From assembly GCA_963787835.1 (NCBI GenBank), contig CAWBEI010000004.1:256001-320000 (forward strand): 64,000 nucleotides of DNA, read 5' to 3'. The notes under the pieces were generated by a model that searched no databases, was not told where the DNA came from, and was given only the letters and a program-made list of their open reading frames with translations. Numbering within the stretch: the first letter of the stretch is position 1; each line of letters starts with the position of its first letter. The position numbers and the translations under genes are program-made. Origin of the DNA: Ignavibacteriota bacterium. Its GTDB lineage: Bacteria; Bacteroidota; Ignavibacteria; Palsa-1295. Below are positions 1-64,000 of this stretch, in pieces.

Positions 1-2
1 CC

Positions 3-335
3 CGAGATCCAGGCGACCGATATGCCCAACAGCTTCACGCACATATCCGAACGCAAGAACCATTTCGATTGCTCGATTCACTCATAGTAAGTTCTCTGAT
101 CGAGGCGCGTTCATGCGAGCGATTTCAATTGCTCTCGAGGTCGGTAGCAGATGAGGGCTTGCGATCATTCTATCGCTCATTGCTCGAAAGCGAAGCTCGG
201 CATCGAACGGTTTTTCTTTCGCTTGCCCGGCTTTATTTTCCTCACGATGAAGTTACTAAGAGGCTCGACGAATTAGAAGCGATAGAAGCCGGGATTGTTT
301 CCGAGCTTCAGCACTCACCAGTCATGCACGGATAA
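3..335 (+). CDS. miaE: tRNA-(ms2io6A37) hydroxylase MiaE, 3' part (truncated by window edge)
   Basis: Frame open from position 3 (RDPGDRYAQQLH...LLDSLIVSSLIEARSCERF...ESEARH); IEARSCERF and SEARH are MiaE di-iron motifs. Confidence 0.85.
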   Translation, partial: RDPGDRYAQQLHAHIRTQEPFRLLDSLIVSSLIEARSCERFQLLSRSVADEGLRSFYRSLLESEARHRTVFLSLARLYFPHDEVTKRLDELEAIEAGIVSELQHSPVMHG

Positions 336-368
336 AATTCTTAATTTTTAATTCTTAATTATTAATTG
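336..368. repeat. AT-rich heptamer-type tandem repeat (TTCTTAA-like)
   Basis: AATTCTTAATTTTTAATTCTTAATTATTAATTG fills the miaE-uvrB gap; related copies at 28820, 38981 and 48727. Confidence 0.65.
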
Positions 369-2405
369 TCATTCCAACTCGTATCTGATTATAAACCATC
401 CGGCGATCAGCCGGAAGCTATCGCACAGCTTGTCGAAGCGATTAAGCGCGGCGATCACGCACAGGTGCTGCTTGGCGTAACGGGTTCCGGCAAGACGTTC
501 ACGATGTCGAACGTCATCGCGCAGATCGACCGTCCTACGCTCGTTATTAGTCATAATAAGACGCTTGCTGCACAACTCTTTGGGGAATTTAAGCAATTCT
601 TTCCGAATAACGCGGTTGAGTTTTTCATATCCTATTACGATTATTATCAGCCAGAAGCGTATATCCCGACAACCGACACCTTCATCGAAAAAGATTTTGC
701 AGTTAATGATGAGATAGACCGTCTTCGCCTGAAAGCCACGAGCGCGCTTCTTGATGGCCGTTCGGACGTTATCATTGTTGCATCCGTAAGCTGTATTTAT
801 GGCATTGGCTCGCCGGATGAGTATGCTCGGCAAATGTTGCGCGTCGAGACGGGTCAGGAAGTGAAACGGAACGATCTTCTGCGTGGGCTTGCTGATATTC
901 ATTACTCGCGGAATGATGTAGAATTCCAGCGTGGCACGTTCCGCGTGCGAGGTGATATTGTCGATGTAATCCCTGCGTATGAAGATGAGGAGGGTTACCG
1001 CATTGAATTCTTTGGTGATACCATCGAACGTATCTCAAAGATCAATCGAATCGATGGAAAAATATTGGGTGAGGCAACGAAAGCGACAATCTATCCCGCA
1101 AAGCATTTCGTGACAAGCGCTCCAGAACTGGAACGTGCTATTCTTGCCATAGAACAAGAGCTTGAAGAACAGCTTTCACTCTTTCGTCGTCAAGGGAAAC
1201 TGCTTGAAGCGCAGCGCATCGAGCAGCGCACGCGGTTCGATTTGGAAATGCTGCGGGAACTGGGATATTGCTCCGGTGTGGAAAATTATTCGCGCCATCT
1301 GGCTGGTCGTAAAGCAGGTGAGCGGCCAAGTACGCTCATGGATTATTTTCCAGAGAAATTTTTAACCATTATTGACGAATCCCATCAATCCATTCCGCAA
1401 ATTCGAGGGATGTTTGCAGGAGATCGTGCACGAAAGGAAACCCTTGTAGCACACGGATTCCGTTTGCCGAGTGCGCTGGATAACCGCCCGCTTAATTTTG
1501 GAGAGTTCCAATCGATGGTCGATCAGGTTGTCTATGTCAGCGCCACGCCATCCGAATATGAATTTGCCGAAGCCAAGGGAGTGATCGTGGAGCAGATAAT
1601 TCGTCCAACTGGCTTGCTCGACCCGCGCATTGAAGTTCGACCTGTGAAGAATCAAATTGACGACCTTCTTGCAGAAATTCGAAAGCGCGCGAGAGTTGGG
1701 GAGCGTGTGCTTGTTACCACGCTTACAAAACGGATGGCCGAAGATCTTACCGATTATTATTCGAATGTTGGGGTTCGCATCCGCTATTTGCACAGCGATA
1801 TTGATGCTCTCGAACGAGTTGAAATTCTTCGCGATCTTCGTACGGCAGAATTCGACGTGCTTGTTGGCGTTAATCTTTTGCGTGAAGGTTTGGATCTTCC
1901 GGAGGTTTCGCTTATTGCCATTCTCGATGCCGATAAGGAAGGATTTCTTCGTAGCGAGAAAGCGCTCATGCAGACCGCGGGACGTACGGCGCGTAATGCT
2001 GAAGGACTTGTCATTTTTTACGGGGATAAGATCACCAATTCTATGCAGGCAGTGATAGATGAAACTTCCCGCAGACGAGAGATTCAAAACGCTTATAATG
2101 AAGCTCATGGAATTGTGCCACAAACGATCAGGAAGTCGATGGAGGAAATTTTGCAATCGACTTCTATTGCGGATGTGTCCCACAAGCAGGAAGCTCGCAA
2201 GAATGCAGCAGTAGAGAAACGCGAAGCTAAACGGATGACGCCGCAGGCCGTGCTGAAGCATCTTTCGCCTCCGCAACTCAGCGATCTGATCGAGCAGATG
2301 AAGCTCGAAATGAAGATCGCTGCCAAAGAAATGGATTTCGAAAAAGCTGCCGATATTCGTGACGAAGTACAGGCGCTCGAAAAAGTGCTTGCAACAACAA
2401 AGTAA
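366..2405 (+). CDS. uvrB: Excinuclease ABC subunit B
   Basis: [17 protein letters not shown] Walker [26 protein letters not shown]-terminal UVR domain; TTG start. Confidence 0.98.
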
Positions 2406-3097
2406 TGTTCAGTCTTTTTCCTCCAGAGAAGTGTCTTCATTGCGAGCAGCCTTCGGCTCACTCGCGCAACCGTAAGTTGATAGAGCCGCTTTCGCATTAT
2501 CTTTGTGATGTCTGTCTGCGAATTCTAAATAATCAGGATGCACCACAGGAACGAATGATTCGCGATGAATTCGGTCAGCTTGGCACTGGCATCGAGTTCG
2601 CCCATACGTTGGCCGCGTACATTTTCGTGGCTGAATCTCCGTTGCAATCAGTCGTCCATGCAATGAAATACGATAGCATGTCCCGGCTCGCCGCACACTT
2701 AGGCAGATCATTGTCCTATCTTGTACCCAAAGAGACAAACGTGATAATTCCGGTTCCATTACATCGTACTCGGCTTGCTGAACGAGGATTTAATCAGGCT
2801 GAAATTATGGCAAAAGCAATATCATCGCAATCGAATACTGCCGTTGTTAAGGCGATCAAGCGGGTAAGGCCGACGCCATCCCAAACCCATCTCTCTGTGT
2901 CCGAGCGAATCGAAAATATGCGCGGAGCATTCTCACTCAGCCGACATGCTTCTGAAATGAAAGGCAAAAACGTTCTGATCGTCGATGATGTAATGACAAC
3001 GGGTTCCACGCTTGCTAGCGTTGCAGAAACTTTGCTCGAAGCAAAGCCGAGATCTATCAGCACGCTGGCGCTTGCCATCGCAGCGCCAACAACCTGA
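2405..3097 (+). CDS. ComF family phosphoribosyltransferase-like protein
   Basis: N-terminal CxxC..CxxC, PVPLH..R..ERGFNQ, LIVDDVMTTGST PRPP loop. Confidence 0.92.
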   Translation: MFSLFPPEKCLHCEQPSAHSRNRKLIEPLSHYLCDVCLRILNNQDAPQERMIRDEFGQLGTGIEFAHTLAAYIFVAESPLQSVVHAMKYDSMSRLAAHLGRSLSYLVPKETNVIIPVPLHRTRLAERGFNQAEIMAKAISSQSNTAVVKAIKRVRPTPSQTHLSVSERIENMRGAFSLSRHASEMKGKNVLIVDDVMTTGSTLASVAETLLEAKPRSISTLALAIAAPTT

Positions 3098-3101
3098 TAG
3101 G

Positions 3102-4904
3102 TCACGCCGCGCGTGCCATCTCCTGCTCTTTGTATTGCAATTCGTAAAGTGTTCGGTAAATACCCCCATGCTTTAACAATTCATCGTGGGTTCCTTGCTC
3201 GCGGATCTCGCCGTGATGCATGACGATAATATTATCCGCTTTCTGAATCGTCGAAAGGCGGTGGGCAATAACGATCGAGGTTCTTCCAACCAGCAGCTTT
3301 TCGATCGCGCGCTGGATCATTTGCTCCGATTCAGTGTCAATGCTCGATGTGGCCTCGTCCAGAATGAGAATACTTGGGTCGTACGCCAGTGCACGTGCGA
3401 ATGAAATAAGCTGCTTCTCACCAACAGAAAGAATTGCGCCGCGCTCCTTCACTTGAGATTCAAATCCATTCTGTAAGCGTGAAATAAAACCATCCGCGCC
3501 AACGAAGGTCGCTGCATCCCGAATCTTCTCCTGCGAAATATTCTCGTTCCCGAGACTGATATTCGTCGCAACGTCGGCGCTGAAAAGGAAAACGTCCTGC
3601 AATACGATGGCGGTGTTCTGTCGAAGTTCCTGGGGATCGAGCTTCCTAATATCTATGCCATCGATAAGGATCTCGCCGCGCTGGAATTCATAGAGCCGTG
3701 TCACTAAATTCGTGATCGAAGATTTTCCAGCGCCTGTTGCGCCAACGAACGCGACCGTCTGTCCGGGCATAACGTGGAAGGAAATATCTTTCAATACATA
3801 ATCTTCGTCATTATACGCGAACCAGACATTGCGGAACTCTATTTCGCCGCGTAGCCGTCCTGAAGCGATCGCAGTTTCGGGAACTGCCAGAACGCTATCA
3901 TCATCGAGCAGGCGGAAAATGCGTTCGCTGGCAGCCATAGCGGATTGCAGGATATTATACTTATCCGCAAGATCGCGAATGGGGCGGAAGAACTGCTCGG
4001 TGTATTGATAAAATGCAATGAGCGTTCCCACCGTTACTCCGGCAGTGAGCGCGAGCTTTTTATCTCCCAGCACCAGTGTGCCGCCATACCACACAATGAG
4101 CGCGGTTGCGATGGAAGAAAGAAATTCGACCGCTGGATAGAACACCGCATAATAAAATACGCTTCGGATATTCGCATCCGCTGTCTCATGATTGATCTTA
4201 TCGAATTGCCGGTACGTCGCAGCCTCTGCGCCGAATAGTTGAACGGTTATCATTCCCGATACATGCTCATTAAGGAATGAATTCACTCGTGCCAGTAATC
4301 TTCGAACTTCACGGTACGATTCTCTCGCTTTTTTTCGAAAGATCGCTGTCGCGATCATCAGGAACGGAAAGACCGTCAGCACGATCAGAGAAAGTTTCCA
4401 ACTGATCGCGAACATGAAGATAAAGATCCATAGCACGACAAATATATCTGCCACGATCATGATGATGCCGGAGCTGAACAACTCGTTCAGCACTTCCACA
4501 TCGTTCGTGATGCGCGTAATGAGCCGGCCTACCGGATTGCGGTCGAAGAACCGCATCGAAAGCTGCTGCAAATGCGCGAAAAGTTCTCGCCGCAGATCGT
4601 ACACCGTCTGCTGGCCGATCCAGGTCGTGAGCAGCGTTTGGGCGTAAAGGATGAACGATTGCAGCACCAGCGTTCCTACGATCGCGGCAACGATGAGCGT
4701 CAGCCCACCGAAATCGTTTTTCATAATGTAATTGTCGATCGCATACATCGTGAGCAGCGGGCGCAGCGGACCCAGCGCCGAAACGACAACCGTTATAAAA
4801 ACCGCAAGCACGACCTTCCACTTATACGGCGCAAGGTATTTCACCAATCGCCGCATCAGCCGCGCATCGTACGCTTTTCCTAAGATCTCTTCTTCGTGTG
4901 GCAT
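3102..4904 (-). CDS. ABC exporter, fused permease/ATP-binding protein
   Basis: N-terminal TM domain, GATGAGKS Walker A, LSVGEKQ signature, LILDEATS, IAHRLST. Confidence 0.95.
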   Translation of the reverse strand: MPHEEEILGKAYDARLMRRLVKYLAPYKWKVVLAVFITVVVSALGPLRPLLTMYAIDNYIMKNDFGGLTLIVAAIVGTLVLQSFILYAQTLLTTWIGQQTVYDLRRELFAHLQQLSMRFFDRNPVGRLITRITNDVEVLNELFSSGIIMIVADIFVVLWIFIFMFAISWKLSLIVLTVFPFLMIATAIFRKKARESYREVRRLLARVNSFLNEHVSGMITVQLFGAEAATYRQFDKINHETADANIRSVFYYAVFYPAVEFLSSIATALIVWYGGTLVLGDKKLALTAGVTVGTLIAFYQYTEQFFRPIRDLADKYNILQSAMAASERIFRLLDDDSVLAVPETAIASGRLRGEIEFRNVWFAYNDEDYVLKDISFHVMPGQTVAFVGATGAGKSSITNLVTRLYEFQRGEILIDGIDIRKLDPQELRQNTAIVLQDVFLFSADVATNISLGNENISQEKIRDAATFVGADGFISRLQNGFESQVKERGAILSVGEKQLISFARALAYDPSILILDEATSSIDTESEQMIQRAIEKLLVGRTSIVIAHRLSTIQKADNIIVMHHGEIREQGTHDELLKHGGIYRTLYELQYKEQEMARAA

Positions 4905-5204
4905 GAAATGTAACCAACGATAAAGGCGTCCTTTTTGTCTCTTAGCAGCATGATGTCATTACAACGTCGAAGTAATGACAATATGATACCCACCCTGTAT
5001 TCGATTCCAGCCCACTTTCGTCCGTTGTGTCTTATGGAAATAGGTGCCCGTTAAACGCAATTGAATTGTCATTTAATGAACTATATTTCACTTTGTGTCA
5101 ATTATTCATTAACTTCCGTGTGAAAATTAATGCGCCCCCAATTTTCAATGAACATGACACCCCCACAATTCCTACAGACACTTGGTGCCTATAGTCACAC
5201 TCTC

Positions 5205-5233
5205 AATATACGGCGGGAATTTCAGGAAGTCAA
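5205..5233 (-). promoter_or_regulatory. Sigma70-like promoter TTGACT-N17-TATATT
   Basis: Minus strand TTGACT (5233-5228), 17-nt spacer, TATATT (5210-5205); points toward the ABC exporter ~300 nt away. Confidence 0.5.
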
Positions 5234-5268
5234 GCGATTCCTGAAAATAATTGAAAATAAACAACCTT

Positions 5269-5343
5269 GTAGCGCAGGCGTCCTCGCCTGTCCCCGGGTT
5301 GCATGTGTGCCGTGATGGGGATCGGCTTGGACGCCGGCGCTAC
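5269..5343. repeat. GTAG-type REP-like element (degenerate doublet)
   Basis: GTAGCGCAGGCGTCCTCGCCTG ... GACGCCGGCGCTAC: GTAG head followed by a hairpin, with CTAC at the other end. Confidence 0.55.
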
Positions 5344-5387
5344 TTAAATCTCAGTTTTGATATGGATGCAAATGAGCAAACAAGCAG

Positions 5388-7466
5388 CTATTGCAAATGC
5401 ACTAAACTAATTCGGTGGGTTTGGCCGCCCATATTTACCACGCACTCATACATTCCATTGGGCAAGCTTGGAGGCATGTCCCACACGAAGGAATGCTCGC
5501 CCGTAGCGAGCTCGCCCGTGAACAGTCGCGCCACTTGGCACCCAAGAAGATTCACAATGGTTACCTCGGCATAGCCTTCATTTTGGTTGGTAAAAGTAAT
5601 TGTTGCTTGCGATGAGAAGGGATTGGGGTAGGATTGAATTTCATTTGCAATTGGGGGAGCGGCAGTAACGGAACTCAGTGAAATTATTTCGGAAAGCGGA
5701 CGGCGCCATACACCATTTCGGTCTACACCCACATAAACGTTGCTGTCGCTAATGGCAACCGAAAGAACCCCTTGGTATGGGAGTCCTTTCCCAACTTCAG
5801 ACCAACTGACCCCTTCATTCATTGAAACTGCGATGCTACCATACATTCCGGCGAATAAAATGCCGCTATTGGAATATAGAATATTGACGTGGGAGGGAGT
5901 GCGCATTGCCTGAGTCCAAGTCGAGCCGTTATCATACGTTCGAAAGATTTGTCCTCCACTATCATCGCAATCCTTAGCAACATAAACGGCACTATCGGAT
6001 GAGGCAAATGCCATGGGGAATATAACATCACCACCTAACGGTATCCAATCGGGCGGTGTTGTTTGAGGCCATGCAGCACCGTCAGTCGTTGAAAGATACA
6101 TCAGTCCGGAAGCAAATTCTCCAGCAAAAAAATCGTGATAGTGAGCGCCAAGTAATGAGGCTGGACAATTCGTCAGCGTCCAGCTTGCTCCTGTGTCTGT
6201 GGAAGCGAATACTCCATTTTGAGTTTCAACTAATAAAGTCAAACCGTTTCCGGCGAGATTATAACCCTCCACGCCCGATAATCCATTGTTGGTAGCAATC
6301 CATGTCGTGCCGGTGTCGCTTGACCGGCAGACACCGCTATCTTGAGACGCTGCAAAAATATTATTTCCCATTCTGGCAATCTCGCTGACGCCACGAATGC
6401 AACACTCTTGCCAATGATTCCCGCTGTCATCCGAAAATGACATCATGCCAGCCTGGCCGGTAAGAATTCGATTGCCCATTGTCGAAATGGCATACACAGA
6501 AGCATTCGCTGGAAGACCAGAATTAGCTTCCTCCCAATTCAAGGCTCCCGAGTCAAGCCGATGAACACCTGTGTTCTGTGTTCCGGCGAACAAATTCGGT
6601 CCACTAGCAACAATCGCAATAACATTCTTATCCAGCAGGCCATCATTCGCTTGTTCCCAACCAGTTGGCAAGGTCTTTCGGTAGATACCCGAAGTTGGAA
6701 GTACCGCATAAAGCACACCTCCTACCATTACAATTTGTTGGATGTACGATGCACTTGGACTATTATCGGGAGTCCAATTCTCTCCATTGTCTGTAGAGCG
6801 AAGAATTCCGGCAGGACTCGTCGCATAAAAAATGGAGCCATCGAGGACAAGAGAATTGATTTCAAAGAAGGAACCCGAAGCACCTGTGTTTTTTTCGTTC
6901 CATGTGTTACCAAAGTCGGTCGAACAAAATATCCCGCTGGTGGTACCCACGTAAAGCGTATCACCACGGGCGGCGAACGAACGGACAGAGAGTGAGTCAT
7001 TGAGAAGATTCCAATGGCGACCTGAATCGTCGGATCGCAAAAGACCCTTGTCGCTCACCGCAAATATATGCGCCCCAAGAACAAAGAGATTTGAAACAGA
7101 TTCTGTTTGTACTCTCGAAGCGGGTGGATTCCAACTTTTCCCCCTGTCAAATGAATAGAAAATGCCCCCACTCCAAAAGGCAGCACACACATTGGAACCG
7201 CTCGCTGCGATGGCGCTCACAAAATCGTTTTTTGGGAGACCAGAATTGGAATATAACCAATGGAGACCTTGATCGTTCGAATAATAGATTCCAGAGTGAT
7301 CACTGTCGGAGTACTTCATTGCTGCGAATAGGTAATCATTTGCCGCAGCAATACAACTGACTTCAGCGCCAAACGGTCCATTCGTTTGCACCCACTGCGC
7401 GCGGGAGAGATCGCTTTGTGCGGCGAGGAGAATGACGAGACCGGTGATTGCAACAATTCGCTTCAT
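5388..7466 (-). CDS. Secreted BNR/Asp-box beta-propeller protein with T9SS C-terminal sorting domain
   Basis: Signal peptide, many SxDxGxxW Asp-boxes, C-terminal YPNPF...IVNLLG...GMY CTD; paralog of 41865..43985. Confidence 0.88.
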   Translation of the reverse strand: MKRIVAITGLVILLAAQSDLSRAQWVQTNGPFGAEVSCIAAANDYLFAAMKYSDSDHSGIYYSNDQGLHWLYSNSGLPKNDFVSAIAASGSNVCAAFWSGGIFYSFDRGKSWNPPASRVQTESVSNLFVLGAHIFAVSDKGLLRSDDSGRHWNLLNDSLSVRSFAARGDTLYVGTTSGIFCSTDFGNTWNEKNTGASGSFFEINSLVLDGSIFYATSPAGILRSTDNGENWTPDNSPSASYIQQIVMVGGVLYAVLPTSGIYRKTLPTGWEQANDGLLDKNVIAIVASGPNLFAGTQNTGVHRLDSGALNWEEANSGLPANASVYAISTMGNRILTGQAGMMSFSDDSGNHWQECCIRGVSEIARMGNNIFAASQDSGVCRSSDTGTTWIATNNGLSGVEGYNLAGNGLTLLVETQNGVFASTDTGASWTLTNCPASLLGAHYHDFFAGEFASGLMYLSTTDGAAWPQTTPPDWIPLGGDVIFPMAFASSDSAVYVAKDCDDSGGQIFRTYDNGSTWTQAMRTPSHVNILYSNSGILFAGMYGSIAVSMNEGVSWSEVGKGLPYQGVLSVAISDSNVYVGVDRNGVWRRPLSEIISLSSVTAAPPIANEIQSYPNPFSSQATITFTNQNEGYAEVTIVNLLGCQVARLFTGELATGEHSFVWDMPPSLPNGMYECVVNMGGQTHRISLVHLQ

Positions 7467-7568
7467 AAGCGTGATTATTTAGACATAATGGGAATACCAA
7501 CCCAGAATGAAAAGTGCCCGGATATTTAAGGCGTAAATTCTTTCCTGGCTTATTTTGTTTATCAATTT

Positions 7569-7793
7569 ATGAGCTATCGAGACCGAATTACCATCAACCC
7601 GAAGCAGCGTGGTGGGCAGCCGTGCATTCGCGGTCTGCGTATCACTGTTTACGATATTCTCGAATACCTTGCATCGGATATGACCCGTGATGAGATTCTC
7701 AGGGATTTCCCTTATCTGGAATCAGAGGATATTACTGCGGCACTAATGTATGCTGCGGATCGTGAGAAGCACATGCTTGTTCGTGCAGCATAA
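7569..7793 (+). CDS. DUF433 family antitoxin
   Basis: RITINP...GGQPCIRGLRITVYDILEYLA...EILRDFPYL..EDI.AAL.YAA. Confidence 0.93.
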   Translation: MSYRDRITINPKQRGGQPCIRGLRITVYDILEYLASDMTRDEILRDFPYLESEDITAALMYAADREKHMLVRAA

Positions 7794-7805
7794 CCTGTTG
7801 TTTCG

Positions 7806-8141
7806 ATGAAGCTTCTTTTCGATGCCAACCTTTCGCCTCGACTTGTGAGCTTGCTTGGCGATCTTTTCCCTCGTTCCACGCATGTGGAAGACTTCGCCAA
7901 TTTAGATGCGGATGACGATGAGGTATGGAACTATGCACTTCAAAATGGCTTTGTGATCGTCACAAAAGACGCTGATTTCGACACCATGAGTAGGCTTGCC
8001 ATATATTCTCCAAAAATTGTATGGATTCGCCGAGGGAATTGTTCAACATCCATTATAGAGCACATTCTTCGCACGAATTTCGATAGTGTTTCCGCGCTGT
8101 GTGAAGAAGGTAGTGAGCTTTCCGTGCTTATTCTGTATTGA
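7806..8141 (+). CDS. DUF5615 family PIN-like toxin
   Basis: MKLLFDANLSP, DDDEVWNYA, IVTKDADF, PKIVWIRRGN; immediately follows DUF433. Confidence 0.92.
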   Translation: MKLLFDANLSPRLVSLLGDLFPRSTHVEDFANLDADDDEVWNYALQNGFVIVTKDADFDTMSRLAIYSPKIVWIRRGNCSTSIIEHILRTNFDSVSALCEEGSELSVLILY

Positions 8142-8153
8142 TGATTTTATAGC

Positions 8154-8924
8154 TCAATAACGCCTGCGTTCGTATTCCGCTTCCAGCGCCGTAAGCTGCT
8201 CTTTCGTATTCACGCCGCTTACCTCGATGGGATCGTTAGTGCTAACAACGGCAACAGCATCGGGACCGAACTGCTCGATAATGAGCTTGAAGGTATCGGT
8301 GAGGTAATACTCGCCCTGTGCGTTCTTGCGGTCGATGCGCTTTAGGACATCGAAGAGCACGTTGGCATCGAAAACATAGATCCCGCTATTGATCTCGTTG
8401 ATCGATTGCTCTTCGGGAGTGGCGTCTTTTTGCTCTACGATCTTTTCAAGATTTCCTGTATTTGTTCGGATGATCCTGCCATAGCCTGTTGGATCGGGCA
8501 AAAGAACGGAAAGAACGGACGCGACGACATTCTTGGAACGATGTTCCTGAATGAGGCGAGAAGCGGTTCCGGCTGTTAGCAGGGGAACATCGCCGGAAAG
8601 GATGAGTACATCGCCATCGAATCCGGCAAGTTGCTGTTCGGCTTGCTGAACGGCGTGGCCGGTTCCAAGCTGCTCCTCTTGAATTGCTATTCTCGCGTCG
8701 GGAAATTTTTCGGATAAATAAGCAGAAACGGCATCGCGCCCATAGCCGATAATGCAAATGATTGGGAACGCTTTAACCTGTTCGCAGAGACGAACGACAT
8801 GCCCGAGCATTGGCTCGCCGCCGATCGGATAGAGAACTTTTGGAAGTGTGGGATCTTGCATCCGCTTGCCCTGACCGGCAGCCATGATGACAGATGCGAG
8901 GGGACGAATATTGGGGGAAATCAC
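8154..8924 (-). CDS. Sugar-phosphate nucleotidyltransferase (GlmU N-terminal domain only)
   Basis: MAAGQGKRM, PKVL, QLGTGHAV, SGDVPLL, PTGYGRI, EINSGIY, NAQGEYYLTD; no hexapeptide acetyltransferase domain. Confidence 0.9.
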   Translation of the reverse strand: MISPNIRPLASVIMAAGQGKRMQDPTLPKVLYPIGGEPMLGHVVRLCEQVKAFPIICIIGYGRDAVSAYLSEKFPDARIAIQEEQLGTGHAVQQAEQQLAGFDGDVLILSGDVPLLTAGTASRLIQEHRSKNVVASVLSVLLPDPTGYGRIIRTNTGNLEKIVEQKDATPEEQSINEINSGIYVFDANVLFDVLKRIDRKNAQGEYYLTDTFKLIIEQFGPDAVAVVSTNDPIEVSGVNTKEQLTALEAEYERRRY

Positions 8925-8956
8925 TTAGTCTCTTAGGCTTAGAACTGGTATTAAAT

Positions 8957-9038
8957 TGTCATTCCCGCGAAAGCGGGAATCCAGACTTCAAGTTGCTACG
9001 AAACCCGAATTTGGATTCCCGCTTTCGCGGGAATGACA
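8957..9038. repeat. Palindromic element GTCATTCCCGCGAAAGCGGGAATCCA...TGGATTCCCGCTTTCGCGGGAATGAC (dRS3/RPE-like), copy 1
   Basis: Perfect 27-bp terminal inverted repeats, each containing ATTCCC-N8-GGGAAT; identical arms at 39982 and 40873. Confidence 0.9.
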
Positions 9039-9058
9039 TGTAAAAAATCGCGTGATAC

Positions 9059-9448
9059 TTAATTGATCCTCGAAAACGCCGGAGTGTTATCCGTTATTTT
9101 CTTGATGCGATTGGCTTTATCGACCTGCACAATCGTGGGTCGATGATAACGGAGTTCCTCAACGTCTTCATATTCACCGTAGGTGATGATGATAACCTCA
9201 TCGCCGATAGCTCCGCGCCGCGCGGCCGCGCCATTCAGGCACACCACTCCGGAACCCGCAGGACCTTCAATGAGATAGGTCTCGAAACGCTCGCCATTAT
9301 TGTTGTTCACAACGGCGACTTTTTCAAACGGCAGCATATCGGCAGCGCGCATTAGGTCGGCATCGAGCGTGAGCGAGCCTTCATAATAAAGCTCCGCCTG
9401 CGTGACGGTCGCACGATGGATCTTCGATTTGAAAAGGATGCGTTTCAT
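9059..9448 (-). CDS. panD: Aspartate 1-decarboxylase
   Basis: KSKIHRATVT, YEGS autocleavage site, NGERFETY, CLNGAAAR. Confidence 0.97.
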   Translation of the reverse strand: MKRILFKSKIHRATVTQAELYYEGSLTLDADLMRAADMLPFEKVAVVNNNNGERFETYLIEGPAGSGVVCLNGAAARRGAIGDEVIIITYGEYEDVEELRYHRPTIVQVDKANRIKKITDNTPAFSRIN

Positions 9449-9454
9449 GTTTGC

Positions 9455-10312
9455 CTAGATCTGGAGATTGTCTATCAGGCGCGTGGCCCCGATATGTGCC
9501 GCAATAATGATGATCGCGGATGAATTAGTGCCTTCTTTCGCCTCAAACGAGGTCGCTGGTTGAAATGTTTCGGAATCGACGATATCGAGGTAATCGAGCG
9601 CACCATGTGGCGCTAAACGCTCAAATTCAGCGATTCCAGAGGAAATTGCTTTGGAAATATCGCCTGTGTTCCGCATGAGATCCCTCGCCTGGAAAAGCGC
9701 CTTAGAAAGTGCGAGCGCTTCTTTTCTTTCTGAAGCTGAGAGATACCGATTGCGTGAACTGAGTGCGAGCCCATCGCCATCCCGAATCGTGGCTCCGGCA
9801 ATAATTTCAACAGGGAATGACAGGTCGGTGACGAGTTTTCGGATAACCGCGACTTGCTGTGCGTCCTTTTGCCCGAAGTACGCCGTTTGCGGTTGCACAA
9901 TATTGAAAAGGATCGAAACAACGGTTGCCACGCCATCGAAATGCCCTGGTCGCCGTGCGCCTTCGTATAGATTTGTGATCCCATCAAGATGAATTGATGT
10001 GGCATGTCCCTTTGGGTAAATTTGATCGACCGTTGGTATAAACAGGAACTCAACTTCTGCTTCAACAAGCATACTCGCATCGGCTTCGAGCGTTCGCGGA
10101 TATTTCTCAAAATCTTCCGATGGCCCGAACTGCGTAGGGTTTACAAAAATGCTGACGACCGTTACATCCATTTGCTGTTTCGACATGCGTACCAGCGAAA
10201 GGTGTCCCTCGTGCAACGCACCCATAGTGGGAACGAAGCCGATGCTCTTGCCTTGCTCGCGCTGAAGTGCAAGCGCGCGGCGAAGTTCGGAGAACGTAGT
10301 GATCGTTCGCAT
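9455..10312 (-). CDS. panC: Pantoate--beta-alanine ligase
   Basis: GFVPTMGALHEGH, SIFVNPTQF, RPGHFDGV, FGQKDAQQ, GLALSSRN, RLIDN. Confidence 0.97.
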   Translation of the reverse strand: MRTITTFSELRRALALQREQGKSIGFVPTMGALHEGHLSLVRMSKQQMDVTVVSIFVNPTQFGPSEDFEKYPRTLEADASMLVEAEVEFLFIPTVDQIYPKGHATSIHLDGITNLYEGARRPGHFDGVATVVSILFNIVQPQTAYFGQKDAQQVAVIRKLVTDLSFPVEIIAGATIRDGDGLALSSRNRYLSASERKEALALSKALFQARDLMRNTGDISKAISSGIAEFERLAPHGALDYLDIVDSETFQPATSFEAKEGTNSSAIIIIAAHIGATRLIDNLQI

Positions 10313-11275
10313 TTATAGTATTCTCTTCCCCATGCTGCTCGCGATGAGATCGGCAGCAAACTCTGCGCTGGCATTGCGAACATCGAGAATAGGATTAACC
10401 TCGGCAACTTCCATCGAAGCCATATAGCCCGTATCGGCGATCACTTCCATGATGAGATGTGCCTCGCGGTACGTTATTCCTCCGGGAACCGGTGTGCCAA
10501 CGCCACTTGCGATCGTTGGGTCAACGACGTCAAGGTCGAAGCTGACATGGAGATGATCGACCTTTTCTCGTAGCGAAGCAACAGCTTGTGTAATGAGCGT
10601 ATATACTCCTTGTTTATCGAGATCTTCCATCGTGTGCGCTTCGATCTTCAATTTATGGATAAGCGCACGTTCGCCAACATCTACAGATCGAAGTCCGATA
10701 TACACAAGCTGACTTGGTAACAGCTTTGGCTCAGGCCCTCCGATACTTGTCAGCGCAGGATTTCCCATGCCAAGCGCAACGGCCGCCGGCATTCCATGAA
10801 TATTTCCGCTCGGAGAAGTTTCGGGAATGTTAATATCAGTATGCGCATCGATCCAGATCACGCCAAGCCGTTTGTTCAGCCGTTTGCAGTGCGCGGCAAT
10901 TCCGGCGATAGTGCCGATCGCCATAGAATGATCGCCGCCGAGCACAAGCGGAAATTCGCTTTGATCGAGCGCGGATTCTACTTCTGATGCAAGAAGGGTG
11001 CAGGCGTTCGCAATTTCAGGCAAATAGGGAAGCTTAACGTCTTCAATTTCCTGAACTTCTGCATTACGAATCTCGATATCGCCAGCGTCGATCACATGAT
11101 AGCCCAATGTGCGAAGTTTTTCGCTGACCCCTGCGATACGAATCGCGGACGGCCCCATATCCACACCACGGCGGCCAGCTCCCAGATCCATAGGGAATCC
11201 GATAATTCGAACAAAACCGGGTGGGAAAGAACCGGGATTACGCGGATGATGCGGATTTTTCGGATTAGTATTCAA
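10313..11275 (-). CDS. rocF: Arginase
   Basis: [37 protein letters not shown]; TTG start with a repeat-derived N-terminal extension. Confidence 0.93.
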
Positions 11276-11371
11276 GCGGTAAGGAAAAAAATAATATTAT
11301 TGGAAGTAGGAGTTTGAATTAATCCTTAAAATCAATCCAGAAAATCTGCATCATCCGCGTAATCCCGGTTC
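11229..11371. repeat. 38-bp inverted repeat pair of the GGAT 9-bp-periodic family spanning the accD end and arginase start
   Basis: GAACCGGGATTACGCGGATGATGCGGATTTTTCGGATT (11229-11266) is the near-perfect reverse complement of AATCCAGAAAATCTGCATCATCCGCGTAATCCCGGTTC (11334-11371). Confidence 0.8.
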
Positions 11372-12229
11372 TGAGGCTAAATGCTTCAGCACATTCGCGA
11401 TGGTTGCTTTCAATTGCTTTCGGTGCGAGATAATATCGACAAAACCGTGATCCTGCAAGAACTCGGAGCGCTGGAAGCCAGGGGGAAGTTTCTTCCGGAT
11501 CGTTTGCTCGACGACGCGAGGCCCCGCAAATGCAATGAGTGCCTTCGGTTCGGCAATATTAACATCGCCAAGCATGGCATAGCTTGCCGTAACACCGCCC
11601 GTTGTGGGATCGGTTAGCACGGAAATATAAGGAAGCCGTGCTTCGGCAAATTGAGCTAGCTTTGCGCTGGTCTTCGCAAGTTGCATGAGGGAGATCGCGG
11701 CTTCCTGCATTCGCGCACCGCCAGAGCTCGATATCATCACGAAGGGATCGCGGCGAGCGATCGCATGATCGACAGCACGCGAGAATTTCTCTCCGACGAC
11801 AGCGCCCATCGACCCTCCGACATAAGCAAAATCCATCACGCCCATTACGATTTCCCTTGCTTCGAGATGCCCGACGCCGACGCGAATCGCTTCTTTGAGA
11901 TGCGTTTTGCGCTCCGCCTCAGCGACACGCGCTGGATAGGGCTTGGAATCGACGAAACCAAGAGGGTCGGCCGGACGAAGTTCGGCAGCTATCTCTTGCT
12001 CAAGACCTTCGTCCAGCAGAATTTCGAAGTATTCTCTGCTTCCGATGCGAAAATGCTTATTGCAATGCGGACAGGTATAGAGATTTTCTTCGATCTGCTT
12101 CCGGTAAAGAATTTCCTTACATTCGGAGCATTTCGCCCACACGCCATCCGGCATGTCGCGAGTGGCGGCACTTCCGGGCTGCCCTTGGCGCGTCTCGATA
12201 TTCTGCTTTGATCGTGTAAACCAGGCCAT
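11351..12229 (-). CDS. accD: Acetyl-CoA carboxylase carboxyltransferase beta subunit
   Basis: W.KC..C...C..C zinc ribbon, GGSMGAVVGEK, SGGARMQE, PTTGGVTAS, GFQRSEFL. Confidence 0.97.
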   Translation of the reverse strand: MAWFTRSKQNIETRQGQPGSAATRDMPDGVWAKCSECKEILYRKQIEENLYTCPHCNKHFRIGSREYFEILLDEGLEQEIAAELRPADPLGFVDSKPYPARVAEAERKTHLKEAIRVGVGHLEAREIVMGVMDFAYVGGSMGAVVGEKFSRAVDHAIARRDPFVMISSSGGARMQEAAISLMQLAKTSAKLAQFAEARLPYISVLTDPTTGGVTASYAMLGDVNIAEPKALIAFAGPRVVEQTIRKKLPPGFQRSEFLQDHGFVDIISHRKQLKATIANVLKHLASEPGLRG

Positions 12230-12379
12230 AGAAAGTTATGAACGAAAATCAGCCGTGGGAAGTGCGTATCGGTAAGAAACCCATTTCACAGAGCCGTATT
12301 TTCTCAGAAAGCAATCAGAATGGGGTTCATTTTGTTAATAGTGGAAAATCAACTCCCTGAAGCAACATAATCAATCACC

Positions 12380-12727
12380 ATGAAAATTCGAAACTCACTT
12401 GCGATTTCCGTCCTCGGATTAACTCTTCTATCTGCTTGCTCCAAACAAGAGAATCCGCAGCCGCCAGCGCAGGATTCTGCCAAGATCGGCGCCGGACCCA
12501 TTAAGGAAGGACAGGGAAAGGGAATTGTTCGCGCCATCGATACCACAACGAAGATGATCACGATTGACCATGGCAACATTCCTAACGTAATGGACGCTAT
12601 GACGATGGATTATCATGCCGATCCTTCAGAATTATTGCGGAGTGTGAACGTCGGTGATTCGGTCAGTTTTACTGCACAAGATCGGGGAGAAGGCTATTTT
12701 GCAGTTACGGCAATTAAAAAGAATTGA
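12380..12727 (+). CDS. CusF-like copper-binding lipoprotein
   Basis: Lipobox LSAC; ITIDHGNIPNVMDAMTMDY resembles the CusF H...M.M metal site. Confidence 0.8.
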   Translation: MKIRNSLAISVLGLTLLSACSKQENPQPPAQDSAKIGAGPIKEGQGKGIVRAIDTTTKMITIDHGNIPNVMDAMTMDYHADPSELLRSVNVGDSVSFTAQDRGEGYFAVTAIKKN

Positions 12728-12806
12728 GAGCGGGATTTTTTTCAGATATTTCTTCCACAATTGCGGGATGTTCGTTCACTTTGATGACGAATCTGGAAGG
12801 AAAATT

Positions 12807-13355
12807 TCAGAATGCAAAAACATCTTCAAGCTTCATGGTAAAGCCGGGAAATAGAGGGCTTTGTAGAACATCCGAATTCTTGAAATAGGCATCGGACACA
12901 AAGCGGCCGCCATCCTGACGAAAGATTTCAACAGTTTCATCTTTTGGATCGACGATCCAATATTCGGCAACACCGCTTTCGGCATAGACCGTCTTCTTAT
13001 GCATCAGATCGTAAAACGCACTCGAAGGCGATAATACTTCGACAGCAAGATCCGGTATGACATTCAACTTGTCGCGACCGATCTTTGAGACATGATCTTT
13101 TTGGATGAAGATCAGATCAGGTTGATACACATCCGTATCGGTAAGACGCACATCGATCGGCGAGAGAAATACTCGCTCTATGTCATTCGACTCCACGAAG
13201 GGTCGCAGCAGTTGATAGATATTGCCGATAATGTTTTGATGGAATAGAGTAGGGGCAGGAGTCATAATAAGTTCACCGTCAATCAATTGATACGGCGCCA
13301 CTTCCGGCAGAGCCTCGTAATCTACATAAGTCAGTCTTTTTTCGAGAACAGCCAT
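12807..13355 (-). CDS. Uma2 family endonuclease
   Basis: YQLIDGEL..PAP...HQ, QPDL, PDLAVEVLSPS, Y...GVAEYWIVDP. Confidence 0.93.
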   Translation of the reverse strand: MAVLEKRLTYVDYEALPEVAPYQLIDGELIMTPAPTLFHQNIIGNIYQLLRPFVESNDIERVFLSPIDVRLTDTDVYQPDLIFIQKDHVSKIGRDKLNVIPDLAVEVLSPSSAFYDLMHKKTVYAESGVAEYWIVDPKDETVEIFRQDGGRFVSDAYFKNSDVLQSPLFPGFTMKLEDVFAF

Positions 13356-13429
13356 CTTAAAATATGTAAGTGATTTGAAGAGAAAAGAGTTCTATGGCAC
13401 GTCGCCCATACGGCTTTTGTTATCACTTT

Positions 13430-13804
13430 ATGAAAGTTAAGCTTCTTGATATTTGTCATGCCCGCAGCGGGGATAAAGGCGATGCTGCGAACGTCGGCCT
13501 TATCGCTCGTGAAGAGCGATTCTATCCACTTATTAAAAAGGAAGTTACACGCGCAGCCGTTAAAAAGCATTTCAAAGGGATCTGCTTCGGCCCGGTGGAG
13601 CGGTTCGAATTGCCGAATTTATGGGCGCTGAATTTTTTGCTCCATAACACGCTCGGCGGTGGTGGAACCGTCAGCCTTAAGCAAGACGCGCAAGGGAAAA
13701 CGCTCGCGGCTGCACTGCTTCGGATGGAGATCGACGTGCCGCCTTCTGCGTTGCGTCCTGTGAAAGCCAATGCTGCTAAGAAGGCTCCTCGGCGTTCAAG
13801 ATAA
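13430..13804 (+). CDS. AtuA-related protein (AtuA C-terminal domain only)
   Basis: HARSGDKGD.ANVG, VERFELPNL.ALNFLL...LGGGG..SL..DAQGK; start taken at ATG 13430. Confidence 0.85.
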   Translation: MKVKLLDICHARSGDKGDAANVGLIAREERFYPLIKKEVTRAAVKKHFKGICFGPVERFELPNLWALNFLLHNTLGGGGTVSLKQDAQGKTLAAALLRMEIDVPPSALRPVKANAAKKAPRRSR

Positions 13805-13844
13805 TATCGAACTACCGGAACGAACCAGAGAGATCGATTTCAGA

Positions 13845-16774
13845 TCACCATTGCAGCGGAATTCGGATCGTGTCCTTCTCTGTCTTCTTGAGATCCAGGT
13901 TCCCGAAATTTCGATAGCCGGTGGGGGGAACTGGTACAGGTCGATCCGATCTAAAATAAAGATCCTGTGACTGATAGGGTGGAAGCGATAGCTGTGTGAT
14001 GGTCGGGGTGAGATATGCGTCGTGTTCACGATAGCGTTGCTCCACAATATGCAGGTGCCACGGATGAGGATGATCTGGCAATGCAAGCCCTCCCCGAATA
14101 GTTAGAACATAACTCCCGTCACCATTCTTAGTTTCCGAGGTATCCTCGCTTTCCTTAGACTCAAACAGGATTGGTACGGTCTTTTTACTATAATCGAAGG
14201 CGGAATTGAACAGAGCGGTGGAATCAGGATGAAGGACCTGACATGCGATGTCCGTAAATTGATCGTAGTCCTCCGGTGGGATGGAAACTTCGAATACTAC
14301 TCCGCGCTCCCCCTGCCGAGGAGCGAAAGGGAGGGTAAACATATCACTTTCGGTGATCAGTGTATCGATGGTGCGCTCATAGCCGGTGATGTTCACAGCA
14401 GGTTCTGCTTCATAATTCAATAGGGAAGGATTCGCTATGGTCGTACGCAAAACGCTATGTCCCGCATCGTCAAGTTCGGTTGAAAGATTTTCAATATCTA
14501 ATGGTTGGGCATCCACGTTCAGATCGAGAGAAAGGTCTTTCTCGTCTTCGTTCGACATCGTTCTCGAAAGATCAATTTCCCAGATACCGGGAGTCAATTG
14601 CGTTCCAGAAAAATAGGCGGTCGCACTTCGTTGCGAACCATTGCCACGAAAGCCAAGCTTCGAGACTTCCTGACCGGCATTATCAAAGATCGAAACTGCA
14701 CATTCACCTTTCGCTTCACGAGTAGCAATATTCACTTTTATTTGCTTCGCACCAGGGGGTATGGCAAAGAACTCGCGTTGCAAGATTCCGGGCGCGAGCT
14801 TCATATCCGTCAGCGATATATGATAATTGTTTTGATCCGAGAACGAGTGTGGAATGATGACCGAGTTTACCAGCTCGAATCGAGCCTCACTGCGAGTGTG
14901 AGCCGTACCTTTTTCATATCCCCAGATCCTTCCAGAGTACAGCCCCGGTTTTTGAAGCAGCTTGCCATTATATCGAACATCCACATACATCGCTCCTTCG
15001 CCTCGACGGTAAATGCTGGATTGAAGAGGTGACATCCACGCGGCATCCGACACCAGATCGAACGCTTCCATTCCGACTGCTCTCTGCCGGGCGCTTGATC
15101 CAGGTGGGTATTCCGGTTCAACGCTGAAGGATTCTCGCTCACCGTCTTGCGGAATATTCCCGGCGCGGAAATAGCCTGCCGTTCCCGTTCGGATCTGGGA
15201 AGGAATATTCGCGTGAACGGCAACAGGGATCGGAACATAACCGGTACGATGCCAGCGCGAAAGAAGTTCGAATGCGGCCGGAACATCGATCATCCCATAC
15301 CCTTCATCGAGCGGTGTCGCTCCGTCGAGATGCTCGGCCGAGAGCATGATCGCACGTTTAATGGCATAGGCATTCACTGTCCAGTCAGGAAACGCTTGCG
15401 TCATCGCAGATAGCAACAACGCACAGCATCCGGCGGTGTTTGGAGAAGACATGCTCGTGCCATTATAACGGTCGCCGGTAACGTAATCCGGAACGGTACT
15501 CACTGCAGTGCCAGGCGAGACGATATCGGGTTTTGCAAGTTCCCCCCCGCGCGAAGAAAAATCGAAGATCACAGGATGGGTAACGTACATATTGTAAAGG
15601 TCACGAGCGGCATCCGCTGGTAGTGCTGCGCCGCTTGCGATCACACGATCGGCGGAGCCGGGCAACCCGATACTGGAAAGCCCCGGTCCTTCATTACCAC
15701 CGGAGACGCAAACAGTGAGATTGGGAGTTGCTGTGAGCAGGCTATCCAGCCATTTATCCATCGCGGCTTGGCCTTCCAGTTCGTTACCGATGCCGAAACT
15801 CATATTTACAACTACGGGCTTTGCTTGCGATCGTGCAGTTTCGGCCGCCAGTTCAAATGCCTTTTGCATTGAACCACTGATCGTCACACCACCGGCGTTA
15901 TTATCTGCAAATTTTACAGCAACAACCTGCGCTCCCGGAGCAACGCCATTGAATCCCTCCTGATTATCGATATTATGACCTGCGGCGATGCCCGCAACGT
16001 GTGTGCCGTGACTTCCATCGTCAAAATAGATGGAGATCACCTTGCGATCCGGATAGATATTTACAGCGCCCGTCAATCTTCGGCCAGAGGAGGTAGCACT
16101 GTCGGCAGTATGAAATGTGAAGGTATCGAAATGCTCGTGGTAGTTTGTTACCTTATGTTCGTTCGAGATGTCTCCATCGCCATCGGAATCGACGAATGCC
16201 GCATAGTGATCGGATGAATCCATGAAGACAAGGACCCCGAAGACATCGGAATCGCTGGAATTAAAATTCAGATCGCCTAAGCCATTTTGGAACCGTAGCT
16301 CATTCAGCGCCCCATAATAATAGCGGCCATCGGAAGGGTTTGCGTTGATGGCATTCATTCCACGCAGTACGGTTTTTCCATTCACCCGCAGTTCGTCGCC
16401 TGCACGCTCTGCTGCGGTGTATGTCACATCGCCGGTACCCGAAAGATCATGAACATCAATTATTTTTTGTTTGCCATCCGTCGTAGTCTGTAACCCGCAA
16501 TTCCCGGATCGACGCCGGTATCGAAAATATAAATGATCACGCCACGCCCATCGTAGTTAGGATGATCGCTGACAAACTCGTCAGCATGGGTCGCCCCAAG
16601 CGGCAGAAAACTCCATTCCGTTTTTCCGAGGGCTTTGTCAGGCGGCATGATCGGCGCATTCGACCGTGGCGATGCCGGACTTGGCGCGGTGAAGGTTCTG
16701 GCCCGTTGTGCCAGCCCTGCCGTTGAAAAAATCGAAACGGCTATGAAAGAGTAGAAAAGATAGCGACGGATCAT
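13845..16774 (-). CDS. Secreted S8 subtilase, tripeptidyl-peptidase II-like (split by a 1-nt deletion near 16494, probably a sequencing error)
   Basis: Adding one G to a GGG run joins ORFs 16460..16774 and 13845..16427 as [44 protein letters not shown]; triad D (FDTG), H (SHGTH), S (GTSMS). Confidence 0.88.
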
Positions 16775-16946
16775 CGGATTATTGCTGAAAAGCGATTTTT
16801 ACCTTGCGAATTCATTCAAAAAACAGTAAACTCCTCGGATGGGTTGTTTAAGTCCTTGCTTTGTTCGGAAACTCCCTTAATGAACCCGACTGTTACCGCC
16901 CCGCAATTCATACTTCATCATTCATAATTCATACTTTCCGCGGAAA

Positions 16947-17019
16947 GGTCAGGTAGCTCAGTCGGTAGAGCAAAGGACTGAAAATCCTTGTGTCGGCGGT
17001 TCGATTCCGCCCCTGACCA
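16947..17019 (+). tRNA. tRNA-Phe(GAA)
   Basis: GGTCAGG acceptor stem, AGCTCAGTCGGTAGAGC D-arm, AAGGA-CTGAAAA-TCCTT anticodon arm, GGTTCGATTCC T-arm. Confidence 0.97.
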
Positions 17020-17057
17020 CTTTTTTAATGAAGCTTTTGGAATTGAGAATCCATTAT

Positions 17058-17088
17058 AAAGCCTCTTGCATTCTGCGAGGGGCTTTTT
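17058..17088 (+). terminator. Putative intrinsic terminator after tRNA-Phe
   Basis: AAAGCCTCTTGCA-TTC-TGCGAGGGGCTTTTT hairpin with T-tract. Confidence 0.6.
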
Positions 17089-17107
17089 ATTACCATTATT
17101 TTGAAGT

Positions 17108-18802
17108 ATGACCAGGAAACTTCTGCCGCTCACTGCGCTCATTTTTATTTTTTTTGGTTGCGGTCATAAAACAACTGAGGTCGTTCGTCCCGGGCTTGGC
17201 GGTAAAAAGCTTGGCGGACGCTATACGCTGAATGAAATCCGGGGTAATCCCTCCAGCCTCGACCCCGTTCGCATGAATAGCAAAGTAGAGGATGACATTG
17301 GCACCAATATTTTCGATAAATTAGTCGAAAATAATTCCGAACTCGAATTGGTCCCAGAGCTGGCGAAAACCTGGGAGATCTCGGCTGATGGGATGACCTA
17401 CACGTTCCATCTCCGTAACGATGTGTTCTTTCACGATGATTCGTGCTTCCCGGGCGGCAAGGGCAGGAAGATGAATGCGCGTGATGTGAAATATTCCTAC
17501 GAACGTGTGTGCAATCCAAAAACTCTGACATCCGGTTACTGGGTGTTTCAGGATATTGTTCAGGGTGCCAACGATTATTTCGAGAGCAAATCCGATCGAG
17601 TTGCTGGGTTCCAGGTGGTTGATGATTCTACATTCGTTGTTCATCTCACAAAACCGTTCGCTCCGTTTCTTGAACATCTCACTACCAGTTTCGGGTATAT
17701 CGTGCCTCATGAAGCGATCGAACATTACGGCAAGGATTTTTTCCAGCATCCGGTTGGGACGGGTGCATTCAGATTTGCACATTGGATGCCTGATCAAGAA
17801 ATTCTCCTGACTCGAAATCCGAATTATTGGGAATATGACTCTTCGGGCAACCGCCTGCCGTTACTCGATGAAGTGAAGTTTACGCTTATTAAAGATGATA
17901 AGACGCTCCTGCAATCATTTCTTCAATCGAATGAGGATGAGGATTTTACTATCCCGACCGAAAGCTTTCAGGATATAGTAACCTCGGAAAAACAGTTGAC
18001 GTCACAATATTCAAAATACACGTTGCAGCATGTTTCCGCTATGAATAGTTACTTCATGGAGTTCTTGTGCTCAAAGGCTCCGTTCGACAATATGGCGCTT
18101 CGGCGTGCCATGTCGTTTGCTGTGGATCGCGAAAGCATTGTGAAATATGTTTTGAAAAACGCGCCGCATGGAGTCGCCGATCATGGAATTATTCCACCGG
18201 CATTCTCACGTTATCCGATCGATGAAGTCCACGGTATCACGTACAATCAGGACAGTGCAAAACATTGGCTTGAAGTGGCTGGCTTCCCGGCGGGGAAGGG
18301 CGCGCCGTCTATTACCCTTTCTGTATATAACGAGCCGCGTCCAATGCAGATCGCAGAAGCAGTTCAGCGCATGTGGCAAAATATTGGTCTGAATGTGAAT
18401 CTACAAGTGATGCAGTCCGCTCAGCTTCTTGATGGCTCCGAAGATGGAAGCCTCGGTCTATGGCTCACACGCTGGTATGCGGATTACCCCGAGCCGGAAA
18501 ATTTCTTAAATCTTCTCAATGGACGCCTTGTCCCAAATGATCCCAAACTAAAAAGTTACCCGAACAGCGCGAGGTGGAATGATGAGCGGTTTGACGATCT
18601 GTTCTATCAAGCCATTGCTACCACGGATGAAACAAAGCGAATGGATCTGTATGTACAGGCAGAGAATATCGCAGCGTACGATGCGCCTTCCATACCGCTA
18701 TTTTATGAAGAGCATTATCGCTTGCTACAACCGTACGTTCGCGATAATCCGCTCGATCCTATGAACCGGATCGACCTGAAATATGTGTGGTTAGATAAAT
18801 AA
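17108..18802 (+). CDS. ABC transporter substrate-binding lipoprotein, family 5 (OppA/DppA-like)
   Basis: Lipobox FFGC; SLDP, PELAKTWEISADG.TYTFHLR, PVGTGAF, W.ADYPEPENFL. Confidence 0.93.
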   Translation: MTRKLLPLTALIFIFFGCGHKTTEVVRPGLGGKKLGGRYTLNEIRGNPSSLDPVRMNSKVEDDIGTNIFDKLVENNSELELVPELAKTWEISADGMTYTFHLRNDVFFHDDSCFPGGKGRKMNARDVKYSYERVCNPKTLTSGYWVFQDIVQGANDYFESKSDRVAGFQVVDDSTFVVHLTKPFAPFLEHLTTSFGYIVPHEAIEHYGKDFFQHPVGTGAFRFAHWMPDQEILLTRNPNYWEYDSSGNRLPLLDEVKFTLIKDDKTLLQSFLQSNEDEDFTIPTESFQDIVTSEKQLTSQYSKYTLQHVSAMNSYFMEFLCSKAPFDNMALRRAMSFAVDRESIVKYVLKNAPHGVADHGIIPPAFSRYPIDEVHGITYNQDSAKHWLEVAGFPAGKGAPSITLSVYNEPRPMQIAEAVQRMWQNIGLNVNLQVMQSAQLLDGSEDGSLGLWLTRWYADYPEPENFLNLLNGRLVPNDPKLKSYPNSARWNDERFDDLFYQAIATTDETKRMDLYVQAENIAAYDAPSIPLFYEEHYRLLQPYVRDNPLDPMNRIDLKYVWLDK

Positions 18803-18814
18803 TCACAGTACGTC

Positions 18815-20194
18815 GTGCTTCATTCTATTATTGTTCAGAAATTTGGCGGTACGTCGGTTCAGGATGCTGAATCGATGGCCCGCGTGATTGAGATCGTGCG
18901 CGAGCACGGTATTACGCGTCGTATCAGGCCTTTGGTAGTGCTTTCTGCGTGTGCCGGCGTTACGAACACGCTCATTCATATCGGCGAGCTTGCTCTGAAA
19001 GAGACGACGACCGAGGCACTTTCTCTCGTCGATCAGCTTGAAGTTCGCCATGCACGGATCGCGCGCGAACTGATCGAGGGTGAGTCTTTGGTCGAGCAGG
19101 TACATTTTTCTCTGCATGCAATTTGGGAAGAACTTCGCATTCTTGTCCGCGGCGTTAACCTTTTACGAGAACTGACCCCCAAAAGCCGGGATCAAATTCA
19201 TTCTCTTGGTGAGCGAGCGTCCTCCACGATCTTTCACGCTGGATTGAAAGAGCGATTAGGGGGTAAGGCGTTACTCGCTCATTTTTTCGATGCTCGTGAT
19301 CTTATGGCAACCTCGAATGAGTTTACTGCTGCACGGCCATTGATGGGGGAGATCGCTCGGCGGATGAAGAAAGTTCATAGTGTTCTTGCAAAAGGAGGAA
19401 TTGGCGTGACGCAGGGATTTATTGGTCGAACGCTTGCAGGTGAAACAACAACGATCGGTCGAGGCGGCTCCGATTTTTCCGCCGCGATCATGGGGGTCGC
19501 CTTAGATGCCCGCGAAATTCAGATATGGACCGATGTTGCCGGCATCATGACGTGCGATCCAAGAATCGCTCCTGCCGCCTGGACGATCGCGAGTATCTCC
19601 TTCCATGAAGCAAGTGAGCTTGCATTCTTCGGAGCTAAAGTGTTACATCCCGAGACGATCTGGCCGGCCGTTGAAAAGTCGATCCCGGTTCGAGTCCTTT
19701 CCTCGAAGGAACCTGAAAAAGAAGGGACGGTTATCGTAGCAAAATCGGAAGAAGCGAGAGCCATGACGGGCATTGCCGTCAAAAAGTCTATCGTTCTTGT
19801 GCGAATATCTGTGAATGGTTCACAACCGAATCCCGCAGTACAACAGGCCGTGTGGGCTTCTTTGGGTGAGTCGGGCGCAATCCCATTAGCAGTTTCGCTA
19901 TCGGTAGATGGGGCGTCATATACGTTTGGAGACACTGTCGCTATCCCGATTCTTCGAGCTGCTTGCGAAGGACTTGCTCGTCTTGATGTTCAAACGGATC
20001 GATCGCTGATCACAATGGTAGGTTCAGGGCTTCACACACAGTCCGGCATTGCGGCTCGAATATTTCGTGCGTTAGGCAGAACGAATTGCGAGATGATCTC
20101 CTACGGCGGTTCCGAAAGCGCGATCAGCCTCGTTGTGCATGATGAGGTCGCAAACCGGATCGTGAAAAAACTTCACGCTGAATTCTTCGAATAA
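18815..20194 (+). CDS. lysC: Aspartate kinase
   Basis: VQKFGGTSV, VVLSA..GVTN, TTIGRGGSDFSA, IWTDVAG..TCDPR, FGAKVLHP, C-terminal ACT domains. Confidence 0.94.
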   Translation: MLHSIIVQKFGGTSVQDAESMARVIEIVREHGITRRIRPLVVLSACAGVTNTLIHIGELALKETTTEALSLVDQLEVRHARIARELIEGESLVEQVHFSLHAIWEELRILVRGVNLLRELTPKSRDQIHSLGERASSTIFHAGLKERLGGKALLAHFFDARDLMATSNEFTAARPLMGEIARRMKKVHSVLAKGGIGVTQGFIGRTLAGETTTIGRGGSDFSAAIMGVALDAREIQIWTDVAGIMTCDPRIAPAAWTIASISFHEASELAFFGAKVLHPETIWPAVEKSIPVRVLSSKEPEKEGTVIVAKSEEARAMTGIAVKKSIVLVRISVNGSQPNPAVQQAVWASLGESGAIPLAVSLSVDGASYTFGDTVAIPILRAACEGLARLDVQTDRSLITMVGSGLHTQSGIAARIFRALGRTNCEMISYGGSESAISLVVHDEVANRIVKKLHAEFFE

Positions 20195-20202
20195 CGCAGC
20201 GT

Positions 20203-21084
20203 TCAGACCCCAAATACTTGGAGATAAACGTAGGTCAGTGGCGCAACGAAGAGGATGGAATCAATCCGGTCGAGCACACCGCCGTGACCGGGGATTAGTG
20301 TTGAAGAGTCTTTGACTCCTGCATCTCGCTTAAGCATTGATTCTGCAAAATCGCCGACCTGTCCAAATCCCCCGGCAATAATACCCATTGCGATGGCTGT
20401 GGAGAGAGAAACCGATTCGAGCCCTCCGATGAACGTCCGGGCAATGAGCCATGCCACAATCGCAGCAACCAGACCGGCGATCCCTCCCTCCCACGATTTG
20501 TTAGGGCTAACGCGAGCAGAAATCTTATGACGACCGAATGCTCTTCCCACAAAATACGCTGCACTGTCGCAGATCCAGATCGAGGCAAGCATCATGATTA
20601 GAAAAAATGCACCATTGATGGACGTGTCATTTAGGTCCATCAAAGAGTCACGAATTCCGAAAAACGCTCCGAGTCCAAATCCCACATACGCTGCTCCACC
20701 GATCGTTACCGAAACCTGTACAAACGGGTTGGGATATCCCTTGAACAATTCGGAAGTAAAAACAGCTATGATTCCCAGGATCATGATAAGCGGCAACAGG
20801 TAAATTGTAAGCGTGGCTACGGAAAGATGAAGATGAAGAAACGCTGCAGCATGAAGTAGTTGATAATGCGCGAAGGATACTACAATGAGAGCAGTCAACG
20901 TCAATCCAAGGATGGTCTGTGGAACGAATCCTTTCGCCTTTGCAAGACCGTAAAATTCATGTACGGCTAAGAGGGCAACAATGATCGTCAGTCCGAGCAG
21001 CCCGATCGGTTTATAGACTATGATAAAACAGATGACCGGGATCGCAATGATCGCGACCAATACGCGTTGTGCCAGATTACTCAT
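20203..21084 (-). CDS. cdsA: Phosphatidate cytidylyltransferase
   Basis: WICDSAAYFVG, SPNKSWEG, GDFAESMLKRDAGVKDS...PGHGGVLDRIDS; likely start ATG 21084 (MSNLAQRVL). Confidence 0.94.
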   Translation of the reverse strand: MSNLAQRVLVAIIAIPVICFIIVYKPIGLLGLTIIVALLAVHEFYGLAKAKGFVPQTILGLTLTALIVVSFAHYQLLHAAAFLHLHLSVATLTIYLLPLIMILGIIAVFTSELFKGYPNPFVQVSVTIGGAAYVGFGLGAFFGIRDSLMDLNDTSINGAFFLIMMLASIWICDSAAYFVGRAFGRHKISARVSPNKSWEGGIAGLVAAIVAWLIARTFIGGLESVSLSTAIAMGIIAGGFGQVGDFAESMLKRDAGVKDSSTLIPGHGGVLDRIDSILFVAPLTYVYLQVFGV

Positions 21085-22201
21085 TGGGATGGGTAGATTG
21101 TTCGTCTGTGATGCTGTTTGTGTGAACGGGAAATTCCAATGCCAGCCGTGCTTCAAACTCTCGTTCTGCATTTCCTCGGGCGTGCAGGGGAGCGGTTATC
21201 CGATTGAAGAAGTAGAGAAGAAAACCCATCAAGATAATGACCGGTACGAGAACCATCAATGCATCCGTTCCTGACAGTTCATCGGTTCCAACAAGATTGC
21301 CACTGGTTTTCGATGCAAATTGTTCGGGATTAAGATAAAGCGCAACGACGATAAAGCCGTTGTTGATGGCATGGGCCAACGCTCCGGTGAAAAGATTGTT
21401 TGTCCGGTAGGTCATCCAGCCAAGCGCAAGGCCCAATGCGAGAAGTCCGGGAAATTTAAACACACTTCCGTGAACCAGTGCGAAAAAGATCGATGCGACA
21501 AGGAGCGCGATGTATGGGCGTGTACGCCGTTTGCCGCTTCGCTCGATGTTCGTCTGTGCAAAGCCGCGGAACAGCGTTTCTTCCGCGAGCGCAGGAACGA
21601 TCGCTACGAACAGCAGGATGAGGAGAAAATCCATTGGCCCGTGAGCTGTGACAAGCCCCTGAACGGAAGCATCACTGGCGCTTTCGTATTGATCGAGAGT
21701 GTGGTAAAGGCTCGGAAACAATTTCCAAACATGTTCACCGAGCACGGAAATTGCACTACCGCCTAATTGTGCAACGAGGATGATCGGAACAGCAAGAAGA
21801 TAAGCTTGAACCGGAGTTTCATGGAATCCTTCCAACCGGAATATGGCAAACAGATTCTGGCGGGCAGCGCTCGAAAGATAGACTGTCCCACAGAGAAGGA
21901 CTATTAGTTCGGCAAGCCCGTTGATCGAAAGGGCTGCAAGAGGGTGCTGCTCAACTTGCGTGCCGACCGCAGCAATCATCACCATGCTTCCAAGCGCCTG
22001 AAACACGATGAATAGCCCAGCAACAATTAACAGCACCGATGGGAGCGTAAAGTAACCATTGTTTATCCAACCATTTCTTGATATGGAATAGATGAGTGTG
22101 CCCACCAGCGCTAAGAAGACGGTTGCGCAGATCGCCAATAGTTCGACCGAGGAAGTTGAAAGTATCAGATACATGTGAATGCCGATCTTATTTTCGAGCA
22201 A
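21077..22201 (-). CDS. CPBP (CAAX/Abi) family intramembrane metalloprotease
   Basis: PALAEETLFRG, FFALVH, AHAINN motifs; multiple TM helices; true start may be 22174. Confidence 0.9.
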   Translation of the reverse strand: MLENKIGIHMYLILSTSSVELLAICATVFLALVGTLIYSISRNGWINNGYFTLPSVLLIVAGLFIVFQALGSMVMIAAVGTQVEQHPLAALSINGLAELIVLLCGTVYLSSAARQNLFAIFRLEGFHETPVQAYLLAVPIILVAQLGGSAISVLGEHVWKLFPSLYHTLDQYESASDASVQGLVTAHGPMDFLLILLFVAIVPALAEETLFRGFAQTNIERSGKRRTRPYIALLVASIFFALVHGSVFKFPGLLALGLALGWMTYRTNNLFTGALAHAINNGFIVVALYLNPEQFASKTSGNLVGTDELSGTDALMVLVPVIILMGFLLYFFNRITAPLHARGNAEREFEARLALEFPVHTNSITDEQSTHPNE

Positions 22202-23207
22202 TCACGATCTCTTTCTTTTTTGCAGCCGATTGATAGATCGCTTCGACCACGGTCATGCGTTTCGCGGCTTCCTGACCGGTTGATACAACCGGTACGATCC
22301 CTTTTACTGAATTAACGAAATATCGAAGTTCGTTTTCGTACGATTTTTTATACAGTGCAACAGGGGTTTGTGTTTTTGCGGGAGTAAGATTAATGAGGTT
22401 GCCATGGACCCGCTTCATTACCTTGAGTGGATTGATGAATGCGCTTCCATCATTGCCATAGACATTGCAGTAATAGAAATCGCTCTCGCGTTGGAAGGTC
22501 CAGCTCACTTCTGAAGTGAACGTGATATCTCCAGCGAGGCGAATGAAGATCGCGGCAGAATCTTCCACGGTTTTCGTGTGAAGATGATACGTGCTTGCAC
22601 TTACTGTTTGCACATCCGGGTAATCGAGGAGCCACAAGCCGAGATCCAGCATTGCAATGCCAAGATCAAGAATGACGCCGCCACCAGATTTCTCTTTTTG
22701 CTGATGCCAGGGCGAGGTACTTGATTGTTGTTTCAGCCAGCCCGATTTGATATAGAAAACCTTGCCAAGCTCCTTTTTATCAATGAAGGTCTTCAACATC
22801 ATCGTATCAGGGCGGAAGCGGTTGTTCATTCCAACCATGAGTTTACGCCCGTACAATTCAGCAGAAGCAACCATATCCCTCGCTTCTTTTGCGGTCCGCG
22901 AAATGGGTTTTTCGACGAGGACATCGTACCCATTTTCCATTGCCTGAATGGCAAGAGGCCGGTGTGTATCGGTCGGGGTGCAAATATCGACGGCGTGGAG
23001 ATCATTGGCGACCGCTGACGCGAGTAGATCACCCATGGAAGTGAAAAAGTTTGGAACGTGGTAGCGAGCCGCAATAGCGCTTGCCTTGCGCTTATCCGGA
23101 TCGACGACAGCCACGATCTCCACATCTGGCATGTGTTCGAGTACCGGCAGGTGAACGATCTGCGCGACATTTCCGCAACCTATGAGAGCAAGCTTTATCT
23201 TTTCCAT
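22188..23207 (-). CDS. Gfo/Idh/MocA family oxidoreductase
   Basis: IGCGNVA Rossmann motif, VLVEKP, SGGGVILDLG. Confidence 0.92.
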   Translation of the reverse strand: MEKIKLALIGCGNVAQIVHLPVLEHMPDVEIVAVVDPDKRKASAIAARYHVPNFFTSMGDLLASAVANDLHAVDICTPTDTHRPLAIQAMENGYDVLVEKPISRTAKEARDMVASAELYGRKLMVGMNNRFRPDTMMLKTFIDKKELGKVFYIKSGWLKQQSSTSPWHQQKEKSGGGVILDLGIAMLDLGLWLLDYPDVQTVSASTYHLHTKTVEDSAAIFIRLAGDITFTSEVSWTFQRESDFYYCNVYGNDGSAFINPLKVMKRVHGNLINLTPAKTQTPVALYKKSYENELRYFVNSVKGIVPVVSTGQEAAKRMTVVEAIYQSAAKKKEIVIARK

Positions 23208-23275
23208 TCCACAAAAATACTCAATTGCCTGCCCTCATGTCGCAGAGCGTTCAATTTTTCTGATCTATGATCCTA

Positions 23276-25936
23276 TTATTCCTTGACAATTCGCTTGCAG
23301 ATTACCTGGTCGCCGATCTGCGCGCGAACGATGTAAGTGCCTGTAACGAGCGAACTTGTCTGTAACTCTTTTGAGCCTTCGAGGTGAAATTGATTAACCG
23401 AACGCCCTAACACATCAAGGACGGTAACATCGGCGAACGGTGCTCCATCGAGCCTCACGGTGGCATCTCCACTTGTGGGATTCGGGAACACTGAAAACGA
23501 AATTGGATTTAGCACTTCACCGACTACACCCAATGGAGGAGTGTAACTGAAGTTATAGATCGTAGAGTTGTTAGCGACATCGAATGCTCTAATAGAGAAC
23601 GTTGCAGGTTGGGTAAGATCCTCAATACTATCCTTGATATCAAATGAGCCTTCGCCAAGCGTGATCTTCAGATTCGAGTCTCCAATGCTGACGTTTTCCG
23701 CATTCGAGACTGTTATGGAACGCAAGCCCCGATCCCACGGGCCGGCATCCTGAATTGCAATATTCAGCACATAGGGTTTAGTAGAAAGAGTATCCACGGT
23801 AATAGTGGGCGTGCTTGTATCGGGTATCGTGCAGTACATAAAGCTCATGGTCTGAAGGTTTAAGGCAGAGTCTTCGACCAAAACGGTTCCAGATCCATCT
23901 TGAAATGAATCGATCACGCAAACACTGAAGCTAACGGTGTCCGACCCTTTCACGAAGTTGAGAGTGTCTAATTCCATGTTTTTCATTGCGAGTGGTGTCA
24001 AGGAGTCGATTGGGCTTTTTAATACCACGTTATTTACCGTTGTTCCGGGGTCGATCGCTAAGACGGTTGTGCATTGTGAATTACATTGGCTGGTATCGTC
24101 GCTGGGGGTTCTCGATACAACGGTCATGGTAGGCGATGTAGTATCGGAGGGGATCCAGAGCGAACCATCCATTCGGATGAGCTGGCAATAAATCGCAGGA
24201 CTTCCGCTTCTAAAATCAGTCCAAGCGACAATACCGCCATCGGTTCTGGGGATGAGGCACGGTTGTTTGGCCGTCCACTGCTTTGTAGGACTATTGCCAC
24301 TGATCGCCAGCCCCCACGCATTGTGAGTTCCAGGGGTTGGGAAATATTTTTTACCAGTACGGTCAATGCGTTGCGCATAGATCATCGTGTCAACTCCATC
24401 CCATGCATCATCCCAGACTGAAAGGACACCAGTTTGTGAGCCGCCGTTCGTTGGGTCGGTTATTTTGACCGCTTGCATTTCATTATGCATGTTAGGTTTT
24501 TGTTCGAAGAACCAAAAGCCGTTTCCGCTTTGCGGCAAAAGGTCGCTACCATCACCCAGAACGCGCACCATGGCAATATCATAATTGGTGGAGGAGCCGG
24601 GCTCCTGATCGGCGAACGGAACCAGTGCGCCATTGGCACCAAACACTACAGAATCATCACCAAAGATCTGGGGGGTAATTTGGTTTTGGATCTGGTCGCT
24701 GGAGACATCGACTGCCTCCGTTGGGCTGCCCCATAAAAACGCTGTATCCATCGGAGTACTGCAGGACATACGCTGTGCATAGATCTCCTGGCTGTTGTTA
24801 TTTTCATTGAATACTTGCCAGGTAAGTAGAAGCTGGTTGCCATCTCGATTCAGAGTCACATTTCTTGAATAATCCGAGGTGTTAAGGTTAATGTAGAACT
24901 GAAACCCCGGTTGAGGAGCCGGATCCCACAGTGCGGTGCATGTACTATCGAGGTGTGTTCCATAAATGGAATTTGGCACCGTTCCAGAGTTTGTCCAGGC
25001 TAGAAAACATCCTCCTTGGCCATCATTTACAAGGGAGGGCCCTGTCTGCTTTTGGACCGCCGTATCAATAGGAAGTCCGGTCAAGTTCCCGACGAAGTAA
25101 GCACCGTATGTAGCAGGATCGGGATACGTCTTCAGGGAGATCTGTGTATCGGAGAGCACGGACGCGATCTCGTAAGAACCCTTTCCCGAAATTGTGAGGT
25201 CGAGACCTATCATATAGCATTTGAAGTGTGCGTTCGGATCATGGAAATCATACTCGTATTTGGGCTTAAAAAAGGTTCCAACGTTATTTTTTGTAAGAGT
25301 ACACTGTGTCCCAGTGGTGGTGAGGCCATATTTCACTCCATTCGACCACAGCCTGTTCATCCAGATGTCGGGCTGGGTTGTTGCATCGCACGCGCGGTTA
25401 TCTTCCCAGGCTACGTATGCACCGCCAGCCCCATCGTCACACAGTGTGGGGTTGTTGCATCCGTTGAGGCCAATACCAACCGGCAGACCAGAATCCGGAT
25501 AGGCGAGGGTGCCGTTAGCCAAAACGTGCTGAGCGTAAAGGCTGTTACCAGCATCGGTTTTCCGGCTATCGGTCCACACAACATACGCACCGCCATTGTC
25601 GTCCGATGTAATGATGGGGTTTGTCAGAGAGGGATTTCCACTTGGTACAGTTGCTAATCGTAGTCCGTTTCGGTTCCATCTGGGCCGGCCATTCTGGTCG
25701 ATATGCTGAGCGAAGATCTGATAAGTTCCATAACGGCCATCTTCCCATACAATGATGGCACCATTGTTGCCATCGGTGCAGCCCTGAGGATTATCCTGCT
25801 GCCCGATGGTATCACACACCGGAGTATTTTGCGAGGAATCCGGATGCCATTGTCCGAACGCTATGGACGGAGCAATGCAAAACATGATGCACATAATGGA
25901 AAAAAGTGGGAAGAGTCGAAAATTGCTGATCTTCAT
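23276..25936 (-). CDS. Secreted repeat (propeller-like) protein with T9SS C-terminal sorting domain
   Basis: Signal peptide; repeated DGxGGA(Y/I)V(V/A)WxDxR...IYAQ blades; Ig-like DTTSP/DTSTP segments; VFPNP...DVLG...GTYIV CTD. Confidence 0.82.
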   Translation of the reverse strand: MKISNFRLFPLFSIMCIMFCIAPSIAFGQWHPDSSQNTPVCDTIGQQDNPQGCTDGNNGAIIVWEDGRYGTYQIFAQHIDQNGRPRWNRNGLRLATVPSGNPSLTNPIITSDDNGGAYVVWTDSRKTDAGNSLYAQHVLANGTLAYPDSGLPVGIGLNGCNNPTLCDDGAGGAYVAWEDNRACDATTQPDIWMNRLWSNGVKYGLTTTGTQCTLTKNNVGTFFKPKYEYDFHDPNAHFKCYMIGLDLTISGKGSYEIASVLSDTQISLKTYPDPATYGAYFVGNLTGLPIDTAVQKQTGPSLVNDGQGGCFLAWTNSGTVPNSIYGTHLDSTCTALWDPAPQPGFQFYINLNTSDYSRNVTLNRDGNQLLLTWQVFNENNNSQEIYAQRMSCSTPMDTAFLWGSPTEAVDVSSDQIQNQITPQIFGDDSVVFGANGALVPFADQEPGSSTNYDIAMVRVLGDGSDLLPQSGNGFWFFEQKPNMHNEMQAVKITDPTNGGSQTGVLSVWDDAWDGVDTMIYAQRIDRTGKKYFPTPGTHNAWGLAISGNSPTKQWTAKQPCLIPRTDGGIVAWTDFRSGSPAIYCQLIRMDGSLWIPSDTTSPTMTVVSRTPSDDTSQCNSQCTTVLAIDPGTTVNNVVLKSPIDSLTPLAMKNMELDTLNFVKGSDTVSFSVCVIDSFQDGSGTVLVEDSALNLQTMSFMYCTIPDTSTPTITVDTLSTKPYVLNIAIQDAGPWDRGLRSITVSNAENVSIGDSNLKITLGEGSFDIKDSIEDLTQPATFSIRAFDVANNSTIYNFSYTPPLGVVGEVLNPISFSVFPNPTSGDATVRLDGAPFADVTVLDVLGRSVNQFHLEGSKELQTSSLVTGTYIVRAQIGDQVICKRIVKE

Positions 25937-26161
25937 AGCTGATGCAAGGATAAGGTTTTAGGATGAGGATGAAAGTAAGGGGATGTCTCAAGACTACAAA
26001 ACGATACCGAGGATAAGTCGGGGAAACTTCCGAAGGTTATTTAAAGAAATTCATAGTCCTTTAATACTTTATATCCCATATTACACGATTTCATAACAAT
26101 TAATTCAACGTCAGACATAATTTTCTTAAAGAACGGCGGCGTAGTCGTGCGAGCGTAGTAT

Positions 26162-27868
26162 TTAACTCTTTTTGAATTGCACCGCTTTCCACTTTAAGAA
26201 AAGTGGCTTGCATTTATTCCGTTGATATTTTCCCGTGCTCGTGACGGGTATTTCGTTACCGAATACCACGACTTTGGGCGATTTAGAAAATGGCAGGAAC
26301 GCGTGACAGTGTGTCAAGACTTCCTCGGCACTCACCGCGGGCCCTTCGACCGGTTGGACATAAGCGCCGATTTCCTCACCATAAAAATCATTCTCGAATC
26401 CAACGGCGATCGCGGCCTTGACTTTTGGGCATTTTGCAAGCACCTCATCAATTTCAAGCGGGGAAATGTTGACTCCGCCACGAATGATTAGCTCCTTAAT
26501 TCGACCCGTGATAAAGAAAAATTTTCGCCCGGTCGCATCCATTTCATAAAAACCTTCGTCACCCGATCGAAACCAGCCGTAGCTAAAGGTATTCTCATTC
26601 GCCTCATCATTTTCATAATAATATTTCATGACGTTCTCACCTCGGATCGCGATCTCACCTTTTTCACCGGGGGCAAGTTCTCGGCCCGATTCATCGGCGA
26701 TCATCATTTCATTTTGTGGAATTGCCACGCCGATCGAAGGATAGCCATGTGCGCGCATCCAATGCCGATGTTCTTCTTCTGAAAGGTCAATTGGAAGAAA
26801 GCACGAATAACACGTCGTTTCACTTAGGCCATATCCATGCATGATCGGGATACTGAAGATATCTTCGAATTGTGCACCAAGCTCCACGGTAAGCGGTCCC
26901 GCGCCGCAGATAATGTGCCTCAGTGTTGCTCGCTGAGCGTTCATTGATTCGAGCAAAGCGGGTTGGGATTTATAATATTCTATCAAGAATGCAAGTAATG
27001 TTGGAACTACGCTGACGACATTCACTCGCTCGCGTTCAATGCGCTCGAAAAAGTGCTCGGACTGAAATTTTTGGTTCAGCACGACCGTCCCGCCAAAATA
27101 CATTGGCGTCACAAGCGTCACAACAGTGCCGTTAACGTGATGAATAGGAAGTACACACATCATACGCTGTGAGTTTTTCATTCCGTGCCATTCGGTTATG
27201 CCTTTTGCATCCGCAAGTAAATTGCGCTGAGTGAGCACGACGCCCTTGGGATTGCCGGTTGTTCCACTGGTATAAACGATCAGGGCTTCATCTTCGATGG
27301 TTACGGCTTCGTCACTGGAAAAAAAAGGGTTGGCGCTTTCTATTTCCTCTTCAAAGTTTCCAGAGCCACAAAGTAGGACGGAGTGGACGGAGTGGACGGA
27401 GTGGACGGGTTGGATAATCGGAGAGATTCGAATTCCATAATCCTGTCTGAGAAATACGAGCTTTGCCTTGCTGTTTTCAAGGATATATCGAATTCGGTTG
27501 TCATCTTCGGAAAGGCTTACGGGAACCACACATGCACCCATCAGCCAGGCTGCAAAATATTGGATCACCGTATCCGAATGGTTATGGCTTATTGTCGCAA
27601 CCCGGTCTCCACGCCGGAGGCCATGCGAGCGCATCACGTTTGCGCATCTTCCGACGAGATCGAAGAATTCTTTGAAGCTGAATGAAGTCCTGTATCCTTG
27701 AAGATCATAATAGATAAGATAGGGCTTCGTATCGTAAGCACGAGCGTGCTTGAAGAGAAGTTCGCCAATGTTTTGATACTCGCTCGCTGTTTCAAGACCG
27801 TTCGAAACACGGCGGGCACTCGATATCTTTTTGAGGATTGCTTCAGATAACATACCGCAAGCAACCAA
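26162..27868 (-). CDS. Class I adenylate-forming enzyme (acyl-CoA synthetase family)
   Basis: YTSGTTGNPKG, GYGLSET, WFRSGD, GRIKELIIRGG, TSTGK; start uncertain (27853 plausible). Confidence 0.92.
   Translation of the reverse strand: MVACGMLSEAILKKISSARRVSNGLETASEYQNIGELLFKHARAYDTKPYLIYYDLQGYRTSFSFKEFFDLVGRCANVMRSHGLRRGDRVATISHNHSDTVIQYFAAWLMGACVVPVSLSEDDNRIRYILENSKAKLVFLRQDYGIRISPIIQPVHSVHSVHSVLLCGSGNFEEEIESANPFFSSDEAVTIEDEALIVYTSGTTGNPKGVVLTQRNLLADAKGITEWHGMKNSQRMMCVLPIHHVNGTVVTLVTPMYFGGTVVLNQKFQSEHFFERIERERVNVVSVVPTLLAFLIEYYKSQPALLESMNAQRATLRHIICGAGPLTVELGAQFEDIFSIPIMHGYGLSETTCYSCFLPIDLSEEEHRHWMRAHGYPSIGVAIPQNEMMIADESGRELAPGEKGEIAIRGENVMKYYYENDEANENTFSYGWFRSGDEGFYEMDATGRKFFFITGRIKELIIRGGVNISPLEIDEVLAKCPKVKAAIAVGFENDFYGEEIGAYVQPVEGPAVSAEEVLTHCHAFLPFSKSPKVVVFGNEIPVTSTGKYQRNKCKPLFLKWKAVQFKKS
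27376..27408. repeat. In-frame 9-bp tandem repeat (GGACGGAGT)x3.7 encoding VHSVHSVHSV
   Basis: GGACGGAGT GGACGGAGT GGACGGAGT GGACGG inside the acyl-CoA synthetase CDS. Confidence 0.85.
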
Positions 27869-27903
27869 TTTGAACCTGAAATAAACTCCCGACGAAGATT
27901 CGT

Positions 27904-28557
27904 TCAGTGATTAACGAATCGCCTCGACGGAGAAGAAGCAACGTGTCCCGTGGGCATTTCTCCGGCTCTTGCTGTAAATAGTGTGTGTAATACACCATCC
28001 TCATCCCACATCTCGCGCAGTTCATCGAAGGTCATGATCCGTTTGCCTGGATCGGGACGAGCGGGATCGAGGATAAATATTTTTCCCTCTTTTTCATCGT
28101 ACCCGAAAACGAGCATCGCGTGATACCACGTATGTGTATTAGTAACACGCGGTACTCGTATCGAAACGATCACAGGTCTTCCATCGTCGAGAGATTGCTC
28201 GATGGCTGAGATGGCATTATGAAAACCGGCACTATCGTTGTGCCATTGCCAACGGTCCCACGTATATCCAATTTTCTTAATTCCTTCCTGAACCTCTTCG
28301 AATGATGTTGTGCTAAACAGGTCTTTATGCTCATTCGAAAGCCGTTTGACCGTCCATTGGGATTTCCCTTCACCATAGAAATTCATTGCCATGGATACAC
28401 ACGTCGGTAAGCAAAGATCGGGACTCTGTTGCTCATGCATTATATCGAGATAAGCGTACTGACCCCGCACGATTGGTTTTGACGGCTGGGTAAATGCGGA
28501 GCTTGATAGTAAAAAAGTGGCTATTAAGCAAATAATGAACTTGAAAGTGGTTCGCAT
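27904..28557 (-). CDS. Secreted C39-like cysteine peptidase domain protein
   Basis: Signal peptide from ATG 28557; QQSPDLCLPTCVSM (Cys), GRPVIV, HAMLVFGYD (His), ILDP. Confidence 0.8.
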   Translation of the reverse strand: MRTTFKFIICLIATFLLSSSAFTQPSKPIVRGQYAYLDIMHEQQSPDLCLPTCVSMAMNFYGEGKSQWTVKRLSNEHKDLFSTTSFEEVQEGIKKIGYTWDRWQWHNDSAGFHNAISAIEQSLDDGRPVIVSIRVPRVTNTHTWYHAMLVFGYDEKEGKIFILDPARPDPGKRIMTFDELREMWDEDGVLHTLFTARAGEMPTGHVASSPSRRFVNH

Positions 28558-28680
28558 ACACAAATATACGGATTTTTGGAAAAAGAATCCAATTTTAAGT
28601 AATGATCTCAGCATTGCAACGAACCCTATTTTCACAATGTTTCCGTGCGTCTGTTCGCAAAACATGGCCAAGAGGCCGAA

Positions 28681-28765
28681 GCCGGAGTGGCGAAATTGGC
28701 AGACGCGCGAGACTTAGGATCTCGTATCGCAAGATGTGCAGGTTCAAGTCCTGTCTCCGGCACCA
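28681..28765 (+). tRNA. tRNA-Leu(TAG)
   Basis: GCCGGAG acceptor stem, CGAGA-CTTAGGA-TCTCG anticodon arm, long variable arm, GGTTCAAGTCC, encoded CCA. Confidence 0.96.
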
Positions 28766-28772
28766 TTCAATG

Positions 28773-28855
28773 AAGAATGAAAAATTAAGAATTTCGCTCG
28801 TACTGAGAAATCCTGATCGCTTAATTTTTCATTCTTAATGCTTAATTTTTAATTC
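28773..28855. repeat. AT-rich heptamer-family element with a 17-bp perfect inverted repeat
   Basis: AAGAATGAAAAATTAAG (28773-28789) / CTTAATTTTTCATTCTT (28820-28836); the right arm matches 38981-39000. Confidence 0.7.
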
Positions 28856-28859
28856 AAAA

Positions 28860-30141
28860 TTGACTGCTACTATCTACGAAAAAAGTCCGATCGCGCGGGA
28901 GCTTGAGATCAAGGTCGATGAAACCGAGCTTCAGGCGGCATTTGATGAAGCATACAAGACGATGCGGCCCCGCCTTTCGCTACCAGGATTTTCGTCCCGG
29001 CAAAGCGCCGATCGGTCTCGTAAAAAAATTGCATGGCGATGCCATCGAAGGCGATGCGCTCGAAAAACTCGCGCAGGATAAATTCCGGGAAGCTGCCGAA
29101 GAATATAAGATCGAGCCGCTCGGCGCTCCGGTCATGACCGATCTTCACCGACATGCCGGTGAGGGTGCTCATTTCAAGATCATGTATGAGGTCTCGCCGG
29201 AAATCGAGATCAAAGATTTCTCTGGAATGGAAGTTGAAAAGAAAACTCTGACCATTTCCGATACCGATGTAACGGATCGCATCGAGCGCCTGCGATTCGG
29301 ACTTGCTGAGCGAGAGCCGACTGCGAAAGTGGAAGATGCTCATACCATCGTCAAACTCGAGATGCGAGAGATGGATGTCCCCGAAGGAGCCGAACCCGGC
29401 AAATCGGAGCAGACCGAAGTGTACCTCGCTGATCCGGAGATCATCCCGGAATTACGAAACGGGATCGTTGGTGAGGAAGTCGGGGTGCAACTCATTCTTA
29501 CACTACCGCAACGCAAACGCGAGCCCGGCACCGATCTTATGAAGGAAGAAATTGGCCGCGTCGAAGTAACGGTGCTCGAAGCCCAGCGAGTCCTGCTTCC
29601 TCCGCTTGACGAATCGCTTATCAAGAAGATATCCGAGGATAAACTTTCGACAGAAGAAGAATTGCGGAATGAAATCCGTAATGGTTTGGAACAATCGGCG
29701 GCCAAAAAGTCTGAAGAAGACTTAGAAGAGCAAATTGTTTCCAAGCTTATGGAAATGCACCCATTTGAAGTTCCGCGAACGATCTCGAATGCCATTCTTG
29801 GCCAGATGATCGAAGAGCGCGAGCAGGAGAATGTACGACGTGGATTCCCCGCAACGTACGGAGTCGATGATGCTCAATTCCGCGAGCAATACAGGCCCGT
29901 TGCCGATGCACGAGCTAAATGGATGCTTCTGCGCGAGAAACTGATCGAATCAGAAGCTATTGAAGCGACTGACGAAGACCTCGATAAACTTGCCGAGGAA
30001 GAATCAGCCAAATATGGCCTTACAAAGGAGAACTTGCTGAAGTATTATCATAAGCACGATTCTATCTCGAACCGAATCATCAGCGATAAACTTGGCGCCC
30101 GTTTGCGGGAAAAAGTAAAGATCGTCGAGGCGGCTGTCTGA
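28860..30141 (+). CDS. tig: Trigger factor (split by an extra T near 28990, probably a sequencing error)
   Basis: Removing one T from GGATTTTCGT restores the LPGFRPGKAP ribosome-binding signature; tRNA-Leu-tig-clpP synteny. Confidence 0.92.
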
Positions 30142-30176
30142 ACCAGGATTTATGGGATTATTGGGATTTATGGGAT
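30139..30176. repeat. GGAT 9-bp-periodic repeat overlapping the tig stop codon
   Basis: TGAACCAGGATTTATGGGATTATTGGGATTTATGGGAT; shares the GAACCRGGATT head with the element at the end of accD. Confidence 0.6.
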
Positions 30177-30245
30177 GTTTTCCATTAAGTACAATAATTT
30201 TTTCACGTGCTCGTCAGTAGTTTAGGTCAATCACACTAAATTTTT

Positions 30246-30989
30246 ATGTCTGATATCAGAAACCCTTACACCGAAATGCAAATGGCTCTTGTGCCAATGG
30301 TCGTCGAGCAGACGCCGCGTGGCGAGCGAGCCTTCGATATTTATTCACGCCTTTTGAAGGAGCGCATCGTCTTCATCGGAACCCCGATCGATGACAACGT
30401 CGCGTCGTTGCTAATCGCCCAGCTTCTATTCCTCGAATCGGAAGATCCCGATCGCGACATTAATATTTATATCAATTCCCCCGGCGGTTCCGTCTCGGCG
30501 GGGCTTGCGGTCTATGACACGATGCAGTACATCAAGCCCGATTGCGCCACGATCTGCCTCGGGATGGCGGCTTCCATGGCCTCGCTCCTGCTCGCAGGTG
30601 GCGCAGCAGGAAAGCGTACCGCGCTGCCTCATTCGCGCATCATGATCCACCAGCCGCTCGGCGGAACCCAAGGGCAGGCGACCGATATCGAGATTTACAC
30701 CCGCGAAATGCTCCGCGTTCGTGAGGATCTCTATGGAATTTATTCCTATCACACCGGCAAACCCATCGAACAAATTGCCAAGGATGCCGAGCGCGATAAC
30801 TACATGTCGCCGGAGCAGGCGAGAGACTATCGCCTGATCGACAACATCATGTCGAAGAGCGCCCTCAAGGAACTTGGCGGAGGAGTTCGCTTACCGCTTA
30901 CGGCTGCCGTGGAAACCTTGAACGAGAAGATTGATGCGGGCGAGCCAGTGCCGCAGGCTTCTACCGGTTCCCGAAGTTCCGGAGCGTAA
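30246..30989 (+). CDS. clpP: ATP-dependent Clp protease proteolytic subunit with C-terminal extension
   Basis: [47 protein letters not shown]. Confidence 0.97.
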
Positions 30990-30993
30990 TTCT

Positions 30994-32535
30994 TCATTTT
31001 GTTTTAATGAAACTAAGATGCGTGGGCAAGCTTCCGTCGCTTGCGTGCAGAAGAAGTATGTAATTGCCGTCCAGCAGGGAAGTGACATCAATTGGAATTG
31101 TCATGGAATGACTATTCGGAGTTGTAGAAATTCCCATCACTTCTCGGCCCAGCACATCCAAAATACTAATTTCGGAGATCGTTGTCTTCCCATTGCACCA
31201 TAACGTTAGCTCCTCGTTGCATGGATTTGGAGCGATCGCAAATCCTCCATTTGCTAACACGATTGTTACCCCTGCCGGCTGCGTTTCGTAAGCTCCGATC
31301 GATCGTGCCGCCAGCGAATAGGGTATGCCGGTATAATCCGTCACTGGCTCCGACTCAGGAAAACCCGCTCCGATGGCCAGGCTGCCAGCCTTCAGCGAAA
31401 AATCCCTATTCGATGTATCCGCAAATTCCGGATCGCCGATAATGGAACCCGATACATTTGCTCCCGGCAATTCCGACCAACCAATAGAAGCCGGATCGGG
31501 ATTCTTATAATCATGAAATAGATTGTTCTTGAAAAATTCGGTATTGTAGTTGAAGCTGTCCGACGCATTCATGTAGATACCATAAGGACTATAGGTGGTA
31601 AAAATGTTATTATACACGTAATTGCTGTCGAGCATAATACCGGTTTCGCTGGTATTCAGCGATCGGAATGCAAATTCCGTGGTCTTAAAGCAGGTATTAT
31701 TGAAAATGAAGGCGTGATGACAGGAACTCAGCCTCATCCCAGTCGTGCCTCCGATAAAAACATTCGCATAGACCATAATACTATCCGCCTCCCATGTTGC
31801 ACCGAGCGGACAGAAGAATTGAGGTCCCGTATCGCCGCCAACATCCACGCCATCGGCCTCGCAATTGATGAACAAGTTCTGCTGATAGGTAATATGCTTC
31901 GCTCCGCCTTTGCAATGGGAACCATCGCCAGGCATATTCTCGAATGTGCAATGGCTGACAAGTCCATTAATATCCGCATTAAGGCTGATTCCATCCGTGA
32001 TATTCGTTCCATCCTTGAACGTGCAATTCAGAACCTGAAAATTCTCGGTTCCATCAATTTTAAGACAGGCTCCCGTATTTTCTTTCCCGGTATTGTTTAG
32101 ATCGGTAAAATTACAATTCTCGATGATAATATCGTGATTCGAAGTAAAGCACGCATACTGATAATCGAAGAACAGCAGATGATAGACCTCAGCGCTATCG
32201 GCCCGGTCGTTGCCATATAAATTCAGTCCGGATATTTTCAGATATTGCGCCGCCTGGAAGGTATATTGCACATGGATCGAAACCGAATCTTGTTCGTAGG
32301 GCATAATGACTATCCACTTATCCGGCGTACCGATCAGGCTGTCGATCAAGGTATTGGCATCCGAATACGTGCCGGCATGGACGAAAATGGTATCGCCGGG
32401 ATGCACCACTTTGGCATTCGCCGCTGCGCCGATATTCGGATACGCCTGCCCCGGCCCAACTTGGATCTGCGCCCATCCGGAGATCGGAAGAAGCAGGGCA
32501 AATAAAAGCACGAAAGAGATTCGAAAAGTACTCAT
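30994..32535 (-). CDS. Secreted right-handed beta-helix (pectin-lyase-like) protein with T9SS CTD
   Basis: VGPGQAY...PGDTIFVHAGTY, repeated I.NC.F / NN.F rungs, GDPEF...DFSL.AGS.AIGAG, APNP...DVLG...GNYIL. Confidence 0.85.
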   Translation of the reverse strand: MSTFRISFVLLFALLLPISGWAQIQVGPGQAYPNIGAAANAKVVHPGDTIFVHAGTYSDANTLIDSLIGTPDKWIVIMPYEQDSVSIHVQYTFQAAQYLKISGLNLYGNDRADSAEVYHLLFFDYQYACFTSNHDIIIENCNFTDLNNTGKENTGACLKIDGTENFQVLNCTFKDGTNITDGISLNADINGLVSHCTFENMPGDGSHCKGGAKHITYQQNLFINCEADGVDVGGDTGPQFFCPLGATWEADSIMVYANVFIGGTTGMRLSSCHHAFIFNNTCFKTTEFAFRSLNTSETGIMLDSNYVYNNIFTTYSPYGIYMNASDSFNYNTEFFKNNLFHDYKNPDPASIGWSELPGANVSGSIIGDPEFADTSNRDFSLKAGSLAIGAGFPESEPVTDYTGIPYSLAARSIGAYETQPAGVTIVLANGGFAIAPNPCNEELTLWCNGKTTISEISILDVLGREVMGISTTPNSHSMTIPIDVTSLLDGNYILLLHASDGSLPTHLSFIKTK

Positions 32536-32646
32536 GGTTAATCAAACTAACAATATTTCACAAACAATGCCGTCATAAGATACTGCAATGGAAACAGGGC
32601 CAACATCTGTTTTTCTCACGGATCAAATTTTTAAGATTATACTATT

Positions 32647-33639
<993 letters not shown>

Positions 33640-33655
33640 ACGATTTTCGCCCGGA

Positions 33656-34507
33656 CTATTTTATCCCTTCTGTCTGAAGTGGACTTATTCTCACTGGTTC
33701 TAACACAACTACTTCTTTTGGTTTCAGTGCTCGATAGATCAGAGCCATATAAAACGGCTCATATTTGATGGTGAATACCAATGTGAGTAGGGCGAGGAAT
33801 AGCTGCATTGCTCCAAGGATTGATTTTGAGATTGGCAATGCGCTGACCAGTGTGCTCAACAAATGGGTCGGTATCCATGCTACGAATGCACATTGGAATA
33901 CGAAGAGCATATCCTTCCGCGCAAGCCGCCAGCTTTCACCGATGGCATCCATGGCAAGGCCGCTTTCCATGACGGCTGGGAGCGATAAATAGAGGAACAA
34001 AAAGGGTAGCGGACTTAGTATCTGTACATCGAATGGTTCCAATCCGGCATACTTGAGAATGGCTTCGAGGATACCAAGCGGTGCGGCCAGCAAAATTCCC
34101 ATGCGGAAGATCGCCCATGCGCGTTTGACAAATACCGGCTCCCGATCATCTACTGTTGCAAGTGCGATCTCCATAGCTCTTGCCAAGATCTTTGTGGAGG
34201 AATGGCCAAGCCAGATAAGATAGGTGCTCAGGAGTGCGAGTATAAAAAGGGCGAGTGCTCCAATCTTTAGAATGTTCCCAATGTCAGGGGTTGCATGTTT
34301 GGGTGTAGTATGTTGCGGAACGGGATTTCCAGAACGAAGAGCGAGGTACACAACCAAAAGAATGACGAACAGTATTATCAGGGGGCTGAACCCGAGGATC
34401 GACTGCCTCAACAGACGCGATGTTTCCCTTCTCTTTTCTCGCGCAAGCCGCAGCGCCTCTTTCAGAAGCTCCGGAATGGTGGGAAGGGAAGTGGGGTCGG
34501 GAATCAT
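33656..34507 (-). CDS. Hypothetical multi-pass membrane protein
   Basis: About six hydrophobic segments; PAVMESG..AMDAIGESWRL resembles GPDPase_memb/YciC-like membrane domains. Confidence 0.6.
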   Translation of the reverse strand: MIPDPTSLPTIPELLKEALRLAREKRRETSRLLRQSILGFSPLIILFVILLVVYLALRSGNPVPQHTTPKHATPDIGNILKIGALALFILALLSTYLIWLGHSSTKILARAMEIALATVDDREPVFVKRAWAIFRMGILLAAPLGILEAILKYAGLEPFDVQILSPLPFLFLYLSLPAVMESGLAMDAIGESWRLARKDMLFVFQCAFVAWIPTHLLSTLVSALPISKSILGAMQLFLALLTLVFTIKYEPFYMALIYRALKPKEVVVLEPVRISPLQTEGIK

Positions 34508-34657
34508 AAATGTTCTGCCATTGATTCAGATTATAACGACGTAAATTATTGATGCGACGATCTTTATAAATGTTGGATTTTCATATTTAGTGCCGAAGGA
34601 CAAACCGGGACTTAATCATGAGGCGCAATGTTTTAGGATAAGCAGTATCAATCGTCT

Positions 34658-35167
34658 ATGAAATCAACTATTTTTCTATTTGCTGTAGCGTTTAGTATGA
34701 GCGGGAATGCATTTGCCCAAAAGGTTGAGGATAGAATGACGCCAGCTCAGCTTAAGACCCTGTTTCCTCAGTATTCAAAGATGTTCGATGATTCGGGTAT
34801 TGTCGCGATGGATTCATCAGATCATTTCTACTTTCACGGTGTGAAGGGTGAGGCGGACTTCATGTTCCAATTTGGCCATCTCAAGTGGTTTCGATGGGTT
34901 TATTCGAATGGGAAAAAACCATTTACACTTTTGACAAAAAAGGATCGGAAAAAATTATCTAAAGTATTCAAAGGATTAATTGCCGATTATGGGCCTTTTC
35001 AAGTACAAACTACTTTTGGTGATTTCTATTGGCGAATGCCACGTGCTAACGTTGCCTGTAATTATTCCGCTCGAGATTTTAGGTTTGGGGTTTTTGACAG
35101 CGCATTTGTAAAAATGATGTTCGCCCCCACCCCGAATCAGCATGACTCAATCGCTGTAAAACGTTAG
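34658..35167 (+). CDS. Hypothetical secreted protein
   Basis: Signal peptide MKSTIFLFAVAFSMSGNAFA-Q; no recognisable family. Confidence 0.65.
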   Translation: MKSTIFLFAVAFSMSGNAFAQKVEDRMTPAQLKTLFPQYSKMFDDSGIVAMDSSDHFYFHGVKGEADFMFQFGHLKWFRWVYSNGKKPFTLLTKKDRKKLSKVFKGLIADYGPFQVQTTFGDFYWRMPRANVACNYSARDFRFGVFDSAFVKMMFAPTPNQHDSIAVKR

Positions 35168-35184
35168 CGTATCGCAGGTCACTC

Positions 35185-36414
35185 TCAATGCTTCCCATTC
35201 TGATGCATCCCTTCATGCATCCCTGTCAAAATATGGCCCAGCTTTTTGCGCTTGGTTTCTAAGTAACCGGCGTTCCGTGCGTTCGCGGGAATTTCTATGG
35301 GAACTCGCTCGACGATTTCGAGGCCATAGCTTGAAAGTCCCACCACTTTTTTCGGGTTGTTCGTCATGAGGCGCATTTTGCGGACACCGAGATCGGCCAG
35401 CAGTTGCGCGCCCAATCCGTAATCGCGCAGGTCGGCTTTGAATCCCAGCGCCTCGTTCGCTTCGACGGTATCCGCGCCTTCTTCCTGCAATTTGTAGGCG
35501 CGCAGCTTGTTCGCCAACCCGATTCCGCGACCCTCCTGACGCATATACACCACCACTCCGCGCCCCGCTGCTTCGACCATCATCATCGCGGCGTGAAGCT
35601 GATCCTGGCAATCGCAGCGCAGGGAACCCAACGTATCGCCGGTGAAGCACTCGGAGTGAACGCGCACCAGCACCGGCTCGCCGTTTGCAATATCGCCTTT
35701 CGTGAGCGCAATATGCTCTTTGCCATCTACTTTATTTTCGTACAGATGCAAACGGAAATCGCTGTATTCCGTGGGAAGGTTCACTTCGACGATCTTGTGC
35801 ATCAGCTTCTCCCGCGTCATGCGGTACGCGATGAGATCCTGCACGGAGATAAGCTTGAGATCGAATTCCTCGGCAAACTTCACAAGCTCCGGCATCCGCG
35901 ACATGGAACCATCCTCGTTCATCACTTCACACAGCAGCGCGATGGGTTGGAAGCCCGCCATGCGCGCCAGATCGACTGCAGCCTCAGTATGTCCCGCGCG
36001 GCGCAGCACGCCTTCATCCACAGCGCGAAGTGGGAAGATATGTCCCGGTCGTGCAAAATCATGTCCGACGGTCTTTGGATTTGTCAGCGCGAGAACCGTT
36101 TTTGCGCGATCGCTGGCAGAAACGCCTGTCGAAGTTCCATACAGATAATCGATGCTGACGGTGAATGGAGTTCCATGCCGCGCCGTGTTCACATCCACCA
36201 TCATCGGAAGATCAAGCTCAGCAGCGCGCGCTTCGGTGATCGGCGCGCAAATAATTCCACTCGTGCGGCGCAGCATGAACGCGATCATCTCCGGCGTAAC
36301 CATTTCTGCCGCCGCGATGAGGTCGCCTTCGTTCTCGCGGTCTTCGTCATCGACAACGATGACCATCCGCCCGCGCCGGATGTCTTCAAGGGCTTCGTTG
36401 ATGGTGTTTAGCAT
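35185..36414 (-). CDS. ribBA: Bifunctional DHBP synthase / GTP cyclohydrolase II
   Basis: [56 protein letters not shown]. Confidence 0.97.
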
Positions 36415-36439
36415 GGATGAGAATGGAAAAAATTAAATG

Positions 36440-36567
36440 GTCATTGCGAGAAGGGAATTGCGAAGCGGAGCGCAGCAATTCCCGACGAAGCAATCTCACT
36501 CTGAAGAGCAAGGGATTTCTTCGTCGAGCATTCTCCGCTCCGCTACGAATGCTCTCCTCGCAATGAC
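36440..36567. repeat. RPE-like palindromic element GTCATTGCGAG...CTCGCAATGAC
   Basis: 11-bp terminal inverted repeat, internal GAAGCAATC and nested hairpins; lies between yajC and ribBA. Confidence 0.85.
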
Positions 36568-36590
36568 GTGATAGTCGATAATGACATGGG

Positions 36591-36956
36591 TTACGCTGCA
36601 GGTTTATCCGCGTTCTTTGGTACCACAGTTCCCAGCGCATTCTTTTCGATACGGATCTTTGTGTTATCTGAAACCTGCAGCAGCACGGTAGTGTCTTCAA
36701 CTTGCGCGACCGTACCATGAATACCATGCGAAGTGATCACTTTATCACCCTTTTCAACGGCCTTGACGAGTTCTTCACGCGCTTTCTGGCGTTTTTTCTG
36801 AGGGCGATAGATAAGAAAATAGAAAATAAAACCAATGAGGATGATGGGGAGGAATTGCATTATTGGATCGGTTTGCGGTCCGCCGGAAGCGCCGCCGCTT
36901 GGCGGGGACATCAATAGTTGCCAGTGTTGGAGTGTGAAAAGGGAGGAGAACGTCAT
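36591..36956 (-). CDS. yajC: Preprotein translocase subunit YajC
   Basis: IFYFLIYRPQKKRQK...KGDKVIT.HGIHGTV. Confidence 0.95.
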   Translation of the reverse strand: MTFSSLFTLQHWQLLMSPPSGGASGGPQTDPIMQFLPIILIGFIFYFLIYRPQKKRQKAREELVKAVEKGDKVITSHGIHGTVAQVEDTTVLLQVSDNTKIRIEKNALGTVVPKNADKPAA

Positions 36957-37199
36957 GTGAATACGGAATATGGTTAAGAAAACGGCTAAATTATTTGTAT
37001 AATGCTATTTTTCTATGATAGCTTAACGAAAACAGAAAAAAGGGGCGAATCATTCTATGATGAATGCACTGTTTTGGTCATCGTGTACCAAGGGGAACTG
37101 CTATTTGTTATATCGTTTCGTCCATGAATGACAGGACGGATTCATTCACAGGAACGTACTCAAAATCACTCGATTTTTACGATTGTTTCGACTACCACA

Positions 37200-37667
37200 T
37201 TGAAACTCACCGATTATCTCAAACCTGATTCGATCGAGATCGGCATCGCCGCCGATTCGAAAGAGGCGTTGCTTGACGCCATTCTCAAATTAGCGGATAA
37301 GAATCCGCATGTTCTCGACGCCAAAAAGGTGCATGCCGCCGTATTTGAGCGCGAAAAGATCATGTCCACTGGCGTCGGGAAGAACTTCGCGATCCCGCAC
37401 GGTAAGACGGATGCGGTCGATGATATTGTCCTTGCCTTTGCAACAACGGCCCAGCCCGTCAATTATGGTTCGATGGATAACGAACCAGTGCGGCTTGTAC
37501 TGTTGCTTGTGAGCAAGGAGAGCCTCGTGAGCCAGCGGCTGAGCCTACTCAGCCGCGCCTCCAAAGTGATGAACTCCGATGCCGCCCGTACCGCGCTCAT
37601 GAATGCCAAAACGCCCGAAGAAGTGATCTCCATTTTCAATCAGGAAGAAGCGCGCATTGGAGAATAA
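37200..37667 (+). CDS. PTS EIIA (Ntr/fructose-type) domain protein
   Basis: REKIMSTGVG..FAIPHG phospho-His motif, D.EPV.LV.LL; likely TTG start at 37200 (ORF open from 37128). Confidence 0.9.
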   Translation: MKLTDYLKPDSIEIGIAADSKEALLDAILKLADKNPHVLDAKKVHAAVFEREKIMSTGVGKNFAIPHGKTDAVDDIVLAFATTAQPVNYGSMDNEPVRLVLLLVSKESLVSQRLSLLSRASKVMNSDAARTALMNAKTPEEVISIFNQEEARIGE

Positions 37668-38985
37668 GTTGTCCAAAGCTGAACAGCTCCAGGCTCCTCG
37701 TGGGACGAAGGATATTCTGCCTGCCGAAGCCGCAAAATGGCGCGAGATCGAACGGGCCGTCGATGATGTGGCTGCGCTCTTCGGCTATGGGGAGATCCGC
37801 ACGCCTGCGTTCGAACAACTTCGCCTTTTTAAGCGAGCCGTTGGTGAAGAAACGGATATTGTTTCGAAAGAGATGTTCCTCCTGCAATCGAAATCGGAGG
37901 ATGAAGAATTTGCTTTGCGTCCGGAGTTGACGGCCCCCGTTGTTCGCGCAGCCATCGAACATGGAATACTCACAGGACAATCAGATTGCTTACGACTTTA
38001 TTATAATCGAGCCGCAAATTTTCGATACGAGAAACCGCAGAAGGGAAGATTCCGCCAATTTCACCAGTTCGGTACAGAATTGCTTGGGCCGGATAGTCCG
38101 CTTGCCGATGCAGAGACGATCTCCTTCGCCATTGCAGTCTATCGAAGGCTTGGACTTTCAAATTTTAAGGTAAGACTTAATTCCCTCGCATCGCCATCGG
38201 CACGAGAAGAGTGGAAGCGAATTCTCGTTGATTATCTGCGCCTGAATCTCGACTTACTCTCGGATGAGAGTAATCGCCGCACCGAGACGAACCCCATGCG
38301 CGTGCTCGATTCAAAAGACGAACGCGATCAGGGCGTGATAAGCGGTGCGCCGTTGCTTTCGGAATATCTTTCAACCGATGACCGCTCACATTTCGAGAGT
38401 CTGCAAAATTTGCTTCGAACAGTAGGTATCGAGTTTAACGTCGATCCACTCCTCGTGCGCGGCATTGATTATTATACTCGCACCGTATTCGAAATAACTT
38501 CCAGCGATCTCGGTTCGCAGGATGCGCTGTGTGGCGGCGGACGATACGATAATCTTGTCGAGCAATTGGGAGGTCACGCCACGCCGGCCATTGGCTTCGG
38601 CGGGGGGATGGAACGGTTGCTCATCGCGCTTGAAAATCCTGTGGAACGAAAGCGATCGGCCCGTTCGAACACTTCCATTTTCGTTGTCGCGCTTAGCGCA
38701 TCTGACGCGCTCGCGCCGTATCGCATAACGCCGGTTCAATTGCAAGCGTTTGCCACGACGAGCGAACTTCGCGCATCCGGATTCATTGCGATGATGGACT
38801 TAAATGGCCGCTCGATGAAGGCCCAAATGCGCGAGGCCAACCGCGTGGAAGCATCGTTCACATACATTATCGGAGAGAACGAGCTTTCCGAAGGCGCAGG
38901 GATCCTGAAGGACATGCAAACTGGAGATCAGGAAAATGTGGCGTTCGATGCCGTTGTTGCCCGCATATTAGCACACACTTCTTAA
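37657..38985 (+). CDS. hisS: Histidine--tRNA ligase
   Basis: PRGTKD, LRPELTA, FRYEKPQKGRFRQFHQ, LVRGIDYY, GGGRYD, G.ERL. Confidence 0.97.
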   Translation: MENKLSKAEQLQAPRGTKDILPAEAAKWREIERAVDDVAALFGYGEIRTPAFEQLRLFKRAVGEETDIVSKEMFLLQSKSEDEEFALRPELTAPVVRAAIEHGILTGQSDCLRLYYNRAANFRYEKPQKGRFRQFHQFGTELLGPDSPLADAETISFAIAVYRRLGLSNFKVRLNSLASPSAREEWKRILVDYLRLNLDLLSDESNRRTETNPMRVLDSKDERDQGVISGAPLLSEYLSTDDRSHFESLQNLLRTVGIEFNVDPLLVRGIDYYTRTVFEITSSDLGSQDALCGGGRYDNLVEQLGGHATPAIGFGGGMERLLIALENPVERKRSARSNTSIFVVALSASDALAPYRITPVQLQAFATTSELRASGFIAMMDLNGRSMKAQMREANRVEASFTYIIGENELSEGAGILKDMQTGDQENVAFDAVVARILAHTS

Positions 38986-39009
38986 TTTTTCATTCTTAAT
39001 TCTTAATTG
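38979..39009. repeat. AT-rich heptamer-type repeat overlapping the hisS stop codon
   Basis: TTCTTAATTTTTCATTCTTAATTCTTAATTG; 20 bp identical to 28820-28839. Confidence 0.7.
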
Positions 39010-39011
39010 AC

Positions 39012-39938
39012 ATGGAGCCATTACCACCAGTAAAAGAGGTCGAATATCGCTGTTATATCGGCAAAGTGTTCGAGGAACTTTCGGGAACCGAGTTCATGAC
39101 CTTCGCCTTCGAGACTGCGAAGGAATTCTCGAGCTTTCGCTACGAGATCGCCGTGCGATACCGCATTCAGCCGGGGCTGCTCGAGTTCAAAGTGCTTGGC
39201 ATGACGGCCACGCGCACGATGATGCCGGCCTTCGGTACGGCTCGCTCCGTGCTTAAGGTGCCGTTGCTGCCATTGGGGGTCTATACGGTGAAGCTCATCA
39301 AGAGCGACGACACCGAGAATATTTTCACTATAGAGGTCTCGAAGAAGGGATTTCAGATATTACTTCCCATTCCGCGCAAGCGATTTATCGATCTAGTCAT
39401 CGAGGATAAGGCTGCGGCACCGAACGCGCGTCATGTCTCGACGGTTTCGAAAGCGCCGCCTACACCGCTGGTGCCGCGCACGATCCAGAAGCGCGCGCCC
39501 GGCATGTTAGATGGCGAATCTGCGGAATATAACGATGCGCCGGAAGAACAGGAGGTCGATGAGGAGGAGGCATTATTTGGAGAGAGCACGAAACCGAAGA
39601 GCGGCGCAAAGCATGTGATCGATGAGATCCAGGAAGTTCCGGAAACCGTGAAACCTGCCCCGAAGGCAGAGCCAAAGCCTGAAGCAAAAGCTGAACCGAA
39701 GGCCGAGGCAAAGGCAGTGAAAACAACTGTTACGAAAGCTAAGGCCGATAAACCGAAAAAGGCTGAGACAAAACCAGCTAAGGTTGCACACGTTGCAGCC
39801 AAAGCTGCTAAGAAACCGGCGGCAAAAGCGAAGCCAAGCGCTCCCGCGAAAAAAGCTGCACCCAAAAAGAAACCCGCGCCAAAACCAAAGGCTTCACCTA
39901 AAGCAAAACCTGCAAAAAAGAGCGGAAAGAAAAAGTGA
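39012..39938 (+). CDS. Hypothetical protein with an acidic linker and a histone H1-like Lys/Ala/Pro tail
   Basis: ~130-aa globular N-terminus, EEQEVDEEE stretch, ~95-aa AKK/PAK-rich tail. Confidence 0.8.
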   Translation: MEPLPPVKEVEYRCYIGKVFEELSGTEFMTFAFETAKEFSSFRYEIAVRYRIQPGLLEFKVLGMTATRTMMPAFGTARSVLKVPLLPLGVYTVKLIKSDDTENIFTIEVSKKGFQILLPIPRKRFIDLVIEDKAAAPNARHVSTVSKAPPTPLVPRTIQKRAPGMLDGESAEYNDAPEEQEVDEEEALFGESTKPKSGAKHVIDEIQEVPETVKPAPKAEPKPEAKAEPKAEAKAVKTTVTKAKADKPKKAETKPAKVAHVAAKAAKKPAAKAKPSAPAKKAAPKKKPAPKPKASPKAKPAKKSGKKK

Positions 39939-39981
39939 AATTAGTGCAACGTCACTAACAAGCCGTTATACATTCGGACCA

Positions 39982-40061
39982 TGTCATTCCCGCGAAAGCG
40001 GGAATCCAGATTGCTTCGTTATGCTAACACCGAATGGATTCCCGCTTTCGCGGGAATGACA
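39982..40061. repeat. dRS3/RPE-like palindromic element, copy 2
   Basis: Same 27-bp arms as 8957; core GATTGCTTCGTTATGCTAACACCGAA. Confidence 0.9.
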
Positions 40062-40092
40062 GTTCTTGGATGTTTACATTCTTAGAATGTGA

Positions 40093-40494
40093 TTACTTCC
40101 AACGGAACCGGAACGTCACGCTGGTGCCATCGTGGGAGGATTCGATGGAGGAGTCGCTGGTAAGGGCTTTCAGGAGATACACGCCGCGTCCGCCGGGGCG
40201 ATGAAGATAGGGGCCGTTGGTTGGGTCGGGCACCAGTTCGGGCACAAAGCCCGCGCCACGGTCGCGAACGGTAAAAGCTATCTCGTGGTCTTCGGTTTTA
40301 CACTCGAGCTTCACCTTGCTGGTTCGGCATTCTTTGCATCCGTGGCGGATGGCATTCGTTACACACTCGGAAAGCGCAAGCAACACGTTATGGCGAAGCT
40401 CGTTGGGCACGCTGGCGCGGTCGAGCTGACGCCGAGTCCACTCGTGAACTTGTTCCAGTTCATCTAATCTGCCCGGTATGAGCAAATGATCCAT
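40093..40494 (-). CDS. RsbW-like anti-sigma factor / HATPase_c_2 Ser kinase
   Basis: LALSECVTNAIRHG, VRDRGAGF, PDPT, GGRGVYL. Confidence 0.88.
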   Translation of the reverse strand: MDHLLIPGRLDELEQVHEWTRRQLDRASVPNELRHNVLLALSECVTNAIRHGCKECRTSKVKLECKTEDHEIAFTVRDRGAGFVPELVPDPTNGPYLHRPGGRGVYLLKALTSDSSIESSHDGTSVTFRFRWK

Positions 40495-40529
40495 GAGAGA
40501 TAGCGATGAGTTCTTACAACGGTGAGTGG

Positions 40530-40856
40530 TTACTGCGTGCTTTGCTTTATTCGCGCCAATTCCTGCATCAGATCCATCAGCTTTGCCATTCCTGAGGGTG
40601 AAATCTCGAGAAGGTCCGCTGCACCGGAAAAGCCCTGTTCGCCAGCCTTTTGCAAAATTGTACGCACCTTATCTACGGCGTCCTTAAAAGATTGTTGCAG
40701 TCTGGAAAACCCTTCGGCCTTTGGCCCCTCGCGCTGCATGAGCTGAAACGTCTTATGGGCGAATGTCGCATAGAAAGCTAGCTCATGCTGTAAGCCTGGC
40801 TCACTCGAGAGGGAATCGAGCAGATCTTGAGCGACTTTGGGATTTTCGAGAGGCAT
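40530..40856 (-). CDS. Hypothetical helical protein
   Basis: 108-aa ORF co-oriented with its neighbours; no family recognised. Confidence 0.65.
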   Translation of the reverse strand: MPLENPKVAQDLLDSLSSEPGLQHELAFYATFAHKTFQLMQREGPKAEGFSRLQQSFKDAVDKVRTILQKAGEQGFSGAADLLEISPSGMAKLMDLMQELARIKQSTQ

Positions 40857-40872
40857 AATGTGACCATTTTCA

Positions 40873-40953
40873 TGTCATTCCCGCGAAAGCGGGAATCCAT
40901 TCGGTGTTGGCTATAACGGAGGAATCTGGATTCCCGCTTTCGCGGGAATGACA
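40873..40953. repeat. dRS3/RPE-like palindromic element, copy 3 (inverted relative to copy 2)
   Basis: Same arms; core TTCGGTGTTGGCTATAACGGAGGAATC is approximately the reverse complement of the copy 2 core. Confidence 0.9.
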
Positions 40954-40962
40954 GCCAGATCT

Positions 40963-41676
40963 TTAAGCCACAGTCTCCGCTGGTGCAGGTTCCGCCACCG
41001 GAGTTGCCTCTGCAGCGGCGGAACTACCGCTTGCTCCCCGTGCGGTTTCTACGAACGCAAGAAGCTCATTATTGTATTTGTCCCAGATGGCGGGCTCCAT
41101 ATCTGCAACAATGGTGCGGAGGGCCTCCGAGGTGTTCGGTTTTGCCGTCACAAGTTCTTCAAGCTGGCGGTTATTGAAAAAGCTGTATGGCTTAACACGC
41201 GCTTCACGTGCGCGGGTATTGCGCCACTTACGGACGGCATCGAACAGAGGGAAATCCGCATCGGCGATCTGCGGCTTGTAATCCTCGGCGACGGCTTTCT
41301 CCACTTTGGCGGCGGGAGCAACAGAAATGGAGCGCTGATTTCCATTCGACCCAGATGATCGTTCAGAACCCGACGATCGCTCCGAAAACTTCCGTGGCTG
41401 GCCTCCGGCTGCAAATGTGCGATTATGCTCCATGGATTGTGCTGGACGGCTTTCCACTGCCGGACGCTGTTCGTAGGCAACGAATACATTCCACACACCA
41501 AGGATGATCGGGGAGCCATCGGCGGAGGGAAGTGCTGTCGATGGAGTGAAATTCGCAGACCAATGCCGGACCGTTTTGCCTGCGAGGAATTCGTTCATCG
41601 CATGTTCGTCGGTATCGTTGTGAATCTGAAAGGTCTTGATCTGAATATCGGACGATGAAAAATTAGTGTGCGCCAT
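40963..41676 (-). CDS. Stand-alone HRDC domain protein
   Basis: LFDAVRKWRNTRAREARVKPYSFFNNRQLEELVTAKP.T.EAL is an HRDC pattern; likely start ATG 41676. Confidence 0.82.
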   Translation of the reverse strand: MAHTNFSSSDIQIKTFQIHNDTDEHAMNEFLAGKTVRHWSANFTPSTALPSADGSPIILGVWNVFVAYEQRPAVESRPAQSMEHNRTFAAGGQPRKFSERSSGSERSSGSNGNQRSISVAPAAKVEKAVAEDYKPQIADADFPLFDAVRKWRNTRAREARVKPYSFFNNRQLEELVTAKPNTSEALRTIVADMEPAIWDKYNNELLAFVETARGASGSSAAAEATPVAEPAPAETVA

Positions 41677-41806
41677 GAAGAGGATGTTGAATATTTGAGA
41701 TTGGAATGGAAACTGGTAAATTCGGGCAATCACTCCCCGGTATGCCGCTATTTTGAACCGATTGCTATATCCACAAAAAAAATCTTGCCCAAATCAAAGA
41801 TTTTTT

Positions 41807-41831
41807 TGTAACCCGAGCGACCCTGTGCGTT
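41807..41831 (+). promoter_or_regulatory. ECF-sigma-like promoter TGTAAC-N15-CGTT
   Basis: ~35 nt upstream of the 41865 gene; similar motif at 49524; adjoins the inverted repeat AAAAAAATCTT/AAGATTTTTTT. Confidence 0.4.
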
Positions 41832-41864
41832 TTAACTATAGGGGATGTTTCCTCTGTTGGTTAA

Positions 41865-43985
41865 ATGGCTATGAAACGGTTATTTTTTCTTGTTGCGGTG
41901 GTTACGCTTGCTTTTGGTGGATTGCCGGCTGCGAAGGCACAATGGCAGCCAATGAATGGTAACGGCGGATGCGTGGTCACAAGCTTCGCCGTGAACGGAA
42001 CTAACCTTTTTGCTGGAACGAATGATGGCATTATCCTCTCAACAGATTTAGGCCACAGTTGGACGGTCGTCGATTCCGGTGTGGCGGATAGTAGCGTGAC
42101 CGCACTCGCAATAATCGATTCAACACTTTTTGTTGGAACAGAAGGTGGTGGTTCTCGATCAAATGATACCGGGAACAGCGGGGTAAAGATCGATTTTATT
42201 GGTTTTACTTCGTACGCAGTCATGGGTTCGAACATCTTTGGTGCCGTGGGAAACAGTGTTTGTCGATCGACGGATAAGGGAAAGACATGGACCACCTGTG
42301 GCATAACACAGTTCCCTTACACGGTCTTCGACGGCCATACTGTTTATTCGCTTGCCGCCAGTGGTAATCGACTTTTCGCTGGAACCGAAGCTGGTGTTTT
42401 TCTTTCTTTCGATACTGGAAAAACTTGGGGGACACCTGATGCGCGGCTTCCGGATTCATGCATGCTTCTGAGCATGGTGGTAAAAGGAGGTGTTCTTTAT
42501 GTAGGAACTGATACCAGCGGTATTTGGACTACGCCTGCTGCCTCGACCTTTTGGAACCGCATCGATAACAACCGGGCACCACTTCGCTGGGTAACTGCGC
42601 TCGTTTGGAACGGAAATGAGTTCTGGGCTGGAACGGATAACGGGGTTTTCGTTTCTACCGATATTGGTACAAGCTGGACGTCCCGAAACTCTGGATTGGG
42701 TAATTTACATGTCCAATGCCTGACTTTTGTCGGCTCAACACTTTTTGCCGGAACAAGAGGAAATGGGATATTTAGCTCCATCGATAGCGGCACTACTTGG
42801 GTCTCATGCAATACTGGGGTAACGGGTCTTTACGTCCGTAGTCTTTTTTTTAGCCAGAATACGCTTTTTGCGGGCATGGTCCCAGGAAATAACTATGATC
42901 AAGGAGGGCCTGTACGTTCGACAGATGAGGGAATGAGTTGGACCTGCGTTAGCCCTGGTACTCGGTCGGATAATGTCACAGCTTTCGACACGATTGGCAA
43001 TCATCTCTTGATGGCAACGGTCTTTTCCGGGGTATATTTATCCCAGAACGAAGGCGAATCCTGGTTCTCGGCGGATAGCGGATTGGAAAATAACACTATT
43101 TTCAGCTTTGCGACGATGGGAACATTTGTATTTGCTTCAAGTCTTGAAGGAACGTTCTTGTCTATGGATTCGGGGGCAAGCTGGACTCTTCTCGACTCAG
43201 AGATAAGATATCCCGAGAATTTGGCTGCTATGGCGAGTATTATATTTTTGGGAACCGAGGAGGATGGGGTGTTCCGCTCGATGGATAGCGGCAAACATTG
43301 GTCGCATGTAAATAATGGTTTATCAGATACACTTGTTTTATCCCTAACTACAATCGGCCAAGATTTATTCGCAGGAACAGAAAACGGGGTTTTTCTTTCC
43401 ACCGACAGCGCTAGAACTTGGGAGTCCGTCAGTAATGGTTTACCGGATGGAGTTTATGTCTACCACTTTGCATCGTTTGGAACAAATCTTTTTGCCAGCG
43501 TAGATGGCGGGGTATATTACACAAGTGACTTTGGAGCAAATTGGATATCGGTTAGTGATGGATTACCATCCGAATTGACCTATGAAGGAGGTGTCCAGTA
43601 TTTCGCGATTGATAGCACCTACCTCTTTGCTGGGTATGCTACAGAATATGGCGCTGCTAGCGGTATTTATCGTCGCCCTCTTTCCGAAATGGTAAATACC
43701 AACGCTGTCGTTGCCGAATCAGAAGTCCATTCTTCCTTCTCCACCTACCCAAACCCATTCACTCAATCCACAACGATCACTATTTCGCCAACCGAAAGTG
43801 GTATAACGGGAATATCAGTTGTGAACCTTTTAGGCCAGGAAGTTGCGCGGATTTATGATGGCGAGTTAAGTGTCGGCGAGCACACCTTCACGTGGAATGC
43901 AAGCAACATGCCGCCGGGAATGTACGAATGTATCGTGCGAATGAATGGGCGAATGGAGCAGCAACCAATAGTTGTGATGCGATAA
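41865..43985 (+). CDS. Secreted BNR/Asp-box beta-propeller protein with T9SS CTD
   Basis: Signal peptide, repeated LFAGT..GVF.S.D.G..W, YPNPF...VVNLLG...GMYEC CTD; paralog of 5388..7466. Confidence 0.88.
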   Translation: MAMKRLFFLVAVVTLAFGGLPAAKAQWQPMNGNGGCVVTSFAVNGTNLFAGTNDGIILSTDLGHSWTVVDSGVADSSVTALAIIDSTLFVGTEGGGSRSNDTGNSGVKIDFIGFTSYAVMGSNIFGAVGNSVCRSTDKGKTWTTCGITQFPYTVFDGHTVYSLAASGNRLFAGTEAGVFLSFDTGKTWGTPDARLPDSCMLLSMVVKGGVLYVGTDTSGIWTTPAASTFWNRIDNNRAPLRWVTALVWNGNEFWAGTDNGVFVSTDIGTSWTSRNSGLGNLHVQCLTFVGSTLFAGTRGNGIFSSIDSGTTWVSCNTGVTGLYVRSLFFSQNTLFAGMVPGNNYDQGGPVRSTDEGMSWTCVSPGTRSDNVTAFDTIGNHLLMATVFSGVYLSQNEGESWFSADSGLENNTIFSFATMGTFVFASSLEGTFLSMDSGASWTLLDSEIRYPENLAAMASIIFLGTEEDGVFRSMDSGKHWSHVNNGLSDTLVLSLTTIGQDLFAGTENGVFLSTDSARTWESVSNGLPDGVYVYHFASFGTNLFASVDGGVYYTSDFGANWISVSDGLPSELTYEGGVQYFAIDSTYLFAGYATEYGAASGIYRRPLSEMVNTNAVVAESEVHSSFSTYPNPFTQSTTITISPTESGITGISVVNLLGQEVARIYDGELSVGEHTFTWNASNMPPGMYECIVRMNGRMEQQPIVVMR

Positions 43986-43986
43986 C

Positions 43987-44214
43987 TTACCGTTCCCGAA
44001 AGGAAGCCATGTATTTGGGGAGATCATAGATGGAATCCTCTTCGGCATACCCTTTCATAAAGGCTTCGTACTCTCCTCGGCGGACTTCACTATCGTCTTC
44101 GTGAACAGGGGGCAGAATGATCACCTTCACCTTTTCGCCCGTATGAAACGGCAGGTGATCGAGATGAAGCTCGCCCTCTCGGCGAATGATGGTTTCGGTA
44201 CTGAATGTCTGCAT
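43987..44214 (-). CDS. Small antitoxin-like protein (AbrB/DUF104-like), no partner toxin
   Basis: TII..EGELHLDHLPF.TGEKVKVIIL...EEDSIYD pattern; ATG 44214. Confidence 0.55.
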   Translation of the reverse strand: MQTFSTETIIRREGELHLDHLPFHTGEKVKVIILPPVHEDDSEVRRGEYEAFMKGYAEEDSIYDLPKYMASFRER

Positions 44215-44260
44215 GATTTTACTAACAAGAAACGCCGGATGCCGTTCCATAACGAGAACC

Positions 44261-44947
44261 TTACGTCAGCCGCCGCAGTCCCAGCCGGTGCATGGTTCCC
44301 TGCTTGGCGTCGTGGCGGCGGAAGAGAAAGGTGAGTACCACGCCGGTAAAAAATCCCCCGATGTGGGCCATGTACGCGATGCCGCCTCCGGTAGTGCCGG
44401 CATTTTCATACTGCGACGTCCAGCCGGAGAGGAGTTGTGTAACGATCCACAATCCCAGCACGAACTCCGCCTGCATATTGACGATGAATGGAAAAAAGAT
44501 GAGCACGCGAACCCGGTTGTGCGGGAACAGAATCAGATATGCTGCCAGCACACCCGCAATAGCTCCGGAAGCGCCGAGGTTCGGTATGTGGGAATCCGGC
44601 ATGGCATACGTTTGCGCCAGCATCGCAGCAATGCCGCATGTGAAATAAAAGATGATGTATTTAAATTTCCCGAGATTATCCTCGACATTATCGCCAAAGA
44701 CGTATAGATACAGCATGTTCCCAAAGATATGCGCCACGCCGCCATGCAGGAACATCGAGGTGATGACCGTATAAAATGGCTGACGTCCCGCGATGAAATC
44801 CGCCGGGATCAGTGAATACTGATGGACGAAATCATTCCCGCCGGACAGTTCCAGCAGATACACCAGAACATTGATGGCGATGAGAGCCGTCGTTACGACG
44901 GGATAGGAAACTCGCTGGCTGTTGTCGTCACCAAGAGGGAGCAGCAT
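44261..44947 (-). CDS. Rhomboid family intramembrane serine protease
   Basis: TSMFLHGG..HIFGNM, GASGAI (Ser), AHIGGF (His). Confidence 0.95.
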   Translation of the reverse strand: MLLPLGDDNSQRVSYPVVTTALIAINVLVYLLELSGGNDFVHQYSLIPADFIAGRQPFYTVITSMFLHGGVAHIFGNMLYLYVFGDNVEDNLGKFKYIIFYFTCGIAAMLAQTYAMPDSHIPNLGASGAIAGVLAAYLILFPHNRVRVLIFFPFIVNMQAEFVLGLWIVTQLLSGWTSQYENAGTTGGGIAYMAHIGGFFTGVVLTFLFRRHDAKQGTMHRLGLRRLT

Positions 44948-44996
44948 AAACTACGATTTACAGGATTTTGCGGATGTTCAGGATGGATTTGGGGGA

Positions 44997-45911
44997 TTAG
45001 TGAGCAGTGGAATCGATGGAGATGAGCGTGAGGGTGCGTTTATCAAACGAATTATCGAGATTTCTGCCAGCGATACGGCGACCGGTTGAAGTTCGTGAAA
45101 TTATGAGTCCGTCTGAGGAACGAATATCCTGCAACTCGTCAGACTGACCCTTGGAGATAAGTTCTCCATCACCGACTTGATAATTCGTTATTTCCGTTTC
45201 AAGTTTGTATTGTCCCGCCTTGCGGTCAGCGGCATCTTGATGAATAGAATAATCGTTGTGGTATGAATTGTAATTTTGGCCAGCAGGTTTCTGGTTCGGA
45301 GAGCTTGCAGTGTGGGTTAAGTAAAAAGTATGAGGATGGGAGATCTTAGTTGAACTATCCTGCCATTTCACTCCTGCTCGAACCTCTGATTTGATTGGTC
45401 TCGTGCTAAGTAATTGCGACATCCCAGAAATGATTGCTACGCTGTCCGGTGGTGCTTTAGCCAAATTTTTGGGATCCTTCCACCCTATTTGGTTCAAACT
45501 GTCCTGTGGAGAGCGGTGCAATATCTCGCCGCTCAGGTACCTTCCATACCGATCCACTTTTACTCGATATAGGGGAATTTGCAAAGTAAGCCCACCCTGA
45601 GTTACTCCTTCGCCACCATCTCCGCCTTTAAAATCGTGCGTTTCTTCATTTTGGATGACAAGCGTTGCGTTGTCAAGTGAATCAACGTTCTCGACCGTAA
45701 TATGAATATCCTCTATCCGATCCCAATTGTGTTCCATTAGACCGGGCGGATTATCCGGATTGCGGAATTCATCGATCTTCTTGTAATGCAAAACTTCCCC
45801 CGCCTTAAAATGATACGCAAGATCAACCGGTGCCGGTGAAGTGGCCTGCCCGAACGCCACCGAAGCAGGGAATCCCAGTACCACGATTATCAGGATGTTG
45901 CGGATGTTCAT
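44997..45911 (-). CDS. Secreted paralog-array protein, unit 4 (DUF6263-like), intact
   Basis: Signal peptide ...AFG-Q, PVDLAYHFKAG.VLHY, ITVE.VD...NATL, C-terminal KRTLTLISIDSTAH. Confidence 0.85.
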   Translation of the reverse strand: MNIRNILIIVVLGFPASVAFGQATSPAPVDLAYHFKAGEVLHYKKIDEFRNPDNPPGLMEHNWDRIEDIHITVENVDSLDNATLVIQNEETHDFKGGDGGEGVTQGGLTLQIPLYRVKVDRYGRYLSGEILHRSPQDSLNQIGWKDPKNLAKAPPDSVAIISGMSQLLSTRPIKSEVRAGVKWQDSSTKISHPHTFYLTHTASSPNQKPAGQNYNSYHNDYSIHQDAADRKAGQYKLETEITNYQVGDGELISKGQSDELQDIRSSDGLIISRTSTGRRIAGRNLDNSFDKRTLTLISIDSTAH

Positions 45912-45926
45912 GATGGATTTTTTGGA

Positions 45927-46848
45927 TTAATGAGCGGTGGAATCGATGGAGATGAGCGTGAGGGTGCGTTTCAAATATAACTTACCAACATCACCCATTC
46001 CTCCAATTGGCCGATCCATTTGAGTACGGGCAGGTCGTGAGTCCGTCAGATGAGCGAATGTGTTCATCTTCATCGTTAAGTCCTTTAGAAAGAAGCATCC
46101 CATCTGACACTTGGTAGTGGGTACATTGTGTCGCCAGATCAAATGTTCCTGCATTTCGATCTTTCCCATTTTGCTTAACGACATAGTCATAACGGTCTGC
46201 ATTGTAGCTTGGTTTGGGAGCGGGTTGATCCTCTGCGGGGCTTGCGGAATGATCCAACGCGTAGTGTATTGTATGGGAATGTTGACTGGAACTATCTATC
46301 CATTTCGCACCTATCTGCACTCCATTTCTTGCGGGCCTCGGACAAAGCACTTCTTGAAAATCGAGTTTGATCCTTGAGCTGTCTGGCATTGCCCATCCAT
46401 TATAGTTTGGATCTTTCATCTGTTCGTGAAAGAGACTATCCTAAGGCGAGCGTCGCAACATCTCACCTCTAAGATATTTTCCAAAACGATTAATCGTTAC
46501 GCGATAAAGAGGAATGTCCTGAGCAAGTCCGCCCTGGGTTACACCAGTAGGATCATCTCCACCCTTGAAATCGTACGATTCCGTGTTCTGTATAACAAGA
46601 GTTGCGTCGCCGATAGAATCAACTTTTTCAACAGAAATGTCAACATTCTCCTTTACGTCAAAATTTTCTTCCTGATAACCTCCTGGATTATCCGGGTTCC
46701 GCATCTCATCCAGGCGCTGATAATGCAAAACTTCCCCCGCCTTAAAATGATATGCAAGATCAACCGGCGCCGGTGAAGTGGACTGCCCGAACGCCAGTGA
46801 GGCGGGGAATACCAGAACCACGATTATCAGGATGATGCGGATTTTCAT
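45927..46848 (-). pseudogene. Paralog-array unit 3, interrupted by an in-frame TAG (46441-46443) and a +1 frameshift (~46029)
   Basis: RRSP-TAG-DSLFHEQMKDP aligns with HRSPQDSL of the paralogs; an extra C in TGCCCGT shifts the last ~33 codons. Confidence 0.75.
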
Positions 46849-46863
46849 GATGGATTTTTTGGA

Positions 46864-47793
46864 TTAATGAGCGGTGGAATCAATGGAGATCAGCGTAAGG
46901 GTGCGTTTATCAGAGATATTTTCACGATCTTTGTTGATTTTAATTCCGGGCACCGCTTTTTCCAATTGAGTACGCTTTAAGGTAATTCCATCGCTTGACC
47001 GAATTTCCTGATCTTCATCTGTAGTAAACTGCGATAATAATTGCCCTTGCGAAACTTGATAGTTCATCGTTTTCGTAACAAAGTGGTATTTGCCAGCAGT
47101 GCGATCTTCCGCATCCTGAGCGGTCTTATAATCATAATGATGAGAAAAGTAACTTGGAAGTGGTGGAGGCTCCTCTTTCGCAGGTGCGGCCGTGTGATTG
47201 AAATAAACGACATGGTTATGTGAAATCTGGGCCACACTATCCTGCCAGGTTGTACCAATTTGAACTCCTGTTCGAGCAGGTCTCGTCGAAAAGGCCTCGC
47301 CTATAAAAAGATTTATTATGGAACTATCAGTACGCGGTGTAATATTCCATCGTGGGTCTTTCATGTGCTCATGTTCTAAGCTATCTTGCGATGAGTAACG
47401 CAATATTTTCCCGCTAAGATATTTTCCATACCGATCTACGGTGACTCGGTAGAGAGGAATATCTTGTGCGATAATACCCACAGCTTGTTGGAATCCGTTA
47501 TCACCATTTTTGAAATCGTAAGATTCCTCATTCTGGATAACGAGGGTTGCATCCCCAACTGAATCTACTTTTTCAACCGTGATATGAATGTCATCTTTTG
47601 TATCATAATTCCCTTCCATGTAGCCGGGTGGATTATCCGGATTCCGACATTCATCCAGCCGTTGATAATGCAACACGGTTCCCGCCTTGAAATGATACGC
47701 AAGGTCAACCGGCGCCGGTGAAGTGGACTGCCCGAACGCAAGTGAAGCAGGGAACACCAGAACCACGATTATCAGGATGTTGCGGATTTTCAT
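46864..47793 (-). CDS. Secreted paralog-array protein, unit 2, intact
   Basis: Same conserved N- and C-terminal blocks as unit 4, divergent core. Confidence 0.87.
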   Translation of the reverse strand: MKIRNILIIVVLVFPASLAFGQSTSPAPVDLAYHFKAGTVLHYQRLDECRNPDNPPGYMEGNYDTKDDIHITVEKVDSVGDATLVIQNEESYDFKNGDNGFQQAVGIIAQDIPLYRVTVDRYGKYLSGKILRYSSQDSLEHEHMKDPRWNITPRTDSSIINLFIGEAFSTRPARTGVQIGTTWQDSVAQISHNHVVYFNHTAAPAKEEPPPLPSYFSHHYDYKTAQDAEDRTAGKYHFVTKTMNYQVSQGQLLSQFTTDEDQEIRSSDGITLKRTQLEKAVPGIKINKDRENISDKRTLTLISIDSTAH

Positions 47794-47808
47794 GATGGAT
47801 TTCTGGGA

Positions 47809-48726
47809 TTAATTAGCAGTGGAATCGATGGAGATGAGCGTGAGGGTGCGTTTCAAGAAGGAATTATCGAGATTTCTGCCAGCGATACGGCGACCGGTTG
47901 AAGTTCGTGAAATTATGAGTCCGTCTGAAGATCGAACGTCTTGCACTTCGTCATCTGTGCCTTTCGAAATAAGTTCTCCTTCAACGACTTGATAATTTGT
48001 TGTTTCCGTTTCAAGTTTGTATTGTCCCGCCTTGCGGTCAGCTGCATCTTGCTCGATAGTGTAATCGTTGTGATATGCTTTATAATTCGGGCCGGCAGGT
48101 TTCTGGTTCGGTGAGCTCGCAGTGTGGTTAAAATAAAATGTAGTTGGATGGGTTATCTTGGTTGAACTATCCTGCCATTTCACTCCTGCACGAACCTCTC
48201 CTTTGGTTGGTCTCGTGCTAAGTAATTGCGTCATTCAGGAGATGATCGATACGCTGTCCGGTGGCGCCTTGGCCAAATTTTTGGGATCCTTATACCCTAT
48301 TTGCCACATGCTGTCCTGTGGAGAGCGGTGCAATATCTCGCCGCTCAGGTACTTTCCATATTTATCCACTTTTACTCGATACAGCGGAATTTCCAAAGTA
48401 AGCCCTCCCTGAGTTACTCCCTCGCCACCATCTCCGCCTTTAAAATCGTGCGTTTCTTCATTATGGATGACAAGCGTTGCATTGTCGAGTGAATCGACGT
48501 TCTCGACGGTAATATGAATATCTTCTATCCGATCCCAATTGTGTTCCATAAGACCGGGCGAATTATCCGGATTGCGGAATTCATCGATCTTCTTGTAATG
48601 CAGCACGGTTCCCGCCTTGAAATGATACGCAAGGTCAACCGGCGCCGGTGAAGTATTCTGTGCAAACACAGTGGAAAATGAAGCAAGCACGATCACACAA
48701 CAAATGCCGATTATTTTCATAGCCAC
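47809..48726 (-). pseudogene. Paralog-array unit 1, interrupted by an in-frame TGA (48235-48237)
   Basis: DSVSIIS-TGA-MTQLLSTRP aligns in frame with DSVAIISGMSQLLSTRP of unit 4. Confidence 0.78.
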
Positions 48727-48760
48727 AAATTCTTAATTCTCAATTCTTAATTGATAATTG
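48727..48760. repeat. AT-rich heptamer-type repeat between tRNA-Val and the array
   Basis: AAATTCTTAATTCTCAATTCTTAATTGATAATTG. Confidence 0.65.
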
Positions 48761-48766
48761 AAACAG

Positions 48767-48841
48767 TGGGCATTACAGGGTTCGAACCTGTGACCTTTCG
48801 CGTGTGAGGCGAATGCTCTGGACCAGCTGAGCTAAATGCCC
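48767..48841 (-). tRNA. tRNA-Val(CAC)
   Basis: Reverse complement GGGCATTTAGCTCAGCTGG...TTCGC-CTCACAC-GCGAA...GGTTCGAACCC...AATGCCCA. Confidence 0.95.
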
Positions 48842-48941
48842 GGACGTGCCGTATAGCTCGGCTCCTAACTTCTATGCGTTTGGGGTGGTTCCGAACCGAG
48901 CAACGAACTGTAATAGAAATAATTGGTTTATAGAGTCTATA

Positions 48942-49220
48942 ATGATAGGGAACATGCTTGCTATCGTAGAAGCACATCCACTGCAGGATTTCAAGCTTGC
49001 TCTTACCTTCAATAATGGCAAGAGCGGGACGGTGGATCTTGCCAAAATTTCCCGAACCGGCGTGTTCGAAGCCTGGAACGACCCATCCTTTTTTCGGAAA
49101 GTGTTCGTTCATCCCGAATTCAGAACCGTCACCTGGCCCGGCGATCTGGATCTCGATCCTTATGTGCTCTATGCCCAAATGACAGGAAGTTCCATTGAGG
49201 AAGTGTTGGCGAGTGTCTAA
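48942..49220 (+). CDS. DUF2442 domain protein (putative antitoxin)
   Basis: IVEAHPL..FKL.LTFNNG..G.VDL...GVF...DP.FF.KV.V...TVTWP.DLDLDP..LY; start 48942 or 48954. Confidence 0.88.
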   Translation: MIGNMLAIVEAHPLQDFKLALTFNNGKSGTVDLAKISRTGVFEAWNDPSFFRKVFVHPEFRTVTWPGDLDLDPYVLYAQMTGSSIEEVLASV

Positions 49221-49222
49221 CG

Positions 49223-49483
49223 ATGCCTGAAATTTCTCGATTCTTTGGCATCGTCGTTCTCCTAAATTACAACGATCATACTCCTCCGCATTTTCATGCG
49301 CTGTCCGGCGATGAAGAAATTTTGGTTGGCATTAACGATCTTCAAATAATTCGTGGCAGCATGTCCGCGCGCAATACACGTCTTGTGATGAAGTGGGCTG
49401 CGCTCCATAAGGAGGAATTAGTGCATGCCTGGAATGAGGCACAAGCGCATCATGTGCCCGGTCGAATTGAGCCGTTGCATTGA
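49223..49483 (+). CDS. DUF4160 domain protein (putative toxin)
   Basis: MPEISRFFGIV...NDH.PPHFHA...WA.LH.EEL...W...IEPL. Confidence 0.92.
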   Translation: MPEISRFFGIVVLLNYNDHTPPHFHALSGDEEILVGINDLQIIRGSMSARNTRLVMKWAALHKEELVHAWNEAQAHHVPGRIEPLH

Positions 49484-49523
49484 TTACATGAAACCGAATT
49501 AACTACAAATTCGGAAATTCCCG

Positions 49524-49549
49524 TGTGACATTGCGGCGGGTCGGGCGTT
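49524..49549 (+). promoter_or_regulatory. ECF-sigma-like promoter TGTGAC-N16-CGTT
   Basis: Upstream of a structured ~190-nt leader and a Spy/CpxP-like gene. Confidence 0.4.
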
Positions 49550-49742
49550 ATACCACTGAGGCCGATGATACGGCAGGTTCGAATAGGGAATGGTCATCCA
49601 CACTATTCTGATCCGCCGGATCATCCACCACAGGTCATGGGTCGGTTTGCGATAAGCCTGATCTAACAACGCGGGGTACGCACTTGCTTTAATAAGTGCG
49701 CATCTGAATCACATTCACTTTATTATTAGTACGAGGTCTGCA

Positions 49743-50531
49743 ATGAAAAGACTACTCGGAGCGCCCCTTCTCGCTCTTTTTGTAACATTACCGCTCGCGT
49801 TGGCGAGCTGCTCCAACCCAAGTTCCGCGCCCGGAACTTATGGAACTACGATCACTGCGTCGGATTATTCCGCGACGGTGTTCTTTAACACGCAATCGCT
49901 CGGGGATACGTCGAGCATTCCATTCCCGTTCTGTTTTCCAGTGCAATATCTGCAGCTAAAACTTGGGCTGACAGATACACAGGTTCTGGCGATACAGAAT
50001 TTACAGGATTCTCTGCGGCTTGCGCTTCAAAACCAGATCGCAGCATTGGAAGCTTCGGGGAAGCTTACACGGGATTCCGTGAGGTCGTTGCGGTTAGAAT
50101 ACCAAACGGATCTTTATACCGGCATCGCGGGGATTCTGACGCCCGCTCAGCTTACGGCGCTTCAGTCGCTCCAGCCACCGCTTGGCCCGCCGGATCAATT
50201 TGGCCGAGGTCCGATTCCCGGTTTTCGCGGAAGGGGCGGACACGATCCATACGATACCGCGCAGGTGAATCTAACTCCAGCACAGCTCGATAGCCTTGCG
50301 CTTGCTCATCTGGAAACCAAACTTGCCGCCGCCGGCGACACATTGACGGCCAGCCAGATCACCCTGATCCAGAATTTGCAGGCGACGCTACTGGCCGATA
50401 CTACACTCACCCCGCAAGGTCGGGCGGCAGAATTCCAGACTCAAATTCAAACGATCCTTACGGCGAAGCAGCTTGCGGTACTGCAACGGCTTGCGGGTGG
50501 GTTCGATCCCTGGCGCCGCAGACACCGGTAG
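49743..50531 (+). CDS. Lipoprotein with duplicated Spy/CpxP-like LTxxQ helical repeats
   Basis: Lipobox LASC; LGLTDTQ, ILTPAQ, LTPAQ, LTASQ, ILTAKQ motifs; G/R/P-rich linker. Confidence 0.7.
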   Translation: MKRLLGAPLLALFVTLPLALASCSNPSSAPGTYGTTITASDYSATVFFNTQSLGDTSSIPFPFCFPVQYLQLKLGLTDTQVLAIQNLQDSLRLALQNQIAALEASGKLTRDSVRSLRLEYQTDLYTGIAGILTPAQLTALQSLQPPLGPPDQFGRGPIPGFRGRGGHDPYDTAQVNLTPAQLDSLALAHLETKLAAAGDTLTASQITLIQNLQATLLADTTLTPQGRAAEFQTQIQTILTAKQLAVLQRLAGGFDPWRRRHR

Positions 50532-50608
50532 AGCCGGGAATTCTTAGAAAGTGTTTCATAAGAGGAAAGGGAGATGAGTTCCTGAGCGGGAATTCTCTCA
50601 GAAGAAAG

Positions 50609-50643
50609 AATGGGGACGCTACGATAGCGATCCCCATTTTTTT
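50609..50643 (+). terminator. Putative intrinsic terminator
   Basis: AATGGGGACGCTA-CGA-TAGCGATCCCCATT followed by a T-run. Confidence 0.65.
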
Positions 50644-50889
50644 ACATTTTTCGCCATTTGTCTGTATTCTTCAACATTTATATAATTTATTGTTCGTTTT
50701 CTTGCTTCTGGGATTTTTCTGTTGTATCTTTGTAGAAGTTTAGTGGATTCAGGTAAGCCCGATGGATCATTTTGTCTATTTGTCTATGCCCGAATCCGGC
50801 ATTTAAGTTTAGTTAGCGGAGGGGTTTTATTAGTTTGCTTCTATCAGAATCCCCTTGGTGTACTTTTTAACGCTTCACATTCTATTACT

Positions 50890-57303
<6,414 letters not shown>

Positions 57304-57337
57304 TATTTTTTAATCACATCTCGAGAGAGAGTTCACT

Positions 57338-57370
57338 GGCGCGAGTTCAAAAGAACTCGCGCCTTTTTTT
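57338..57370 (+). terminator. Intrinsic terminator
   Basis: GGCGCGAGTTC-AAAA-GAACTCGCGCC perfect 11-bp stem followed by T7. Confidence 0.88.
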
Positions 57371-57461
57371 ATGTATCAAAAATGCAGATCGTTGCTTGTT
57401 TGTGGCTTACCGCAATTATTGACGTAAATTTGCAGAACATTATTTCAATTCCAAGAACACC

Positions 57462-59942
57462 ATGCATCCATTCCGCCTTTTTTTGATCGCAATCGCCATC
57501 TTCACGTTTCCGTTAAGCTCATTCGCGCAGGGTCTCGGCTGGGATTACCAGGAGCAAGCCCGCTCCCATACTACCGATCTTCAGCATGTCGAAATGCACA
57601 TCTCGTTCGATGAGCCTGCGAAAAAGATCATGGGGACCGTGCTGGAGACCATGGCGATCCTGCCGCAAAAGGACACGGTGAAGGAAATTGTCTTAGACGC
57701 GGTAAATCTGAATATTCAGAATGTGTGGATCGAGGAAGGAAAAGGGAAAAAGCTCCCACTTGTGTTCAGCACCAAGGATTCTGCGAAGCTTCACATCACG
57801 CTCGACAAGATTCATCCGTATAATGTACCATTTACGGTTGGAATTCAGTATTGGGCACAGCATCCGAAAAAAGGATTGTATTTTATGGAGCCCGATACCT
57901 TCAACACCGTGCGGCCCCAACAGATCTGGACGCAGGGCGAAGGCGAAGACAACCGAAACTGGCTGCCGATCTACGATTATCCGAACGATAAAGCAACGAC
58001 CGATATGTTCGTCACCGTTCGTGCCGATCAGCAGGCTCTTTCCAACGGGAAGCTTATTGGGAAGCAAAAGAATAGTGGTGGTACCGTAACATGGCACTGG
58101 AACGAATCGCATCCGTACTCGACCTATCTCATCATGCTCGGCATCGGGCATTACGATGTCGTCAAGGATAAATGGCGTGGGAAGGATGTTGATTATTGGA
58201 TGTATCCGGGATGGGGTCCGGAGGCGGATCGCATTTTCGGGCTGACGCCCGACATGATCGAGTTCTATTCCTCGCGCACCGGCTATCCGTATGCGTGGGA
58301 GAAGTATGACCAGATCCCGATCGCCGATTTCACGTTCGGCGGCATGGAAAATGTAACAGCCACGACGCTAAACGATTACGTGATGTTCGATAAACGTTCC
58401 GGCGTCGATTTCAGCAGCGAGGGACTCATTGCGCATGAATTAGCGCACCAATGGTTCGGGGATCTCGTGACGTGCCGCTCGTGGATACAGATCTGGCTTA
58501 ACGAATCCTTTGCGACCTATTTCGAAGCGATGTACCGGCAATACCACGATGGCGAGGATGAATTCGAAGAGGAAATACAGGGCGCGCAGAACGCCGGCAT
58601 CGATGCGGAGAAATCCTTAGGGAAAAAGGCGATCATCGCGCCTAATAATTATACCGCCAACGATTATCCTCGCGGCGCAGCCACGCTAAATATGCTGCGC
58701 CATATCCTCGGTGATTCCGGCTGGTGGCATTCGATCCATCATTATCTCGACGTTCATCAATTTCAGCCAGTGGTCACCGAAGATTTTAAGATGGCGATCG
58801 AGGAGGCAACCGGGCAAAATCTGGCGTGGTTTTTCGACGAGTGGCTGTACAAGAGCGGTCATCCTGTGTTCGATGTTACATATCATTATGACGATGCTGC
58901 GGCCATGCTGCACCTGTCCGTCGCACAGATACAGGGTCGGGATACGCTGACCGGCACGTTCAAATTGCCCGTCGATGTCGAGCTAACGTTCTCAGACGGT
59001 TCCACGAGACTACAGACACTGAAGATCGAGGATTCGTCGCAAGATTTCGATATTCCTGCTCGCGCAAAGCCCGTGATGGTCATTTTCGACAAAGGCAATA
59101 CCATTATTAAGGAACTGAACATCCAAAATACTCCGGACGCATGGATCTATCAATTATCAAATGCGAAACCAGCGATCGAACGGTCGCATGCTGCGCTGGC
59201 CATGCAGCCCGATGCCGTTGGACACGACCAGCATGCGTTCGAGGCGCTTAAAACCGCTGCGATGCGTGATCCTTTCTGGGCAGTACGGTTGCACGCGCTT
59301 ACCACACTCGGCAATTGGGCAAGTCCCACCTACTCGATTCTCGATCTTCTGCTTGATCGCTCAAAAAACGATCCGCGTGCCGATGTTCGCTCGGAAGCGA
59401 TCAAGCGGTTGGCACAGGTTTCTTACCCGAAGGAGCAGGTTGTGCCTGATTTGTCGAGCATCATCGCAACGGACTCCAGTTATAATGTGGTCGGCAATGC
59501 ACTTCAGGTGCTGCATTTGTACGATCAGGAACTTGCGTATCGGGATGCGCTGCCGTTCCTGACCACCAAATCCCCGCGCGACCACATCCGCCACGAAGCC
59601 ATCGGAGTGCTCGAGCACACAAAGACCCATGCTTCACTCGAAAAGCTCATCACACTAATCGATACTCATAACATTCCCAACGATTCGCATCAGACGACTC
59701 GTAACGACATTGTCGATGCCATCAGCAAGTGCGCATCGGTCGATTCTGGCTTAGTCTATCGCGCGTTATGGAATCTTACGATGAACGGCGATAACGGCGT
59801 TCGTACCACCGCGATCAACCGGCTTGCTGACATTGGTGACTCCACCACACTACGCGAGCTTGAAGATCAGGCCAGTCAGCGCCCGGAAATGAAATCGACG
59901 TATGACGCTGCATTAAATAAAATGCGGAGACGTTTGGAGTAG
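57462..59942 (+). CDS. Secreted M1 family aminopeptidase with C-terminal HEAT repeats
   Basis: Signal peptide, GGMEN, HELAHQWFG...WLNESFA zinc motif, YPRGA, DPFWAVR / DPRADVR HEAT-like repeats. Confidence 0.94.
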   Translation: MHPFRLFLIAIAIFTFPLSSFAQGLGWDYQEQARSHTTDLQHVEMHISFDEPAKKIMGTVLETMAILPQKDTVKEIVLDAVNLNIQNVWIEEGKGKKLPLVFSTKDSAKLHITLDKIHPYNVPFTVGIQYWAQHPKKGLYFMEPDTFNTVRPQQIWTQGEGEDNRNWLPIYDYPNDKATTDMFVTVRADQQALSNGKLIGKQKNSGGTVTWHWNESHPYSTYLIMLGIGHYDVVKDKWRGKDVDYWMYPGWGPEADRIFGLTPDMIEFYSSRTGYPYAWEKYDQIPIADFTFGGMENVTATTLNDYVMFDKRSGVDFSSEGLIAHELAHQWFGDLVTCRSWIQIWLNESFATYFEAMYRQYHDGEDEFEEEIQGAQNAGIDAEKSLGKKAIIAPNNYTANDYPRGAATLNMLRHILGDSGWWHSIHHYLDVHQFQPVVTEDFKMAIEEATGQNLAWFFDEWLYKSGHPVFDVTYHYDDAAAMLHLSVAQIQGRDTLTGTFKLPVDVELTFSDGSTRLQTLKIEDSSQDFDIPARAKPVMVIFDKGNTIIKELNIQNTPDAWIYQLSNAKPAIERSHAALAMQPDAVGHDQHAFEALKTAAMRDPFWAVRLHALTTLGNWASPTYSILDLLLDRSKNDPRADVRSEAIKRLAQVSYPKEQVVPDLSSIIATDSSYNVVGNALQVLHLYDQELAYRDALPFLTTKSPRDHIRHEAIGVLEHTKTHASLEKLITLIDTHNIPNDSHQTTRNDIVDAISKCASVDSGLVYRALWNLTMNGDNGVRTTAINRLADIGDSTTLRELEDQASQRPEMKSTYDAALNKMRRRLE

Positions 59943-59951
59943 TAAATTTGT

Positions 59952-60050
59952 GTAGAACAGGCTTTCAGCCTGTCCTCGGGCTTCCAAGCCCGAGGGGCTG
60001 ATGTTTTTGACGGGCTGAAAGCCCAGGCGCAGACTAAAAGTCTGCACTAC
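59952..60050. repeat. GTAG-type REP-like multi-hairpin element between convergent genes
   Basis: GTAGAACAGGCTTTCAGCCTGT, CCTCGGGCTT/AAGCCCGAGG, GGGCTGAAAGCCC, GCAGACTAAAAGTCTGC-ACTAC; the terminal CTA is the lptB stop codon. Confidence 0.75.
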
Positions 60051-60796
60051 ACCGTAGGTGCCTGTTGCCATCGCTCTAACTTGAACGTCTCACCTAAATA
60101 AAGCCGGCGAATTTCCTCATCACTCGCCAGTTCTTCGGCAGAGCCGGCGCGGTAGATGGTTCCATCAATGAGAATATAGGCGCGGTCGGTGATGGAGAGC
60201 GTCTCATGGACATTGTGGTCGGTTATGAGAATGCCGATGCCGCGCTGTTTCAATCGGATCACGATCTGCATGATCTCTTCGACGGTAATCGGATCGATCC
60301 CCGCAAATGGCTCATCGAGCAGCATGTACGCAGGGTTTGTAGCAAGCGATCTCGCGATCTCACAGCGCCGCCGTTCACCGCCGGAGAGCATATAGCCATA
60401 GGATTTTCGGATATGCGCGATGTTTAGTTCCACGAGCAATTGCTCGGTTCGCTCCTTGCGCTGTTTGGATGTCATGGAAAGCATTTCGAGGATGGCCATC
60501 AGGTTTTCCTCGACGGTCATCTTGCGAAAGATCGAGGCTTCCTGCGGAAGGTAGCCGATCCCTTTTCGCGCGCGGGCATACATGGGAAGTCCAGTAACAT
60601 CCTCGCCATCGAGCAGCACGCGGCCTTCATCGGGCTTGATGAGGCCCGTGATCATATAGAACGTCGTTGTTTTTCCAGCGCCATTCGGGCCGAGCAATCC
60701 TACGATCTCGCCCGGCTGGACGGATACGCTGGAATCCTTTACGACCGTCCGTTTGCCGTAGATCTTCTTGAGATGTTCCGATTTAAGTTCTTGCAT
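60047..60796 (-). CDS. lptB: LPS export ABC transporter ATP-binding protein
   Basis: [60 protein letters not shown]; likely start ATG 60796. Confidence 0.96.
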
Positions 60797-60812
60797 GAAA
60801 TATGGATGTAGA

Positions 60813-62378
60813 TCAACCCACCGATTTCCGTTTAGGTTTTTCAGATTTATTCGGCTGAGGGGTTGTCGAAGGCTGAGTTGAGTCCGGTGTTGTTTGTGGA
60901 CTTGGCTGAGCAAGCGGTGGCAGTTCCCACGGCATTACGAATTCCTTGCGGTGCGGGCGAAGGTTATCGTGGCGTTCATAAGCCGTTAATCGAAATGCAG
61001 ATGCTCGGCCCTTTACAAAACGCTCCGGAAAAAACTCGCCCTCTGTACCGGAGATAGCTGCTATCCGAACCACTTTTTTGTTCTTGAAATCCATTCGGAT
61101 CGTATCCCCGGACTCGCGATTCAGGCCATCGGGTTTGTCATCGCTAAGTATAAAATAAATAGCGAGCGCGTTCGACATGTCGTAAAGCTCGCGAGCGGTG
61201 TCCTGCCGCACGATAAGCAGCATGGTTTCTCCCTCCAACTGGTCGATCCGTCCGGAATTCGGGAATTCATCCTGCGGGCTGGTTGCGAACGCGTGACCGA
61301 GTCCATAGATCTTGGTGATGTGATGCTCCTTCATCAGCATGGCCACGCTATCGGCATCGATCTCGGTGGAATCATTCCAGATATGCTGTCGCTTCGCTTG
61401 ATTGACATTCATCACGTCATGAACCTGATCATAGACGAGTTTTCCGCCCGTTAAGCTGAAATTTGACCGGTACAATCGCACACTATCGATGGCAAGGAAT
61501 CTGGCAGAATCCCCCTGGTATAACCTCATCGTGTCAGCACGGACGAACATCGTATCGAATACGGTGTTCACTTTGCCGGTGGTGTCGCGGACTTGAGAGC
61601 TATCGATATAGAGCAAGAGCGGTCGCTTGGGCACTAAAAGATAATTCCCTACCGTGAAACGTGCCAGCGTATCGCCATAGATCGTCGTATTGTTCTGGAT
61701 ATCCTCCACACCAACGTGACCCCTGGCATGCAATTCCCTATGCAGTTGGGACTCGAAGAGCCAGTCCGATGCAAGCCGAAGCGAATCGTTTGCGAGATGC
61801 ACGTCGCCTTTGGCGGTGGTTTCTCCGAGCGCGCGAACGTTCGTGATCGTATCGGCGGCAAGTGCGCCAGAATCACTCGTGACCGAGGCATGTCCATAGA
61901 GGATCGCGGTTTCGGTTGAACGGTAATAGGTCATCGAATCCGAAAGGCTCGTGTTTTTGCCCTGCGTCATCGTGACATGATGAAAAAAATGCGCGACTTG
62001 ATTATTCTCATCGTAATCGCCTTCATGCGCGGTCAACTCCTGATCGCGGTCGAACATTCGCACACCGCCATCAGCGTAGCCAATGCCGGTGGCTTCATTA
62101 AACAATACGTGCGGGGCATAGAGGGAGAGCGTATCCTGGTGGATCGCCACATTGCCGAACAACTCAGTGCGGTTTCCAGAAGTGTATCGGTAGGCCTTAT
62201 CCGAGGAGCCATAGAGTGCACCTTGCACGAACCGCACATTGCCAAATAATTGTTCGACAGGTTGACCATCAATCGTGGTTGCGGCCAAGCTATCCGCATT
62301 GATATTAAGAGGCGGATTCGAGGGCGTTTGGGCGGAAGCGTAACCACCACAAAGGAGCAACGTTATTAGCATTGTCAT
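60813..62378 (-). CDS. OstA/LptA-like beta-jellyroll protein (Bacteroidota-type long form)
   Basis: INADSL...LFGNVRF.QG, FGNV.I.QD repeats, DTMFVRADT; directly upstream of lptB; start uncertain (62378/62372 vs TTG 62522). Confidence 0.82.
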
Positions 62379-62504
62379 CCTGAGCGGAGTTCGTCTTCGC
62401 GACAGCGGAGACGAACGGAGTCGAAGGATCTCTCGCTTAACTCGCAAGAGATTCTTCGACTCCGCATTTCGACTTTCTGTCGAAATGCTCCGCTCAGAAT
62501 GACA
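62373..62504. repeat. RPE-like palindromic element TGTCATCCTGAGCGGAG...CTCCGCTCAGAATGACA
   Basis: 17-bp imperfect terminal inverted repeat, internal GGAGTCGAAGGATCT/AGATTCTTCGACTCC pair and two side hairpins. Confidence 0.88.
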
Positions 62505-62546
62505 GTTAGAATTAAATATCAAATTTTCTAAATCAACGCCTGACGT

Positions 62547-63866
62547 ATGGCAATCAATCCAAGTAAACTAACAGTTAAATCGCAGGAGGCGCTTCAAGCG
62601 GCCTCGGAGATCGCGGCGAATTATGGTAATAATCAGGTCGAGCCAGAGCATTTGCTGGCTGCGCTCATTCAGGATCCTGAAGGTGTGGCGACCTCCGTGC
62701 TCCGAAAACTTGGGGTCAATATCGACCAGCTTCGCATTCGCGTGACCGGCGCGCTGGAATCGCTCCCAAAAGTGACCGGAGCGCAGGGTGCGAATCAATT
62801 TGCGTCGAATAATCTGAATAAGCTCTTCGATGTTGCCCGCAAGGAAGCCGAGGCGCTGAAAGATGAATACGTCTCCACCGAGCATTTGTTGCTCGCCCTG
62901 ATCGATGGCAATACTCCATCCTCGAAGCTCCTGAAAGAGCATGGGGTGACGAAGAACAGCGTGCTAACAGCACTCCAATCCGTGCGTGGCACACAGCGCG
63001 TAACAGATGCCAATGCGGAGGACCGTTACCAATCTCTCGAAAAATACGGACGCGATCTCACCGAAGCTGCGCGCAAGGGTAAGCTCGATCCCGTGATTGG
63101 ACGCGAGGAGGAAATTCGCCGCGTGATGCAGGTGCTTTCGCGGCGCACGAAAAACAATCCCGTGCTCATCGGCGATCCGGGAGTGGGAAAGACGGCGATC
63201 GTAGAAGGCATTGCGAATCGGATCGCGTCCGGCGATGTGCCAGAGGGACTCAAAAGTAAACGCATCGTTGCGCTCGATATGGGAACGCTTGTCGCCGGAA
63301 CCAGTTTTCGTGGGCAGTTCGAGGAACGATTAAAGGCGATCGTAAAAGAAGTTGCGGAGTCCGCTGGAGAAATAATTCTCTTTATCGATGAACTCCATAC
63401 GCTCATCGGCGCGGGCGCTACGCAAGGCGCAATGGATGCCGCAAATATCTTAAAGCCAGCGCTAGCACGCGGAGAACTGCACACCATCGGTGCAACCACG
63501 CTGGATGAATACCATAAGCACATCGAAAAAGATGCCGCACTCGAACGCCGGTTCCAGCCCGTCTTTGTTGGCGAGCCAAGCGTGGAGGATACCATCTCCA
63601 TTCTGCGTGGATTGCAGGAAAAATACGAAGTGCATCACGGTGTTCGCATCCGGGACGCCGCGCTTATTGCCGCCGCGCAGCTTTCGGATCGCTATATTGC
63701 CGACCGTTTCCTTCCCGATAAAGCGATCGATCTCATCGACGAAGCCGCCAGCAAGCTCCGCATCGAAATAGATTCCATGCCCGCCGAACTCGATCAGATC
63801 GAACGTCGCATCCGCCAATTAGAGATCGAACGCGAAGCATTGAAACGGGAGCAGGCGGCAGTTTAA
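62547..63866 (+). CDS. clpB: ClpB N-terminal half (N-domain, NBD1 and start of M-domain); NBD2 absent
   Basis: Clp_N repeats, [55 protein letters not shown]; ends [12 protein letters not shown]-stop at 439 aa. Confidence 0.9.
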
Positions 63867-64000
63867 TGAAAAATATGCAAGAAATTTTGGGTGGTGAAAA
63901 ACCTTATGTATTTGGTACCCACTCCGCCGAGCTTGAACGGCTCGGACTTCAGCATCGCGTCTGGCGTCCGGATGTAACCGATGCTTGGCGGCGCGCGGGA
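63866..64000 (+). CDS. Probable class I SAM-dependent methyltransferase, 5' part (runs off the window)
   Basis: ATG overlaps the clpB stop (TAATG); [45 protein letters not shown] matches the YVLG...E.ERL..Q N-terminus of a methyltransferase family; the SAM motif itself is beyond the window. Confidence 0.7.
   Translation, partial: MKNMQEILGGEKPYVFGTHSAELERLGLQHRVWRPDVTDAWRRAG

Follow-up and report, generated by a model that had tools for sequence, protein, structure and literature searches.

A probably recombining tandem paralog cluster behind tRNA-Val in an Ignavibacteriota bacterium, with downstream start codons likely derived from a dispersed repeat

Introduction

Tandem clusters of paralogous genes that vary by recombination have been described before. 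In the Staphylococcus aureus lpl cluster, as presented by Tsuru and Kobayashi 2008 (PMC2568036), a conserved block within the genes is the recombination site, trees are incongruent, and deletions, duplications and substitutions occur; the unit runs from the 3′ end of a gene across the spacer into the 5′ end of its neighbour. Garrett et al. 2022 (PMC9484751) describe gain and loss driven by recombination in the esaG and tipC T7SS immunity clusters, and for tipC they report two blocks of homology, one close to the 5′ end and one close to the 3′ end, which enclose a variable central part and lie behind a signal peptide. The csa1 'gene accordion' is a further likeness, in which tandem envelope-protein genes are reported to expand and contract by recombination within clonal cultures (Belikova et al. 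2020, PMC7360770). Since recombining paralog arrays are thus already known, the architecture alone is ordinary. Signal peptides derived from repeats have a precedent in Yersinia RU-2/YPAL within YPO1552, which the published accounts give as a prediction on one hypothetical gene (Delihas 2007, PMC2759123; review, PMC2229807); in our own literature search on signal peptides, REP elements and exaptation, no bacterial case was among the matches listed.

Here we compare these systems with an array of four genes in an Ignavibacteriota bacterium. An earlier note on this DNA had named it the best candidate for an undescribed system, a claim that is not supported, as the architecture matches that of the published lpl, esaG and tipC clusters.

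Results

Layout of the locus and state of the units

The array lies in a 64-kb window (the whole stretch of DNA analysed, from genome G000), and all features given here are on the minus strand. Its fixed upstream anchor is tRNA-Val(CAC) (48766..48841), which heads the locus in 13 relatives also, and its downstream anchor is a rhomboid protease gene (44261..44947; PF01694 E=4.9e-35). Four head-to-tail units of about 935 bp (927, 945, 937 and 930 nt) follow the tRNA directly, with a 15-nt spacer between each stop and the next ATG, as the earlier note had described. Its starts for units 2, 3 and 4 (ATGs at 47793, 46848 and 45911) are likewise correct; the ATG of unit 1 is at 48720, and 48726, where the note had placed it, is an upstream GTG. 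Units 2 (U2, 46864..47793) and 4 (U4, 44997..45911) are intact and encode 309 and 304 aa. Scans for sigma-70 promoters (9 versus 8.8) and terminators (7 versus 5.3) gave matches at chance level, and no inverted repeat of at least 20 nt was found at the junctions. The gap between the tRNA and unit 1 (48728..48765) holds an AT-rich dispersed repeat of a 7-mer type with dozens of BLAST matches across G000. It is a second family, unrelated to the junction repeat described below, and a similar stretch is also present in genomes G006 and G014 and in locus L041.

Two units are broken in the assembly, lesions that had previously been overlooked. Unit 1 (U1, 47809..48720) carries an in-frame TGA at 48235-48237, which is also present in a read-derived contig of run X1 (48122-48340, 0 differences). 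Unit 3 (U3, 45927..46848) is interrupted by a TAG (46441-46443) and, between ~46035 and 45990, by a frameshift; at the TAG a contig of run X2 (depth 2.1) has a sense codon instead, and the frameshift region is without read coverage. The four low-depth soil runs, all from one study and covering only part of the array, showed no joints, and no read in the runs examined outright shows a joint or a copy-number variant. One contig (X3) mixes U1 and U4, which have 39 identical nt at that point, and may be a chimera produced by the assembly.

Constant ends and divergent cores

The junctions J1 to J3 are 91-93% identical over 173-188 nt, so that copies differ by 7-9%. The strong central divergence noted before among units 2, 3 and the 1/4 pair is borne out in 60-column windows, where core identity falls to 33-45% in some pairs and U1 and U4 range from 73 to 100% (217/246 core residues of unit 4 are identical to unit 1). 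Over the five unit pairs excluding U1/U4, synonymous third positions were identical at 75/96 sites in the N-flank (codons 23-43), 48/63 in the C-flank and 257/572 in the core. Synonymous divergence is thus not uniform along the units; uniformity was one of the two patterns that, by the earlier note, would have refuted its reading, and neither it nor the other, a fixed four-gene arrangement, is seen. The earlier description of junctions as near-identical even at synonymous sites is right in that flanks exceed core; it is overstated in degree, flank dS being 0.1-1.0. Taken pair by pair, the contrast is non-significant in 2/5 N-flank tests (U2/U4 p=0.14, U1/U3 p=0.07) and 1/4 C-flank tests (U2/U4 p=0.40), or 3/9 over both flanks. 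The longest exact stretch common to a unit pair is 26-68 nt.

At codon 43 the units change from one phylogenetic grouping to another. Within columns 70-128 all 7/7 informative sites support the split 12|34, and in the core 93/112 sites support 14|23, a switch reproduced in 0/100000 permutations. In the N-flank U1 therefore groups with U2 (7/7 informative sites); its block from the mature N-terminus to Tyr43 (48596..48654) matches unit 2 (47666-47724) at 58/59 nt. Ahead of this block unit 1 has a signal peptide distinct from those of the other units (45-49% identity over the first 60 columns), which the earlier note had missed.

Between genomes the flanks lose their advantage: units 1-4 and the single gene of G002 share 35/66 synonymous sites in the flank and 207/409 in the core (about 50%). 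As the flank is no better conserved than the core, we infer homogenisation within the locus rather than a conserved DNA motif. The two-unit pair of G008 is identical at 20/21 synonymous sites in the flank versus 41/94 in the core (Fisher p=1.3e-5), and has homogenised the same 71 nt independently of G000. Tyr43 is the last codon of the homogenised tract in both genomes. The G008 pair has no repeat, and its C-flanks are not alike (4/9 aa); shuffling therefore does not require the repeat. The N-flank of G000 contains a palindrome, which was considered as a recombinase site and rejected, because it is not preserved in G008 and L041.

U1 and U4 are the only pair with measurable core divergence, the remaining core pairs being saturated. 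With dN 0.07, dS 0.36 and dN/dS about 0.19, this pair is under purifying selection and is not hypervariable.

A dispersed repeat at the junctions

About 55 nt of each junction belong to a genome-wide intergenic repeat, and its contribution to junction and signal peptide, not seen by the earlier note, is the most unusual feature of the locus. In G000 the repeat has 40 matches at E<0.02, 34/40 of them intergenic (best E=1 in a reversed-genome control); as a pattern it has 29 matches versus 0 in the control, and the pattern occurs in 7/15 genomes of the genus. A profile built from four copies outside the array recovers J1 (47757..47810, E=1.5e-10), J2 (46812..46866, E=5.5e-9), J3 (45875..45930, E=7.8e-8) and a terminal copy after unit 4 (44948..44997, E=3.9e-10). 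J1 comprises stop and spacer, ATG and first codons of unit 2, and J2 and J3 the ATG and N-terminus of units 3 and 4. Units 2-4 thereby take from the repeat their ATG and the ~13 codons with which their predicted signal peptide begins, signal peptides being judged by eye from a basic start, a hydrophobic stretch and small residues before Gln.

The terminal copy has CTG where the coding copies have ATG, and an in-frame TAA. The same non-coding form stands after the single gene of G002 (E=9e-13) and at the site of a deletion scar in genome G006 (E=8e-16), and three diagnostic codons separate the three coding copies from every one of the three non-coding copies at the locus. One copy outside the array reads in frame ..IRKILKIVV, resembling the start of proteins P0006 and P0007. 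Inverted partners lie within 450 nt of 10/40 repeat matches, and the remnant of a Y1 transposase sits some 220 nt away from one copy. No link between the repeat and GxxExxY genes emerged: although G000 has 3 PF13366 genes, a simple motif test found a GxxExxY frame within 600 nt of 0/40 matches, and a literature search on such a link gave nothing related.

Relatives and core lineages

At 13 readable loci of the same genus there were 0 units in 10, 1 in 2 and 2 in 1, against four in G000, so that unit number varies between species and no fixed four-gene order is seen. In six unit-free relatives the rhomboid gene directly follows the tRNA. In G006 a unit was lost between a short signal-peptide microhomology and the last codons, not from junction to junction. 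The protein family was found in one genus only (3/34 family genomes). Searches for further relatives in sets of genome, metagenome and viral contigs that may lack near relatives gave 7, 47 and 86 pattern matches, with 0 confirmed, and carriers were found neither among plasmids in PLSDB nor among viruses in IMG/VR.

P0002/P0015 and P0006/8/10 were compared as protein, and members of each set probably share a contig. The core tree groups U1/U4 with P0010 (support 100/100), U2 with P0002 (98/97) and G002 with P0015 (100/100). A single clade is rejected by the AU test both for the four G000 cores (p=3e-101) and for P0006/8/10 (p=1.6e-4). The cores are old, and different genomes have core types in common. 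Unit 1 combines an ancestral-type signal peptide, 90% and 86% like those of P0015 and L041, with a core of another type, that of U4 and P0010. L041 is one truncated locus, obtained when metagenome contigs were scanned with a DNA pattern; its partial core matches U1 at 52/91 and G002 at 66/91 positions.

Predicted fold

An AlphaFold2 model of unit 2 (pLDDT 77.6) predicts a lipovitellin/LolA-like β-sheet, with fold matches to 1lsh_A (Z 13.8, rmsd 4.0, 205 aligned) and to LolA-like proteins (Z 8-10); Foldseek against the PDB gave weak matches only (best E 1.7e-4, TM 0.33). From this fold, at 11% identity, the protein is predicted to be a periplasmic or surface half-barrel β-sheet, with a polar groove in which a ligand or partner might be bound. 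It may resemble DUF6263 (PF19777), and resembles the lipovitellin/ApoB/MTP N-sheet and LolA-like folds, in its signal peptide, its length of about 300 aa and its predicted antiparallel half-barrel. The DUF6263-like label that the protein had been given is nevertheless not supported, as no close family member has a Pfam match: U2 and U4 have none at E<=1 and fall below the DUF6263 gathering cut-off of 26.7 bits, Pfam and NCBIfam offer no family for the units, and 9 further proteins have no DUF6263 match. Among distant hits 1/29 gives E=0.039 (14 bits) against DUF6263, the true DUF6263 protein of the genome scores 1.7 bits against the unit family profile, and an Atlas cluster with 17% DUF6263 scores 0.90. 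A literature search on DUF6263 found nothing.

Discussion

We interpret the locus as a tandem array of genes for one family of small, likely exported proteins. Ordinary RecA-type recombination (G000 has a RecA gene) has likely kept the short ends alike, while old middles were exchanged between units, acquired or deleted. For the downstream copies, a non-coding repeat would be the source of the start codon and of the front part of the predicted signal peptide. We put the probability of this reading at about three in four. The ancestral state was a single gene after tRNA-Val followed by the non-coding repeat, as in G002, the G006 scar and the terminal copy. A tandem duplication may then have fused the end of the repeat to the middle of the signal-peptide region, with C-to-A making the ATG and Lys and stop codons becoming Asn and Ile, to give a basic and then hydrophobic N-terminus. 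In the sequences, flanks track the locus and cores track older lineages; the most constrained 20 codons past the cleavage site and the last 13 codons, together with the repeat-containing spacer, would act as crossover and conversion blocks. The array would expand and contract (0-4 copies) and may now be partly decaying.

The cores could instead have been imported mainly by allelic exchange between conserved flanks from other strains or species, and not shuffled within the chromosome. Core types common to several genomes, the rejection of per-locus clades and the retained signal peptide at position 1 before a differing core all suit such import, and the lpl account models both routes (PMC2568036). 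However, deletion and conversion sorting old paralog lineages would yield the same pattern, no carrier was found in the viral and plasmid databases and the family was found in one genus only, and we regard import as the main source as rather unlikely. Less likely again is that the units form an orphan repertoire for immunity or antigenic variation and are under diversifying selection; the earlier note had likened the locus to antigen or immunity cassette arrays. In tipC immunity genes two blocks are arranged alike (PMC9484751), a chain from a Bacteroides T6SS cargo complex is the top fold match among bacterial proteins (9jg8_A, Z 11.2), and old, distinct core types do coexist. Against this are the low dN/dS of U1/U4, the absence of a toxin gene beside any locus read (the neighbours here being tRNA-Val and rhomboid) and of any Pfam or NCBIfam immunity family, the lack of a PF04717 (VgrG family) match in G000, which is 97.9% complete, and a locus without the gene in 10/13 relatives. 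Conserved flanks, divergent cores, shuffling by homologous recombination and a copy number that varies among relatives remain from the earlier proposal of a recombination-driven variation locus; its antigen or immunity cassettes are not supported. A T7SS/T6SS immunity array was likewise rejected, as no linked cognate toxin or secretion-system genes are at the locus.

A dedicated site-specific system, integron-like or with a recombinase acting in trans, might cut or insert units at the N-flank or repeat. The common tract end at Tyr43 in G000 and G008, the position behind a tRNA and the inverted partners of some repeat copies point that way, but flanks about 50% identical at synonymous sites between genomes, junction copies that are not identical, a G008 pair without the repeat and G006 loss endpoints away from junctions make it very improbable. 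No recombinase match lies nearby, in line with the earlier note: tyrosine and serine recombinase matches in G000 (3 of them PF00589) are all outside the window, no integron integrase is beside the array, and an integron cassette array was rejected on that ground. Even more doubtful is that a fifth unit was lost and left its decayed start as the terminal copy, the likeness to the dispersed repeat being secondary. The copy does follow unit 4 in exact register, with 74/81 nt matching J1, yet each of its three diagnostic codons is that of the non-coding form seen genome-wide, this form also follows the G002 gene and marks the G006 scar, and no remainder of a signal peptide comes after it; this reading is largely refuted.

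The array is thus a recombining paralog cluster of the lpl/esaG/tipC type, a known kind, with a well-polarised exaptation twist: same-strand tandem paralogs share short blocks of high nucleotide identity, histories either side of a block are incongruent, and copy number and order vary among relatives. In vls/pilS-type silent-cassette loci, truncated silent cassettes feed one expression site and the variable regions are under diversifying selection. That type was rejected, as none of the units here lacks a start codon or a predicted signal peptide and the intact units are 2 and 4, not the first. The lpl genes, as described, have a conserved centre and variable ends (PMC2568036), whereas in this array it is the core that varies between conserved ends, in an unrelated protein family from a soil organism with a repeat-derived junction. 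The described esaG and tipC clusters flank a cognate toxin (PMC9484751), none of which is seen at this array, and in contrast to the clonal change reported for csa1 (PMC7360770), change here is seen between species, plus one ambiguous contig. The repeat, like RU-2, is a multicopy intergenic element. In YPO1552, however, a MITE-like unit is described within one gene (PMC2759123), whereas here the repeat-derived start would have arisen via tandem duplication, includes the ATG itself, is found in three local and four foreign proteins, and has an ancestral non-coding copy in the same locus.

A bolder reading, which we hold only tentatively and at somewhat below even odds, is that a functioning signal peptide arose de novo out of a repeat that coded for nothing, in a case that is polarised and dated. 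Duplication would have set the repeat before a gene copy lacking its head, start codon and hydrophobic core would have come from two or three substitutions, the repeat would also have become part of the crossover block, and the array would shuffle functionally distinct, anciently diverged binding proteins in living populations. What is uncommon is that ancestral non-coding and derived coding states of the signal peptide stand side by side, confirmed in outgroups, and that the mutational path from an intergenic repeat to a predicted export signal is short. In two lineages a block of 60-70 nt suffices to homogenise paralogs with cores 40-50% identical, within a small unannotated family of probable envelope proteins that is confined to one genus in the genomes searched.

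Layout of the array

Four head-to-tail genes (units U1–U4) lie on the minus strand between tRNA-Val(CAC) (48766–48841) and a rhomboid protease gene (PF01694 match), with ATG-to-ATG sizes of 927, 945, 937 and 930 nt, and the tandem array proposed in an earlier note on this DNA is real. Searches by tblastn and profile found no further copies elsewhere in the 3.57-Mb genome (G000). U2 (309 aa) and U4 (304 aa) are intact, U1 is broken by an in-frame TGA, and U3 carries a TAG and a frameshift. A short-read contig from one run (X1) of a soil study agrees with the window across 48122–48340, with 0 differences, and so backs the U1 stop, while a single contig from a second run (X2; depth 2.1) has a sense codon in place of the U3 TAG; the U3 frameshift lies outside the stretch spanned by short-read contigs. 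U1 is therefore probably a true pseudogene, and the U3 lesions may be strain-variable or assembly errors.

An AT-rich 7-mer repeat, the second dispersed repeat of this locus, occupies 48728–48765 between the tRNA and U1, and has dozens of genome copies, frequently as inverted pairs. Upstream of the tRNA is a DUF2442/DUF4160 gene pair (48846–49483), whose place is taken by a long palindromic element in L041, a metagenome contig with a truncated locus; the slots on either side of the tRNA are thus both variable. A 2193-aa ORF (50722–57303) has long collagen-like Gly-X-Y runs and then short Ser/Thr/Ala-rich repeats, and its synteny with the tRNA side is maintained in the relatives G002 and G009 and in L041. 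Just downstream of the rhomboid gene, an 87-aa ORF (43987–44250) has no significant Pfam match and no tblastn match in the relatives' loci searched.

Conserved ends and divergent cores

Synonymous identity was scored at third positions of codons sharing the amino acid and first two bases, in the five unit pairs excluding U1/U4. It reached 75/96 in the N-flank (codons 23–43) and 48/63 in the C-flank versus 257/572 in the core; the pairs behind these counts are non-independent, and three of nine single-pair flank tests were not significant. The constant flanks around divergent cores described in the earlier note are supported. The signal peptides of U2–U4 are likewise alike at synonymous sites (42/52). 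U1/U4 is the one pair whose cores fall short of dS saturation (dS 0.36, dN 0.07), and flank dS is 0.1–1.0. Between G000 and G002 the N-flank (35/66) is no better than the core (207/409), so flank DNA is not maintained by cross-species constraint. Within the array, all seven informative sites in columns 70–128 join U1 with U2, versus 93/112 in the core that join U1 with U4, a run of sites reproduced in 0/100000 permutations.

The family profile matched 3 of the 34 other genomes of the taxonomic family, all within the same genus. The tRNA-Val locus was readable in 13 of the 14 other genus genomes (in G007 it falls at a contig end); ten of the 13 have no unit, the rhomboid gene immediately following the tRNA in six of those, and G002 and G010 have one unit each and G008 two. 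In G008, a distant relative (rhomboid 59% identical), the two genes have 71 nt in common with one mismatch, covering the same stretch of the mature N-terminus as in G000 and stopping at the same Tyr codon, and cores identical at 99/245 positions; synonymous identity is 20/21 in the shared block versus 41/94 in the core (p=1.3e-5). In G002, ~11 kb of other genes (L039, G002:C1:1748980–1759900) separate unit and rhomboid; among them are oxidoreductase-like ORFs and a beta-propeller fragment that lacks its head and begins directly after the junction-type repeat described below. G010 also holds two distant family members in tandem (L040:3388–5151, G010:C11), 41.5% identical with no common DNA stretch >10 nt, a tandem pair without homogenisation; it has no tblastn match in G000.

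Database searches returned 17 homologs, which probably add two arrays, as judged solely from source contigs of equal size. One further assembly, of a very close relative, contains a 77-aa frameshifted fragment (P0027) near-identical to the U4 start. Among 20 proteins, N-flank identity was 0.94 for pairs from one locus (11 pairs) and 0.74 for pairs from different loci (179 pairs), compared with 0.52 and 0.47 for the core. In the core tree genes pair across genomes, and AU tests reject trees in which the four G000 cores form one clade (p=3e-101) or the homologs P0006, P0008 and P0010 do (p=1.6e-4); tree and tests cover the set without the partial L041, without P0013 and P0017, which are fragments, and without sequences that duplicate G002, G010 or U2. 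The U1 signal peptide is 90% like that of the homolog P0015 and 86% like that of the first L041 gene, and the U1 core is of a different type: the first position retained its leader and changed its body. A contig from a third run (X3), attached to the rhomboid side, has U1 letters at 5/5 diagnostic sites and then U4 letters at 6/6. This is no more than a hint of array rearrangement and may be an assembly chimera, since the switch falls inside a 39-nt identical stretch.

A dispersed repeat at the junctions

In each junction, some 55 nt between the stop codon and around codon 13 of the next gene belong to a dispersed repeat. A profile trained on four copies outside the array found 40 places in G000 at E<0.02 (these four and four array copies included), compared with a best E of 1 in the reversed genome; 34 lie outside ORFs of at least 120 aa, and the other six, which each overlap such an ORF, include the three starts within the array itself. 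A pattern search gave 29 matches versus 0 in the control, and the pattern is present in 7/15 genus genomes. In a single case (L043, G000:C5:291890–292369), the remnant of a Y1 (IS200/RAYT-type) transposase lies ~220 nt away from a copy.

In the copy after U4, CTG stands in place of ATG, and the copy also carries a Lys codon and a TAA in frame. This non-coding form also follows the single gene of G002 (E=9e-13) and a deletion scar after tRNA-Val in G006 (E=8e-16; L050, G006:C9), in which the unit gene's first ~10 codons are fused to its last four across short microhomology. Three codons set the three coding copies apart from these three non-coding ones: the coding copies have ATG, Asn/Ile replacing Lys, and Ile replacing Lys/stop. 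One non-array copy reads ..IRKILKIVV in frame, matching the starts of P0006 and P0007; a repeat-type start is also found in P0002, P0008 and P0010, and the leaders of first or single genes are unrelated to it. We infer that duplication joined the repeat end to the back half of the older signal peptide; a handful of substitutions would then have turned the repeat into a start and hydrophobic region. The resulting leader, judged by eye, is a predicted signal peptide.

Protein family and predicted fold

No Pfam or NCBIfam family matches the units, and among 1.84 billion representatives searched there were 37 matches (10 at E<=1e-30). The DUF6263-like label suggested earlier was not borne out: one of 29 distant matches scanned touches DUF6263 (E=0.039), and the genome's true DUF6263 protein (L042, G000:C5:224039–224644), with a lipoprotein-like leader, scores 1.7 bits against the unit-family profile. 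An AlphaFold2 model (pLDDT 77.6, pTM 0.73) has an antiparallel sheet and two helices, and best matches the lipovitellin N-terminal sheet (Z 13.8, rmsd 4.0, 205 aligned, 11% identity), followed by ApoB, MTP, a Bacteroides T6SS cargo chain (Z 11.2) and LolA-like proteins. Since charged residues abound in its long strands, and E48, R50, E90, D93 and R265 are among the columns with little or no variation, the model tentatively favours a polar groove for binding rather than a lipid cavity. A type IX secretion sorting domain is encoded by a neighbouring gene, and the nearest Atlas clusters are mostly Bacteroidota where the phylum is known; together these suggest that the host is related to the Bacteroidota.

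Mechanism and relation to known arrays

The simplest reading is a self-reinforcing recombination loop at the conserved ends, in a genome that encodes RecA. Constraint on the protein would keep the first 20 codons of its mature part similar, recombination would be channelled to these codons and the junction, and the cores would drift out of its reach. Cores imported from other lineages may contribute, an effect inseparable here from shuffling within the locus. A site-specific system acting on the units is unlikely: as the earlier note held, no recombinase is seen in the window, and the genome's matches to tyrosine recombinases (three) and resolvases (two) all lie outside it. On the tests run, the proposed repertoire of antigen or immunity cassettes is also unlikely.

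The lpl genes of S. aureus recombine at a conserved block with a unit spanning two genes (Tsuru and Kobayashi, PMC2568036), tipC has 5' and 3' homology blocks enclosing a variable middle (Garrett et al., PMC9484751), and such tandem arrays are shown expanding and contracting (Belikova et al., PMC7360770). The architecture described here is real and of a known kind, and it is the polarised transition from repeat to predicted signal peptide that carries most interest.
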